A stretch of 64,000 bases of DNA from Gammaproteobacteria bacterium (GTDB taxonomy: Bacteria > Pseudomonadota > Gammaproteobacteria > Eutrophobiales > Eutrophobiaceae). Of this stretch, positions 1 through 64,000 are shown piece after piece (positions within the stretch are counted from its first letter, which is position 1; each line of letters opens with the position of its first letter). The stretch spans positions 1,060,451 through 1,124,450 of the forward strand of contig OZ271833.1 of the NCBI GenBank assembly GCA_965601665.1. The letters run 5' to 3'. The translations under genes and the position numbers were made by a program. The notes beneath the pieces are model-generated. The model did not search any database, was not told where the DNA came from, and saw only the letters and a list, made by a program, of their open reading frames with translations.

Positions 1-226
1 TAATCAGTTTGGCGACCCGGTCTGAAAGCTGGGCGCCGGTAGCTACCCAGTAATCGACGCGTTCCATATTAATTTGCAATGGCACTTCCTGACCTTTCGC
101 ACAGGGATTAAAAAACCCTACGCGTTCGATGGGACGACCGTCGCGCTGCTTGCGACTGTCCATTACGACGATATGATAGAAAGGCTTACGCTTGGCGCCT
201 GTGCGCGACAATCTAATCGTTACCAT
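1..226 (-). CDS. rpsP: 30S ribosomal protein S16 (3' end runs off the window)
   Basis: Absent from the ORF track because it is open at the window edge. Reverse complement from the ATG at 226 reads [41 protein letters not shown]..., the conserved S16 N-terminus. Confidence 0.9.
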
Positions 227-459
227 TTGAATCTGTTGTCCTCTGTCATTCGGGCGAAATTGAGATACCCGCCCCCGAAAAAAGGCGCTATTGTACGTAT
301 TTAGCGAGAAAAAGAAAGGCAATCGCGCGAATTCACCAGATCCCGGCTAAGCACGACGAACAGCATTGCCGGTCGCCACTATCAGCCATTTTTAACAACT
401 ATCCGACTTTATAAAATCAATTTAACTTATTGTTATATATAGTTATTATATTGATACCT

Positions 460-1026
460 ATGAACATACATGAAGCAAAGGCATGCCTTAGAGACGAGTT
501 GAAACGTCGTCGCAATGGCGTAAATCAGCAACAGCTTGCCGCCAACAGCCAGCAAATCTTTCAATATCTGCGCGATGTGCACGTTTACCAGCAGGCTGCG
601 TCGGTGTTTTGCTTTATCTCATACCTGTCGGAAGTGGATACAAAACCCATTCTACAGGACCTGTTAGACCGGAACATACGTATTGCGGTACCAAAAATCG
701 TGGATAAGACCAGCATGATTGCCGTCCCTTTTACCGGCTGGGATGACCTCAAGCCGGACAGGCTGGGCATCCCTACCCCGTGCGCAGATACGCCGGATGA
801 CGGGCCTTTTGATCTGGTGATTACGCCCGGACTGGGCTTCAGCAAGCAGGGAGGCAGGCTCGGCTATGGGCGAGGCTATTATGATCGCTGGCTGGCAACG
901 CACGAGGTGAAACAGCGAATAGGCATTTGCCTGGAAATACAACTGCTCGATGATTTACCCGTTGAAGACACCGATGTGCCGCTGCAGCTAATCGTTACCG
1001 AGTCACAGGTTTACAACTGTTGCTAG
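460..1026 (+). CDS. 5-formyltetrahydrofolate cyclo-ligase (MTHFS family)
   Basis: Size and motifs fit the MTHFS fold (GLGFSKQGGRLGYGRGYYDR). The tracked ORF starts at a TTG at 430; the first ATG at 460 (MNIHEAK) is the more likely start. Confidence 0.8.
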   Translation: MNIHEAKACLRDELKRRRNGVNQQQLAANSQQIFQYLRDVHVYQQAASVFCFISYLSEVDTKPILQDLLDRNIRIAVPKIVDKTSMIAVPFTGWDDLKPDRLGIPTPCADTPDDGPFDLVITPGLGFSKQGGRLGYGRGYYDRWLATHEVKQRIGICLEIQLLDDLPVEDTDVPLQLIVTESQVYNCC

Positions 1027-1751
1027 CCAACATCATAGTCAGCAAGCTCAACGACTAATGTACCTTTATCCAGCGCTTCACTCTGGGTCGTTTCAAGGCG
1101 TTCCAGCTTAACCAACCCTATGCCGCGTGCATACCAGCGCGTTTCCTCAACATTGATTAACGTCAGGCCAACATAATTGCCCGCATCTTTCATCATTGAG
1201 CCTGTCATCGTTATTTTTACACAGTTACTAAATACGCCGGCGGGCACGTTTACTGTTTCATCCAGTGACTCAACAGTAACATCCAGGGGTACTTTGGCAA
1301 CAATACGAAATTCCGTTTTCTGTGGTGGTCCGGTCTTTTTCAACAGCCGCGTTTTACTGTACGTCTCCCAGTTATCATTGAGTACTAAGGGTTGTTTCAT
1401 GACTATCCGCTGTTCCTGCTGAAAGGAACCACCTGGGATATCGCCACTGTCACTACCAACGTACTCTATTGAATCCGGTTTAACCGCGTAATAGAGCATG
1501 GTGCCATCCAGGGACTGCCTGGCATAAACCGACTCTGACTGTAATTTACTCGGACCGAGGTTATTGAGGATGTATTTCTGTGTTTCAAGCCCGTCCCTGG
1601 TCGTCAGGGCAACGTCATAGCGCCATTTGTAACCGGATTGCAATGGAAAGTAATCTGGGTCCGAACCCGAGCAGGAGGCAAGAACCAACAGCCCAACGAC
1701 AACAAGGCTGAATCTTGCAACAAACATATTCGTGAGATTAAGCACCTTCAT
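1023..1751 (-). CDS. lipoprotein of unknown function
   Basis: Signal peptide with lipobox (LLVLASC). The ATG at 1751 overlaps the upstream gene's stop as ATGA. I did not recognise a family. Confidence 0.6.
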   Translation of the reverse strand: MKVLNLTNMFVARFSLVVVGLLVLASCSGSDPDYFPLQSGYKWRYDVALTTRDGLETQKYILNNLGPSKLQSESVYARQSLDGTMLYYAVKPDSIEYVGSDSGDIPGGSFQQEQRIVMKQPLVLNDNWETYSKTRLLKKTGPPQKTEFRIVAKVPLDVTVESLDETVNVPAGVFSNCVKITMTGSMMKDAGNYVGLTLINVEETRWYARGIGLVKLERLETTQSEALDKGTLVVELADYDVG

Positions 1752-2692
1752 GCTTCGCTCCTTCTTCTTGACCAATGGCCTGCCAGTATGACGCCACTAA
1801 TATTATGCCAGATGCTGAATAACACCCCGGGTAATGCTGCAGCTGCAGAAAAATACTGGTTGGCTAGTACAAGACCCAAGCCTGAATTTTGCATACCCAC
1901 TTCAATCGCGATGGTTTTTGCAGACTGGATATCGTCTGTCAGCAATCGCGCAAGCCAGTAACCACTGAGTAGTCCGATTACATTATGCAAGACAACCGCA
2001 AAGGCCACTAACAAGCTCAATTGCGGCAGATATGCCTGATTGCGCGCGACAATAACACCGATAATCAGAATTACACATAGCATGGATAAAGCCGGCAGCA
2101 AGACCCTAACAGGTTTAAGCCTGCTATGAAAAAAATGATTAACAAGGACACCCATGGTCACCGGTAAGAGAATAATCAGCAACAGACTTTTAGCCATCAT
2201 CAATACAGGCACATCAATACTCTTATCTACATAAGTATAAGTCAGCAATGGCGTCATTATTACAGCCAGGATTGTTGAAACAAATGTTAGCGTAATCGAC
2301 AGGGCAACGTTACCTCTGGCGAGATAACAGATGACATTCGAGGCCGTACCACCTGGACAGCTCCCGATCAGGATCAATCCAAGGGTCATGGGCAATGGTA
2401 ATGACAGCAGTGTTGCGATTAGCCAGGCAATGAATGGCATCAGCATGTATTGCAAGCAAAGACCAATAAGGACAAGGCCTGGCTGCCTGAAAACAAGCCT
2501 GAAGTCACTAACACTTAATGTAAGCCCCATTGCAAACATCACCAGCCCCAGCAGTGGAACAATGGCCGCGGCATAACCGGACAGCACATCGGGAAAAACA
2601 ATGGAAAATGCTGTCATCAGTAACGCAGCTAGCGGAAATAGCAATAATGAACTGTACATCGCGTGGGGTTGCAGGGATTGTCTACTATTCAA
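1748..2692 (-). CDS. bile acid:sodium symporter (BASS/SBF) family transporter
   Basis: Polytopic membrane protein carrying the SBF-type motif GSCPGGTASNV. Confidence 0.8.
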   Translation of the reverse strand: MNSRQSLQPHAMYSSLLLFPLAALLMTAFSIVFPDVLSGYAAAIVPLLGLVMFAMGLTLSVSDFRLVFRQPGLVLIGLCLQYMLMPFIAWLIATLLSLPLPMTLGLILIGSCPGGTASNVICYLARGNVALSITLTFVSTILAVIMTPLLTYTYVDKSIDVPVLMMAKSLLLIILLPVTMGVLVNHFFHSRLKPVRVLLPALSMLCVILIIGVIVARNQAYLPQLSLLVAFAVVLHNVIGLLSGYWLARLLTDDIQSAKTIAIEVGMQNSGLGLVLANQYFSAAAALPGVLFSIWHNISGVILAGHWSRRRSEA

Positions 2693-2729
2693 ATGACGCT
2701 AAACTGTAGCAGAATATTTTGGATTTATA

Positions 2730-4496
2730 ATGATATTGAACATCTTAAGAGTATTGCTGCTATTTTGTCTGACCACGCTGTTGTCTGCATGCGTCTCCAT
2801 GGGCCATACGGATTGGCTGTTATATGGTAATGATTACAACAATCAACGCTACAGTCCCCTCACCCAGATTAATGCTAAAAATATCAGCGAACTGAAGCCG
2901 GCCTGGCGCTATAAAACAGGCAAGAAAGCCACGTTCCAGACCAACCCACTGGTAGAAAATGGCATCATGTATGTCACTACACCTTTTAACGATGTCATTG
3001 CATTGCAGGCTGATAACGGTCAGGAATTATGGCGCTATCGGCACGAACTCAAATCAGATAGCTACTGTTGTGGTCCGGCAAACAGGGGACCGGCATTACA
3101 TGCAGATAAACTCTTCACAGTTACAATAGACGGTCGACTGTTGGCACTGGACAAGCTAACTGGCGCCGTGATCTGGGACAGACCAATCACCGATCCCGGC
3201 GCTGGGAATGCTGAAGATATTATGGCCATTACCGGCATTGATAAACTGAAGGGAGCGATACAGACGGGACAAACTGGCTACAGTGCCAACCTGGCGCCGC
3301 AGGTTTTCAATGGCATGGTCTTCGTGGGTATTACTGGCGCTGGCTACGGGCTGCATCTGGAGCAGGAAGTGAATGGCGAGGCGCTGTTATCAGTTGGCAG
3401 TTTCGCAGGTGGACAGCATGGGCTACGGGGTTTTCTCATTGCCTGTGATGTTGAAACCGGTGAAGAAATCTGGCGCTGGTATAGCGTGCCAGAACAGGGC
3501 TGGGAAGGAGAATGGACTGTTGACCTCGACTACGGCCCAAGGCTTAATCGGGATATCGAAGCAGAGAAGCGTCAGTTAGCACAATACGCCGATTCATGGC
3601 GTCTCGGTGGTGGCTCCGTCTGGACTACACCGGCCATCGATCCTGAACTGGGACTGTTATATATAGGTACAGGAAATCCTTCGCCACAAATGGAAGATTC
3701 CACGCGACCGGGCGACAATCTGTATACCGTTAGCCTGGTAGCGCTGGACATACAAACGGGCCAGGTTCGCTGGCATTATCAACAGGTCCCACACGATCGC
3801 TGGGGTTATGATGTTGCCAGCCCTCCTGTGTTGTTCGAATACGAAGAAAACGGAAAACGTATCAAGGCTGTAGGACAAGCGAGCAAGCTTGGCTGGTTTT
3901 TCGTCCATAACAGGGAAACCGGTGATTTAATCCGCATATCTGAGCCATTTATCAAACAGGAAAACCTGTTCGCCCTGCCATCTGAGCAGGGCACGCGCAT
4001 CGTACCGGGTACACTAGGCGCGTCTTCATGGTCACCCGTGGCATTTAACCCGGAAACCAATAAAGCTTATGTCATGGGCATTTACCAGCCATCACTGTTT
4101 TTCTCAAAACAACTGACACCAAAGCCAGGCAGACCATGGCAAAGCTATACTTTTTTCCAGAAAACAGACGAACAGGATAATGGCAACTTCACCGCAATCG
4201 ACGTGCAAACCGGTAATATTGAATGGCAGCACCAGACGGATGACCCAATGGTTGGCGGCGCACTGGTGACAGCAGGAAACGTGGTATTTACCGGGGAAGG
4301 TAATGGCAATTTCGACGCATTTGATGCCAGGACAGGTGAATTATTGTGGCAATATCAAACTGAATACGGTGTAAATGCGCCCCCTATCACGTTCGAGATC
4401 GACGGCAAACAGTACATTTCCGTGGCGGCAGGTGGCAATAAACTGTATGGCTATGCCACCGGCGATGAAATTCTGACATTCGCTCTGCCCGACTAG
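2730..4496 (+). CDS. PQQ-dependent (quinoprotein) dehydrogenase, lipoprotein-type signal
   Basis: N-terminus NDYNNQRYSPLTQINAKNISELKPAW plus repeated W-containing propeller motifs typical of quinoprotein alcohol/glucose dehydrogenases. Signal peptide ends LLSAC. Confidence 0.8.
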   Translation: MILNILRVLLLFCLTTLLSACVSMGHTDWLLYGNDYNNQRYSPLTQINAKNISELKPAWRYKTGKKATFQTNPLVENGIMYVTTPFNDVIALQADNGQELWRYRHELKSDSYCCGPANRGPALHADKLFTVTIDGRLLALDKLTGAVIWDRPITDPGAGNAEDIMAITGIDKLKGAIQTGQTGYSANLAPQVFNGMVFVGITGAGYGLHLEQEVNGEALLSVGSFAGGQHGLRGFLIACDVETGEEIWRWYSVPEQGWEGEWTVDLDYGPRLNRDIEAEKRQLAQYADSWRLGGGSVWTTPAIDPELGLLYIGTGNPSPQMEDSTRPGDNLYTVSLVALDIQTGQVRWHYQQVPHDRWGYDVASPPVLFEYEENGKRIKAVGQASKLGWFFVHNRETGDLIRISEPFIKQENLFALPSEQGTRIVPGTLGASSWSPVAFNPETNKAYVMGIYQPSLFFSKQLTPKPGRPWQSYTFFQKTDEQDNGNFTAIDVQTGNIEWQHQTDDPMVGGALVTAGNVVFTGEGNGNFDAFDARTGELLWQYQTEYGVNAPPITFEIDGKQYISVAAGGNKLYGYATGDEILTFALPD

Positions 4497-4617
4497 TCGT
4501 AAGCCTTTATATTTAAACGTTTTTTACTCAATAGCTGCAGGCTATCAATGCAATAAAAACATTAAAATTCCAGTAGTTTACGTGGTTGTCTATATTCTCC
4601 TCATCGAAATTTAAACC

Positions 4618-5379
4618 ATGGAGTTAATGATGTTAGAAAATATAGAAGGAAATGCGATACCTGACGTAACTTTTCGCGTCATTGAAAACGGCGACTGGAA
4701 AGATATAACCACCGACGACCTGTTTGCGGGCAAGAACGTAATCGTTTTTTCTCTGCCTGGTGCGTTTACCCCAACTTGCTCTAGCACCCACCTGCCTCGT
4801 TTTAATGAACTGGCACCAGTGTTTAAGCAGAACGGTATCGATGAAATCATTTGTATGTCTGTAAACGACACATTCGTCATGAATGCCTGGAAAGAGAACC
4901 AGGAATCAGAAAACGTCACTGTCATTCCTGATGGTAATGGCGAGTTCACCGATGGTATGGGCATGCTGGTAAGCAAAAATGATTTGGGATTCGGCAAACG
5001 TTCATGGCGCTACTCAATGCTCGTTAAGGACAAGGTTGTCGATAAGATGTTTATTGAGCCTGAGGTTGAAGGCGACCCGTTTGAAGTCTCCGATGCGGAC
5101 ACCATGCTGGATTACATCAATACAAATGCTGAAAAGCCTGAGTTTGTATCATTAATCTCTCGTAAAGGCTGCATTCACTGTGAACGCGCTCGCAAAGCGC
5201 TCGATGCCAACAATATGCCTTATGAGGAAATCGAACTGGGCCAGGGTGTCACCAGCCGCTCACTGCGCGCAATCTCCGGCGCTACTACTACGCCACAGGT
5301 ATTTATTGGTGGCAATCTGATTGGTACCGCCGATGATCTTGAAGCTTACTTGAAAGAAAAAAACAAGAAAGCCGCTTAA
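4618..5379 (+). CDS. hybrid peroxiredoxin (Prx5-type) fused to glutaredoxin
   Basis: N-terminal half has PGAFTPTCS (Prx5 peroxidatic Cys). C-terminal half is Grx-like (GCIHCERARKAL ... TTPQVFIGGNLIGTADDL). Confidence 0.85.
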   Translation: MELMMLENIEGNAIPDVTFRVIENGDWKDITTDDLFAGKNVIVFSLPGAFTPTCSSTHLPRFNELAPVFKQNGIDEIICMSVNDTFVMNAWKENQESENVTVIPDGNGEFTDGMGMLVSKNDLGFGKRSWRYSMLVKDKVVDKMFIEPEVEGDPFEVSDADTMLDYINTNAEKPEFVSLISRKGCIHCERARKALDANNMPYEEIELGQGVTSRSLRAISGATTTPQVFIGGNLIGTADDLEAYLKEKNKKAA

Positions 5380-5410
5380 CACTTTTCCCCTACTCTCTAG
5401 TGTTAAGCCT

Positions 5411-5439
5411 GAGCCATGCGAAAGCATGGCTCTTTTTTT
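5411..5439 (+). terminator. rho-independent terminator after the Prx-Grx gene
   Basis: GAGCCATGC-GAAA-GCATGGCTC followed by a T7 run. Confidence 0.65.
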
Positions 5440-6349
5440 ATTCAGAAACCAGCAATTGATAAATATCGCGACCAAGTAATTCCTCGATTGCGGCATTACT
5501 GTAATCAGGATTGCTGCTGCGAAACTCTTGCAACTCAATTTTTGCTTTACTGTATTTACCTGCCGACAATAAAGCAGTTATTTCTTCGATAAGTCGTACT
5601 TCATGCTCTGATTGAGGTGATTTACTCGCCTGCGTTGTTCCTTGTTGGTTCTCAATAAGGCCTGGCTGCTCTTCTTCTCGTGGAAGTGTTTTCATATAGT
5701 CGGCCTGATACTCACGCGTTCTCGTTGCCGGCGTTACGCTGTCCTCTGCCAGGTCTTCCAAAATGTCAAATGATTCCCGTGCTCGTAGCCGTGGCGGGCT
5801 TTTCGCACTAGCTGGCTGTTCCAGCATAGGTTTAGCGACAGCGGCTGGTTCCCGCAGTCGTTTCTTTTCAGGTTTCACAGAGTCTGTTACTGAAGCGGGC
5901 GCAGCGTTCATTTCGCCTCTATCAGCGTCTATAGATTGGTATTCCGCTGCAGGTTCCTGCATTCGTTTCTTCTCGGGTTGAACAGAGTCTGTTACCGCGG
6001 CGGGTGCAGCGTTCATTTCGACAGACAACGCATCTATCGATCGGTTAACCTCTTCCGTCATGACTGACGTCGCAGGCTCGGATGTCTCATATTGCATGGT
6101 TGTCACAAGACTAACGGATAAGACCATGACGGCGGCAATAGACACTGGCAGCATCCACGCAGGCCGTATCACGCGTTTATGAGGTTTGTCATCTACCTCT
6201 GACAGCTCGGCCCTGGCCGCATTGAGGATATCGGCGTCGAGCCTGGCCGGCGGCAGTTGATCATTTGACTGACGATAGCGCCTGGACAGCTCCGAATCTT
6301 CACTCATCAGCTGTTCCAGTTCGTTGTCATTTTGATCAGATGTCGTCAT
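5438..6349 (-). CDS. putative membrane-anchored anti-sigma factor
   Basis: Starts directly after the ECF sigma stop codon. One TM segment (WMLPVSIAAVMVLSVSLVTT) and an internal 35-aa duplication. Function is assigned by position only. Confidence 0.45.
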   Translation of the reverse strand: MTTSDQNDNELEQLMSEDSELSRRYRQSNDQLPPARLDADILNAARAELSEVDDKPHKRVIRPAWMLPVSIAAVMVLSVSLVTTMQYETSEPATSVMTEEVNRSIDALSVEMNAAPAAVTDSVQPEKKRMQEPAAEYQSIDADRGEMNAAPASVTDSVKPEKKRLREPAAVAKPMLEQPASAKSPPRLRARESFDILEDLAEDSVTPATRTREYQADYMKTLPREEEQPGLIENQQGTTQASKSPQSEHEVRLIEEITALLSAGKYSKAKIELQEFRSSNPDYSNAAIEELLGRDIYQLLVSE

Positions 6350-6925
6350 TTAATTTCTCAATACGGACTGTAGTTTATTGATTGCATAGCGCATACGACT
6401 TTTGGCAGTTTCAATATCGACGCCGGTCACGCTGGCAATTTGTTGCAAGGACATGCCCGTTTCCTGTTTCAGTAAAAACACCTCCAGTTGTTCAGGCGGC
6501 AAGTTGTGCAGTGTTTGGTCAAACTTACCTTTAGCCTGTTGCATTTCCAGTTCCTGCTCCGGGCTCGCTTCCATTGCCGGTTCCGCCACATCATTAACCT
6601 GCAATGACTGCCCGGCCACTACTCTGACCTGTTGTTTACGGTAATGATCGATAAAGTGGTTGTGAGCGAGTTTGTAAAAATAACTGGAAAACCGCATGGC
6701 TTCGGTGAACCTGGAACGTGCATTAATGAGCTTCATCCAGACCTCCTGGAACAATTCTTCCGCAATAGCCCGGTTCCTGCATAAGCGGAGCAAGTACCGA
6801 AACATCGGACCCTTATGACGGCCATAGAGCATTTCAAACGCCGCCATATCGCCGCGCGCATAACGTTGCATCAAGACCTCATCAGAATCAGTAGCACAAT
6901 CCATTCTTTTTCGGTACGCGGGCAC
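6350..6925 (-). CDS. ECF-type RNA polymerase sigma-70 family factor
   Basis: About 190 aa with region 2 (FEMLYGRHKGPMFRYLLRL ... AEELFQEVWMKL) and region 4 (MSLQQIASVTGVDIETAKSRMRYA). Confidence 0.85.
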   Translation of the reverse strand: MPAYRKRMDCATDSDEVLMQRYARGDMAAFEMLYGRHKGPMFRYLLRLCRNRAIAEELFQEVWMKLINARSRFTEAMRFSSYFYKLAHNHFIDHYRKQQVRVVAGQSLQVNDVAEPAMEASPEQELEMQQAKGKFDQTLHNLPPEQLEVFLLKQETGMSLQQIASVTGVDIETAKSRMRYAINKLQSVLRN

Positions 6926-6953
6926 CGAAGGTGCCCGCTACTCTGCCCTGTAG

Positions 6954-8762
6954 TTAACGTTGACTATAGTTTATCGAATCCAGCTGCGTTGCGCCGGAAA
7001 GACTTAACGACTGCGCCAGGTTGACCAGCGACAGAAATTCGCCACGATAGCCGAAAGGATCGTTTCCTCTTGCATTCCTGGCCAGCTCCATAATGTCGTT
7101 GTAACTAAAGTCAACGGTGTACTTGCCACCTCTTAACTGCTGTGCAAATGCGGCGACCGCAGCGGCAAATCGAAAATTGACCGAGGCCATATTAATATCC
7201 TGTTGTATTTCAGACCGCCTGATAGGCCAGGTTAACAAACGGCTACTGTCTGCTCCGGGCTGCTTGTAGCGCACTTTTAAAAAAGCCAGTTCATCAGAAG
7301 ACGCAACCGCTCCTGTTGCGATTGCATCTTGCTGATAGCGCAAAGGATCAACGTACCCTGCCTTGCTATTGTTCAACGTCAGTTCATAGATAGCCGTCAC
7401 ATTATGGCCAGCACCAATTTCTCCTGCATCAACCTTGTCATTGTTGAAATCCTCCCGGTTAAGGTGTCGATTTTCAAAACCGACCAGTCGATACTCCTTG
7501 ACGTGCTGAGGATTGAATTCCACCTGTAGCTTTACATCACTGGCAACTGTCATCAACGTCGAGGTCATTTCATCTACCAGGACCTTCTGGGCTTCATTCA
7601 GAGTATCAATATAGGCATAGTTGCCATTACCCTTGTCTGCAAGTTGTTCCATCAAGTGGTCATTGTAATTACCACGACCAAACCCGAGCGTGCTTAATGA
7701 TATGCCGGTCTGTCGTTTTTGTTCGATCAAATCTATCAGCTGTTCATGGTTAACGGTGCCAACATTAAAATCACCATCAGTAGCCAGGATGACGCGATTA
7801 ATTCCACCAGGGATAAACGCCTGCTCAGCAATGCTGTATGCAAGCCTGATCCCGGCGCCGCCATTGGTACTACCACCTGCTGTAAGCTGGTCAAGTGCAT
7901 GGTCAATGGTTGCAGTTTCGTTTCCCGCTGTTGGAGACAGTATTACCCCTGAAGCACCGGCATAGACAACAAGGGAAACGCGATCGTCTTTTGACAGGCG
8001 TTTGGTCAATAGCTTTAGCGAGGTTTTTAATAATCCCAGTTTGTTTGCTGACTGCATTGATCCTGACACATCAACGAGAAATACCAGGTTGGCGTTTGGC
8101 AGGTGCTGCTGTGTAATATCCTGAGCCTTGATACCTATTTGCAACAGGTATTTGTCATCGTGCCATGGCGCTGGCGCCAACTCCCTGGCTACGATAAAGG
8201 GTGAGCCTTTATCGTCACCGCTTTTATATTCATAAGAAAAATAATTGATGAACTCTTCAACCCGAACGGCATCATGCGGGGGAAGCTGACCACTGTTAAT
8301 CATGCACCTTGCATTGGCATATGCACCCGTGTCCACATCAATACTGAATGTCGATACAGGTTCCTCTGACGCCAGTTTCACCGGGTTGTCGGTATAGTGC
8401 GCGTAGTTTTCCCGGTTAACCGGTTCTGATGCGTGGCGCATTGAGTTAAGCAGAGAATGCCCGGCATAGCCGTGTAATGCCGGGTTCGCCGTGACGGCAC
8501 TACTAGAGTCTGCTGCCATATCGTATTCGGCAGTAACTCGTTGCCTTACCGTTGATTCTTGCAATCTTTCCACTGGTAACTGCTTTTTCACGGATTTTAT
8601 CGGTTGTTCTTGTCTGGTAGCGACTTCTACCTCAGGGATCAATTCAACCCTTTCCTTCTGTTGTGTTTGAGGCGGTGTTTGCTCTGGCACGTCGGCCTGC
8701 ATACAACCCGATAGCACCACGAGGAGCATCGTATAAACGAGCGTAAGTAATTGTTTTAACAT
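6954..8762 (-). CDS. von Willebrand factor A domain lipoprotein (YfbK-like architecture)
   Basis: Lipobox VLSGC, MIDAS motif in LVFLVDVSGSM, and a long C-terminal extension. Lies immediately upstream of the ECF sigma gene on the same strand. Confidence 0.85.
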   Translation of the reverse strand: MLKQLLTLVYTMLLVVLSGCMQADVPEQTPPQTQQKERVELIPEVEVATRQEQPIKSVKKQLPVERLQESTVRQRVTAEYDMAADSSSAVTANPALHGYAGHSLLNSMRHASEPVNRENYAHYTDNPVKLASEEPVSTFSIDVDTGAYANARCMINSGQLPPHDAVRVEEFINYFSYEYKSGDDKGSPFIVARELAPAPWHDDKYLLQIGIKAQDITQQHLPNANLVFLVDVSGSMQSANKLGLLKTSLKLLTKRLSKDDRVSLVVYAGASGVILSPTAGNETATIDHALDQLTAGGSTNGGAGIRLAYSIAEQAFIPGGINRVILATDGDFNVGTVNHEQLIDLIEQKRQTGISLSTLGFGRGNYNDHLMEQLADKGNGNYAYIDTLNEAQKVLVDEMTSTLMTVASDVKLQVEFNPQHVKEYRLVGFENRHLNREDFNNDKVDAGEIGAGHNVTAIYELTLNNSKAGYVDPLRYQQDAIATGAVASSDELAFLKVRYKQPGADSSRLLTWPIRRSEIQQDINMASVNFRFAAAVAAFAQQLRGGKYTVDFSYNDIMELARNARGNDPFGYRGEFLSLVNLAQSLSLSGATQLDSINYSQR

Positions 8763-8859
8763 TTTATTCTCCTTTTATGTCTGAACTGTCCTTGTAAAGA
8801 CGCAGGAGAAGGGGAAAAGGGTTAAATCATTTGGGTAATGTATTACAGGCAATAAAAAA

Positions 8860-8878
8860 GGGCCAACAGGCCCTTTTT
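8860..8878 (-). terminator. hairpin terminator downstream of pnp (T/A runs on both sides)
   Basis: GGGCC-AACA-GGCCC flanked by A6 and T5. Confidence 0.6.
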
Positions 8879-8897
8879 CAGTAAATGATTGGCAATC

Positions 8898-10982
8898 TTA
8901 CTCGCCGACCGCCTTCATACTAAGTCGAACGCGGCCCTGTCTATCAATTTCCAGTACCTTGACCTGGACCATCTGGCCTTCGCTGAGTTTATCGCTAACG
9001 TTCTCGACACGTTCTTCAGATATCTGGGAAATATGTACAAGCCCATCCTTGCCGGGCAGGATATTTACAAATGCACCAAAATCCATCAGCTTGGCAACGC
9101 GGCCTTCATAGATCTTGCCAACTTCAATATCTGCCGTGATTTGTTCAACACGCTTTAATGCGTCATCACCGGCCGCTTTGTCGACTGCGGCAATCTTGAC
9201 GGTGCCATCATCATCAATATCGATAGTAGCGCCAGTCTCTTCAGTGATGGCGCGTATCGTAGCACCACCTTTACCGATAACATCCCTGATCTTGTCAGGA
9301 TGAATCTTGATAGTAGTAATACGTGGTGCAAATTCAGACAGTTCTTCGTTGTGCCTGGACATGACCTCGTTCATTTTGCCAAGGATATGCATGCGACCCT
9401 CCTGGGCCTGGTGCAATGCGACTTCCATTATTTCCCTGGTAATTCCATCAATCTTGATGTCCATCTGCAGTGCCGTAATGCCTTTATCCGAACCGGCAAC
9501 TTTAAAGTCCATATCGCCGAGGTGGTCCTCGTCACCCATGATGTCTGACAGGACGACGAACTTGTCACCTTCCTTGATAAGACCCATGGCGATACCTGCA
9601 ACAGGCGCATGCAGTTCAACACCGGCATCCATCAAAGCGAGACTGCTACCACAGACTGATGCCATTGAACTTGAACCGTTTGATTCCGTAATCTCTGATA
9701 CAACCCGGATTGAATATGGAAATTCATCCATGTTTGGCATAACGCCAAGAATGCCACGCTTGGCAAGACGACCATGGCCTATCTCGCGCCGTTTCGGCGA
9801 ACCTACACGGCCGGTTTCATTGACACAAAATGGCGGGAAGTTGTAATGGAACATAAAAGGTTCCTTCCGCTCACCCTCGATAGCATCGATAATCTGGGAA
9901 TCGCGCTGGGTACCCAGCGTAGTGACGACCAACGCCTGCGTTTCGCCTCGTGTAAACAGTGCAGAACCATGCGTTCTTGGCAGTACGCCGGTTTCGATGG
10001 TGATGGGACGAACGGTTTTAGGATCGCGACCATCAATTCTGTCTTCACCGGATATTACGCTATGACGCACAATGTGGCTTTCCAGTGCTTCAAAGATTTC
10101 AACAATCTGACCTGCTGTCCATTGGGGTTCATCGCCCTCGGTCAATGCCTCAACGACCTGAGATTTAACCTCACTGACACGCTCCTTGCGTTCCAGCTTG
10201 TCACGAATATTGTATGCCTCGCGCAGTAAATCACTGGCCCGGTTGTTAACCTCGTTTTCCAGTGTTTCGTCCTTTTCCGGGGCCATCCAGTCCCAGGCCT
10301 GGGTGTTGGCATCAGCAGCCAGTGCCTTGATATTGTCAATGACAACCTGGAACTGTTCATGACCGAACATGACGGCACCAAGCATGACTTCTTCAGAAAG
10401 CTGTTTTGCCTCTGACTCGACCATTAACACTGAAGTGGATGTGCCGGCGACAACGAGGTCCAGTTCAGAGTCTTCCAACTCCTTGAAAGAAGGATTAATC
10501 AGGTACTGGCCGTTTTTATAACCGACACGTGCGGCGCCAACAGGACCGTTAAAAGGTACACCCGCCAGGGTAATCGCAGCGGATGCGCCAATAATTGCAG
10601 GCACATCGGGATCAATATCCGGATCCAGCGAAAGCACCGTGGCTATGATTTGCACTTCGTTCTTGAACTCTTTCGGAAAAAGCGGGCGTATTGGACGGTC
10701 AATCAGTCGACTGGTTAATGTTTCCTTCTCTGAAGGTCGTCCTTCCCGTTTGAAAAAACCACCCGGAATTTTGCCTGCGGCATATGTCTTTTCCTGGTAA
10801 TCAACCGTTAGAGGAAAAAAGTCCTGTCCCTCCTTTGCTTCTTTCCTGGCCACGCAGGTCACCAAAACCCGCGTATCGTCCATCCCTACCAGAACAGCAC
10901 CACCTGCCTGACGCGCTATCCTGCCTGTTTCCAGGAAAACATTATGATTACCAAATGTGAATTCTTTTTTTACCACGTTCAT
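8898..10982 (-). CDS. pnp: polynucleotide phosphorylase
   Basis: 694 aa, full-length PNPase with two RNase PH domains, KH and S1. Sits in the classic position after rpsO. Confidence 0.97.
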
Positions 10983-11030
10983 GGATCTTCCTACCGAGTG
11001 CTTATAAGTGATTTACTATTAAATTTGTGA

Positions 11031-11064
11031 GTTTCAAAAACGCCAAAACCCGCGAGAGCGGGTT
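11031..11064 (-). terminator. rpsO terminator / pnp leader hairpin
   Basis: Minus strand reads AACCCGC-TCTC-GCGGGTT followed by TTGGCGTTTTT, between rpsO and pnp. Confidence 0.55.
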
Positions 11065-11100
11065 ATGTTTTGTGGCTTACACGAAAATAAGACAAAAAAG

Positions 11101-11370
11101 TTATTTGCGCAGACCAAGGCGGCCAATCAAATCGCGATAGCGATTGATGTCTTTGTTCTTAAGATAATCAAGCAGTTTACGACGTTGATTTACCATTCTA
11201 AGAAGGCCCTGTCTGGAATGATGGTCCTTGTTATGTTCCTTGAAATGGCCTGACAGGTCGGTAATACGTGACGTCAACAACGCCACCTGAACTTCAGGTG
11301 AACCGGTATCGTTCGCATCGCGTTGGTAGTCCTTCACTATACCTGCTTTCTGTTCATGACTTAATGCCAT
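11101..11370 (-). CDS. rpsO: 30S ribosomal protein S15
   Basis: [33 protein letters not shown]...; 89 aa counted from the internal ATG at 11370 of the tracked ORF. Confidence 0.95.
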
Positions 11371-11400
11371 ACTGATATTGCTCCTGAACTTTACTAGTCT

Positions 11401-11429
11401 CAAAAATTGGCGCGTATTGTAACCGCGCA
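11401..11429 (-). terminator. possible truB terminator
   Basis: Minus-strand GC hairpin (GCGCG...CGCGC) followed by AATTTTTG. Confidence 0.45.
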
Positions 11430-11485
11430 ATAAGGGTGTAACAAGTGAAACCATTGATTTATTTAACAATTATATAGAATACAAA

Positions 11486-12406
11486 TTAGTTTATATTAAT
11501 CAACCGCTTAGGGGCGACACGCCCGTCACCTTTATGCTCTCCTATACCCAGAAAGGGGCCTTCCTGCTGATAGATCCGCACCAGCCCGGTAGCGGCTAAT
11601 CCATTGGCGTTGACCACCTGACCCTGGCAGAGATAATGCGCCACATCTTTTGTCAGCGTAATTCCAGGCAAATGAGGCAATGACAGATCCATCGGTAACA
11701 AGCAGGCATCCAGCTCGGCTTCACCGGCATCTGCCTTTTCCTGCAGCTGCTCGAGAGTCAGCATTTGCTCCTCGTTAAAGGGTCCGCTTTGCAAACGCCG
11801 TAACATACTGGTGTGAGCCCCACAGCCTATGGCTGCACCAATGTCCTGCACAAGGGTGCGAATATAGGTACCTTTTGAACAATGCACCTTCAGGGTAAAC
11901 TCTGTTGTGGATAATGCCAGCAAGTCCAGCTTGTATATCTCGATCTGCCTTGGCTGACGTTTAACCTCAATTCCCTGGTACGCCAGTTTATAAAGACGCT
12001 GGCCGTTATGCTTCAGCGCTGAAAACATCGGTGGCACCTGTTCAATACAGCCACGAAAACGATCCAGTATCGCGACCAGTTGCTGCTCTGTCAGTTGTGT
12101 TACCGGCTTTTCTTCCAGTATCTCGCCGCTGGCATCGCCGGTAGTGGTGGTCACACCGAGGCTACCTGTGGCGATATAGGTTTTGTCGGCATCCAGTAGA
12201 AAACCAGACACCTTGGTAGCCTCACCAAGGCAAACAGGTAATAAGCCGGTAGCAGGCACATCCAGGCTGCCGGTATGACCAGCCTTGGCTGCATTGAACA
12301 GTCGTTTGACTCTTTGTAATGCCTGGTTGGAACTGATACCAGATGGCTTATCAAGGAGCACGATACCGTCAACCGGGCGAACGCCTTGTTTTCGTTGTCT
12401 TGCCAT
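11486..12406 (-). CDS. truB: tRNA pseudouridine-55 synthase
   Basis: GILLLDKPSGISSN ... GHTGSLD motif. Position after rbfA. Confidence 0.95.
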   Translation of the reverse strand: MARQRKQGVRPVDGIVLLDKPSGISSNQALQRVKRLFNAAKAGHTGSLDVPATGLLPVCLGEATKVSGFLLDADKTYIATGSLGVTTTTGDASGEILEEKPVTQLTEQQLVAILDRFRGCIEQVPPMFSALKHNGQRLYKLAYQGIEVKRQPRQIEIYKLDLLALSTTEFTLKVHCSKGTYIRTLVQDIGAAIGCGAHTSMLRRLQSGPFNEEQMLTLEQLQEKADAGEAELDACLLPMDLSLPHLPGITLTKDVAHYLCQGQVVNANGLAATGLVRIYQQEGPFLGIGEHKGDGRVAPKRLININ

Positions 12407-12408
12407 GG

Positions 12409-12789
12409 CTAGTCTGATTTTGTGTCGTCCTCAACGTCAGTATGAAATGAACTGGAACTGATGATTTCATCCAGGCGCTGCGCCTGGGCAATAGTTTTGT
12501 CGTACATGAACGTCAACGCCGGCACGCCTTTTGAGGTCATTACACGTGACAGGTCATGGCGCAATGAGGCAGACTCATCATTTAGCGCCTGAACCAGTTC
12601 ATCGGGGTTATGCTTGTCGCCAAATGCAGTGAAGTAGATTTTTGCGTTTTTCAGATCAGGACTGACATCCACGTCCGTTACGGTAATCATGCCGTAAGCG
12701 CGTAATGGAAATGCCTTTTGAATGAGTGTTGCCAGTTCCTGTTTGATGAAACCAGCCACTCGCTGGTTGCGGCCAAATTCTCTTGGCAT
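12409..12789 (-). CDS. rbfA: ribosome-binding factor A
   Basis: RbfA-like sequence. The ATG at 12789 (MPREFGRNQRV) lies 1 nt after the infB stop codon. Confidence 0.9.
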   Translation of the reverse strand: MPREFGRNQRVAGFIKQELATLIQKAFPLRAYGMITVTDVDVSPDLKNAKIYFTAFGDKHNPDELVQALNDESASLRHDLSRVMTSKGVPALTFMYDKTIAQAQRLDEIISSSSFHTDVEDDTKSD

Positions 12790-12790
12790 G

Positions 12791-15340
12791 TCACTCGATA
12801 GTGCGTTCCACGCTGATACGTTCAAACACTTCTATCTGATCTCCAACGCGAACATCGTTGTAGTTTTTTACACCGATACCGCAATCCATACCAGATTTAA
12901 CCTCGGCAACATCATCCTTGAAACGCCTTAGCGATTCGAGTTCACCTTCATAGATGACAACGTTGTCTCGCAGCACACGAATCGGGTTGCTGCGCTTGAT
13001 ATAACCCGTTGTGACCATACAGCCGGCAATATCACCAAATTTGGGCGAGCGAAATATGTCCCTGACTTCCGCTACACCAATAATCTGTTCGCGAATTTCC
13101 GGTGACAACAAACCACTGATCGCAGCTTTCACGTCATCAATAACATCATAGATGATGCTGTAATAGCGGAGGTCAATGCCTTCTGCGTCGACCAGTTTCC
13201 TGGCACTGGCGTCAGCACGTACGTTAAAACCAATGACGATACCCGATGAAGCCATGGCCAGGTTTATATCGGATTCAGTAATGCCGCCAACACCGCTACT
13301 GATAATACTGACTTTCACTTCTTCAGAACTCAGTCGTGTCAGCGCATCCACAAGTGCCTCGGAAGAACCCTGAACATCGGCCTTGATCAGCAGGTTTAAG
13401 GCAACAGTTTCACCTTCCTGCATTTGCGACATAACGTTTTCGAGCTTTGCCGCCTGCTGCTGGGCCATCCTGGTTTCGCGATATTTACCCTGTCTGAATA
13501 ATGCAATTTCGCGGGCTTTCTTTTCATCAGGCACAACGATCATTTCATCACCGGCATTAGGTGTACCCGATAAACCCAGTACTTCCACCGGTGTTGAAGG
13601 CCCAGCCTCGGTGACTTCATTGCCAGTGTCATCAACCATCGCGCGTACACGGCCAAACTCATGACCACTGAGCATGACATCGCCTTTCTTCAACTGGCCG
13701 CCTTGCACAAGAATACTGGCAACCGGTCCCCTGCCCTTATCAAGCCTGGATTCAACAACGGTACCTGTCGCGGCGCCTTCTGCAGAGGCAGTCAGTTCCA
13801 GGATTTCAGTGGTTAGCAGGATGCCTTCCAGTAAGTCATCAACACCCTGACCCGTTTTGGCAGAAACATTAACGAACATGGTATCGCCACCCCAGTCCTC
13901 AGGTATGACCTCGTGCTTGGATAACTCCTGTTTGACGCGATCAGGGTCGGCATCTTCTTTATCTATTTTATTGACTGCAATGATAATCGGAACGTCACCA
14001 GCCCTGGCATGTTTGATGGCTTCCTCTGTTTGTGGCATGACACCATCATCTGCTGCTACAACAATGATCACGATATCAGTGACCTTGGCGCCCCTGGCGC
14101 GCATCGCGGTAAAGGCCTCGTGGCCAGGCGTGTCCAGGAATGTAATATCGCCGTTGTCAGTCTTCACACGGTAAGCACCAATGTGCTGGGTAATACCACC
14201 GGCCTCACCCGAGGCCACCTTGGCACGGCGAATGTAATCCAGCAGGGACGTTTTACCATGATCGACGTGGCCCATAATTGTCACGACAGGCGCACGTGTA
14301 ACCTGCTCACCTTCCTGTTGCGCCGCCTGGATCATTTCTTCCTCAAGGGCATTATCTTTCATGAGCCTGGCCTTGTGGCCTATTTCCTCTACGACAATTG
14401 CCGCCGTTTCCTGATCTATAGTCTGGTTAATCGTCACCATCGTACCCAGTCCCATTAATACCTTGACCACTTCAGAGCCCTTGATGGACATTTTTTGTGC
14501 CAGGTCAGAAACGGTGATGCTCTCAGGAATATCAACTTCCTTTACCACCGGGGCGGTCGGCTTTTCAAAGCCGTGCTGCTTGTTGGTTGCGGGCTGTACG
14601 ACCGGTTTGGCCTTGACCTTTTTGCGACGTCGCCCACTTCCTTTGGTGGCCACGTGCAATTCTTCACGTCCGTGACGACGCTCATCCTTGAAAGCACGCT
14701 CCTTATCTTTATCAGCACTGGATTTCTTGTCTACCAGTTGCTCCAATGCGGCCTTGTCTGCAGCAGGTGGTTGTGCTGACTCTGCAATGGGTGCTGACTC
14801 CTCTTTCGCAGTCCCTGTTGACGCTTGTTCGACTTTTGCAGCCACCTCCACGGCAGCCTTTTCCTGTGAATCAAGTTCGGCTTGTTTCTCTGCTTCCGCG
14901 ACCTTGCGGGCTTCCTCTTCAGCCTGTTGTTTAGCTGCTTCTTCGGCCTCACGACTTGCCTGTTCTGCCTGCAGTCGTTTGGCTTCTTCTTCCTGTTCCT
15001 GCTTCAGTGTTTCTGCAACATCGCTGCGTTTGGCATAAGTACGGCGCTTGCGAAATTCGATACTGACGGTCTTGGAACGTGGTTTTGTCCTTCCCTGTCC
15101 GGAAACCGGTACTTTTAACTCGCTGACCGTCTTCCTGCGAAGTGTGATCTTGCGAGGTTCGGCATCGGCGTCTTTGCCGTGTTTTTTACGTAAAAACGCG
15201 AGCAACTTGGTCTTTTCATCATCCGTGATCGTGTCCTGTTCATTCTTTTCTGACAAGCCAGCCTCGACAAGCTGTTCACGAAGTCTGTCTACTGGTACAC
15301 CCACATCGGCGGCAAATTCACTGACTGTAATATCAGGCAT
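12791..15340 (-). CDS. infB: translation initiation factor IF-2
   Basis: 849 aa with a charged N-terminal region, GTPase motifs ([21 protein letters not shown]) and the conserved C-terminus. Confidence 0.97.
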
Positions 15341-15355
15341 TGATCCTATCCTTAA

Positions 15356-16888
15356 TTAACTCGTTTGCTCTGCTTCTTCAGCAATTTCTGCTTCTTCAAA
15401 CCAGGGTTTACGCGCCGTCATGATCAACGCACCCGCCCTCTCTGAATCCATACCCGCAATATCCAGTAGCTCGTCTACTGACTGCTCGGCCAGGTCTTCC
15501 ATGGTAATGACGCCCTTACCGGCCAGTTCAAATGCCAGTTCATCATCCATACCTTCCATGCCCAGCAGATCTTCGGCGGGTTTGTTGTCACCCAGTTGTT
15601 CTTCCTTGGCAATAGCGCGGGTAAGCAATAAATCTCTCGCCCTGTCACGTAATGCGGTAACCAGTTCTTCATCAAACTCTTCGATCGCCAGCATTTCCTT
15701 TTCCGGCACATACGCCACTTCTTCAATACTGGAGAAACCTTCCTGCGCCAGAATAAGTGCAATTTCATCATCGACATCAAGCTGTTCCTTGAACATGGCT
15801 TGCAATGTTTCTGATTCAGCTTCACTTTTTTCTTCTGCCTGTTGCACCGACATGACGTTCAGTTCCCAACCTGTCAGTTCACTAGCCAGTTTGACGTTCT
15901 GGCCACCTCGTCCTATGGCCTGCGACAGGTTTTCCTCGGCAACGGCTACGTCCATAACATGTTCATCTTCATCAACCATGATCGACGCCACTTCTGCAGG
16001 CGCCATGGCGTTGATAACAAACTGCGCAGGGTTTTCATCCCAGAGAATGATATCGACACGTTCTCCACCCAGCTCGTTTGAGACCGCCTGAACCCTGGAG
16101 CCGCGCATACCGACACAGGCGCCAATCGGGTCGATCCTGGGGTCATTGGCGTTGACAGCAATCTTGGCGCGCTGGCCCGGGTCACGGGCGCCATTAATGA
16201 TATCGATCATGCCTTCGTTAATTTCAGGCACCTCAATCTTGAACAGTTCAATCAGTAGTTCCGGCGCAGTACGACTAAGAAACAGCTGTGGTCCACGCGT
16301 GACTTCTTCTCTGACCTCTTTCAAAAAGGCTCGGATGCGATCGCCAGGCCGCATCGCTTCTCTGGGGATCAGCTGTTCGCGAGGTATAAATGCCTCGGCG
16401 TTATTACCGAGGTCAATGATGACGCCGCTTCTGTCAGTACGCTTTACGACACCGCTCACCATTTCACCAACACGGTCGGCATATGCATCAACGACCTGGG
16501 CACGTTCTGCTTCCCTGACTTTCTGCACTATTACCTGTTTGGCTGCCTGTGCAGCAATACGACCAAATTCGACTGACGGCATCGGTTCTTCAATAAAGCC
16601 GCCGATTTCAATATCAGCATCCTTTTCCCTGGCATCAGTCAGTTTTATTTGTCGCGTGGGTACAAATTCGAGCAATTCCGGATCTTCTTCATCGACCACT
16701 TCCCATTGGCGAAAGGTTTCATAATCGCCGGTCTCGCGATCAATCTTTACTCGCGCCTCAATATCTTCACGATTACGTTTCTTGGTCGCACTGGCCAAAG
16801 CGGCTTCGATGGCCTCAAAGATAATGTCTTTTGCAACGCCTTTTTCGTTACATACAACATCAACAACCATTAAAATTTCTTTATTCAT
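15356..16888 (-). CDS. nusA: transcription termination/antitermination factor NusA
   Basis: 510 aa with S1/KH domains and an acidic C-terminal repeat region. Position between rimP and infB. Confidence 0.97.
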
Positions 16889-16907
16889 TTGTTATACCGT
16901 CACCATT

Positions 16908-17363
16908 TCAAAAATCCGGAACCAGTCTCGCCTGCTCTATCAGGTTAAAAGGCACGACCAGTTCTTCTTCCTCACAATCAAGTATCACATTGTCATTTTC
17001 GACTGCCAGCAACACACCCACTATGCGACGTCGGTCATTCAATTTAGTGTGCAATTTCAGCTTTACTGTTGCACCTAAAAATCGCTCAAAGTGTCCCAAT
17101 GTAAAAAGCGGCCTGTCTAATCCAGGCGACGAGACTTCCAGTTCATACTTGCCCTCAATCGGGTCTTCTACATCAAGCAATCCGGTTAACTGCTGACTAA
17201 CGAGGACACAGTCGTCAATCGTTATGCCCTCTTCCTTGTCAATGTAGACCCGCAATAACGAACCACCGCCATTACGTCCCATTTCCAGGCCGAGCAACTC
17301 GTAACCCAGGCCTGAAACTTCCGGCTCAAACAAGTCGAATATTGCCTGGTTTTGTCTATGCAT
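16908..17363 (-). CDS. rimP: ribosome maturation factor RimP
   Basis: LEVSSPGLDRPL motif. Start at 17363 (MHRQNQ) is preferred because the upstream extension of the ORF covers a hairpin plus T-run. Confidence 0.88.
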   Translation of the reverse strand: MHRQNQAIFDLFEPEVSGLGYELLGLEMGRNGGGSLLRVYIDKEEGITIDDCVLVSQQLTGLLDVEDPIEGKYELEVSSPGLDRPLFTLGHFERFLGATVKLKLHTKLNDRRRIVGVLLAVENDNVILDCEEEELVVPFNLIEQARLVPDF

Positions 17364-17380
17364 ATGCCGAAAATAAAAAA

Positions 17381-17395
17381 TGGGCGCGAAGCCCA
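17381..17395 (-). terminator. hairpin plus T-run immediately upstream of rimP (possible attenuator)
   Basis: Minus strand reads TGGGC-TTCGC-GCCCA followed by TTTTTTATTTT. Confidence 0.45.
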
Positions 17396-17494
17396 TTTTG
17401 TTAACACCACAAAATTTGCAGTAATTATAGACAGTATTGCTAAAACTGCCAATTTACCCGAACCGCGTTAACACTACTTCCCTGAATACAACAA

Positions 17495-17512
17495 AGCCCC
17501 TGAAGAGGGGCT
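17495..17512 (-). terminator. hairpin downstream of tRNA-fMet (possible partial terminator)
   Basis: Minus strand reads AGCCCCT-CTTC-AGGGGCT followed by TTTGTTGTATT. Confidence 0.5.
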
Positions 17513-17593
17513 TTTCAGAAGACCAGACCAATATTGGTTGCGTCTCCATGTACAGGTCTCATGACAATACTATGACAGTCAACTGTACAAATT

Positions 17594-17670
17594 TGGTAGC
17601 GGGGGCAGGATTTGAACCTGCGACCTTCGGGTTATGAGCCCGACGAGCTGCCAGACTGCTCCACCCCGCA
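17594..17670 (-). tRNA. initiator tRNA-fMet (anticodon CAU)
   Basis: Minus strand reads TGCGGGGTGGAGCAGTCTGGCAGCTCGTCGGGCTCATAACCCGAAGGTCGCAGGTTCAAATCCTGCCCCCGCTACCA. It has three consecutive G:C pairs in the anticodon stem, an unpaired 1:72 position and an encoded CCA. It is near-identical in blocks to E. coli tRNA-fMet and sits at the metY position ahead of rimP-nusA-infB. Confidence 0.93.
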
Positions 17671-17963
17671 ACTGTTCTCTATCTTCACTAACTGGTCGCC
17701 ATGCGACCTTCGGAGCTTTTCGATACAGGGAACCCGACTCTTGTCAGACTGCTCCACCCCGCAACTGTTCTCTATCTTCACTAACTGGTCGCCATGCGAC
17801 CTTCGGAGCTTTTCGATACAGGGAACCCGACTCTTGTCAGAATGCTCCACTCCGCAACTGTTCTCTATCTTCACTAACTGGTCGCCATGCGACCTTCGGA
17901 GCTTTTCGATACAGGGAACCCGACTCTTGTCAGACTGCTCCACCCCGCAACTGTTCTCTATCT
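17652..17963. repeat. tandem 93-bp repeat, 3.35 copies, derived from tRNA-fMet
   Basis: Units at 17652-17744 and 17745-17837 are identical. The unit at 17838-17930 has 2 substitutions. A partial unit at 17931-17963 has 33 nt identical to the unit start. The first 18 nt of unit 1 are the 5' end of the real tRNA. Confidence 0.95.
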
Positions 17964-17988
17964 ATAATCGCGGGACCGTGCGAGTCAA
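17961..17988 (-). promoter_or_regulatory. candidate sigma-70 promoter for the tRNA-fMet leader
   Basis: Minus strand reads TTGACT, a 16-nt spacer, then TATAGA, about 14 nt upstream of the first GCGGGG block. Confidence 0.4.
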
Positions 17989-18084
17989 AAAAGATTAACC
18001 AGGTTAGCCTGCGATTGCGCAGCGCATAGTACAGGTCAAACCGGGCTTTTTCAAGATGAATCAGTGAAGTAGAAACAGTGCTAT

Positions 18085-19164
18085 TCAGATCACGGCAGCA
18101 AGGCGTACAGGCACTCTTTTGGTGCCCCAGTGCCCGGGACTATCGTGAAATTTGCCGTGACAGTGTTGTCCACATTTCAGACACTGACCGCCTGCGCCCA
18201 GGCGCCATTCTTTCAAGGTATACCAGTCTCTGATGATTAATGGATCGCCACAGGCATGACAATAGGTCGTGTCGCCGTCGAGGTCATGTACGTTACCGGT
18301 GTATACATAATAAAGACCGTTGTTAATCGCAATCTGACGAGCCTGTTGCAGCGTAGAGAGTGGCGTATGCTCCGTGTTTCGCATTTTCCAGTCGGGATGA
18401 AATGCTGAAAAATGCAGCGGGATCTCTGGCCCCAGCTCCTTGACTATCCACTGGGTCATCTGCTCGATTTCGTCGTTACTGTCATTTTCTCCCGGAATCA
18501 GCAACGTCGTTATCTCTAGCCAGGTATCAGTCTCGTGCCTGATGTAACAAAGGGTATCCAGTACCGGCGCTAAATGGCTGCCTGTAAGCCGGTAATAAAA
18601 GTCTTCACTGAATGATTTCAGGTCAATATTGACAGCATCGATAACATTGTAGAACTCGGCCCGCGGCTTCGGACACACGTATCCCGCTGATACGGCGACG
18701 GTATTTATGCCGCGTTGCCGGCACGCCTGTGCCACATCAATGGCATATTCGTGGAATATAACGGGGTCATTATAGGTAAAGGCAATACTGTCACAGCCAA
18801 GATTTTCTGCCGTTTTCGCCAACAGTTCAGGGCTGGCACTATCCGCCAACGTATCCATCTCCCGCGACTTACTAATGTCCCAATTCTGACAAAACTTACA
18901 GGCGAGATTGCATCCCGCAGTGCCAAACGACAAAACGGCAGAGCCCGGGTAAAAATGATTCAGTGGTTTTTTTTCAATCGGGTCTATACAAAAACCGCTC
19001 GAGCGTCCGTATGTCGTTAGATATATCTGATCATCATCACATTGCCTGACAAAACACAGACCACGTTGGCCATTATGTAGCTTGCAGGCACGGGGACACA
19101 GATCGCACTGAATTCGCCCGTCATCAAGCCGATGCCAGAATTTAGTTGGAGCAAGCGTTTGCAT
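18085..19164 (-). CDS. AmmeMemoRadiSam system radical SAM enzyme
   Basis: CNLACKFC (CX3CX2C) cluster, extra N- and C-terminal Cys clusters, and PFL-activase-like length. Divergent from the Memo-AMMECR1 gene. The ATG at 19164 is preferred over the TTG at 19188. Confidence 0.82.
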   Translation of the reverse strand: MQTLAPTKFWHRLDDGRIQCDLCPRACKLHNGQRGLCFVRQCDDDQIYLTTYGRSSGFCIDPIEKKPLNHFYPGSAVLSFGTAGCNLACKFCQNWDISKSREMDTLADSASPELLAKTAENLGCDSIAFTYNDPVIFHEYAIDVAQACRQRGINTVAVSAGYVCPKPRAEFYNVIDAVNIDLKSFSEDFYYRLTGSHLAPVLDTLCYIRHETDTWLEITTLLIPGENDSNDEIEQMTQWIVKELGPEIPLHFSAFHPDWKMRNTEHTPLSTLQQARQIAINNGLYYVYTGNVHDLDGDTTYCHACGDPLIIRDWYTLKEWRLGAGGQCLKCGQHCHGKFHDSPGHWGTKRVPVRLAAVI

Positions 19165-19240
19165 CGTCAGGTTACCTTTCTGGTTCAAGTCAGGCTTTAG
19201 TTACTATACTTAATCATGGTTACTAATAGTCTAGTTCAAT

Positions 19241-20617
19241 ATGCATCCTATAACTGATAAACACGCAAAAATGTCGATCCGACCGGCTGCCGTTGCCGGC
19301 ATGTTTTACCCGGTAGATGCGGCCAGGCTGGATGCCGAACTTGATAAGTTACTGACTACCGAGCCGGGATTGTCCGACCCTGTAAAGGCACTGGTTGTGC
19401 CGCATGCCGGGTACATCTATTCGGGACCTGTCGCTGCTAGCGCCTATGCAAACCTGTTCCGCCAGCGAGAACAAATAACACGGGTTGTGCTACTCGGCCC
19501 GGCACACCGTGTCTTCGTAGAGGGGGCAGCTATTCCCACCAATACTCATTTCGCTTCACCACTGGGTAACATTGCCCTCGATGTCGAGGCATTAGCAAGT
19601 ATTGCCGATTTGCCATTTGTTCAATACATGGATTCGGCGCATCGTGATGAGCATAGTCTCGAGGTACATCTACCCTTTCTACAAAAAACACTTGATCACT
19701 TTGTGCTGATACCCATTGTTGTTGGTAATGCTGATGCCGAACAGGTTGCATCCATATTGGAACAGCTCTGGGGCGAACAGGAAACATTGATTGTCGTTAG
19801 TTCTGATCTGAGCCATTACCACGATTACCAGCACGCAAAAAAACTTGATGCAGAAACAACACGTTTAATTGAAGGCTTTGCCTACAAAGAGATAAAACCG
19901 GAACGGGCATGTGGCTGCATGCCATTACGTGGACTGCTGAAACTTGCCAATGCAAAAAATATGATATTGAAAACGCTGGACTTGCGTAACTCAGGCGATA
20001 CAGCTGGCCCACGTGACAAGGTTGTCGGTTACGGCGCCTATGCACTCTGTGAACAACGCATATTATCAACTACCGAAAAAAGCACAGTGTTTGAAATGAT
20101 GCGACAAAGCATATTACAGGGACTTGAAGGTGACGGACCTTTACAGCCTGATATGGATAATTACCAGGATACACTATCGCGTAATTATGCTGTTTTTGTG
20201 AGCTTGAAGAAAAACGGAAAATTGCGCGGTTGCATCGGGAATACTCTTGCTGACAGGCCTTTGCTTGAAGCCGTCTGCTACTATGCGCATGCCGCGGCAT
20301 TCAATGATCCGCGATTTGCACCGCTAGGTGAAGAGGAGTGGCCTGAGACAAAACTTGGTTTGTCCATCCTGACGCCGGCAACGCCCATGCAGTTCAATGA
20401 TGAACAAGACCTAATCAGCCAGCTTCAACCCGGTCTGGATGGCCTAATCATCGAGAAGGATGGGAAAAAAGCCACTTTTTTGCCAGTGGTATGGGATTCA
20501 TTATCAGAGCCAGCACGCTTCATGACTGAATTGAAACAAAAGGCTGGCATGACGCCCAATGAATGTCCGGCACAGGCCTGGCGCTACACAGCTGAATATT
20601 ACGAATATATCACCTAG
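19241..20617 (+). CDS. fused Memo-like / AMMECR1 domain protein
   Basis: N-terminal half reads RPAAVAGMFYP ... VVPHAGYIYSG (Memo family). C-terminal half reads GKLRGCIGN ... DPRF (AMMECR1 family). Confidence 0.85.
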   Translation: MHPITDKHAKMSIRPAAVAGMFYPVDAARLDAELDKLLTTEPGLSDPVKALVVPHAGYIYSGPVAASAYANLFRQREQITRVVLLGPAHRVFVEGAAIPTNTHFASPLGNIALDVEALASIADLPFVQYMDSAHRDEHSLEVHLPFLQKTLDHFVLIPIVVGNADAEQVASILEQLWGEQETLIVVSSDLSHYHDYQHAKKLDAETTRLIEGFAYKEIKPERACGCMPLRGLLKLANAKNMILKTLDLRNSGDTAGPRDKVVGYGAYALCEQRILSTTEKSTVFEMMRQSILQGLEGDGPLQPDMDNYQDTLSRNYAVFVSLKKNGKLRGCIGNTLADRPLLEAVCYYAHAAAFNDPRFAPLGEEEWPETKLGLSILTPATPMQFNDEQDLISQLQPGLDGLIIEKDGKKATFLPVVWDSLSEPARFMTELKQKAGMTPNECPAQAWRYTAEYYEYIT

Positions 20618-20711
20618 GTCTTCGGCAGACAGGAACTCATATCGTTTTATGTATCCTTAAACAAATAGCTGTTATCACTCAAGTTTTACCCCTGCCCGTC
20701 GTTACGCTGGT

Positions 20712-22004
20712 ATGGATATTCAGGCAACATTACTAACCCGTGTGCCTGCTGCGCAGACGACAGCGGTCGATCTGAAAAGCTGGTTGGTCGGCAAGCTGAT
20801 GAGTGCTGCCGTCGTTGAGCGTCGCTCTGGAAATACAATCGTTCTGAAAGTACAGGACCAACTGGTCAAGGCCCATTCCAGACAACCGCTAGATGTAAAA
20901 CCCGGTGACAACCTTACTCTGAGGGTAATCCAGAACAGCAACCCGGCTATTCTCAAGATTGAATCACAGCAGCGCCCGGTGACTGACTTACAACTGCAGC
21001 AACAGTTACTGCGAGAAACACTACCCAGGCAAACCGGCATGGAAAAACTGAATACCGTTATTCAACAGGCAAGCACGGAATCAAAGGACGCCAGGGAAAT
21101 ATTGCCACTACCGGTCAGGAAACAGTTACAAAAAATAGTCGACAGCTTGCCGTCATCGAGGTCACTTGAATCCGCAAGCGGTCTGAAAACAGCCTTGCAA
21201 GACTCGGGGCTGTTTCTCGAGGCAAAGCTGCTCAATCATGCACGTCCTATAACGTCAGCCCTTTCTCAATGGCAAGCACTGTTACCGGGAAATGATCTAA
21301 AAGCCAATCTATTGCAACTCTACAGGGCCATCCAGAAAGCCAGACCAAGGTTTCCACCTGTTGCAACATTGGCCAGCACAAAGCCATCTTCATCGACGCC
21401 AATCACAACATCAATGTCTTCTTCGTTAGTCTCCACGCAGGAACAAACGGGTACCGGCACAAAAACCAATATGCAGGTGGCTTCAACTAATGTAGCAGTA
21501 AAAACAGGTTTACCATTGATAGCGCCCGAACGACACCTGGATTTGGAAAACGTCGGTAAACAGGTTGAGTCCGCACTTGCTCGAATAGAAGCCAACCAGG
21601 CGCGATCCATCGTGACTGATATGCAACCGCTATCAACATGGCGATTCGAGCTACCCGTAAAAGACAATAGCGAACTGGACCTGGTCAAACTGGAATTGGA
21701 GCAGGAACAACATTCTGGTGAAAACGAGCAATCGAGCAGAACATGGACAGTAAACCTGTACATAGAGTTTGAAAGTGGCGGAAGCCTGTCTGCAAGGGCC
21801 TCAATGTACGGCAAAGAAATGCATATTTCGGTGTGGTCTGGAGATCAACAGATTGATTCACTTATTCAAGTCCACCTGCAGAAGCTCGATGACAACCTGC
21901 AAAAAAAAGGAGTACAACTACAAGCTCTGCGGCATGCTCTACAACCAAAGGCACAGGGTCACAACAACATCCCGGAAACCCGACTGATTAGTGTGAAGTT
22001 ATGA
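20712..22004 (+). CDS. FliK-like (flagellar hook-length control C-terminal domain) protein
   Basis: Low-complexity Q/S/T/P-rich middle region and a C-terminal segment (WRFELPV...LELEQEQ...WTVNLYIEFESGGSLSARASMYGKEMHISVW...) shaped like the FliK C-terminal domain. ATGA overlap with the downstream FlhB-C-like gene. Confidence 0.55.
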   Translation: MDIQATLLTRVPAAQTTAVDLKSWLVGKLMSAAVVERRSGNTIVLKVQDQLVKAHSRQPLDVKPGDNLTLRVIQNSNPAILKIESQQRPVTDLQLQQQLLRETLPRQTGMEKLNTVIQQASTESKDAREILPLPVRKQLQKIVDSLPSSRSLESASGLKTALQDSGLFLEAKLLNHARPITSALSQWQALLPGNDLKANLLQLYRAIQKARPRFPPVATLASTKPSSSTPITTSMSSSLVSTQEQTGTGTKTNMQVASTNVAVKTGLPLIAPERHLDLENVGKQVESALARIEANQARSIVTDMQPLSTWRFELPVKDNSELDLVKLELEQEQHSGENEQSSRTWTVNLYIEFESGGSLSARASMYGKEMHISVWSGDQQIDSLIQVHLQKLDDNLQKKGVQLQALRHALQPKAQGHNNIPETRLISVKL

Positions 22005-22276
22005 CGCATAAACAAAAGAAAGCCGTTGCACTTTACTATGATGGTGAAAGCGCGCCCAGGTTATCTGCCAAGGGCAATGCTGATATAGCCGAAAAAATTC
22101 TCGCGATTGCCGCCGAGCATGATATTCCTATCAGGGAAGAACCCGAACTGGTCAATGTACTTTCAACACTTCAACTGGGTGAAGAAATACCCAAAGACCT
22201 ATATGTCGCAATTGCAGAAATTATTGCTTTTGCATATATGCTTAAGGGAAAAAAACCTGCTGCAATTAACCGCTAA
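22001..22276 (+). CDS. FlhB C-terminal-domain-like protein (EscU/YscU/HrcU switch-domain homolog, YlqH-type)
   Basis: 91 aa: KAVALYYDGESAPRLSAKGNADIAEKILAIAAEHDIPIREEPELVNVL...IPKDLYVAIAEIIAFAY matches the post-cleavage C-terminal part of FlhB. Confidence 0.8.
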   Translation: MTHKQKKAVALYYDGESAPRLSAKGNADIAEKILAIAAEHDIPIREEPELVNVLSTLQLGEEIPKDLYVAIAEIIAFAYMLKGKKPAAINR

Positions 22277-22748
22277 GTCGTTGCAGCCTGCGCGCTTCTT
22301 TTGCCTTTTCCATATCCCCAAGTTTTTCGTAAGCCGTGGCCATAACTGACCAGTTGCGTGACTTTAGTTGCAGATCATTAGCCGCCAACGCATTTGATTT
22401 TCGTGCCAATGCTATTGCCTGCTGCCAGTTGCTTTGTTGCAAACGTATCTGTGCAAATTGATGCCACAACACTGCATTACCGGGTTCAATACGCAGTGCC
22501 CTTTCAAGCAACGCTATGGCCTTATCAGTATTGCCAGCAGCGGCATGATGGTTAGCGTCTTCTATCAGGCTTGCAATCACGGTGGGCTGGACTTTGTCAC
22601 CGCTATAAGCAGGCGCTTCAGGTATCTCTTCAACCGGCACATGGCGCTCTTCTACCGGGATCAACGACTCTGGTCGGTTTGTCTGTGATGAACAGGCTGT
22701 CAGATACAGACAGACGAAAACAATGCAGCTAGTACGAATTATTTTCAT
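22266..22748 (-). CDS. TPR-repeat lipoprotein
   Basis: Start at MKIIRTSCIVFVCLYLTAC (lipobox). TPR-like repeats (AIALLERALRIEPGNAVLWHQFAQI...). Confidence 0.7.
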   Translation of the reverse strand: MKIIRTSCIVFVCLYLTACSSQTNRPESLIPVEERHVPVEEIPEAPAYSGDKVQPTVIASLIEDANHHAAAGNTDKAIALLERALRIEPGNAVLWHQFAQIRLQQSNWQQAIALARKSNALAANDLQLKSRNWSVMATAYEKLGDMEKAKEARRLQRLSG

Positions 22749-22765
22749 GGTCGATAACAATTTTC

Positions 22766-25039
22766 CTAATAACAGTTCACTGTTGCCGGCGCCTTGCCAG
22801 TGACAAAAGGATAGTCCCTTTTCCTGTCGCAACTTTGCGGCGGATTAGACAAATCGGGTTGACTGTTCCATTCAATTGTTTCGGGAGGCAATAGCATCAG
22901 CGGCACCGGTTTGACTCGTTTCATTATACCAAGCCATACCTGCATGGCACCTGTCGAGCCAGTCAGCTTCGTCGGGGCATTGTCATCTCTTCCAACCCAT
23001 ACAACGCCCAGCAACCGGTCACCGAAACCTGCAAACCACGTGTCGCGTAAATCATTCGTTGTCCCCGTTTTGCCGGCTAGCGGCATTAATGAGGGCAGTT
23101 CGCGTTTAAGTCGTGCTGCCGTACCATACTGCACAACACTCGCTAAAAGGTATTGTGTGAGGAAAGCATATTCCGGCTTCAGGTGCTCTATGACTTCAAG
23201 GTCGTATTTCTTTAGCGGCTGCCCGTTACTGTCAAACACGGCACGCACGGTCTTTAGCGGCACCTGCAAACCACCGCTGGCAATTGTTTGATACATTTGT
23301 GTAACTTCATAAGGTGACAGATCCAATGCCCCTAGTAATAGTGCCGGAACACGTGGCACCGAACCACGAACACCCAGATTGCGTAAAGTCCGGATAACTT
23401 TATCCAACCCGACAGCCAGACCCAGGCGTACCGTCGACAGGTTGTAGGATCTGGCCAATGAACGAAAAAGCGGCACGTTACCATGACTACGATTGTCGTA
23501 GTTTCTTGGTGACCAGGTGCTGCCATTATCCTGTGCCAGATTGATAGGCGAATCATCCAGCGGTGACAACAGATGATACTGGTCAGGATTTTCAAGGGCA
23601 GATAAATAGATTGCGGGTTTAATGAGTGAGCCAATTGGTCGCCTGGCATCCAATGCACGGTTAAACGCATTTTGGTCGCGGTCCCTGTCGCCAAGTAGCG
23701 ACAAAACCTCGCCATCATTCTGACTTGCGATGACAACCGCTGTTTCAAGCGTATCCTGCCTGAAATTGGCAAGTGTATCGAGTCTACGCATCTCGGCAGT
23801 AACGCTCTGTTCAACCGCATCCTGCATTTCAGTATCAAGTGTCGTATGAATCTGCAAACCCTCGTTACGCAAGTCTTCGTTCTCGTAATCACGACGTAAA
23901 TGTCGCCTGACCAGGTCAAGAAATGCGGGATACCTGGCGCTACTCCAACCCGGCTTATCAGTAATGCGTAAGGTTCGCTTCCTGGCAAGCTGGTGCTGTG
24001 CCTCCGTGATATAACCCTGTTCCAGCATCGCGGCCAATACAAGGTCACGTCGCTTCAGGGCACGTTCGGGATGACGCCGCGGATTATAGTAAGACGGGCC
24101 CTTAATCATACCTACCAGTAACGCAACCTGTTCGAGATTCAGTTCATTCAACGGGCGCGAGAAAAAGAACTCGGCTGCTGTACCAAAACCGTGCACGGCA
24201 CGTGCGCCATTCTGTCCAAGAAATATTTCATTAACATAGGCAGCCAGGATGCTCTCTTTCGAGTAGTGGTAATCAAGCATGAGCGCCATCAGTATTTCAT
24301 TGAACTTTCGGGTGTAGGTGCGCTCCCGCGTCAAAAACAGGTTCTTTACCAGTTGCTGCGTTAATGTGCTGCCACCCTGTGTGATTTTTCCAGACACCAG
24401 GTTGACGTATATGGAGCGTAGGATGCCTTTCGGGTCGATTCCGTGATGTGTAAAAAAATGCCTGTCTTCAATAGCAACCAGTGCATCAATTAGCGATTGT
24501 GGAATCTCATCAAGATGTACCAGGGCGCGATCTTCATCATGCAAGGGAAAAATTTTCCCGATAAGTAATGGTTCTATACGGACAATCTGCAGCCTTGTAC
24601 CACTACCGAGTTCCGTAATTGACGCGATATATTGTTGCGTAAATGAAACAGATATTTTTTTTGCCTGTTCTGTTCCGTCCCAATAATCAAACTTGCGTTG
24701 ATAAATATTAACGCTGTTATTGTTAACGCCAAACTGTCCTGGCCCCTGAAGTTTGCGAACAGGTTTGTATCCCAGTTCCTTCAGTTTAGCAACCAGCTGC
24801 TCCACCTTGTAATGACGTCCAATATATAGCTCGGTAGGTTGTGCATACACTCTCGCAGGAATAGCCCAACGCTTACCCTCAAATTCGCGTTTAATCTGGT
24901 AGTTTAACCACACACAATAAGACAGGAATACACAGCCAGCGATGACAACCAGTTGCCACAGCCAGCGTTTGAAATAGGATTTAACTACAGACTTTCGTGT
25001 TTTTTTCTTTTTTCGGCTTACTTTCTTTTTTCTTGCCAT
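22766..25039 (-). CDS. mrcB: penicillin-binding protein 1B (bifunctional glycosyltransferase/transpeptidase)
   Basis: Basic N-terminus, one TM segment, a UB2H-like segment (KRWAIPARVYAQPTELY), GT51 motifs (EDRHFFTHHGID, GGSTLTQQ) and a transpeptidase SxxK region. Confidence 0.92.
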   Translation of the reverse strand: MARKKKVSRKKKKTRKSVVKSYFKRWLWQLVVIAGCVFLSYCVWLNYQIKREFEGKRWAIPARVYAQPTELYIGRHYKVEQLVAKLKELGYKPVRKLQGPGQFGVNNNSVNIYQRKFDYWDGTEQAKKISVSFTQQYIASITELGSGTRLQIVRIEPLLIGKIFPLHDEDRALVHLDEIPQSLIDALVAIEDRHFFTHHGIDPKGILRSIYVNLVSGKITQGGSTLTQQLVKNLFLTRERTYTRKFNEILMALMLDYHYSKESILAAYVNEIFLGQNGARAVHGFGTAAEFFFSRPLNELNLEQVALLVGMIKGPSYYNPRRHPERALKRRDLVLAAMLEQGYITEAQHQLARKRTLRITDKPGWSSARYPAFLDLVRRHLRRDYENEDLRNEGLQIHTTLDTEMQDAVEQSVTAEMRRLDTLANFRQDTLETAVVIASQNDGEVLSLLGDRDRDQNAFNRALDARRPIGSLIKPAIYLSALENPDQYHLLSPLDDSPINLAQDNGSTWSPRNYDNRSHGNVPLFRSLARSYNLSTVRLGLAVGLDKVIRTLRNLGVRGSVPRVPALLLGALDLSPYEVTQMYQTIASGGLQVPLKTVRAVFDSNGQPLKKYDLEVIEHLKPEYAFLTQYLLASVVQYGTAARLKRELPSLMPLAGKTGTTNDLRDTWFAGFGDRLLGVVWVGRDDNAPTKLTGSTGAMQVWLGIMKRVKPVPLMLLPPETIEWNSQPDLSNPPQSCDRKRDYPFVTGKAPATVNCY

Positions 25040-25149
25040 GAAGATACTGCTGATAAGGAGGAAAACTGCTATTTAATGCTCGCCACTATGCAGCTTACAT
25101 GATCACACAGTACGCGGAAATAAAACGTAACTTATTGTTTTTCTGGAAC

Positions 25150-25172
25150 TAAAAAAGGCCCCTTGCGGGGCC
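25150..25172 (-). terminator. rho-independent terminator downstream of the histone-like gene
   Basis: Minus strand reads GGCCCC-GCAA-GGGGCC followed by a T6 run. Confidence 0.75.
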
Positions 25173-25328
25173 TATCAGTATTTTAGAGAGAGACTCACAC
25201 ACGGCCTGATCTAGTCAAGCTTTTGCAAGTGCTCAAACAGCGCTTTTCGGCGCTTTTTTCTTGCTTCTATGACTTCCCGTGCATTTTTTCTTCGAGCTTC
25301 ATCTCGCTCGGCCGGGGTCATAGTTTTT

Positions 25329-25700
25329 CTATCTTCTTCGGGCTTTTTTCCTAGTAGCTTTTTTTTTGGCTTTTTTCTTGGCCTTCTTTCTAGCTACTTT
25401 CTTTTTAGCCTTTTTCTTGGCCTTCTTTTTGGCCTTTTTCTTGGTGGCCTTCTTTTTGGCCTTTTTCCTGGTGGCTTTTTTCTTTGCCTTTTTCTTGGCC
25501 TTCTTTTTGGCCTTCTTCTTGGTAGCTTTCTTCTTGGCCTTCTTCTTGGTAGCTTTCTTCTTGGCCTTCTTTCTAGCTACTTTCTTCTTGGCTTTCTTCT
25601 TGGCCGTTTTACGTTTAGCTGTCTTTCTCTTAGCTACCTTCTTCTTCGCAGTTTTTTTCTTGGCTGCGGATTTCTTTTTTGCAGTCTTCTTCTTTGCCAT
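25329..25700 (-). CDS. histone H1-like Lys/Ala-rich nucleoid-associated protein
   Basis: 123 aa composed almost entirely of K, A, R, T and V in KKAKKKAT(K/R)K-type repeats. GGGGAG Shine-Dalgarno about 8 nt before the ATG, and a terminator downstream. Confidence 0.75.
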   Translation of the reverse strand: MAKKKTAKKKSAAKKKTAKKKVAKRKTAKRKTAKKKAKKKVARKKAKKKATKKKAKKKATKKKAKKKAKKKAKKKATRKKAKKKATKKKAKKKAKKKAKKKVARKKAKKKAKKKATRKKARRR

Positions 25701-25873
25701 GTCAGAGACTCCCCTTTGTTACTGATTAGTAGTTAAACAGATTAAATGTACAACACAATAAACTACAACGTTGACAATTATAGCCATGTTTTATGTTTTT
25801 TCACTATTTTTTTATCTTTTCTTCTTTAACAATCTTTTGAACTGTTTATCAAAATAGTTTTGTTACATAAAAA

Positions 25874-26527
<654 letters not shown>

Positions 26528-26602
26528 CTACTCCTCTCTTTCATTATTATCTGCATGAAGTATATTCATTCTTACTGATGCATTGTTTAAGAATATCTAC
26601 TT

Positions 26603-26983
26603 ATGAAAATTGAACTCGACATCGCCGATAAGGATGCTAACAAGATACAGTCTTATGCCAATGATTCTTTCAAGGTTAAAGATACTATCATCGCTTCCAA
26701 TATCGTCATTTCAAGGAATAAATTAATCGATAACTGGGTTGCAGACGGCTATGGTACTTTTGCAACGCAACATCTCGATGACATCATTCGCTGGGAACCT
26801 GAGATAATTTTACTTGGTACCGGTAAAACCATGGCATTTCCGGATCCACAAATGACTGCCTATGTTAACTCCCATCAAATTGGTTTTGAGATCATGGACA
26901 CGGGTGCCGCATGTCGCAGTTATAATGTATTAATTGATGAAGGAAGACATGTTGTTGCCTGTCTTTTTTTATCCTCTGCTTAA
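26603..26983 (+). CDS. Mth938-like (DUF498) domain protein
   Basis: About 125 aa with the pattern ...[15 protein letters not shown]...[17 protein letters not shown]..., typical of this family. Confidence 0.65.
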
Positions 26984-28002
26984 TCTTCCAGGTATAACGT
27001 ATCCAGTGAAAACCCCTGGCGCTGCAAAATCTGCCGCAGGCGTTTGATGGCCTCTATCTGGATCTGTCGGACCCGTTCACGGGTCACGCCGAGTTCGTTA
27101 CCAATTTCTTCAAGGGTCGCAACTTCCCGACCATGCAATCCAAAGCGTCGCTCCACCACGGCACACTGTTTTTCACTAAGCTGCTCAAGCCACGTGTCAA
27201 TGTGCTCCTGCACATCGCTATTTTGCAATAACTGGGATGGATCCGGATTTTGTTCATCTGGCAGCGTATCAAGCAGGGTCCTGTCCGCGTCGTACGGGCT
27301 GGGAGAATCAACTGACGTAATCCGTTCATTCAGTCCTAACATGCGTTTAACGACATCAATGGGTTGATCAAGCATTTCTGCGACATCTTCAGGACTGGGC
27401 TCACGATCAAGTTTCTGCGCCAACTGCCTTGCCGCGCGCAGATAAATATTGATTTCCTTTACCACGTGAATTGGCAGGCGCACGGTGCGGGTCTGGTTCA
27501 TTAATGCCCGCTCTATAGTCTGGCGTATCCACCACGTAGCGTAAGTGGAAAAGCGGAAACCTTTTTCAGGATCGAACTTTTCAACAGCACGAATGAGGCC
27601 AAGGTTTCCTTCTTCAATTAAATCCAGCAAGGCCAGACCACGGTTCATATAGCGCCGGGCAATTTTAACAACCAGACGCAAATTACTTTCGATCATTCTC
27701 TTGCGCGCACTTTCGTCGCCTTTCAACGCCTTACGCGCAAAATAGACCTCTTCTTCAGCCGTTAATAAAGGCGAAAAGCCGATCTCATTCAGGTAGATAC
27801 GCGTTGCATCCAGATCGCCGGTTGGTACAGCATGGGCTTCAAATCGGGTTGGCTCGGCTTTCTGCTCGTCTTTGTCAGCATCTGCCTTGCCTTGCTCAGT
27901 ATCTTCGTCAGTAAACTCATCCTCGTTGATGTCCTCGATATCATTATCGTCAACATCTTCCTGGTCTGAACCAGTCTTGGAACTGGAGGATTCGTCTTTC
28001 AT
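26980..28002 (-). CDS. rpoS: RNA polymerase sigma factor RpoS
   Basis: Acidic N-terminus followed by [27 protein letters not shown]...[16 protein letters not shown]. Lies directly downstream of nlpD. Confidence 0.93.
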
Positions 28003-28019
28003 ACAACTACGCTCGACGG

Positions 28020-28889
28020 CTAGGCAGATCTCTTGGGTAAATAAGTAATTGGATTGGTTGGCTTACCATTTTTACGGATCTCGAAATGAAGAACAGTACG
28101 ACCACTGTGATCCTGTCCCATGTAGGAAATGGGCTGTCCTGCCCTCACTCTGTCACCTTCCTTGACAAGCAACTTGCTGTTGTAAGCATATGCACTCAGG
28201 TAAGTCTCATTATGTTTTATGATAATAAGCTTTCCATAACCAAAAAGTCCACTACCGCTGTAAACAACATCGCCTGTTGCTGCCGCCTTGATTGTTTGAC
28301 CCGACTTACCGCTGATATCAATCCCCTTCCTGGAGGTCGGGGAATTTGATTTAACAATCTTACCGACTGTGGGCCAGGACCATTTCACCGCGCCTGTTGG
28401 CAACGGTTTTTTTGTGTTCTGCTTCGTGACTACCTGTTTCGGTGCAGGGTTTGTCACCGGCTTGGGTTTCGGGGCCGTTGCAACAGACTCGTTTTTTGAT
28501 GGGCGCTTTTTTACCGTTTCAGATTGTAACGGAGTGCCCTTTTTCTTTGTCAGTGGATTCGCCGTACGCTGATCGGCGGCTGGTTTCAGTCGTATAAACT
28601 GACCCGGATAAATCGTATATGGCGGCGAGATGCGATTCCATTGTGCAACAGCCTTGAAGTCCCTGGAATAACGAAAAGCAATGGAATATAAGGTGTCACC
28701 TTTTTCGACAATATGATAGCCGGAATCAAGGTTCGCGCGGTCTCTGCTAAGCTGTAATGCAATATTACGTTCTGTGGTTGATGGTACCTGTTCACGGACA
28801 ACATCGCGCTGCTGTACCGGCGCGATAGATCTGCCACAAGCCTGCAAGAGGCACAAAATAGCTATGATCGCCGTCCTAGAAAAAAACAT
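28020..28889 (-). CDS. nlpD: LysM / M23 peptidase-family lipoprotein NlpD
   Basis: Lipobox LLQAC, a LysM domain ([17 protein letters not shown]), a Pro/Lys linker and a C-terminal M23 domain. Confidence 0.9.
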
Positions 28890-28904
28890 TACACCATCGA
28901 ATAA

Positions 28905-29564
28905 TCAGTCCACGCCGCCCAGCATTGGCACAAAACTTACTGAATCCAGATACTCTTCAGTAAACCCTTCATTTGTGCGAGTGATTAATAGTAATTTTTG
29001 TTCCCCGGATTTGCCAACGGGAATTATCAGTCGACCATCTATAGCCAGTTGCTCTTTCAATGCTTCAGGCACGCCAATAGGCGCAGCAGCGACAATAATG
29101 CCATCAAATGGTGCATGCTCGGGCCAACCAATATTTCCATCGGCATGTTTGGCCCTGATATTTCTTACGCCCAGCTTGTAAAAACGTTCTCGTGCTTTCA
29201 TCAACAGACCGTTGATTCGTTCCACCGTGTAAACATTTTTCGCAAACTGCGCGATGATGACTGACTGGTAACCGCAACCTGTCCCTATTTCGAGTACATT
29301 CTCCAGGGTTTTATCCTTAATCAATGCCTCGGTCATTTTCGCCACGATATACGGTTGTGAGATCGTCTGATTGAAACCGATGGGCAAAGCCGTGTTTTCA
29401 TACGCACGGCTGGCAAGCGCTTCGTCCACAAACATATGCCGAGGCGTATTGCGAATGCTGTTTAACACAGCAGTTGACTGTATTCCCATCTCAGCGAGCC
29501 TGGTAGCTAGACGATCCCGTGTTCGCTGTGAAGTCATACCGATGCCAGCAAGCTCCGAATTCAT
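28905..29564 (-). CDS. pcm: protein-L-isoaspartate O-methyltransferase
   Basis: [14 protein letters not shown] motif. ATGA overlap with surE. Confidence 0.93.
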
Positions 29565-30307
29565 GGTTCCAGTTCTCCAAGCCAGTTGGAAACGTCATCC
29601 AGCATCGCATGTCGGGTTAAATCTACCTGTAGAGGCGTTACTGATACAAAGTTATTTCGGACTGCGTAAAAATCAGTCCCCTCACCAGCATCCTGCTCAG
29701 GACCGACAGGCCCAACCCAGTACACTTTACGTCCCTTGGGATCAAATGCCTCCATGGCAGGCTCCGATTTATGCCTGTTGCCGAGTCTCGTTACCTGGTA
29801 ACCGGCAATTGAATCGGCACGGGGAATATTTACGTTGAGCAAGGTGTCACGTGCAAGCGGATTCTTCAGCGTGGTTTTTATCATCCTGATAGCAACCTGA
29901 ACGGCCACGCCATAATCAACACTGCTGTCACCTGCCTGCGAAAATGCAATCGCCGGTCTACCAAGAAAACGACCTTCCATTGCAGCCGCGACTGTGCCGG
30001 AATACAGTACGTCATCACCGAGGTTGGTACCGGCATTAATACCACTTATGACCATGTCGGGTTCAGATTCCATCAAGCCTGTAATGGCAAGATGCACGCA
30101 GTCCGTTGGCGTACCATTAACATAATAAAAGCCACGGTCATCTTGCTTAACGTGTAGTGGCGCATCCAGTGTCAGTGAATTGCTTGCACCACTGCGGTCC
30201 CGGTCCGGTGCCACGACAGTTACCTGTCCAAGTGATGACAGGGCCTGTGCCAAAGCGGCAATACCAGGGGCCTGGTAACCATCATCATTACTTAACAAAA
30301 AATGCAT
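29561..30307 (-). CDS. surE: 5'/3'-nucleotidase SurE
   Basis: [17 protein letters not shown]-terminus. Confidence 0.95.
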
Positions 30308-30364
30308 GCAACACGTATATCAACAAAATGAATCGAAGTTATGCAATAACAACACCAACAGCGA

Positions 30365-31273
30365 CTAGGTTATCAGGAACTCAAGCAATGCCTTCTGTGA
30401 ATGAAGTCGATTACCCGCTTCTTCCCAAACGACACTCTGCGGTCCCTCCAGCACTTCGGCCGTCACTTCCTCTCCACGATGCGCAGGTAAACAATGCATA
30501 AATAAGGCATCCCTGTCTGCACGGGCCATTAGTTCCGCATTCACCTGGTAGCCCCTGAATTTTTCCAGACGATCTTTCTGTTCATCCTCCTGGCCCATAC
30601 TTGCCCAGACATCGGTCACGATGAGATCTGCGTGTTCGGCTGCTTTGCCCGGTTCGCGCTCTATCGTGACGTAATTCGAATTTTTTTCCAGTATCGCGGG
30701 ATCCGGGTCAAAACCATCCGGGCACGCCACAAACAGGTTAAAATCAAACAAACGCGCTGCATTCATATACGAATGGCACATATTATTGCCATCACCTATC
30801 CATACTACTTTTTTACCGTGGATTGCGCCGCGGGTTTCGGTATAGGTCAGCAGGTCCGCGAGTAACTGGCATGGATGATAACTATCCGACAAACCATTTA
30901 TGACGGGCACGTTGGAGTATTCAGCAAATTTTTCGATACGCTTATGTTCAAAGGTACGCAACATAATGCAATCGACCATCCTTGATAACACGCGCGCAGT
31001 GTCTTCCATCGGCTCACCACGTCCTATCTGACTACCACTGGGCGCCAGGTAGATTGCATGACCACCAAGTTGCGCCATGCCTGCTTCAAACGAAACACGC
31101 GTTCGGGTTGAGGACTTTTCAAAAATCATTCCTAACACGCGATTTTTTAGCGTTGTTTCAGCAGAGGGTTGTCTGAAATGTTGCTTCAGGTCAGTAGCAC
31201 GACTAATGATTGATTCAAGCTCCTCGCGACCGAGGCTATCCAGGGTTAAAAAATGACGAATATCCATGTTCAA
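30365..31273 (-). CDS. argF: ornithine carbamoyltransferase
   Basis: Motifs [19 protein letters not shown] and [10 protein letters not shown]. Confidence 0.9.
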
Positions 31274-32448
31274 CTCTTACATTGTAAAAATGTTGCCACC
31301 AGTTCCGACACCCTGGCTACAACTGTTTCGACCTCGGCATCTGTCATTATCAGTGGCGGTAATAAACGGACAACCTTGCCCGCAGTCACATTAATTAAAA
31401 TATGGTTTGCAAGTGCCTGCTTTACCAGCTCGGCACACTCGTGTTCAAGCTCGATACCCAGCATCATACCGCGCCCTCTGATGTCAACGACACCCTTTAG
31501 CCCGGACAGGTTTCGCCTGAAACCTGTTAGCATCATATCGCCCAGTTCCATGGCACGATTTTCCAGGTGTTCTCTTTCGAGTACATCAATAACGGCAAGC
31601 CCGGCCCTGGCAGCAAGTGGATTGCCACCAAAGGTAGAGCCATGACTGCCGGGCTGAAATAGTCCTGCAGCGTCGCCACGGGCAAGGCAGGCGCCAATAG
31701 GAACACCGTTGGCTAACGCCTTGGCCAGGGTCATGACATCCGGCAGGATATGTTCATGTTGAAATGCGAACCATTTGCCGGTTCGGCACATGCCGGTTTG
31801 CACCTCATCAACAATCATCAGTGCCTGTTTTTGATCACAAAAATCACGTATCGCTTTCAGGAATCCCTGTGCCGGGACATTAATGCCACCTTCGCCCTGA
31901 ATTGGCTCCACCATCACGGCGACAATGTCATCGCGACTGGCAAGCCTGGTTAACGCTTCGATGTCGTTATAGGGAATATGGATAAAACCCGGTACCAAAG
32001 GATCAAATCCCTTTTGTGCCTTGGCACTACCAGTAGCACTGAGCGTGGCCATGGTTCGCCCGTGAAAACTGTTGTTCATCACAACGATGACCGGCGCACT
32101 GATAGAACGGTGATGCGCATGCAACCTGGCAAGCTTAATCGCTGCCTCGTTGGCCTCGGCACCGGAGTTACCAAAAAAAACCTTTTCCAGCCCTGAATGC
32201 GCGATGAGCTTGTCCGCAAGCTTCTCCTGCAACGGGATATGATACAGATTGGAAGTATGAATCACGCGCGCAGCCTGATCGACGATGGCGGCCTGCACTT
32301 CAGGGTGCGCATGGCCAAGCAGACAAACAGCAATGCCACCCAGCGCGTCAAGGTATTCCGTACCGGCATCGTCTACCAGTGTTGCACCATGGCCGGAAGT
32401 AAAACTGACTGGCAGTGGCGAATAATTTGACATCAGGGATTTACTCAT
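31270..32448 (-). CDS. argD: acetylornithine aminotransferase (class III PLP)
   Basis: Motifs [16 protein letters not shown] and [15 protein letters not shown]. Start is uncertain (32448 or 32433). Confidence 0.87.
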
Positions 32449-32498
32449 CTCTTGACTATTCCAAACAAATGGCATTTTACAGGATGCCCAAAATAATA

Positions 32499-32528
32499 AG
32501 CCCGGCATTCGAGCCGGGCTCTTTTTTT
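32499..32528 (-). terminator. hairpin terminator between the membrane-protein gene and argD
   Basis: AGCCCGGC-ATTCGA-GCCGGGCT with T/A runs on both sides. Confidence 0.6.
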
Positions 32529-32547
32529 GAACGAGTTGCTCGCTTTA

Positions 32548-33132
32548 TTACAAAGGCATCCCGTGACCTTGTCCAACCATACACATCAGCATCGGTATAG
32601 ACAGAAAGGTATTGGTTCTTGAAGCCATCAAGGCAATGAATTTACTCTTGGCAATTTGTTCAGCACTGGCCTCGACAATACCAAGTATTTTCTTCTGATT
32701 AGGCCATATCAACACCCACACATTAAACAACATGATCGTTCCCAGCCAGGCACCGATACCAATAATCAGGCCATTACCTTGTAACAGAAAGGCATTCTTC
32801 AAACCTACACCCATGATTTCCAATGCTGCCGCTCCGGACAACCAGGTTGCCAATGCACCCCAGCGGAACCACCACAAAGCCTTGGGTGCGACATATTTAT
32901 TAATAGCAGCAGGTCCGGGGCCGCCCTCATCCGCTGTTGCCATAGCAACGGCGGGCACTTGTACGAAATTAAAATAATACAGCAGCCCAATCCAGATAAT
33001 TCCAAAAAAGACATGTAGCCATACTGCAAATGACCAGCCATTAAAGCTTGTATCGCCGACTGTCAGTGTAATCACCGCCGCAGTGACAAATCCAATAACT
33101 AGGGTTCCATGTACTGATTTCAGTGGATTCAT
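32548..33132 (-). CDS. polytopic inner-membrane protein, function unknown
   Basis: About five hydrophobic segments. The motif WLHVFFGIIWIGLLYYFNF is reminiscent of the urate-hydroxylase N-terminal membrane domain, but I cannot confirm the family. Confidence 0.55.
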   Translation of the reverse strand: MNPLKSVHGTLVIGFVTAAVITLTVGDTSFNGWSFAVWLHVFFGIIWIGLLYYFNFVQVPAVAMATADEGGPGPAAINKYVAPKALWWFRWGALATWLSGAAALEIMGVGLKNAFLLQGNGLIIGIGAWLGTIMLFNVWVLIWPNQKKILGIVEASAEQIAKSKFIALMASRTNTFLSIPMLMCMVGQGHGMPL

Positions 33133-33273
33133 TATTACTCCTCAACAAATATTTTCTTTTAAAGAATTTAAGTACTTAAACTTAGACGGATTATACTTAT
33201 GTCGCTATCGGCTTTCATCCTTTTCACGGGAATATGCGAAAATTATTAACCTCGAAGATAGCGATTGAAAACC

Positions 33274-34806
33274 ATGATTAACACGATTGAATTGGCATTA
33301 TTTGCCAGCAAAATCAATGCAATATGCGACCAAATGGGGGCCGTGCTGCAACAGACCGCTTTTTCGCCAAATATCCGCGACCGCCTTGACTATTCCTGCG
33401 CCATATTCGATGTTGATGGACAACTCTGCGCCCAGGCAGCACATATACCCGTGCACCTGGGCAGCATGGCCTATGCGATGCGCGATATAGTCAATGCCCG
33501 CGACTGGCAGGATGGCGACACCGTCATTCTCAACAACCCGTTTATGGGTGGAACGCATCTGCCAGACGTGACATTTGTTTCGCCGGTATTCGCCAACCGC
33601 AAACTACATGGGTTTGTCGCCAATCGTGCGCACCATGCTGATATTGGCTCGGAGTCACCCGGCTCCATGCCCATTTCTTCTTCTGTAAATGAAGAAGGCC
33701 TGCTCATCTCCCCCACCCTGATTGGTAAACAACATCAGCTGCTTGAAGATGTCCTGCATGGCATAACCCGCAATTTACGCGCACCTGACATTGCCGAGGC
33801 TGACTTCAAGGCGCAGTACAGTGTCAACCTGACCGGATCCCGGGCACTGATCGCACTGATACAAAACTGTACACAGACAAGTTTTGCAGACTACCTTGAC
33901 CATCTGAATGATTATGCCCGTCGCATAGCCAGACATGTGTTGCATAAGCTGCCTGACGGTAGCTACCCGTTTAGTGATGTTCTGGATGACGATGCACTGG
34001 AAAATAACGCTATCAGGATTAGCTGCACACTTAACGTACACAATGACCGTGTAACAGTCGATTTTACCGGTAGTAGTAAGCAGGTGCCTGGCAATGTTAA
34101 CTGTCCGGTTTCTGTTACCGCAGCGGCCGTTTATTATTGTTTCCGCTGCCTGATGCCAGACTATATGCCCAACTGCGCGGGTAGTTTCGATGTCATCGAT
34201 CTCGTCGTTCCTGACGGCAGCCTGCTAAATGCAGATTACCCGGCAGCAGTTGCTGCGGGTAATGTTGAAACCAGCACCCGGGTTGTCGACGTCGTGCTGG
34301 GAGCCCTCGCACAGGCGTTACCCGACAGGATTCCCGCAGCAAGCCATGGCAGCATGAATAATATTGCCATGGGCGCTGCTAACTGGAGTTATTATGAAAC
34401 GCTGGGCGGAGGTATGGGCGCCAGTCTTGGTCGTAACGGTTGTCATGCCGTACAAACACACATGACCAATACCCTGAATACGCCGGTAGAAGTGCTTGAA
34501 TTACACTATCCGCTTCGTGTGAATCAATATGCGATCCGTCATGACTCAGGTGGAAAAGGACGTTACACGGGAGGCAATGGTCTGCAACGACATTACCAGT
34601 TCCTGGAGCAGGCGCAGGTGACATTGCTCACCGAGCGCCGACACAGCCGTCCCTGGGGACTACAGGCCGGTAATGCCGGTAAAAGTGGCGAAAACAGACT
34701 TAACGGTATGATTTTACCGGCAAAAACCAGTGTAGCCGTCGAACCTGGTGATGAATTGATTATCAAAACCCCCGGTGGTGGCGGTTGGGGTGACGCGCAC
34801 GACTAG
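33274..34806 (+). CDS. hydantoinase B / oxoprolinase family protein
   Basis: N-terminus IELALFASKINAICDQMGAVLQQTAFSPNIRDRLDYSCAIFD is typical of HyuB. The first ATG is at 33274; the tracked ORF begins at a TTG at 33265. Confidence 0.85.
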   Translation: MINTIELALFASKINAICDQMGAVLQQTAFSPNIRDRLDYSCAIFDVDGQLCAQAAHIPVHLGSMAYAMRDIVNARDWQDGDTVILNNPFMGGTHLPDVTFVSPVFANRKLHGFVANRAHHADIGSESPGSMPISSSVNEEGLLISPTLIGKQHQLLEDVLHGITRNLRAPDIAEADFKAQYSVNLTGSRALIALIQNCTQTSFADYLDHLNDYARRIARHVLHKLPDGSYPFSDVLDDDALENNAIRISCTLNVHNDRVTVDFTGSSKQVPGNVNCPVSVTAAAVYYCFRCLMPDYMPNCAGSFDVIDLVVPDGSLLNADYPAAVAAGNVETSTRVVDVVLGALAQALPDRIPAASHGSMNNIAMGAANWSYYETLGGGMGASLGRNGCHAVQTHMTNTLNTPVEVLELHYPLRVNQYAIRHDSGGKGRYTGGNGLQRHYQFLEQAQVTLLTERRHSRPWGLQAGNAGKSGENRLNGMILPAKTSVAVEPGDELIIKTPGGGGWGDAHD

Positions 34807-34868
34807 ATTGACGGGTACGATAAGGTATAATCCTGCGCAAATTTTTTTACCAGACAGAGGTGCCAACG

Positions 34869-35186
34869 ATGGATGTCATGGAACAAATCAAGCAAACCCT
34901 CGAACAAAACCCGGTTGTATTATTCATGAAAGGCTCGCCCGATTTTCCACAGTGCGGTTTTTCGATGCGTACTTCCGAGGCGCTGAAGGCCTGTGACGTG
35001 GAATTTGCATTTGTGGATGTGCTGGCCAATCCTGATATACGCGCCAACCTGCCTCAATTTTCCAACTGGCCAACTTTCCCGCAATTGTTCATCAACGGTG
35101 AACTCGTTGGCGGTTGTGACATCACCATGGATCTTTACGAGAAAGGTGATTTACAGAAAATGGCCCAGGAGGCTGTCGCCAGCTGA
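34869..35186 (+). CDS. grxD: monothiol glutaredoxin (Grx4 family)
   Basis: VVLFMKGSPDFPQCGFS active site. AGAGG lies 8 nt before the ATG at 34869. Confidence 0.92.
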   Translation: MDVMEQIKQTLEQNPVVLFMKGSPDFPQCGFSMRTSEALKACDVEFAFVDVLANPDIRANLPQFSNWPTFPQLFINGELVGGCDITMDLYEKGDLQKMAQEAVAS

Positions 35187-35191
35187 ACAAG

Positions 35192-35215
35192 GGGGATACA
35201 TGCTATCCCCTTTTT
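35192..35215 (+). terminator. rho-independent terminator after grxD
   Basis: GGGGATA-CATGC-TATCCCC followed by a T5 run. Confidence 0.7.
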
Positions 35216-35262
35216 ATCATCTCGATAAACGCTAGAAATCAGTTAGCGCTCCCGCTACTGTA

Positions 35263-35976
35263 TTATCCCGCGTTGCCCTCTTTCCAGATAAGACTACCGC
35301 CACTCTCTTTGTCGATGGCGGCCAACCTTTGCATATGAGCCTCAAGTTCTTCTGCTGTGGGTTCAATCACGGGTAAGGGCTGGCGATTTCCATCAAGCTG
35401 TATGTCATTAATGCCTTGTTCATTTTCGCCGGTGTTTTCATCGAGCAGAAGTGTTTCCTGGCCGCCGGTCATAGCCAGGTAAACGTCAAGCAAAATTTGC
35501 GCATCCAGCAGCGCCCCGTGCAAGTCGCGCTTGGAGTTATCTATCTCATAACGTTTACATAAGGCATCAAGATTATTTTTTTGTCCGGGATGTTTGTCGC
35601 GGGCAATTAACAGCGTGTCAACTACCTTGCAGTAGTCATTAATTTTGCCCCAGTTTTTGCCAAGCTTCCTTAGTTCGGCATCAAGAAAACCGACATCAAA
35701 CGGCGCATTGTGAATTACCAACTCGCTGTCGCGAATAAAATCGATAAGCTCCTGGGCGACGTCTGCAAAACGCGGTTTGTCAGCCAGGAATTCATTGCTG
35801 ATCCCATGTACATCAAAAGCGCCATCTTCAATCTCGCGATCGGGATTAAGGTACACATGAAAATGGTTTTGTGTCTTCCTGCGGTTGACCAGTTCAACGC
35901 AGCCAATCTCGATAATGCGGTGGCCCTGGGTCGGTTCCAGCCCGGTTGTTTCGGTATCAAGTACAATCTGTCTCAT
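35263..35976 (-). CDS. dnaQ: DNA polymerase III epsilon subunit (3'-5' exonuclease)
   Basis: [11 protein letters not shown] Exo I motif and [10 protein letters not shown] Exo III motif. Confidence 0.95.
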
Positions 35977-36425
35977 AGGAGTTCATCCTGCATTTCGTCG
36001 ATGGCTCGGTTGGCCAGTAGGTCGACACGTTCATTTTCATCGTGACCGCTATGCCCCTTTACCCATTCCCAACTAACGCTGGTATGTCGCTTCACTGCAT
36101 CATCAAGGCGCATCCATAGATCCTGGTTCTTGACCGGTTTTTTTGCGGCTGTTTTCCAGTTACGCGCTTTCCAGTCAGCAAGCCACTGGGTAATACCGTT
36201 CTTGACGTACTGGGAATCGGTTGTCACCACCACTTCACAGGGTTGGTTCAATGCCTCCAACCCCTGTATTGCCGCCATCAGTTCCATGCGGTTATTGGTG
36301 GTGTTCGCTTCAGCGCCGTAGAGTTCTTTCTCGGTGCCATTATATTTGAGCAAGGTGCCCCAGCCGCCAGGACCGGGATTGCCACGGCAGGCACCATCCG
36401 AAAAAACCTGGATCTGTTTAGCCAT
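35973..36425 (-). CDS. rnhA: ribonuclease HI
   Basis: [19 protein letters not shown] ... NNRMELMA ... TDSQY. The ATG at 36425 is the likely start. Confidence 0.95.
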
Positions 36426-37194
36426 TACGCTGTAGCGAATTGCGCGTGGTAGGCTCGGCAATGCCAGAGCCAAGCAACTGGCGTCTTGAATGCCATTGCA
36501 TCTTGATAGAATTCAATGGCACAACACGTTTTTTGCCTACGATCACATACAGGCCACCAAGAAATGGCCAACAGTACTTTCCAAGCCTTTCCAATGGTTT
36601 GAAGCGACGTAACCATTTCGGGCTACGCAACGGTGGGGAATAAAAACCGTAATACGTTTGCCTCACTTCAAAATCAAGCAGCGACAACCAGTCTTTCATT
36701 CGAGGAATAGAGATCAACTTGCCGGTCCATGGCATATTGTCCCACCAGCAGAAACACAGGTGCCAAAGCCCCCACAGGCTGAAACGGTTGATACCGATGA
36801 TAACCACATGGCCATCGTCAATAAGCACTCTATCCAGCTCGCGTAACAGTCGATGCGGATCGTGCGAAAATTGCAATACGTGTGGTAGCACAGCCACGTC
36901 AATACTGTCGGCAGCGATAGGCAACTGTTCTGCCTTTGCCAGTAACGTATTTCTACTGTCATCCAGCTCGGCAGGATCGAGACACAGGTAAGACTTGTCA
37001 CTAATCTTGGAAGCACCAAGGTAATCAACACTATTGGCAAATCCATATTGCACAATGTGGTAACCGAATAACTCGGGCAGAATGTGCTCCATCTGCTCCT
37101 GCTCTATTTGTACCACGTGTTCACCTAATGGCGATGCAAGCCACGCTGCCAGCTTATGGCGCAGTGATGTAGCCGGAGATTGAATCTGGTCCAT
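36418..37194 (-). CDS. class I SAM-dependent methyltransferase (YafS-like by position)
   Basis: Lies between gloB and rnhA, as yafS does in E. coli. Methyltransferase-type-11-like core. Confidence 0.7.
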
Positions 37195-37260
37195 ATCGGT
37201 ATTACTTTTACTTTCCGAATTGCTAGACTGCACAAAAATCACCCGAGTGTCACTACTATA

Positions 37261-38031
37261 GTGTTAAATATTGTACCGTTACGCGCTTTAAAGGATAACT
37301 ATATCTGGCTTTGTCTCAACGAGGAAAACGGCCATGTGATTATTGTCGATCCCAGCGAGCCAGAGCCGGTCCTGGATTACCTGTCAAAACACCGGTTAAC
37401 ACCCGACGCCATACTGATTACACATCATCACTGGGACCATGTCGGCGGTATAGCCGACATCACCTCAATCTACGCTATCCCTGTCTATACGCCAGCCACT
37501 GAGACGGTCAGCGGCAGCACACATGACGTAAGTGAAGGTGATGTGTTGTCGTTCCCTAACCTTGACCTATCTATGTCCGCACTTGATGTACCAGGCCATA
37601 CCGCTGGTGCGGTCGCTTATCATGCTGATGGATTCGTCTTCAGCGGAGATACGTTATTCACCGCAGGTTGCGGGCGACTGTTTGAAGGTACACCGGCGCA
37701 GATGTCTGCATCGTTAGATAAATTCACGCAGCTGGATGACACTACCCGTTTATATTGTGGTCATGAATACACCGAGGCCAACCTTCGTTTTGCACTGGCC
37801 GTCGAACCGGGCAATGAAAACATCATTACTCGTTTGCAGGAAGTCAGCGCATTACGCGAACAAAACCAACCAACGGTGCCCGCCACGCTGGCAACCGAAA
37901 AGCAAACCAATCCGTTTCTACGTTGTAACGAAGATACTGTTGCTGCTGCCGTATCCGAACATGTGGGCAACCCGTTGACCGATCCGGTCGAAGTCTTTGC
38001 TGCATTACGGCAATGGAAGGACAATTTCTAG
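37261..38031 (+). CDS. gloB: hydroxyacylglutathione hydrolase (glyoxalase II)
   Basis: LNIVPLRALKDNYIWL followed by the metallo-beta-lactamase motif THHHWDHVGG. The GTG at 37261 is the likely start. Confidence 0.9.
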   Translation: MLNIVPLRALKDNYIWLCLNEENGHVIIVDPSEPEPVLDYLSKHRLTPDAILITHHHWDHVGGIADITSIYAIPVYTPATETVSGSTHDVSEGDVLSFPNLDLSMSALDVPGHTAGAVAYHADGFVFSGDTLFTAGCGRLFEGTPAQMSASLDKFTQLDDTTRLYCGHEYTEANLRFALAVEPGNENIITRLQEVSALREQNQPTVPATLATEKQTNPFLRCNEDTVAAAVSEHVGNPLTDPVEVFAALRQWKDNF

Positions 38032-38082
38032 ATAATCACAAATTTACTTGACCTTGTTGAACTGTAACTCTACGATTCAGCC

Positions 38083-39693
38083 ATGCAAAAACATCAGTTT
38101 GCGTACGCATTTTGTACGACTTTAGTAATTAGCGGTTGCAATTTTTCTCCTGTAAAGCAGCAAGCATCAACTCCCCCACAAGAAACTGAAACAACAACCT
38201 CACTGACGCAGTATATTGTTCCGGATAATAATCGGCCGGAATTTGCAGAAAGTGTCGGTGATAGTGCTACTGCTGCCGTTACCCAGCCAGATGACGTCTG
38301 GCGAGTAATACGTGAAAACCTTGAGCTGGACACGCATGTTCAAAAAGCGTCCGTCAATGCACGGCTAAACTGGTTTGCGAAAAACCAGGAGTATATCGAT
38401 CGCGTTGCAGAACGTGCACAACCTTACCTGCACCATATCGTACAGCGCCTGCGGGAGAGGCATCTGCCGCTGGACCTGGCGCTATTACCAATAGTTGAAA
38501 GTGCTTATCAACCGTTCGCCTATTCACCCAGCCGCGCATCGGGGCTTTGGCAATTCATTTCAGCAACCGGCAAACGCTATGGTTTGAAACAGAACTGGTG
38601 GTATGACGGCCGTCGTGATGTTGTTGCAGCAACAGAAGCTGCACTGGACTACCTGGAGATGTTACACAAGCGCTTTAACGGTAACTGGTATCACGCCCTG
38701 GCAGCCTATAATACCGGTGAGGGTAATGTTGAAAGAGCGATCCGCCGCAACAAGCGCGCCGGCAAAAATATCGAGTTCTGGTACTTGCGACTGCCACGCG
38801 AAACACGTGGCTATGTACCGAGTCTTCTGGCCATTGCCGAAATCCTGAAACACCCTGAAAAATATAACGTCCAGTTCAAGCCGATTCCTAATCAGCCTTA
38901 TTTTGAAAGTGTTGACGTGGGTAGCCAGATTGACCTGGCGACCGTGGCCGAATTATCCGGATTAAGCATGGATGAAGTCTATACATTGAATCCCGCTTTC
39001 AATCGTTGGGCTACTGATCCAAACGGTCCACACGCAATTCTGGTGCCGGTTGAACGTGCCGAATCATTTAAACAACAGCTCGCTGCACTGCCCGAATCAG
39101 AACGTATAAGCTGGAAACGGCACACGATTCGCGAGGGTGAGTCTCTCGGGCTCATTGCAAGGCGCTACAACACCAGTGTAAAAACCCTAAAGACGACTAA
39201 TAACCTGCGCGGTAACCTGATTCGTGCAGGCCACTCGCTGCTGATACCCACCGCCAAGCAGGATTCAAAATTTTACACTATGAGTGCTGACGCACGTCGA
39301 TTCCGTGGTTTGAAAAAAACCGGCGATGGACAGCGCTATGTGTATACCGTGCGAAAGGGTGACAACCTGTGGGATATTGGTCGCAGTTACGGCGTCAGTG
39401 TCAGGCAAATGACGCGTTGGAACGGTATCTCCAGTCGCAGTATCCTGAGACCAGGCCAGAAGCTGGTTGTCTGGGTTAAAGATGACGTAACCGGGGAATC
39501 AATGGTTCAGGTTGCTGGCAAAACCGATGTGAACAATTCCTATACCGTTCGCAGTGGCGATTCACTCTGGTTGATTGCCCGCAAATTCAATATCCAGGTG
39601 GGTGACCTGGTTAAATGGAATAATCTCAACAAGAGCAAGCATCTGCAGCCCGGTCAAAAGCTGATTGTTCGCCAGGCTGTTACCGGCGCCTGA
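38083..39693 (+). CDS. mltD: membrane-bound lytic murein transglycosylase D
   Basis: Lipobox ISGC, an SLT domain (ESAYQPFAYSPSRASGLWQF) and three C-terminal LysM repeats. Confidence 0.9.
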   Translation: MQKHQFAYAFCTTLVISGCNFSPVKQQASTPPQETETTTSLTQYIVPDNNRPEFAESVGDSATAAVTQPDDVWRVIRENLELDTHVQKASVNARLNWFAKNQEYIDRVAERAQPYLHHIVQRLRERHLPLDLALLPIVESAYQPFAYSPSRASGLWQFISATGKRYGLKQNWWYDGRRDVVAATEAALDYLEMLHKRFNGNWYHALAAYNTGEGNVERAIRRNKRAGKNIEFWYLRLPRETRGYVPSLLAIAEILKHPEKYNVQFKPIPNQPYFESVDVGSQIDLATVAELSGLSMDEVYTLNPAFNRWATDPNGPHAILVPVERAESFKQQLAALPESERISWKRHTIREGESLGLIARRYNTSVKTLKTTNNLRGNLIRAGHSLLIPTAKQDSKFYTMSADARRFRGLKKTGDGQRYVYTVRKGDNLWDIGRSYGVSVRQMTRWNGISSRSILRPGQKLVVWVKDDVTGESMVQVAGKTDVNNSYTVRSGDSLWLIARKFNIQVGDLVKWNNLNKSKHLQPGQKLIVRQAVTGA

Positions 39694-39770
39694 TATACTG
39701 CATAGTTAACTATGCAATACCAAAACGGCACAGTGGTCGTGTGCCTTCATGACTACCGGTTAAAAATATA

Positions 39771-41999
39771 ATGATAAAACTGGCTAAATTCTTTCTTCGC
39801 CTTTTCTTACGCCTGCTGTATCGGGTTGAAGTCACCGGCATGGAGAATTACCACAGTGCCGGCGACCGGGTGCTGATTGTCGCTAACCATACCTCCCTGC
39901 TGGATGGCGTGCTGTTATACGCCTGGCTACCTGAGACACCAACTTTCGCGATTAATACAGAGATAGCTTCTCGTCGCAGTTTTAAACCTTTTTTATGGTT
40001 CGTAGACCTGTTCGAGATGGACCCGCGTAACCCGCTCTCGGTCAAATCCATGGTCAAGTTCCTGAAGGACGATCGTAAGGCCGTTATGTTTCCCGAGGGG
40101 CGCATAACGGTGACAGGAACGTTGATGAAAATCTATGAAGGACCCGGCTTAATAGCTGACAAGAGCGAGGCTTCGATTCTTCCAATCGCCATTGAAGGAG
40201 GCCAGTTCAGCCGTTTTTCCTACATGAAAGGCAGAAGTAATGTCTACTGGTTTCCCAGGGTCAAGGTGCATGTATTGCCTGCTGAACAGATTACCCTTGG
40301 CAATAATCTCAGTGGTAATGAGCGTCGTAAGCAGGCAGCGCTTCAAATGCAGGACATCATGTACCGCGTTATCTATAGCTGTACCAATCAGAACCAGACC
40401 CTGTTTGAACAATTGCTCGAATCGAGAAACCGTTTTGGCAAGAAACAGATCATCCTTGAAGATCTAAAAAGAGAAACACTCGACTTCAAGGGACTGATAC
40501 TACGTTGCCTGGTGTTAAGCCAGTTAATCAAAAAACGCACCAAGGCTGCTGAACACGTAGGTGTCTTGCTGCCGAATGTGAATGCAATGGCGATTACGTT
40601 TTTCGCACTGCAGTTTATTGGTCGTATTCCGGCCATGCTTAACTATACGTCTGGCGCATTAACGATTAAACGCTGTTGCAAAACCGCGGATATACACACG
40701 GTACTCACCTCGAGGCAATTCATTGAAAAAGCAAACCTTGAAACAGTCATCAATGAACTGGCCCGGGATGTAGATATCGTATACCTGGAAGACTTCAAGG
40801 GCGAGGTTGGTCTGTTCACCAAGTTATCTGCGCTCTATAAAAGCCGCAATCCGAAACGTCACTACCTGAAACAACAGATCAATAGCAATCCCCAGGCTGC
40901 GGCCGTCATTCTGTTTACTTCTGGCTCAGAAGGACAACCTAAAGGTGTCGTGCTCTCCCATCAAAACCTGCTATCGAATTTTGCACAGGTACGTTGCCAC
41001 ATCAACTTTAAAACAACCGACATCGTGTTTTGCTGCCTGCCGCTGTTTCATTCGTTTGGACTCAATGCCGGTTTACTGATGCCGGTGTTTGGTGGTGGCA
41101 AGGTGTTTCTTTATCCTTCGCCTTTGCATTACCGCATCGTGCCGGAACTGATTTACGAATTACAGGCAACGATTTTTTATGCAACCAATACCTTCTACAA
41201 GGGCTATGCCCGCTATGCCCATGCCTATGATTTTGATTCGATCGACTTTATGGTTGCAGGCGCTGAAAAACTGCATGAAGACACGATGCATACCTATATG
41301 CATCGTTTTGGGCATCGCATTTACCAGGGTTATGGCGTAACCGAAACCAGCCCGGTCATTTCCGTTAATAACAAGATACAGAACAAATCCGGAACCGTTG
41401 GGCGTATCGTTCCCGATATGGATTACTACCTTGAACCGGTCGAGGGTATCGATAACGGCGGCAAACTTGTGGTACGCGGACCTAACGTGATGCTTGGCTA
41501 CCTGCTACACGACAAACCGGGCGTCGTACAACCACCCTCGACCAGTCGTGGCGCAGGCTGGTACGACACCGGCGATATCGCCGATGTCGATCGCGAAGGC
41601 TATATCACTATCCTTGGTCGGGCCAAGCGTTTTGCCAAGGTCGGAGGCGAAATGGTTTCACTATCTTCAGTAGAAGAACTGGCCACGCTGGCGTGGCCGA
41701 ATATTCCTCATGCCGCCGTGGCGGTTCCGGATGAGCGCAAGGGTGAACGCATCATCCTGGTTACTGAAAACCAGCAAGCAGAGCGCAAACATCTGCTTGA
41801 ACAGGCACATAAACACCACATAGGCGAAATGAATATTCCCAGGGAAATATTGCTGGTCGACAAGATACCGGTACTGGGTACAGGCAAGATTGATTACATT
41901 ACGCTGACCAGGCAGGTAACGGGCGAAGATGATGAAAATTCAAAGGCTGGCTGGGTAGGAAAACTGAAAAAACTGGTTGACCACGAAACTGGTCAGTAA
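39771..41999 (+). CDS. aas: bifunctional 2-acylglycerophosphoethanolamine acyltransferase / acyl-ACP synthetase
   Basis: N-terminal PlsC-type HX4D box (ANHTSLLDG) and a C-terminal AMP-binding domain (FTSGSEGQPKGV, GYGVTETS). Confidence 0.85.
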   Translation: MIKLAKFFLRLFLRLLYRVEVTGMENYHSAGDRVLIVANHTSLLDGVLLYAWLPETPTFAINTEIASRRSFKPFLWFVDLFEMDPRNPLSVKSMVKFLKDDRKAVMFPEGRITVTGTLMKIYEGPGLIADKSEASILPIAIEGGQFSRFSYMKGRSNVYWFPRVKVHVLPAEQITLGNNLSGNERRKQAALQMQDIMYRVIYSCTNQNQTLFEQLLESRNRFGKKQIILEDLKRETLDFKGLILRCLVLSQLIKKRTKAAEHVGVLLPNVNAMAITFFALQFIGRIPAMLNYTSGALTIKRCCKTADIHTVLTSRQFIEKANLETVINELARDVDIVYLEDFKGEVGLFTKLSALYKSRNPKRHYLKQQINSNPQAAAVILFTSGSEGQPKGVVLSHQNLLSNFAQVRCHINFKTTDIVFCCLPLFHSFGLNAGLLMPVFGGGKVFLYPSPLHYRIVPELIYELQATIFYATNTFYKGYARYAHAYDFDSIDFMVAGAEKLHEDTMHTYMHRFGHRIYQGYGVTETSPVISVNNKIQNKSGTVGRIVPDMDYYLEPVEGIDNGGKLVVRGPNVMLGYLLHDKPGVVQPPSTSRGAGWYDTGDIADVDREGYITILGRAKRFAKVGGEMVSLSSVEELATLAWPNIPHAAVAVPDERKGERIILVTENQQAERKHLLEQAHKHHIGEMNIPREILLVDKIPVLGTGKIDYITLTRQVTGEDDENSKAGWVGKLKKLVDHETGQ

Positions 42000-42500
42000 C
42001 TAGTTATCCATTTCATAGTCAATTGCGATAACGATATAGGTTGTTGACTGACCGCCATGGTTAAACTCGAATTCATCATCTACCGCCTTACCAAGCAATA
42101 ACTTCGATAATGGTGCATCCACGGTAATGTAGTGGGCATGCTGATCAAATTCATCTGCGCCCACAACGCGGTAACGTTTCTCCTGTCCGCGCTCATCTTC
42201 AAGCGTGACCCAGGCGCCAAAGTAAACCCTAGACTGATCCTGTACCTCTTTCACAATCTTGAGTTCCGGCATCCGCCGCTGCAGGTAGCCGATACGCGAG
42301 TCAATTTCACGTAGTTGTTTTTTCCGATAAATATATTCCGCGTTCTCGGAGCGATCGCCTTCAGCGGCGGCGGCGGCGAGTATTTTTGCCACCTCGTGAC
42401 GTTTTTGCCACAACTCTGCTGACTCCTGCTCAAGCTTCCGATAACCACACGCCGTAATGTACGGCGCGGACTTTGGTGCAGGTGGACGCCAACGACCCAT
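42000..42500 (-). CDS. greB: transcription elongation factor GreB
   Basis: GDRSENAEYIYRKKQLREIDSRIGYL and VYFGAWV match GreB more closely than GreA. Confidence 0.87.
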   Translation of the reverse strand: MGRWRPPAPKSAPYITACGYRKLEQESAELWQKRHEVAKILAAAAAEGDRSENAEYIYRKKQLREIDSRIGYLQRRMPELKIVKEVQDQSRVYFGAWVTLEDERGQEKRYRVVGADEFDQHAHYITVDAPLSKLLLGKAVDDEFEFNHGGQSTTYIVIAIDYEMDN

Positions 42501-42502
42501 GG

Positions 42503-43171
42503 CTAGTCAACCGACCGCGCGAGGATCATGCTGATCTGGCAGTAGGGCAAATCACTCTGGGCCTGCCATTCGTTCATACACGCCTGCACCTGGTCAAGCT
42601 GTGCCCTGTTTTTGGGTACAAAGTCAATCGCACCCCAGCGACCCAGCGCCCTGATAACATCGGTCGTTAACAGGAAGGTATCTTTACGTATGCGTCTCAG
42701 GAAGTAGGACGCAGAAGTACCACCAAGTTGTTTAAAGTGTTTTTGCAACATACGCCATAAGGCAACCGTATCCTCACCCGGCCAATCAGCAAGATGACCG
42801 GTAAAACTACCGTGTTGCTCATTTAGCTCATGTATTGCCTGTGCATTGTGACGCACGCTCTGTATTTTCCCACGGTGGCGTACGATACGCCTGTCCTGCA
42901 TTAACTGGTCAAGATACTCATCACTCATCATGCGTGTGGCATCGATATCAAACTGGTGAAAGACCTGTTCAAATGCAGGCCACTTGTTATCAATCATCTT
43001 CTGGTTTAAACCTGCCTGAAATATACGGTGGGTCATTTCCGACAGGCAAAACGCATCTTGTAGTGCTCTGAGTTGACGTGTTGTTCGCGGTCTGGGCAAG
43101 CTGGTCTGCAATGCGTGTTCACCACCGGCACGGGCGATAGCATGCTCATGAATAGCTGAAAAGTGTTGCAT
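42503..43171 (-). CDS. DNA-3-methyladenine glycosylase I (Tag)-like family protein, divergent
   Basis: The core IVRHRGKIQSVRHNAQA resembles Tag IIRHRGKIQA. The N-terminal YHDxEWG and Zn-ligand region of E. coli Tag is not evident. Confidence 0.6.
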   Translation of the reverse strand: MQHFSAIHEHAIARAGGEHALQTSLPRPRTTRQLRALQDAFCLSEMTHRIFQAGLNQKMIDNKWPAFEQVFHQFDIDATRMMSDEYLDQLMQDRRIVRHRGKIQSVRHNAQAIHELNEQHGSFTGHLADWPGEDTVALWRMLQKHFKQLGGTSASYFLRRIRKDTFLLTTDVIRALGRWGAIDFVPKNRAQLDQVQACMNEWQAQSDLPYCQISMILARSVD

Positions 43172-43273
43172 AGAACGATTAGTACACGATCTGGCGTTGC
43201 TCTACAACAACACTGACTGACACCGGTTAAGCCGTTACACTAACAGCCATCCTAAACAATAAGGGCAGCATGA

Positions 43274-43789
43274 ATGGAAAGATTGAAAGCACATATACGC
43301 AACATCCCGGACTTTCCGGAACCAGGTATACAGTTCAAGGATATAACGCCTCTGGTCAAGCAACCGGACATGCTAAGACTGGCCGTGCATCAACTAATCC
43401 ATCCATTCCTGGGCAGGAATATTACCTATGTTGCCGGCATGGAGGCGCGGGGGTTTATCTTTGGCACGCTTGCGGCCTGGGAACTGGGCGTGGGTTTTAT
43501 CCCGTTAAGAAAACCGGGCAAGTTACCCTACGATGTGGAAAGCCTGTCGTATGACCTTGAGTACGGTTCTGCCTCGCTGGAGGTGCATGTTGACGCTATT
43601 GAACAAGGCGATCGCATATTGTTGATTGATGATCTCATCGCCACTGGCGGTACCGCTGCAGCCAGTTGTGAACTGATTACCAAACTGGGCGGCGAAATCG
43701 CGGGTTGTGCTTTCGTTGTCGAGCTGGATCTCCTCAACGGCCGCGAAAAACTTGCAAAGTACGAAGTGCACTCGCTCATTCATTACTAG
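43274..43789 (+). CDS. apt: adenine phosphoribosyltransferase
   Basis: IRNIPDFPEPGIQFKDITPL and the PRPP loop ILLIDDLIATGGTA. Confidence 0.95.
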   Translation: MERLKAHIRNIPDFPEPGIQFKDITPLVKQPDMLRLAVHQLIHPFLGRNITYVAGMEARGFIFGTLAAWELGVGFIPLRKPGKLPYDVESLSYDLEYGSASLEVHVDAIEQGDRILLIDDLIATGGTAAASCELITKLGGEIAGCAFVVELDLLNGREKLAKYEVHSLIHY

Positions 43790-43799
43790 CTGAGTTCAG

Positions 43800-44351
43800 C
43801 TAGAGCTCAAAATCATTCCAGTCATCAGCCCCAAGATTATCGTAATAGCGTTCAGGACGAATAGCCTCGTGCGTCAGCGTGCCTGAAAACAGCGCTTCAA
43901 CATCATTTATCATCCTGGTTATCAGCTGCAACAATTCATTGCGTCTGGCGGCCTCGTAGGCGGCATCACGCCACGCGCTGACAGTACGGTTAATAATTAC
44001 TCGCTCTGGTGACAACTTGGCCCACTCGCCCGAAATCATTTGACCCAGGTAATCAAGTCGGGCAGCCGTCATAACATAGTTTTCTGCTGGAACGTCCTGC
44101 AAGACGTCCAGGGAAATTTGATGCCAGCCCCTTAACGCATTGTAACCCTCGTAGAATTTCACTACCCAGTAGAGGTATTCGTCCTGTGACTGCACGGACT
44201 GGTTGATCTTGTCTTGTTCATACAACAGTTGATAGTGGGCCCGCGAAGGCATGTTAGTCGGCCAGTCCTCATCTCTGATTGGCGTCGAACCGCAAGCACT
44301 CAATAGCAGTAACAGGTTTACGACGAACAGCGGCAGCAGTTCAGGCTTCAT
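43800..44351 (-). CDS. lipoprotein of unknown function
   Basis: Signal peptide with lipobox LLLSAC. No family recognised. Confidence 0.55.
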   Translation of the reverse strand: MKPELLPLFVVNLLLLLSACGSTPIRDEDWPTNMPSRAHYQLLYEQDKINQSVQSQDEYLYWVVKFYEGYNALRGWHQISLDVLQDVPAENYVMTAARLDYLGQMISGEWAKLSPERVIINRTVSAWRDAAYEAARRNELLQLITRMINDVEALFSGTLTHEAIRPERYYDNLGADDWNDFEL

Positions 44352-44582
44352 GACAGTGCTAGACAGCTACGTGAACATGACGACCCTTGGCGGCAGCAAG
44401 CAGGATTGCAGACAGGAAAACAATAAACGCAGGAGGCACTGGCAATGGCGTGAGCGTTATCAAAGTACTGCCATTTATACCGCCGTTCAAAGTGAGTTCG
44501 CCAACAGGCGTAATGATCAGTTCGTCTAAATAAGATAGCGTTATGTCTCCCGCAGTCGAAGTTAGCAACTGAATATGACATA

Positions 44583-45797
44583 GTGATTAATGATTACAAA
44601 GTGCTTTCAACACGTTATATGTTACAACAACACATCAGGGTCTTTATCGCGGGAATCTGCAGTCTGGTATTAACACTTGGAATTGCACGTTTTGCCTACA
44701 CTCCGCTGTTACAAGTCATGCAGGATGCTGAGGTCCTGAACGATGCGATTGGTGGCTGGTTAGCAGCCTTCAACTACATGGGTTACCTGACCGGTACCGT
44801 CATCGCTGCATCAATTTCCAACCTGCAAATCAAGGACCGCTTATACCGTGTTTCACTGGTTATCGCAGTGCTTAGTACGATGGGCATGGCCATGACAGAA
44901 AACTGGGTCATCTGGGCCATCCTGCGGTATTTTGCAGGCACAACGGCTGCGGGCGGCCTGTTACTTGGATCAGGCCTGATACTGAACTGGCTGATTCGCC
45001 ACGGTCATCGAATGGAGCTTGGTGTGCATTTTGGCGGCGTCGGCGTTGGCATTGCCATAACTGCTGTGGCGGTAGAATGGATGACACCCGCGTTTTCCTG
45101 GGTCGAGCAGTGGGAATTATTTACTGTGCTTGCGGTACTGACTGCCCTGCCCGCCTGGTTCTGGTTACCACGACCGGAAAGCCACGATACAACCCATACC
45201 GGACAACAGCTAAAGGACACCCCGCCGTCCAGGCGCTGGTTGCGCCTGCTGACGCTTAGCTACTTCTGCGTTGGTATCGGTTATGTCGTTTATGCCACGT
45301 TCCTGGTTGTGATCGCCAATAACCAGCCCGGCCTGCAGGGGTATGGTAACTGGGCCTGGTTACTGGTCGGCCTGACTACGATTCCCTCTTGCGTTATGTG
45401 GGACCGCATTGCAAGACGGTTCGGCGAGTTACAGGCCATGATCTTTGCCTACTCGTTTATGACATTAAGTATCTTCATTATGGCATTTGATGTGCCGGTA
45501 TCTTTGCTGATCATTAGCGCATTGATATACGGCGGCACCATGATGGGTATTGTCAGCCTGATACTGACATTGGTTGGCAAGTTCTACCCGACAAGACCTG
45601 CCAAACCCATGGGCAAGATTTCTTTTTTTTATGCCATCGCGCAAATCATTGCACCAGCCGGCGCTGGTTACATTGCAGAGATTACCGGTCGCTATTCCAT
45701 GGCTATGCTGATTGCAACGGCGGTCATGGTCATTGGCACTATCATTCTCGTGCAATTAAGCAGGGTGTCGCCTTTTGATGGCGTTCAGCCTGGATAG
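44583..45797 (+). CDS. MFS transporter (YbfB/YjiJ-like)
   Basis: About 12 TM segments. The N-terminus GIARFAYTPLLQVM is typical of this MFS subgroup. Start is uncertain (GTG at 44583 or ATG at 44619). Confidence 0.7.
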   Translation: MINDYKVLSTRYMLQQHIRVFIAGICSLVLTLGIARFAYTPLLQVMQDAEVLNDAIGGWLAAFNYMGYLTGTVIAASISNLQIKDRLYRVSLVIAVLSTMGMAMTENWVIWAILRYFAGTTAAGGLLLGSGLILNWLIRHGHRMELGVHFGGVGVGIAITAVAVEWMTPAFSWVEQWELFTVLAVLTALPAWFWLPRPESHDTTHTGQQLKDTPPSRRWLRLLTLSYFCVGIGYVVYATFLVVIANNQPGLQGYGNWAWLLVGLTTIPSCVMWDRIARRFGELQAMIFAYSFMTLSIFIMAFDVPVSLLIISALIYGGTMMGIVSLILTLVGKFYPTRPAKPMGKISFFYAIAQIIAPAGAGYIAEITGRYSMAMLIATAVMVIGTIILVQLSRVSPFDGVQPG

Positions 45798-46184
45798 TCA
45801 GCCTTGCTCGTCCTGCCAGGCTTCAATCACTTCCTTTGCAGCCCGAAACGCTTCCTGTGCGGCAGGTGCGCCACAGTAAACCAGCGAGTGCAGTAGCACC
45901 TCCTGGATTTCCTCGATCGTACAGCCATTATTCAACGCACCCCTGACATGACCTTTTAATTCAGCCGGGGCTTTCAGGGCGGTCAGCATTGCAATAGTTA
46001 CCAGCGAACGTGTTTGCCTTGGTAAACCTTCACGCTGCCATGTCGACCCCCATGCATGTTCGTTTAACCAGTCCTGCAACGGTTCAGTCAGTGCAGTCGT
46101 GTTACTCATCGCTCTGTCGACGAATTCGCTACCCATCACCTCGGTCCTGACTGTCAGGCCTGCTTTTTTCGTTTGCTCGGACAT
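45798..46184 (-). CDS. carboxymuconolactone decarboxylase (CMD/AhpD-like) family protein
   Basis: 128 aa with ...HAWGSTWQREGLPRQTRSLVTIAMLTAL...ELKGHVRGALNNGCT..EI.EVLLH...YCGAPAA. Confidence 0.78.
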   Translation of the reverse strand: MSEQTKKAGLTVRTEVMGSEFVDRAMSNTTALTEPLQDWLNEHAWGSTWQREGLPRQTRSLVTIAMLTALKAPAELKGHVRGALNNGCTIEEIQEVLLHSLVYCGAPAAQEAFRAAKEVIEAWQDEQG

Positions 46185-46186
46185 GT

Positions 46187-46942
46187 TTATACCAATCCCC
46201 CATTTACCTTGATAACCTCGCCGGTTATGTAAGCTGATTCATCGGATGCCAGGAATACCACGGCAGCGGCCACATCTTCCGGGCGGCCAAAACGCGCCAG
46301 CGGAATTTCTGCAATACGCGCATTGTAATAGTCTTCTGCCATGGCCTCCTCGACAAACGCAGTCGCAATCCAGCCTGGTGATATTACGTTGGCCCTGATT
46401 GATGGACCGCAGGAACGTGCAAAAGAACGGGTAAAACCCAACACACCGGCCTTGGTTGCAGCGAACAGTTGTGGATTAGTACCTTCAAAACCGTGCGTTG
46501 CCAGGTCCCAACTCATGTTGACGAAAACACCAGTTCCCTGCTGTTGAAAGTAAGCTTGTACTACATAACACGCATTGATAGTGCCTTTTAAATCTACAGC
46601 AATGAGTTGGTCCAGTTTTTCTGTTACCGATTCCTCGGCCAGGCTACTGGTCAGGATATCGGCGCCGGCATTGTTAACCCAGGCATCAACACGTCCCATT
46701 TTCCGCACACTATTATCAAGAAGAGACTGTATGTCATCGTTCACTGACATGTCGCCCTGTATGGCGACGGCCCGTTGCCCCATTTGTTTTATGTCTGCGA
46801 CCACCCGGTCGGCTTTGTCTGCCGAATGGCGGTAGTTTACGACAACATCGGCGCCTTCTGTCGCACACGCAACGGCAATACCTCTGCCAATGCCGCTGCT
46901 GGCACCGGTAACCACGATGACTTTATCTTTAAGACGATTCAT
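46187..46942 (-). CDS. short-chain dehydrogenase/reductase (SDR)
   Basis: TGASSGIGRG cofactor motif, NNAG, and a catalytic region with AATKAG. Confidence 0.88.
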   Translation of the reverse strand: MNRLKDKVIVVTGASSGIGRGIAVACATEGADVVVNYRHSADKADRVVADIKQMGQRAVAIQGDMSVNDDIQSLLDNSVRKMGRVDAWVNNAGADILTSSLAEESVTEKLDQLIAVDLKGTINACYVVQAYFQQQGTGVFVNMSWDLATHGFEGTNPQLFAATKAGVLGFTRSFARSCGPSIRANVISPGWIATAFVEEAMAEDYYNARIAEIPLARFGRPEDVAAAVVFLASDESAYITGEVIKVNGGLV

Positions 46943-46997
46943 TTATGATGAAAATGAACAAAAGAAACGTATTCTAACTTCAAAGTGCCAGGCTGAC

Positions 46998-47825
46998 ATG
47001 TCCGATTTCTCTATCAGTGTGATCATTCCGGTGTATAACCGTTCGACGTTAATCGGACGTGCGCTGAAATCAATCTATAACCAAACGTACAGCGCTAAAG
47101 AGATTATCCTCGTCAATGATGGATCCACTGATGGGCTTGAAGCGTTGATAAATAAAGAGCACCCTGCAGTCACCTTGCTTAACCAGTCTAACCAGGGCGT
47201 TAGTGCGGCGCGGAATACCGGCATACGTACAGCGAGTGGTAACTGGATAGCATTACTGGATTCAGATGATAGCTGGCAAGCGGATAAACTGGCACGGCAA
47301 GTCCAGTGTTTGCAACAGAACCCCGGACACCACGTCTGTCATACCAATGAGACCTGGTATCGAAGTGGCCAGGTAGTGAATCAAAAGAAAAAACATGAAA
47401 AGATCGGTGGTCACATTTTCCAACATTGCCTGCCACTCTGTGCAATATCGCCCTCGTCGGTGCTTGTCAGAAAAAGCCTGTTTGACGAGGTGGGCCTGTT
47501 CGATGAAAACCTGCCAGCCTGTGAGGATTACGATATGTGGCTTCGTATCTGCAGCCAGTATCCTGTGCTGTATATTGATGAGGTTTTGACCAATAAGTAT
47601 GGTGGTCATGAAGGTCAATTGTCACAACAGTACTGGGGCATGGACCGCTTTCGTATCATGGCACTACAGAAATGCCTGGATACGGTACAACTTAACGAGA
47701 CAGATCGACAGGCGGCAATCAACATGCTACTGACAAAAATTGATATTTTCCTGCAAGGTGTCAAAAAACATGGCGAGAGCGAGTACAGTGAACAGTTCCA
47801 GCAACTCAGACAACGCTATGCTTGA
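46998..47825 (+). CDS. family 2 glycosyltransferase
   Basis: ISVIIPVYNRS ... VNDGSTD ... LDSDD (DXD). Confidence 0.85.
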   Translation: MSDFSISVIIPVYNRSTLIGRALKSIYNQTYSAKEIILVNDGSTDGLEALINKEHPAVTLLNQSNQGVSAARNTGIRTASGNWIALLDSDDSWQADKLARQVQCLQQNPGHHVCHTNETWYRSGQVVNQKKKHEKIGGHIFQHCLPLCAISPSSVLVRKSLFDEVGLFDENLPACEDYDMWLRICSQYPVLYIDEVLTNKYGGHEGQLSQQYWGMDRFRIMALQKCLDTVQLNETDRQAAINMLLTKIDIFLQGVKKHGESEYSEQFQQLRQRYA

Positions 47826-48276
47826 TAACATCAAAAACTACAGGCAGATCGATAACAAGCTACATACCTCGGCGCAGCCTGATGCAGAACAACTCCTGCA
47901 ATTGAAAAAAGCAGGTATTGATATTGTAATTAACCTCGCCCATGACCAGTCGCCCGGCGCCGTAGCTGATGAGGCTGAACGTATTGCGTCCCAGGGAATT
48001 CCCTATATCAACATCCCGGTTGATTTCCAGCAACCCAGGCATTCGGATTTCCAGTTGTTCGCGGAAACGATGGACAAACATGCAAACGACACCACGCTGG
48101 TACACTGTGCCTATAACTGGCGCGTTTCTGCCTTCGTTTATTTGTATCGCGTGCTATGTCGCGGTGTTGAACGCGAGCAGGCCGAGCAAGACATGCTGGC
48201 AATCTGGCAACCTGACGATACATGGCAAACCTTTATTGAAGCTTGCATGGCCAACCAAAAGCACAAACAAGGATAG
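47818..48276 (+). CDS. PTP-fold phosphatase-like protein (DUF442-type CX4R loop)
   Basis: LHTSAQP...GIDIVINLA...VHCAYNWRVS. Its start overlaps the GT2 stop (ATGCTTGA). Confidence 0.55.
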   Translation: MLDNIKNYRQIDNKLHTSAQPDAEQLLQLKKAGIDIVINLAHDQSPGAVADEAERIASQGIPYINIPVDFQQPRHSDFQLFAETMDKHANDTTLVHCAYNWRVSAFVYLYRVLCRGVEREQAEQDMLAIWQPDDTWQTFIEACMANQKHKQG

Positions 48277-48278
48277 CC

Positions 48279-49115
48279 ATGCTGCATTTGTTTACTGCCC
48301 TCAACTGTGAGGCCAGGCCGCTGATAGATCACCTGCACCTCAATGAACAGAAACCCCATGATTTATTCAGGCTGTTTACGGATGCCAATAACGACATCAG
48401 CCTTGTCATTACCGGCGTCGGTAAAACAGCATGTGCCGCGGCCGTCAGTTACCACCACGCCATTATTCATGCGTCAACAACAGATATCTGGTTGAACATT
48501 GGCGTTGCCGGACACAAGGACCTTGCAGCAGGACAGCCCTGTCTTGTTAACAAGATTACCGATGGTGGCAGTGGTGAAACCTGGTATCCACAGATTGTGT
48601 TTACCCCTCCATGCCGCACCATGCCTCTGCTCACATTGGAACAACCGTCTGCCGACTACCAACCCATCCTGTACGATATGGAGGCCGCCGGTTTTTATGC
48701 TATCGCCAGTCGCCTTGGCACCAGTGAGCTGATTCATTGCATCAAGATCGTGTCGGATAATGCACTCTCTGACGGCTTCAGTGTCAATGCCAGGGCAGTA
48801 AAAAACTACGTCTGGAATAGCATCGACACCATAGATAAACTGATGGACAGCCTGCACAAGCTATCGTCTGAACTGCAAATGGCTTCCGCCAAACCGCATG
48901 ACTATGACACGATTGTGAATCATTGGCACTTCACACAAACACAACAGCACCAGTTGCTACAACTGTTACGCCGCTGGACGTTATTAGGTAATCAGGACGA
49001 CGTCAGCGAGTTCATCGCTGGTGCTGATTCTGCCAAAAATATTATTCAACGCCTGACGAACGAACTCGACAGCAAGATATATAATCCGCGCAATACTGGT
49101 CGCAGCCGATCATGA
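48279..49115 (+). CDS. nucleoside phosphorylase / MTA-SAH nucleosidase-like protein with a C-terminal extension
   Basis: ITGVGKTACA, IGVAG and DMEAAG motifs of the PNP_UDP_1 / MtnN / HpnG-type fold, followed by a C-terminal region of roughly 90-100 aa that I could not assign to a family. Confidence 0.55.
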   Translation: MLHLFTALNCEARPLIDHLHLNEQKPHDLFRLFTDANNDISLVITGVGKTACAAAVSYHHAIIHASTTDIWLNIGVAGHKDLAAGQPCLVNKITDGGSGETWYPQIVFTPPCRTMPLLTLEQPSADYQPILYDMEAAGFYAIASRLGTSELIHCIKIVSDNALSDGFSVNARAVKNYVWNSIDTIDKLMDSLHKLSSELQMASAKPHDYDTIVNHWHFTQTQQHQLLQLLRRWTLLGNQDDVSEFIAGADSAKNIIQRLTNELDSKIYNPRNTGRSRS

Positions 49116-50110
49116 TTGACACGTTATACATTGAATCAGGCGTCGCAAATCATCCGCGCGTGCAGACGCTGGTAAAGCGTTTCCCGGAGGCCAACCGTAT
49201 AGAATGTGACAACTACACGGAGGTCTTTAACCGCAAGGCGCAGAATTTCAGATTACAAAAGAAAAAGCCGGCGTTAATACTGGCAAACAAGCATAAGGGG
49301 CTGGTTCTGCCAACGCCTCGCCAGTACGGTATTGGTGCCAGGCACAACTATTACTTTTCGCATATGCTTAACTGCCTGTATGACTGCCGCTACTGCTTTT
49401 TACAAGGCATGTTTCAATCAGCGCATTACGTGCTATTTATCAACTACGAAGACTTCAATACAGAGCTGACACGACTAACCAACTTGCATCAACATGAACC
49501 GGTACACTTTTTTTCAGGCTACGATTGCGACAGCCTGGCATTGGAACCGGTTACCGGTTTTGTCGAACATTTCCTGCCCTTTTTTGAAAAACACCCACAT
49601 TGCTTACTGGAGATACGTACCAAGAGCACGCAGGCACGGTCACTATTAAACCGGGAACCTATCAATAATTGTGTGATTGCTTTCAGCTTTACCCCGGAAA
49701 ACATTAGCGAGGCGCTGGAACATAAGGTGCCTGCCATCGAAAAGCGACTGCAAACCATGGTCGCGCTGCAACAGACAGGCTGGCAGGTTGGCCTGCGCTT
49801 TGATCCGTTGATTTATACCGATAGTTTCCAGCACGATTACTCGCAGCTGTTTGAAACACTGTTTAACAGGCTGGATTCCGATTTGATTCATTCTGTCAGC
49901 CTCGGCAGCTTTCGCCTGCCGCGGGATTACTTTCGCAAGCTTGAAAAGCTCTATCCTGACGAACCATTCCTCGCATCGACATTTACCGAGGAAGATAAAC
50001 AGGTTGGTTACTCAGCCTCCTTGCGCGAAGACATGCTTCAGTTTGCTGCCAGTCATATTCAACAATACATCGATTCAGAAAGGTTCTTTCCCTGTCATGA
50101 AATGATTTGA
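49112..50110 (+). CDS. spore-photoproduct-lyase (SPL) family radical SAM protein
   Basis: C88-X3-C92-X2-C95 (CLYDCRYC) at the same position as SplB C91/C95/C98. SPL-like N-terminus (LYIE...) and a GYDCDS segment aligning with SplB SCTSD. Confidence 0.72.
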   Translation: MIDTLYIESGVANHPRVQTLVKRFPEANRIECDNYTEVFNRKAQNFRLQKKKPALILANKHKGLVLPTPRQYGIGARHNYYFSHMLNCLYDCRYCFLQGMFQSAHYVLFINYEDFNTELTRLTNLHQHEPVHFFSGYDCDSLALEPVTGFVEHFLPFFEKHPHCLLEIRTKSTQARSLLNREPINNCVIAFSFTPENISEALEHKVPAIEKRLQTMVALQQTGWQVGLRFDPLIYTDSFQHDYSQLFETLFNRLDSDLIHSVSLGSFRLPRDYFRKLEKLYPDEPFLASTFTEEDKQVGYSASLREDMLQFAASHIQQYIDSERFFPCHEMI

Positions 50111-50111
50111 C

Positions 50112-53565
<3,454 letters not shown>

Positions 53566-53640
53566 ACACATGCTATATAATACGATCCACAACTACAACC
53601 AATAAAAAGTCGTGCAGATGCAACAAGGCGACACAGACAT

Positions 53641-54294
53641 ATGGATATAGAACAAGCCCGTTACAACATGATTGAACAGCAGATTCGCACCTGGGAGGTG
53701 CTGGATCAGTCAGTACTCGACCTGCTGGGAGAAATTCGCCGGGAAGACTTTGTGCCTGACTCCTATAAAGGCCTGGCCTTCGCTGATATACGCATACCGC
53801 TTGCCAATAACCAGACGATGATGATGCCGAAAGAAGAAGCGAGGGTTTTGCAATCGCTCGAACTTGATAAGCAGGACAGTGTACTGGAAGTTGGCACTGG
53901 TAGCGGTTACCTGACTGCCCTGCTCGCCAGCAAGGCAAAGAACGTCAGGAGCATCGATATCTACCCCGAATTTACCAATGCCTGCCAGGAAAAACTCGCG
54001 AAGTGTGATATCAGCAACGTTGTCGTTGAATCAGCCGATGTATATCAACTGCTTGATAGCGGACAGGAATTCGATGCAGTCGTGCTGACGGCCTCGTTAC
54101 CGAAAATGGACGAACGGTTCCTGCATCTCGTTAAGGAAGGCGGCAGGATGTTTGTGATGATTGGCGATTCACCGGTCATGGAAGCCGGTTTGATTAACAA
54201 ACAGAACAGTACCAGCTGGTCAATGGAAGGCCTGTTCGAAACTGACTTACCACCACTGATTGGCGCACTCGAAAACGAACCTTTTGAGTTTTAG
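53641..54294 (+). CDS. protein-L-isoaspartate O-methyltransferase family paralog
   Basis: VLEVGTGSGYLTALLA SAM motif and PCM-like length. Second PCM-family gene in the window. Confidence 0.75.
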   Translation: MDIEQARYNMIEQQIRTWEVLDQSVLDLLGEIRREDFVPDSYKGLAFADIRIPLANNQTMMMPKEEARVLQSLELDKQDSVLEVGTGSGYLTALLASKAKNVRSIDIYPEFTNACQEKLAKCDISNVVVESADVYQLLDSGQEFDAVVLTASLPKMDERFLHLVKEGGRMFVMIGDSPVMEAGLINKQNSTSWSMEGLFETDLPPLIGALENEPFEF

Positions 54295-54296
54295 CC

Positions 54297-54614
54297 ATGT
54301 TAGCCATTACGCCAGAACAACTGCAAGAAAAGCTGTCTACTGGCCAAAAACCTATATTACTTGATGTGCGCGAGGAGTGGGAATACGAGATTTGTAACAT
54401 TGACGGGTCCATTCACATCAGTATGGGACAAATCAACCAGATGCTCGAACAGCTCTCTCCTGATAGTGAAACGATCGTTATCTGTCATCATGGCATGCGT
54501 AGTTTCCAGGTTGGTGCATTTCTTGAGAGTAACGGCTTCAAGCACATTGTAAATCTCGAGGGCGGCATCGATGCCTGGGCCAGGACGGTCGAGCCTGAAA
54601 TGGCAAAGTACTGA
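54297..54614 (+). CDS. single-domain rhodanese-like sulfurtransferase
   Basis: ILLDVREEWEY and the active-site loop ICHHGMRS. Confidence 0.85.
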   Translation: MLAITPEQLQEKLSTGQKPILLDVREEWEYEICNIDGSIHISMGQINQMLEQLSPDSETIVICHHGMRSFQVGAFLESNGFKHIVNLEGGIDAWARTVEPEMAKY

Positions 54615-54648
54615 TTTCAATCAATCTTATTTTTCCAGGAAGTTGTAT

Positions 54649-55977
54649 ATGTTCAGAATGAAGCGTGTTCGTCTATATACCATGGCCGCCTTATGTTGCG
54701 CGGTTGCATCAGTTAATGCGGAAGACCTGATAGATGTCTTTGCACTGGCTGAAAATAATGACCCAACCTATCTCCAGGCCAAGGCGGAATACCGGGCCGC
54801 TTTGGAAGCCAAGCCACAGGCACTCGCTCAATTACTACCCCTGATAAACCTGAGTGCGAATACCCGTAGAAATGAACAACAGGTAACGCAAGATGGATTT
54901 TTTGGCGCCCAGGGCGACTTTATATTTAACAGTCATGGCTATGTGATCAGTCTGACACAGCCGCTGTTCCGTTTTGATCGTTTTGTCGCCATGCAACAGG
55001 CGGATAGTTCAATACAGCAGGCCGCGGCTGAACTCTCCGTTGCACAACAGGAGTTAATCGTTCGTATTGCACAGCGTTATTTCGATGTTCTCGCGAGCAA
55101 GGACAATCTTACTTTTGCCCAGGCAGAGGTAAAGTCACTCGGACGGCAACTGGACCAGGCCAATCAGCGTTTTGAAGTGGGTCTTAGTGCCATTACCGAC
55201 GTTACCGAGGCACAGGCGGGCTTCGACCTGGCAACTGCGCGTGAGATACAGGCAGAGAATGCGATCGATAATGCCTACGAAGCGATTAGAGAATTAACAG
55301 GGATGTATATTACAGACTACACCGCCCTTGACGGTGAAGTGCCACTGGTAAAACCAGACCCGGATACTATCGAGGACTGGACGGAGACCGCCCTAAGCCA
55401 GAACTTCTCGATTACGGCCGCCAGGTTCGCAACTGAAGCAGCACAGAAAGAAATTAATGTACAGCGCTCAGGACATCTACCCACACTGGATTTGGTTGCG
55501 GCAAGAAACTACGATTCGACCGGCGGTCGCTTCGGTGGTGCGAGAATCAAAAACGATGCCATTGGTGTCGAGCTTAATGTCCCCCTGTTTACCGGCGGTC
55601 TCGTCAATTCGCAAACGCGCCAGGCGCTGGAAAACTATAACGCCGCGATTCAGTCCCTTGAACAGGCTCGACGCTCGGCACAACGTCTGACCCGCGAGGC
55701 ATATCTTGGTGTTATATCCGGTATCAGCCAGGTTAACGCCCTCAACCAGGCGGTGATATCCAGTGAAACGGCCCTTGAAGCCACCGAGGCAGGTTTTGAA
55801 GTTGGCACGCGAACTACCGTTGATGTTGTCTCCACACAGCGCGCACTGTCGGACGCAAGAAGAAACTATGCCCAGGCACGATACGACTACATATTGAACA
55901 GTTTACGCCTGAAACAGGCAGCTGGCACGCTGGCGCCGGATGACCTGCGCCAAATCAATAACTGGTTAACTAACTAG
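54649..55977 (+). CDS. tolC: TolC-family outer membrane channel
   Basis: Signal peptide ending SVNA, then EDLIDVFALAENNDPTYLQAKAEY. Two-repeat OEP architecture. AGGAAG lies 6 nt before the ATG at 54649. Confidence 0.9.
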   Translation: MFRMKRVRLYTMAALCCAVASVNAEDLIDVFALAENNDPTYLQAKAEYRAALEAKPQALAQLLPLINLSANTRRNEQQVTQDGFFGAQGDFIFNSHGYVISLTQPLFRFDRFVAMQQADSSIQQAAAELSVAQQELIVRIAQRYFDVLASKDNLTFAQAEVKSLGRQLDQANQRFEVGLSAITDVTEAQAGFDLATAREIQAENAIDNAYEAIRELTGMYITDYTALDGEVPLVKPDPDTIEDWTETALSQNFSITAARFATEAAQKEINVQRSGHLPTLDLVAARNYDSTGGRFGGARIKNDAIGVELNVPLFTGGLVNSQTRQALENYNAAIQSLEQARRSAQRLTREAYLGVISGISQVNALNQAVISSETALEATEAGFEVGTRTTVDVVSTQRALSDARRNYAQARYDYILNSLRLKQAAGTLAPDDLRQINNWLTN

Positions 55978-55990
55978 GATAGGTATTGAT

Positions 55991-56545
55991 ATGTCTTTAT
56001 GCAATGCAGATGACAGTTGTCTACTTTTAATCGATATACAGGAAAAATTGAGCGCAGCTGTACCTGAAAAGGTCATGAAGCGACTGCGCGCCAATGTCAA
56101 CATCCTCCTGACCGCAGCCAATAAGCTTGGTATACCGGTTATTGCTACGGCCCAATACCCCGGGGGGCTGGGGCCAATCGAAAGCTTTATTCAGGATTCA
56201 CTGAATCAAAACGCAGCACAATTCGAAAAAACGTGTTTTTCTTGCCTGGAAGCCGAAGGCGTTAAAGACCATCTACTTGCTTCCGGCCGCAAGCAACTAA
56301 TACTGACTGGCATAGAGGCACATGTTTGCGTATTGCAAACCGCATTTGATTTAAAACAGGCAGGACAGCAGGTGTTTGTTGTCAACGATGCCATCGCCTC
56401 TCGTAAGCTGAGTAGTTACGACACGGCATTGGCCAGAATGGCACAGGATAGCATCAACATTCTGACCACGGAGTCTGTGTTATTTGAATGGTTACGGGAT
56501 GCAAGCCACCCGGATTTTCGCGAACTGTCGCGACTTATTGTCTAG
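55991..56545 (+). CDS. isochorismatase-family hydrolase
   Basis: CLLLIDIQEKL ... LILTGIEAHVCVLQTA (catalytic Cys context). Confidence 0.8.
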   Translation: MSLCNADDSCLLLIDIQEKLSAAVPEKVMKRLRANVNILLTAANKLGIPVIATAQYPGGLGPIESFIQDSLNQNAAQFEKTCFSCLEAEGVKDHLLASGRKQLILTGIEAHVCVLQTAFDLKQAGQQVFVVNDAIASRKLSSYDTALARMAQDSINILTTESVLFEWLRDASHPDFRELSRLIV

Positions 56546-56985
56546 GAATCCCGGTTATTCGACTTTTCCAAAGCTAACGTTTTCCAGACAGTTGCCAGCA
56601 TCATACCTGTCATTGCACTTAACAAGCACAGGAAAAACATTTGCCGGGTATCCAGCGCACCACTTGGCATTGAAACCATAAGCAACATCATCAAGGCGGC
56701 AAACAGCATAGCGTTGAATGTAATCGAACCGGCTCCCAGCGCCGCATGGCCTGCCTTTCTCAAGCGTCCTGTCAGGCTTGTTGCCTGCCCGGCTAGCGCG
56801 TTTCGTGCTACAAGACATAGCAAACAAACTGCAACGAAGAGGGCACCAACACTAGTCGTCGTTACCGGATGACTTTGCAAATACAACAGCACGCCCAGGA
56901 TAAAAGCCGACGCCAAACCAGCAAGCAGGGTCGCCATTAACCTGTTTACCAGTTGCTCATCATATGACGTGGTTTTCTTGTTCAT
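56542..56985 (-). CDS. small polytopic membrane protein, unknown function
   Basis: About four hydrophobic segments. GAGGAG lies 6 nt before the ATG at 56985. Confidence 0.45.
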   Translation of the reverse strand: MNKKTTSYDEQLVNRLMATLLAGLASAFILGVLLYLQSHPVTTTSVGALFVAVCLLCLVARNALAGQATSLTGRLRKAGHAALGAGSITFNAMLFAALMMLLMVSMPSGALDTRQMFFLCLLSAMTGMMLATVWKTLALEKSNNRDS

Positions 56986-57184
56986 ACCGGCTCCTCGATA
57001 GTGTTTACAAACACTCATCGCAAGCGATATGCCACGCTGATTTAACGTTAAACCGGTCTCTTAACTATGCTCAAAATAGAGATAATTATCAATTAGTTAT
57101 GGCGAAATATTGAATTTAGTATTTAGAGCCCAAAGAACACCCCCTATGCAAGAGAATGCAGGTTATGTCGTTAAAGGGAGACGT

Positions 57185-59734
57185 TTACCCGGCAACATTA
57201 TCCAACGTTTCGAGCAAGGTTTTCTTTTTCACCGGTTTACCAAGATGGGAGTCACAACCGGACGCGATACATCTATCGATCTCTTCCTTAATCGCGTGCG
57301 CAGTCAGCGCAATGATAGGCGTCTTGTCCCTGCTGTTACTCTGTTCCCATGCCCTGATACGCTTGGTCGCCTCGTGACCATCCATAACCGGCATCTGTAT
57401 ATCCATGAACACGACATCAAACTGATTATTGATAAACTTCTCCAGGGCAATTTCGCCGTTTTCGGCCTCTTCAAGCGTGTGCTCTGTCTTTTTCAAGTAG
57501 GCGCGAATCAACATGCGATTATCAGGGTTATCCTCTACCAGCAAAATATGCAATGGTTTTCCGGTTGACTTGGCAGAAGCAGAACCCTGCTCGCTATTTG
57601 CAGCGGTATTATCGGCACCCGGTTCGCCACTTTGCGTTCGAAAGGCCTGCAATAATTCACTGCGTTTCAGTGGTTTTATCAAAATTTTTCGAAAGCCATC
57701 CTTTTCAGCCAGGCCCTGGTGAATTGTCATCTGTGCAGGGCCGATGGTTACCATTGTTTTCTTCCTGAGTTCTTCACTAAAAACAGCGTTCAATGGTGTC
57801 GATTCAGCATACAGCAAGTTACTGTCAACGATGATAAAGTCTGGCTCGGGTTCAGTCTCCAAAGATTGCTTTGACTCACTGAATGAGGTCGCTATACGGG
57901 TTGAAGCACCACAGTAATGAATTGTTTCCTGCAGTGCCCGACAGTTTTCTACTCTTGTATCGATTACCAACACTGTTTTGCCACCCAGGTCCGGTAGTTG
58001 TACTGGCGCTTTATCTTGCTGTTCAAGGCTTATCTCAACAAAGAACTCACTGCCAACATCTTCCTCGCTCTCTACCCACACGCGTCCATTCATCAACGTG
58101 ACCAGGTGCCGGCAGATGGTTAAGCCCAGTCCGGTACCGCCAAAGCGTCTGGTCGTGGATGCATCTGCCTGGGTGAAACTCTCAAAGATTGCCTCCAGTT
58201 TGCTAACGGGAATGCCAATACCGGAATCGCGAACCGAGAAGCAGACGCTGTTTGGATCACTATCCGTATTGGCGGCTTTTAAACAAACCACAATCTGTCC
58301 CTTATCGGTAAACTTCAAGGCGTTGCTAATCAGGTTTAACAACACCTGTTTAAGCCTGCCGGGGTCACCAACCCTGTATATGTTGATAGAGGTATCGATA
58401 TGCGTAATGATTTCTAGTTTCTTGTCCGCTGCTTTAAGTGCGTAAATATCTGCTGCTTCCTCGACAACATCCATTAGATTGATAGGAATGCTCTCCAGTA
58501 CCAGTTGTCCTGCCTCAATTTTTGACAGGTCAAGAATATCGTTAACCAGGTTAAGCAAGGCATCACCGGCTTTTCTGAACACATTGACATAGCGTGCCTG
58601 CTCATCAGTTAATGACGTATCTGTCATTAAGTCACTCATACCAATAATTGCGTTCAGCGGTGTCCTGATTTCATGGCTCATACTGGCCAAAAATTCAGAT
58701 TTCATCTTGACTGCCTTGACTGCCTCATCGCGAGCGATTTCCAGTTCAAACGTTTGTTCTTCAACCTTTTGCTCAATCACCCTGTTTCTCTCTTTTAATT
58801 CCTTTTCCTGCTGTCGCCGGGCATTCATCAGGCCATACATCAGTAACAGAATGCCTCCACCCAGTAACAAGGAGACAAAGATAAGACCCAGGTCAAGATC
58901 TTCAAAGTAGAGTGCTTTATCAATACTGACTTTAATTGAATAGGGAGGAATCTGAATTGACTCTTCGTCAACAAAATATTCAATTAAACCCCATTTATCA
59001 GAATCCTGCGCATCCCGGGAATACAGCAAGGTACGTCCGTATAAATTGACGGTCTCACTAAATAACGTCACCGTAATCGCTGTATCCACTGCACGTTGAC
59101 CGACCGCTTTCGCAGGAGATACCAGCACAGCAGCGATAGCGGTTACCGGCTGTTGTTCATTTACATTATCAATAGCATCGGCTGATTGTTGCTGGATTGA
59201 TTTGAATAACCAGTAAGGCCTGTTGCCTGCTTCCTTATTGACTACCGGGCCAGGCACGACTTTTCCTGTCGCAATTGCTGTATCCAGTGCAGGTGCGTAT
59301 TGGGGAGTTAGCATCAGATCAGCATAGTCAGCTGTATCGGTATGTCTTACCTGGTAGTTGATTGAGGTATTCCCGATGTTTTCATTTTTCTGGTAATCAA
59401 AATAAACAATGTTGTCGATATGACTATAACGGGACAATAAGTCGGTCGCGTAAGTGTTAAATTGCTGTTTGGTCACATCAGGATTAGCCGTAACAAAAGC
59501 AGCAACATTATTCGTTACATCATTTGCAGATAGTACATTGCGCTGGATCGATTGCTGGATGGCAAGCACATCATACTGAAGATTTGTCCTGGTGCGGTCC
59601 AGCGTTGTATCCCAGGCACTTTTAACAAGTGTCAGGCAGAATGCCAATCCCATGAATGTCGTAACAAGATAGGCATATCTAGATGAAGTAGCGCGGTTGT
59701 TGTCAGCGGCCACGTTGGTACTCGCTTTAGACAA
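57185..59734 (-). CDS. hybrid sensor histidine kinase / response regulator
   Basis: Two TM segments flanking a periplasmic domain of about 250 aa. H-box [13 protein letters not shown], HATPase motifs ([16 protein letters not shown]), a degenerate receiver-like segment, then a canonical receiver ([10 protein letters not shown]...[11 protein letters not shown]). Confidence 0.9.
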
Positions 59735-60032
59735 ACTTGATTTCTATATTCTGCAGGTAGTTTTCCAGAGCGGTAATGCTGGTATTGATTTCATCAATCT
59801 GTTGATTCTTGGCAGCCGTTTCAATCTCTGCGCCAAGTTCCGACATCCTGTCAAAGCCGTAGCCACCACCAACACCTTTAAGGCTGTGTCCAATTGAACG
59901 CAAGGTTTCAAAATCACTCGCTGCAGCAGCCTCTTGTAACTTGCCAATGTCTGTATTTCGATTTGCAAGGAAACCAGGTATCAGGTCTTCAAGATCCTCG
60001 TCGACTTCTACCAACACCTTCTGTTCGGACAT
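59727..60032 (-). CDS. Hpt (histidine phosphotransfer) domain protein
   Basis: 101 aa with the HSLKG phospho-His motif. Its 3' end overlaps the kinase start by 8 nt. Confidence 0.8.
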
Positions 60033-60053
60033 GTCACACTCTCTCTATAATTA

Positions 60054-61421
60054 TTATGAATCGGATGCGTTTTTGTTCCTGAATTGGTCAGGTTCAATAT
60101 TATACTGATTGAGTAATTTGTAAAATTCAGTGCGATTTCTACCGGCAATTCGTGCTGCATTGGCAACGTGTCCATGCGTAATGCGAAGCACACTTAACAG
60201 GTATTTTTTTTCAAATTCCTGTTTTGCCTCTTTTAGTGTTTGAATTTCAGTCGGTTTATCCTGAATAGCTTTCTTTACCAGCGCTAATGCAATCGATTTA
60301 CTCCTGGATAGCGTTGCGCAGAGCTCCACCACGTTAATGAGCTGTCGTACATTGCCTGGCCATGACATTTTTTGCAGGTACTTGATCGCGTCTGCAGAAA
60401 AGGATTTCTGTTCGGCGTTATTTTGACCTGCAAATCGCTCAAGAAAATGAGCGACCAGTACCGGGATATCTTCAGAACGATCCATCAAATCAGGAATATC
60501 GAGCGGTACGACCTTGATACGATAGTAAAGGTCTTCTCGAAAATCGCCGTTAGCGACGGCTTGCTCAAGGTTTCGATGTGTTGCAGAAATCAACCTGACG
60601 TCGATCGGAAATGTCTTTGTTGAGCCAACGGGCCTGACTTCAAAGTCCTGCAACACGCGCAACAGCTTTACCTGTAGTGACAAGGGCATGTCGCCAATTT
60701 CATCAAGAAATATCGTGCCGCCATTCGCCGCCTGAAACAGGCCTTCATGGCGCGTGTTGGCGCCGGTAAATGCCCCTTTCTCGTGACCAAATAACTCCGA
60801 TTCAAGTAATTGTTCAGGTATCGCACCGCAGTTAACGGCAATGAAAGGTTTATCCTTACGTTTGCTCGACTGGTGTATTGTCCTGGCGATGACTTCCTTA
60901 CCCGAGCCGGTAGGGCCAGTCACCAGCACTGATACATCCGTTTCCGCAACCAGGTCAGCCATTTCCATGATATCCGCCATGGCTTTACTCTCGAAGACAA
61001 TGTTGCCGGAAAGCCGGGAAAGCCTGTCGGGGTCCCGCGCGCGTGGCATATTCTCCTTAATGGTATCGAGCAAGCCCTGTTTATCGACCGGTTTGGTCAG
61101 AAAAGAAGAAACGCCAAGGTGCATGGCCTTTACCGCATCCGGAATCTCGGCCTGGCCGCTTAACATGATGACTGGTAACAGGGGGTTATCTGTATGAATT
61201 TCATTAAGCAGCGCCATGCCATCCATGTCATCCATGAACAGATCGGTGATTACCATGTCTGGCACAAAGACCGGCAACATCTTCAGCGCTTCTACACCCG
61301 AGTCAGCGCGCATGACCGTGTAATCAAACTCGGTCAACCATTTTTCAAGCAGGTTCAAAATATCCTGCTCATCGTCAACCACCAGAATTTTTAGTGCGGT
61401 ATTTTTATTGGTTGCCGACAT
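60054..61421 (-). CDS. sigma-54-dependent response regulator (NtrC family)
   Basis: Receiver domain (LVVDDEQD...ITDLFMDDMDG), AAA+ domain with GPTGSGKE and GAFTGA, and a C-terminal HTH. Confidence 0.92.
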   Translation of the reverse strand: MSATNKNTALKILVVDDEQDILNLLEKWLTEFDYTVMRADSGVEALKMLPVFVPDMVITDLFMDDMDGMALLNEIHTDNPLLPVIMLSGQAEIPDAVKAMHLGVSSFLTKPVDKQGLLDTIKENMPRARDPDRLSRLSGNIVFESKAMADIMEMADLVAETDVSVLVTGPTGSGKEVIARTIHQSSKRKDKPFIAVNCGAIPEQLLESELFGHEKGAFTGANTRHEGLFQAANGGTIFLDEIGDMPLSLQVKLLRVLQDFEVRPVGSTKTFPIDVRLISATHRNLEQAVANGDFREDLYYRIKVVPLDIPDLMDRSEDIPVLVAHFLERFAGQNNAEQKSFSADAIKYLQKMSWPGNVRQLINVVELCATLSRSKSIALALVKKAIQDKPTEIQTLKEAKQEFEKKYLLSVLRITHGHVANAARIAGRNRTEFYKLLNQYNIEPDQFRNKNASDS

Positions 61422-61508
61422 GGTGATACCTGGTTGCAGGACTGGTTAGCAGTCACGCTGATTCTAATTGATTTGCCGTTGGTAAAACATGAATAGATCA
61501 CATTCCAC

Positions 61509-63341
61509 TTATTCAACCGTTACCGATTTCGCCAGGTTTCTTGGCTGGTCAATATCTGCACCCTTGATGACAGCGACATAATAGGCAAGCAGTTGCAGCG
61601 GAATGGTGTATAACACGGCCGCCAAATCATCATAGTCTGCGGTTAACTTCACCGACACGAAACCATCGCTATTGTCAATATCACTATTACTATCAGCGAA
61701 AACATAGAGCTTGCCTCCCCTGGCACGGACTTCCTGTAAGTTGGATTTCAGTTTTTCCAGAAGATGATTATTGGGTGCGACAGCAATCACCGGCATATCA
61801 TCATCAACCAGCGCAAGCGGTCCGTGTTTCAATTCGCCAGCCGCATATGCCTCGGCATGTATATAGGAAATCTCCTTTAACTTAAGCGCGCCTTCCATTG
61901 CGACAGGTAACATGCTGCCACGACCAAGAAAAAGAGCATGGTGCTTGTCAGCAAAATCACTGGCCAGTTCGCGAATTTCATCCTCGTATCGCAGCATATG
62001 ATTTACACGACCCGGCAAGGCAAGCAGTTGCTGCACAAGTTCAGATTCCTTTTCTGTCGTCATCCCATGCTGTTTAGCCAGGGCAATAACAAACAGAAAC
62101 AGTCCCACCAGTTGCGTGGTGAATGCCTTGGTCGACGCAACGCCAATCTCAGGGCCTGCGTGTGTCAGGAAAACCAGTTCGGCATCGCGGGTCATTGAGC
62201 TCTCGGCCACGTTACAGATCGCAAGCGTGCTGATGAACTCGCTTTCATTTGCCAGATGCAACGCCGCCAGCGTATCTGCCGTTTCGCCAGACTGGGAAAT
62301 ACAAACAAATAATGTGTCTTCCGGTGTAACCGCATGGCGATAGCGAAATTCACTGGCAATCTCAACATCACACTTAATGCCTGCTATCTCTTCCAGCCAA
62401 TAAGCGGCGATCATTCCAGCATGATAACTGGTACCACAGGCAACAATTTTTACATTTTTGGTTTTAGCAAAAACTGTCTCTGCATTCTGACCGAACTCGG
62501 ATAGTACAACCTGGTTATCGTAAACGCGTGATTCCAGTGTTTCGGCTATGGCCTGTGGCTGGGAAAAGATCTCCTTGAGCATGTAATGCCGATAACCGGC
62601 CTTGTCTGCCACATCGGCATTGAGCTTGGAGATGTTGATCTCGCGTTCAACAACTTCACGCCTGGCATTGTATATTGTTAACCGTTCGCGACGAATGTCA
62701 GCAACGTCGCCCTCTTCAAGGAAAATAAATTGTTGGGTCACTGGCAACAACGCAAAGACGTCGGAGGCAATAAAGTATTCGCCAATACCAACACCGATTA
62801 CCAGTGGGCTACCTTTGCGCGCGGCAACCATCCTGCCTGGTTCAGATTTACTGATAACACCGAGTGCATACGCGCCGTCCAGCTGTTGTATGGCATCAAA
62901 TACCGCATTTAATAAATCATTCGTTTGCTGCAGGCTGGTATACACAGCATTGACGATAACTTCGGTATCCGTCTCAGAGGTAAATTCAAAGCCTGCTGCC
63001 TTCTGTTGCTCACGCATTTTTTCATGGTTTTCAATTATGCCGTTATGCACCAGCGCAACGGTGTCACGACAAACATGCGGGTGTGCGTTTCTTTCCTCTG
63101 GAATGCCATGTGTTGCCCAGCGTGTATGCGCAATACCGGTGATACCGTTTACCGGTGACTGATCGTACTTGTCATGTAACTGTTGCACCTTGCCTTTAAC
63201 GCGCAAGCGCAGCACAGCGTCACCTGAACCAAGCACTGCCATACCGGCGGAGTCATAGCCACGGTATTCGAGTCGCTTCAGACCCTCGAGTAATATTTTG
63301 CCCACATCACGTTCGGCAACTGCACCAACTATTCCGCACAT
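61509..63341 (-). CDS. glmS: glutamine-fructose-6-phosphate aminotransferase
   Basis: MCGIVGAV N-terminal nucleophile, two SIS domains and a C-terminal ...KSVTVE. Confidence 0.97.
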   Translation of the reverse strand: MCGIVGAVAERDVGKILLEGLKRLEYRGYDSAGMAVLGSGDAVLRLRVKGKVQQLHDKYDQSPVNGITGIAHTRWATHGIPEERNAHPHVCRDTVALVHNGIIENHEKMREQQKAAGFEFTSETDTEVIVNAVYTSLQQTNDLLNAVFDAIQQLDGAYALGVISKSEPGRMVAARKGSPLVIGVGIGEYFIASDVFALLPVTQQFIFLEEGDVADIRRERLTIYNARREVVEREINISKLNADVADKAGYRHYMLKEIFSQPQAIAETLESRVYDNQVVLSEFGQNAETVFAKTKNVKIVACGTSYHAGMIAAYWLEEIAGIKCDVEIASEFRYRHAVTPEDTLFVCISQSGETADTLAALHLANESEFISTLAICNVAESSMTRDAELVFLTHAGPEIGVASTKAFTTQLVGLFLFVIALAKQHGMTTEKESELVQQLLALPGRVNHMLRYEDEIRELASDFADKHHALFLGRGSMLPVAMEGALKLKEISYIHAEAYAAGELKHGPLALVDDDMPVIAVAPNNHLLEKLKSNLQEVRARGGKLYVFADSNSDIDNSDGFVSVKLTADYDDLAAVLYTIPLQLLAYYVAVIKGADIDQPRNLAKSVTVE

Positions 63342-63344
63342 AGC

Positions 63345-63866
63345 TTATTTTTTTTCGATATAGGTATCGTGACTCATGAATTTCTTTGATTCGTCCATGA
63401 TGAAGGGGTTGGCATCTATCTTTGCATGCATTTGCTGGTTAGGAGACAGGTTACCGGAAGCGGCGATCACTTCGATTTGTTTTCCTGCGCCCTCATTACC
63501 CTGTTGAGAGGCTGCAAAGTACCACTTGTAGGCTTCATAGATGTTCTTTTTTGTTCCCCTGGCAAAAAGCAGCATATCGCCATAGTTTTTTTGTGCATCA
63601 GAGTATCCTGCCGTGGCTGCTTTCTCATACCATTCCACCGCCTTCAAATAATCACGAGTTACACCAAATCCAAGGTAGTAAAGAATGCCCATGTAATTCT
63701 GCGCTTCAGCATCGCCATTTTGCGCCAGCGGCAACCAGAGTTTGCGTGCTGTTTCGTAATCGCCCTTTTCGAATGCCGCCTTTGGGTCGGTCTCTGCGCT
63801 ACAACCCGCGAGCATCAATACTGTCAACGCCAAAAATAGATACTTAGGAAGTGTGGTTATTGTCAT
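63345..63866 (-). CDS. Sel1/TPR-repeat lipoprotein
   Basis: Lipobox LAGC. Sel1-like repeats (GDAEAQNYMGILYYLGFGVTRDYLKAVEWYEKAA...). Confidence 0.75.
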   Translation of the reverse strand: MTITTLPKYLFLALTVLMLAGCSAETDPKAAFEKGDYETARKLWLPLAQNGDAEAQNYMGILYYLGFGVTRDYLKAVEWYEKAATAGYSDAQKNYGDMLLFARGTKKNIYEAYKWYFAASQQGNEGAGKQIEVIAASGNLSPNQQMHAKIDANPFIMDESKKFMSHDTYIEKK

Positions 63867-64000
63867 TACTGTGTCTCACGCTTTGGAAACAGGTAAGTGC
63901 CTGTCAGTATAGTTCTAAATAATACTTTATTTTCGACCTGCAAGTGACTGTTTTATATCAGGAGTATGAATGCGTTAAGCTATTTCTGTATTGTGTACCA

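Follow-up and report, generated by a model that had tools for sequence, protein, structure and literature searches.

The tRNA-fMet–rimP locus and its repeat array

The 64-kb stretch of DNA that we analysed (the window) carries on its minus strand a functional initiator tRNA gene, which is preceded by a tandem array of tRNA-like units and followed by rimP, nusA, infB, rbfA and truB (Table 1). The genes that neighbour the locus are radical SAM, Memo/AMMECR1 and rimP. The tRNA has a U1:U72 mismatch, a non-standard feature that is expected of an initiator, and three G-C pairs in its anticodon stem. A first-pass annotation of this DNA had described the tRNA as heading rimP-nusA-infB; the genes are indeed present according to Pfam, but the tRNA does not simply head them, since a terminator-like hairpin and a separate promoter-like site for rimP lie in between. 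The Rfam model of the rimP leader (RF01770) gave a sub-threshold match at 17375-17549 (27.2 bits against a cut-off of 47). Like the units, this leader is a non-coding element of the same operon region in Gammaproteobacteria, but it lies downstream of the tRNA and is unrelated to them.

Table 1. Features of the tRNA-fMet–rimP locus in the window, in minus-strand order
Feature	Coordinates	Strand	Basis
Sigma-70-type metY promoter candidate, TTGAAA-N17-TACTAT, then GC-rich discriminator (GCGC)	18026..18054	-	consensus scan
Motif TTGACT (17988-17983)-N16-TATAGA (17966-17961), proposed as promoter in the first-pass annotation	17961..17988	-	sequence; weak -10, no final T
14-nt spacer-end copy (AGATAGAGAACAGT), left repeat boundary, before unit 1	17950..17963	-	Tandem Repeats Finder array end 17963; sequence
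Unit 1 (degenerate initiator tRNA)	17857..17949	-	unit extraction; covariance model R1, 86.6 bits
Unit 2, 93 bp, differs from units 1 and 3 by G6A and G15T	17764..17856	-	R1, 82.3 bits
Unit 3, 93 bp, identical to unit 1, adjoins the functional tRNA	17671..17763	-	R1, 86.6 bits
Functional initiator tRNA-fMet (metY-like), CAT anticodon	17594..17670	-	ARAGORN; Rfam tRNA, 64.4 bits
Intrinsic-terminator-like hairpin 3′ of the tRNA (AAAGCCCC...GGGGCTTT and T-rich tail)	17493..17514	-	conserved in relatives
Second promoter-like site, TTGGCA-17-TATAAT, 11/12 matches, before the rimP leader	17424..17452	-	conserved in relatives
rimP	16908..17363	-	Pfam
nusA	15356-16888	-	Pfam
infB	12791-15340	-	Pfam
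rbfA	12409-12825	-	Pfam
truB	11486-12406	-	Pfam

Counted from the tRNA-like 5′ end, the array consists of three full 93-bp units followed by tRNA-fMet (17670-17594); the units at 17949-17857 and 17763-17671 are identical, and 2 substitutions are found in the one between them (17856-17764). Tandem Repeats Finder reported a repeat at 17652-17963 with a period of 93, 3.4 copies, 98% matches and no indels. The 18-mer GCGGGGTGGAGCAGTCTG occurs four times, at 17652, 17745, 17838 (with 2 mismatches) and 17931 (0.05 occurrences expected by chance), and a unit-specific 44-nt core occurs three times with 0 mismatches (0.00 expected). The first 33 bp of the window's units, made up of 14 bp of spacer end and 19 nt of tRNA start, are the same as in the real gene. 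A covariance model of the unit (R1) found no match in the 64-kb window beyond these three units. The tandem 93-bp array described in the first-pass annotation was thereby confirmed, its coordinates denoting the same array in a shifted phase, and the hairpin GGTCGC-ATG-GCGACC, the order of the tRNA blocks and the loss of the 3′ acceptor strand and CCA, which that annotation had listed, are all legible in the sequence. We also considered whether the array might be coding. Frames of 103-131 amino acids run through it, but these are open only because 93 is divisible by 3, and they were rejected because unit lengths in other lineages vary (92, 97, 99, 100, 103, 104, 105 and 107) and because Pfam searches of the frames gave sub-threshold noise only; the repeats thus create false open reading frames in the window.

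A TTGAAA-N17-TA(C/G)TAT promoter could be aligned, and is conserved, in nine lineages, in six of which the -10 hexamer is followed, 13 nt on, by TGCGGGG, with which the tRNA or a unit starts. It lies 62 nt upstream of TTGACT-N16-TATAGA, which was missed by the consensus promoter scan, its second hexamer being without the final T, and which is missing at the equivalent place in lineages L065 and L072 and is thus specific to this genome. The earlier placement of the units between a promoter and the tRNA therefore holds, whereas the conserved promoter is not the one originally proposed. Because this conserved promoter is located upstream of the units, they are probably transcribed, together with the tRNA, as its 5′ leader. 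Within the units, inspection by eye and the consensus scan revealed no internal promoters with a consistent -35/-10 at a fixed distance. A boxA-like antitermination signal in the spacer was likewise discarded, as a vague likeness was seen by eye in some lineages and none in the window.

Degenerate tRNA anatomy and predicted fold

Each unit keeps the first 19 nt of the tRNA, has its anticodon loop replaced by a 16-nt insert, retains the invariant CCGAAGGTCG, has a GC hairpin where the T arm was, and has lost the 3′ acceptor strand (no CCCCGC). The parts of the tRNA that are kept are thus the 5′ acceptor strand, the 5′ strands of the D arm and of the anticodon stem, and the variable-loop AAGGUC. 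ARAGORN made a single tRNA call, at 17594-17670, leaving the units uncalled, and the Rfam tRNA model (RF00005) did not match the units even at E<=10. The units have neither a CAU anticodon in a 7-nt loop nor a discriminator base with CCA, and the T loop is missing in most lineages. In an alignment of 12 units, whose 5′ strands are constrained to match the tRNA, the D-stem pairs form in just 58-60% of cells, while pairing like that of the anticodon stem is possible in 98%; the D-loop G18/G19 are mutated in the window and in L065, L072 and L092. Judged by this anatomy, each unit is a derivative of the initiator tRNA that is not chargeable. This agrees with the first-pass annotation, which had derived the units from tRNA-fMet and argued that they cannot be aminoacylated, and its observation that the units are more alike among themselves than to the tRNA is also supported.

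The 10-nt CCGAAGGTCG is invariant in 12/12 aligned units. The insert, which is 14-17 nt long, has a mean pairwise identity of 0.58, the corresponding values being 0.44 (spacer), 0.35 (tRNA trailer) and about 0.28 (shuffles), and the hairpin stem is conserved while the hairpin loop varies from 2 to 15 nt. The predicted fold is a long imperfect hairpin, in which the 5′ tRNA half would pair with GCUCC and GUCGG, together with a single-stranded 16-nt insert and a GC hairpin of 4-8 bp. The pairs of the long hairpin are formed in 96% of cells, versus the 58-60% of the tRNA D stem, indicating that in this model the cloverleaf is not kept and the long and the short hairpins are. Substitutions tend to spare the predicted fold: L065 shows a compensatory change (G19A with C28U), the third helix shows G-U to A-U changes, and G6A in unit 2 of the window leaves its pair intact. 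The covariation was not significant, consisting of one double change that was equalled in 115-232 of 500 shuffles, in a comparison of little power, given 12 sequences with 5′ strands fixed by the tRNA. The fold energy of a single unit was unremarkable (z = -1.36).

Occurrence of the units in other lineages

Units of the same kind are present at the same locus in at least 10 lineages of uncultured Gammaproteobacteria, including Pseudohongiellaceae, with RimP identity to that of the window ranging from 97% down to 44% and copy number from 0 to 4. In a pattern scan covering 241 million metagenome records, all genuine units were found directly upstream of tRNA-fMet and, on contigs that were long enough, of rimP. 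One unit each is carried by L065, L066, L068, L069 (RimP 97% identical), L072 (86%) and L093 (74%), and likewise by L083/L089, L092/L097 and L094, with RimP at 44-49% and NusA at 64-65% identity and a NusA cluster named Pseudohongiellaceae. At least one is present in L099, the contig of which begins inside a unit; L100 has two diverged units, and L078 (RimP 50%, on a 467-kb contig) has three full units and an internally deleted one, with a period of 104. Copy numbers from short reads are unreliable, as many contigs break inside the tRNA or a unit. The R1 model kept the two classes apart, scoring units at 65-93 bits and true tRNA-fMet genes at 26-46 bits.

The units are missing in the sister lineages L098, L101, L102 and L105, in the strains L067 and L073, and in Pseudomonas, Idiomarina, Legionella and Cycloclasticus; the unit is therefore dispensable. 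At the strain level, presence or absence tracks linked SNPs (L067 compared with L065, and L073 compared with L072). Promoter-proximal copies decay, as seen in unit 1 of L100, the partial unit of L078 and a remnant in L072. A Pseudohongiellaceae lineage (L105/L106) instead has plainly decaying partial copies of tRNA-fMet downstream, showing that the locus also yields non-functional relics. A scan of viral contigs for the unit gave 0 matches, and a RimP scan of a collection of species-representative genomes found no close relative, the best match being 55% identical; exact look-ups of the window's NusA returned no record. Rfam contains no family that covers the units, and our literature searches found no described initiator-tRNA leader or pseudogene array, in line with the earlier statement that no leader of this type was known. 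The annotation had also suggested recent amplification or concerted evolution. Copy number does shift over short evolutionary distances, relatives having 0, 1, 2 or 3-4 units, in agreement with both processes, but the element is no recent one-off: by sequence comparison, the element is an old, locus-specific family shared with lineages at 64-75% NusA identity.

Origin and possible roles of the units

With moderate confidence, we interpret the array as an old metY duplicate in which unequal recombination has both maintained uniformity and changed the number of copies, and which has probably been retained as a processed leader RNA resembling the tyrT/RtT repeats. An ancestral tandem duplicate of the metY tRNA-fMet would have lost its anticodon loop, replaced by the 16-nt insert, as well as its T loop and 3′ acceptor strand. 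The length of a unit corresponds to one 77-nt tRNA plus a spacer of 15-30 nt, consistent with descent from a tandem tRNA pair, and GCGACCA of the unit aligns with the tRNA 3′ end GCTACCA. Initiator tRNA genes are known to alter their dosage by duplicating in tandem (Nilsson et al. 2006, cited in PMC9897764), and the fit of the unit length to such a pair recalls metZ-metW-metV of E. coli; in contrast to those genes, the extra copies in the window are not tRNA genes (no anticodon, T loop or acceptor 3′ strand), and a derived 16-nt insert is shared across distant lineages. An origin by partial duplication of the region from -30 to +57 was rejected because in L078, L093 and L100 the first unit follows the promoter in precisely the position that the tRNA takes in lineages lacking units, and descent from a full tandem duplicate fits the sequences better. 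In the window, L065 and L072, the stretch that separates the array from the conserved promoter was also searched for a decayed unit, but local alignments there scored no better than shuffles; only L072 retains the first ~16 nt (CTCTGATACGGGGTGAA) at the orthologous place. The anatomy and the copy-number differences suggest that whole units would be gained and lost through unequal recombination or replication slippage between the direct repeats, giving 0-4 copies, and the same process would also prevent the 5′ part of each unit from diverging from the tRNA, which is under selection.

Even in very distant lineages the insert, the hairpin stem and the invariant CCGAAGGUCG are still present, while loops and spacers drift. 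This suggests that selection has probably preserved the unit as a processed leader RNA. The units would be released by the RNase P cut at tRNA position +1, with RNase E plausibly cutting the A-rich spacers. Such an RNA would be comparable to RtT, which E. coli makes from the tRNA-fragment repeats of its tyrT operon, and copy number would set the dosage of the unit RNA. The supply of initiator tRNA limits translation initiation, and initiator tRNA genes are known to respond to selection by amplification. We tentatively propose, as a possible rather than a likely extension, that the units are an undescribed family of selected leader RNAs, transcribed from the metY promoter in a fixed ratio to tRNA-fMet and freed during tRNA processing, which might tune translation-initiation capacity either in cis, through maturation or read-through, or in trans, through the conserved single-stranded 16-nt insert, with a copy number of 0-4 acting as a fast-evolving dosage control.

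The E. coli K-12 tyrT-tyrV region, with its RtT RNA and tpr, offers the nearest parallel for a processed RNA of this kind: there, a 178-bp array of 3.1 copies overlaps the last 19 nt of tyrV, and rttR is annotated inside it. The copy number of tyrT-type repeats in E. coli can change by unequal recombination. Both arrays are tandem repeats within a tRNA transcription unit, each unit starting with a terminal fragment of the adjacent tRNA, and in both spurious or tiny open reading frames run through the array. However, the E. coli array lies downstream and carries the 3′ end of its tRNA, whereas that of the window lies upstream and carries the 5′ end and internal tRNA blocks; the two also differ in tRNA (Tyr versus initiator), in unit length (178 versus 92-107 bp) and in taxa. 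The Rfam RtT model had no match in 16800-18800 at E<=10, nor in the whole window at the gathering score, and the units show no similarity to RtT in sequence or structure. PMC3318445, citing Bosl and Kersten 1991, describes one E. coli tyrT repeat unit as giving rise to a processed small RNA, rttR. The partial tRNA fragments that have been catalogued in prokaryotes stem from the integration of mobile elements or from CRISPR spacer acquisition, the element separating the fragment from the full gene (PMC9897764). The window units are likewise non-canonical, partial tRNA-like sequences that adjoin a complete gene of the same isotype, but they are arranged head-to-tail 15-30 nt from the gene and belong to its transcription unit; no mobile element is close by, and they are conserved as a family.

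An alternative to selection is that the units are neutral relics of a non-functional tRNA-fMet pseudogene, their persistence and number being driven by recombination at the junctions and their tRNA-like parts being preserved by gene conversion from the tRNA. The patchy distribution, with 0-copy strains and decaying promoter-proximal copies, is in keeping with this, as are the decaying partial tRNA-fMet copies in L105/L106 and the lack of significant covariation; furthermore, recombination alone explains the perfect identity of at least the first 19 nt to the tRNA. Nonetheless, conversion from the tRNA cannot maintain the insert or the 3′ strand of the hairpin, yet both are conserved at 64-75% NusA identity, in lineages whose spacers and trailers are near shuffle-level identity (0.35-0.44 versus about 0.28). 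Moreover, CCGAAGGTCG is invariant despite the non-homologous insert that separates it from the convertible 5′ part, and since the flanking direct repeats of 26-33 bp would be prone to deletion and a loss would be irreversible, neutral survival across such distances seems improbable. We thus regard a purely neutral array as unlikely, though by no means negligible. Were it neutral, this would be an ordinary, though well-documented, tRNA-pseudogene array.

Two further explanations assign the units a role other than that of the processed leader RNA that we favour. The units could act as a folding trap or attenuator, their 5′ strand, which is that of the tRNA, competing for the tRNA 3′ acceptor strand and lowering or conditioning the yield of mature tRNA-fMet. 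In the thermodynamic model, the probability of the native acceptor stem indeed fell from 0.99 without a unit to 0.00-0.04 with the window units upstream, as the swapped pairing took over. Across lineages, however, the probability of the swapped pairing ranged inconsistently from 0.00 to 0.96, with energy differences of 0.6-4.7 kcal/mol, for which reason we rejected it as a conserved mechanism; any duplication of the 5′ strand would have the same effect, and the native fold should benefit from co-transcriptional folding and from local pairing of the 5′ strand within the unit itself. A trap of this kind is therefore improbable. The first-pass annotation had instead raised the idea of a tRNA-shaped decoy, in which units that mimic the initiator tRNA would titrate a tRNA-fMet-binding protein, RNase P or RNase E. 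The tRNA 5′ strands and AAGGUC that are kept, and the near-universal potential for anticodon-stem-like pairing, speak for such mimicry, but the units are recognised neither by ARAGORN nor by the Rfam tRNA model, about 40% of their D-stem cells fail to pair, the D-loop guanines are mutated in four of the lineages including the window, and the T loop in most lineages, the 3′ acceptor strand and the CCA are gone. The units thus lack the tRNA features by which RNase P, the formyltransferase, IF2 and MetRS recognise their substrate, and the decoy idea is accordingly weak, and in our view quite improbable.

It is also conceivable that the three copies were produced by mis-assembly of a single-copy or zero-copy locus, given that short-read assemblies of relatives often break or collapse here and that two of the three window units are identical. 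This is very improbable in view of the independent multi-copy arrays elsewhere, such as the 3-4 units on the long contig of L078, the two diverged units of L100, which cannot come from collapse, and the two private substitutions in the middle unit of the window. In addition, the RimP and NusA of the window are found in a protein collection on a 2.85-Mb contig, suggesting a near-complete assembly. Lastly, the units could be a dispersed repeat (REP/MITE) or the integration scar of a mobile element that neighbours the tRNA by chance. The first-pass annotation had noted that a genome-wide REP/MITE would sever the link to the tRNA; there is no other copy in the window, all genuine units in the metagenome records are located at the tRNA-fMet/rimP locus, directly upstream of the tRNA, and viral contigs contain none. 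As for a scar, the copies are contiguous, with spacers of 22-31 nt and no integrase or element between them, and it is the 5′ end of the tRNA that is repeated, whereas integration sites typically carry the 3′ part. Beyond the presence of direct repeats nothing points to either origin, and we consider both extremely improbable.

If the conserved RNA is real, the locus would join tyrT/RtT of E. coli as the second tRNA operon in which repeats of a tRNA fragment give rise to an additional RNA, and it would be the first such case in a 5′ leader and derived from an initiator tRNA. The array is also a clean natural example of a pseudogene evolving in concert with the essential gene from which it descends, and its repeats break short-read assemblies at the tRNA-fMet/rimP locus.

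A tandem array derived from the initiator tRNA

The array at 17652-17963 has a period of 93 bp and comprises 3.4 copies with 98% matches and no indels according to Tandem Repeats Finder. Further copies of the tRNA's initial 18 nt lie at 17745, 17838 (with 2 mismatches) and 17931, against a chance expectation of 0.05, and a 44-nt unit-specific core occurred three times without mismatches. These results bear out the tandem 93-bp array derived from tRNA-fMet described in the first-pass annotation, the coordinates of which were in a shifted phase; counted from the tRNA-like 5′ end, three units are complete, with the last 14 nt of the spacer repeated ahead of the first. Three ORFs of 103-131 aa cross the array (17612-17998 and 17634-18029, plus strand; 17632-17943, minus strand), open solely because the period equals 31 codons, and gene callers could report them as repeat proteins.

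Alignment of the unit with the tRNA showed that positions 1-19 are exact and that the anticodon-stem 5′ strand UCGGG and CCGAAGGUCG(C) are also retained, the anticodon-loop AUAAC being swapped for a 16-nt insert. The unit closes with GCGACCA, which aligns to the tRNA 3′ end GCUACCA, so that the T-arm region becomes a hairpin with a perfect 6-bp stem; after this comes an A/G-rich spacer of 23 nt. The aligned units have no anticodon, T loop or 3′ acceptor strand, and they gave no ARAGORN call, no Rfam tRNA match at E<=10 and no match to any other Rfam family, in agreement with the earlier view that they cannot be aminoacylated.

The functional tRNA scored 64.4 bits with the Rfam tRNA model. Its non-standard U:U 1:72 pair and an anticodon stem with three G-C pairs identify it as the initiator; the U1:U72 mismatch compares with C1:A72 in E. 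coli. The sequence does not differ among lineages of the window's clade, a single base change (C50U) was seen in the group of relatives' loci L083/L092/L094/L105, and in L101 the C50U change is compensated by G64A.

Features of the tRNA-fMet locus in the window, and relatives' loci carrying units (identities relative to the window's proteins)
Feature or locus	Position	Strand	Protein identity	Remarks
tRNA-Met(CAT)	17670..17594	minus		ARAGORN; sole tRNA-Met call there
Complete unit	17949-17857	minus		identical to unit 17763-17671
Complete unit	17856-17764	minus		with G6A and G15T
Complete unit	17763-17671	minus		identical to unit 17949-17857
Conserved promoter candidate	18054-18026	minus		nine-lineage alignment
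Terminator-like hairpin	17514-17493	minus		3′ of tRNA
Near-consensus promoter-like site	17452-17424	minus		after terminator-like hairpin; then rimP leader hairpin
Radical-SAM gene	18085-19188	minus		directly upstream of tRNA-fMet promoter
Memo/AMMECR1 fusion gene	19241-20617	plus		divergent from radical-SAM gene; AmmeMemoRadiSam-type pair
L065, L066, L068, L069			RimP 97%	one 92-bp unit
L072			RimP 86%	one 97-bp unit
L093			RimP 74%	one 103-bp unit
L099				at least one unit; contig starts within unit
L100				two diverged units, 105 and 100 bp
L078			RimP 50%, NusA 75%	three full 104-bp units and one internally deleted; 467-kb contig
L083/L089, L092/L097, L094			RimP 44-49%, NusA 64-65%	unit-bearing

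Occurrence, copy number and decay of the units

A scan of species-representative genomes contained no close relative. A RimP protein search provided relatives at graded distances, the contigs of which were fetched, and metagenomes were scanned with the pattern initiator 5′ block, 30-50 nt and CCGAAGGTCG. Units of the same design lay directly upstream of tRNA-fMet in all the relatives' loci of the table. The NusA cluster containing L083 and L092 was named Pseudohongiellaceae; the radical-SAM and Memo/AMMECR1 synteny is common to the window's clade (L065, L072, L098, L100-L102), and the Pseudohongiellaceae loci have secG-tRNA-Leu(GAG) in its place. With tRNA-Leu(GAG) instead of the radical-SAM gene as upstream neighbour in L083/L092-type lineages, the element is thus present in two synteny contexts.

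A covariance model trained on 11 units gave the units 65-93 bits and genuine tRNA-fMet genes 26-46 bits, and over the 64-kb window it recovered the three units and the tRNA and nothing else. The loci of Pseudomonas, Idiomarina, Legionella, Cycloclasticus and Psittacicella yielded no unit with this model, and a scan of viral contigs found none. These findings indicate that the element is locus-specific and not dispersed, and the REP/MITE possibility raised in the first-pass annotation was rejected, every copy found in the window and in the scans lying at the tRNA-fMet locus. The conservation and copy-number variation that it had thought worth seeking in related genomes are both evident, with 0, 1, 2, 3 or 3-4 copies among relatives. 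Its interpretation was partly right; the unit is not a one-off but a family, found at the tRNA-fMet locus of at least ten lineages.

Twelve other scan loci were not units: six were tRNA genes containing short internal duplications, two were intron-bearing tRNA-like sequences, three matched coding sequence by chance, and the twelfth was L086. Internal duplications of 4-5 nt at the D-stem/anticodon-stem junction (for example GCTCGTCTCGTCGGG) were seen in tRNA-fMet 5′ of rimP in L087 (8337-8413), L088 (3461-3537) and L096 (11015-11092); they could be assembly errors or genuine variants, and the genes are still tRNA-Met by ARAGORN. On the AT-rich contigs L080 (~1227-1289, minus) and L081 (9896-9963, plus), initiator-like sequences with a 13-18-nt insertion 3′ of the anticodon (CCCATAA, insert, ACCCGAAGG) resemble tRNA genes with an intron; neither had an ARAGORN call. 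L091 (1222-1432) holds a metZWV-like tandem tRNA-fMet pair of E. coli-type sequence, the 24-nt duplicated junction of which (a repeat of ACGGTGACGCGGGGTGGAGCAGCT) is probably an assembly artefact.

Unit-bearing and unit-free alleles were found within two species (L065 versus L067/L071, and L072 versus L073/L074). The unit-free alleles may reflect assembly collapse, as many short-read contigs terminate within the tRNA or a unit; however, the alleles track linked SNPs, which favours real polymorphism. In the window each unit shares its first 33 bp with the tRNA gene, of which 14 bp belong to the spacer end and 19 nt to the tRNA; in L072, 26 bp are shared. Such direct repeats would suit unequal crossing-over or slippage. 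Exchange between them would leave tRNA sequence as the 5′ part of every unit, and would produce near-identity within one array and divergence among lineages. Promoter-proximal copies degrade: unit 1 of L100 starts TGCGTAGTGGATCAG, the first unit of L078 is internally deleted, and the L072 remnant is CTCTGATACGGGGTGAA alone. The 46-62 nt from promoter to array in the window and L065 contained no recognisable unit origin. L105/L106 (Pseudohongiellaceae) have no upstream unit and carry decaying partial tRNA-fMet copies downstream (~880-1060; tRNA-Met at 760-836), so that partial duplications evidently arise readily at the metY locus. One of these copies consists of GCTCGTCGGGCTCA, ~30 diverged nt still with CATAA, and TTTGAAATCCTGCCCCCGCTACCAATTTC; the second is further decayed.

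Promoter and operon context

An alignment of nine lineages showed that TTGAAA-N17-TA(C/G)TAT and a GC-rich discriminator are conserved. The tRNA begins 13 nt past the -10 hexamer in the unit-free L098, L101 and L102, and in L093, L100 and L078 the unit begins exactly 13 nt past it. The unit thus starts where the tRNA does in unit-free lineages, which places the units in the initially transcribed region, and on this alignment transcription of tRNA-fMet should yield them as its 5′ leader. The TTGACT-N16-TATAGA motif (17988-17961) described earlier as promoter-like has no counterpart in relatives, and its -10 hexamer is without the final T; it may still be a second, genome-specific promoter.

Downstream of the tRNA, Pfam confirmed the rimP, nusA and infB described before, and added rbfA and truB. 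The tRNA does head these genes in order, but not as a single unit: the terminator-like hairpin and the promoter-like site intervene, indicating that the tRNA unit and rimP-nusA-infB are joined mainly by read-through. E. coli metY is likewise coupled to its downstream genes by read-through. A match to the rimP leader RF01770 (17375-17549, minus) reached 27.2 bits, below the cut-off of 47, and is broken by a 73-nt insertion holding the TTGGCA-17-TATAAT promoter-like site of 17452-17424. A TPP riboswitch (RF00059, 66 bits) lies at 53480-53568 (minus).

Conservation of the units and their possible role

The array is a conserved, copy-number-variable, initiator-tRNA-derived leader repeat of uncultured Gammaproteobacteria. 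That the unit is under selection as an RNA appears likely, at slightly better than an even chance; the main rival, a neutral relic, is less likely. The consensus fold is 96% paired in four helices (columns 3-6/55-58, 7-13/35-41 and 17-21/30-34, and the GC hairpin), but it has a single double compensatory change and its covariation is equalled by shuffles, as a relic would allow; a relic would also fit the unremarkable folding of a single unit (z = -1.36) and the many sister lineages that have no unit. A relic accords poorly with CCGAAGGTCG, unchanged in 12/12 aligned units along which conservation is uneven, and with the insert, which is 14-17 nt long in every lineage and has a mean pairwise identity of 0.58, compared to 0.44 for the spacer, 0.35 for the tRNA trailer and ~0.28 for shuffles. 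Since the insert and the 3′ strand of the GC hairpin (stem retained, loop 2 to 15 nt) have no tRNA counterpart, gene conversion could not preserve them. Lineages sharing the unit have NusA identities as low as 64-75%, and long survival without selection would be unexpected for an element that is deletion-prone and irrecoverable once lost. The tRNA fold is clearly not what the units conserve: its D-stem pairs are intact in only 58-60% of cells, and D-loop G18/G19 is mutated in four lineages, which strengthens the alternative long hairpin.

The anatomy of the unit, its family, its place relative to the conserved promoter, its variable copy number and its loss of tRNA features are the observed steps of the mechanism we propose. 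The units would be co-transcribed with tRNA-fMet and freed by an RNase P cut at the tRNA +1 and RNase E cuts in the spacers; the unit RNA may then adopt the long hairpin and the GC hairpin, and selection would retain it as a processed leader RNA, with dosage tracking copy number. In a thermodynamic model, the upstream units reduced the native acceptor-stem probability in the window from 0.99 to 0.00-0.04, as the unit 5′ strand takes the tRNA 3′ acceptor strand. Across ten lineages the swapped-pairing probability scattered from 0.00 to 0.96, with 0.6-4.7 kcal/mol at stake, and the swap was rejected as a conserved mechanism; it is an unavoidable consequence of duplicating the 5′ strand.

The units are not integration scars or CRISPR-derived tRNA fragments of the kinds catalogued in PMC9897764, and the Rfam RtT family gave no match to them. 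Among known systems the tyrT-tyrV operon of E. coli K-12 comes closest: its array (178 bp x 3.1) takes in the final 19 nt of tyrV, and both rttR, a small RNA, and the tpr ORF are annotated within the array; PMC3318445, citing Bosl and Kersten 1991, reports that rttR is encoded by one repeat unit. Both have tRNA-fragment repeats within a tRNA transcription unit. They differ in tRNA species and sequence, and whereas the E. coli array lies in the trailer with the tRNA 3′ end, the window's units lie in the leader with the 5′ end.
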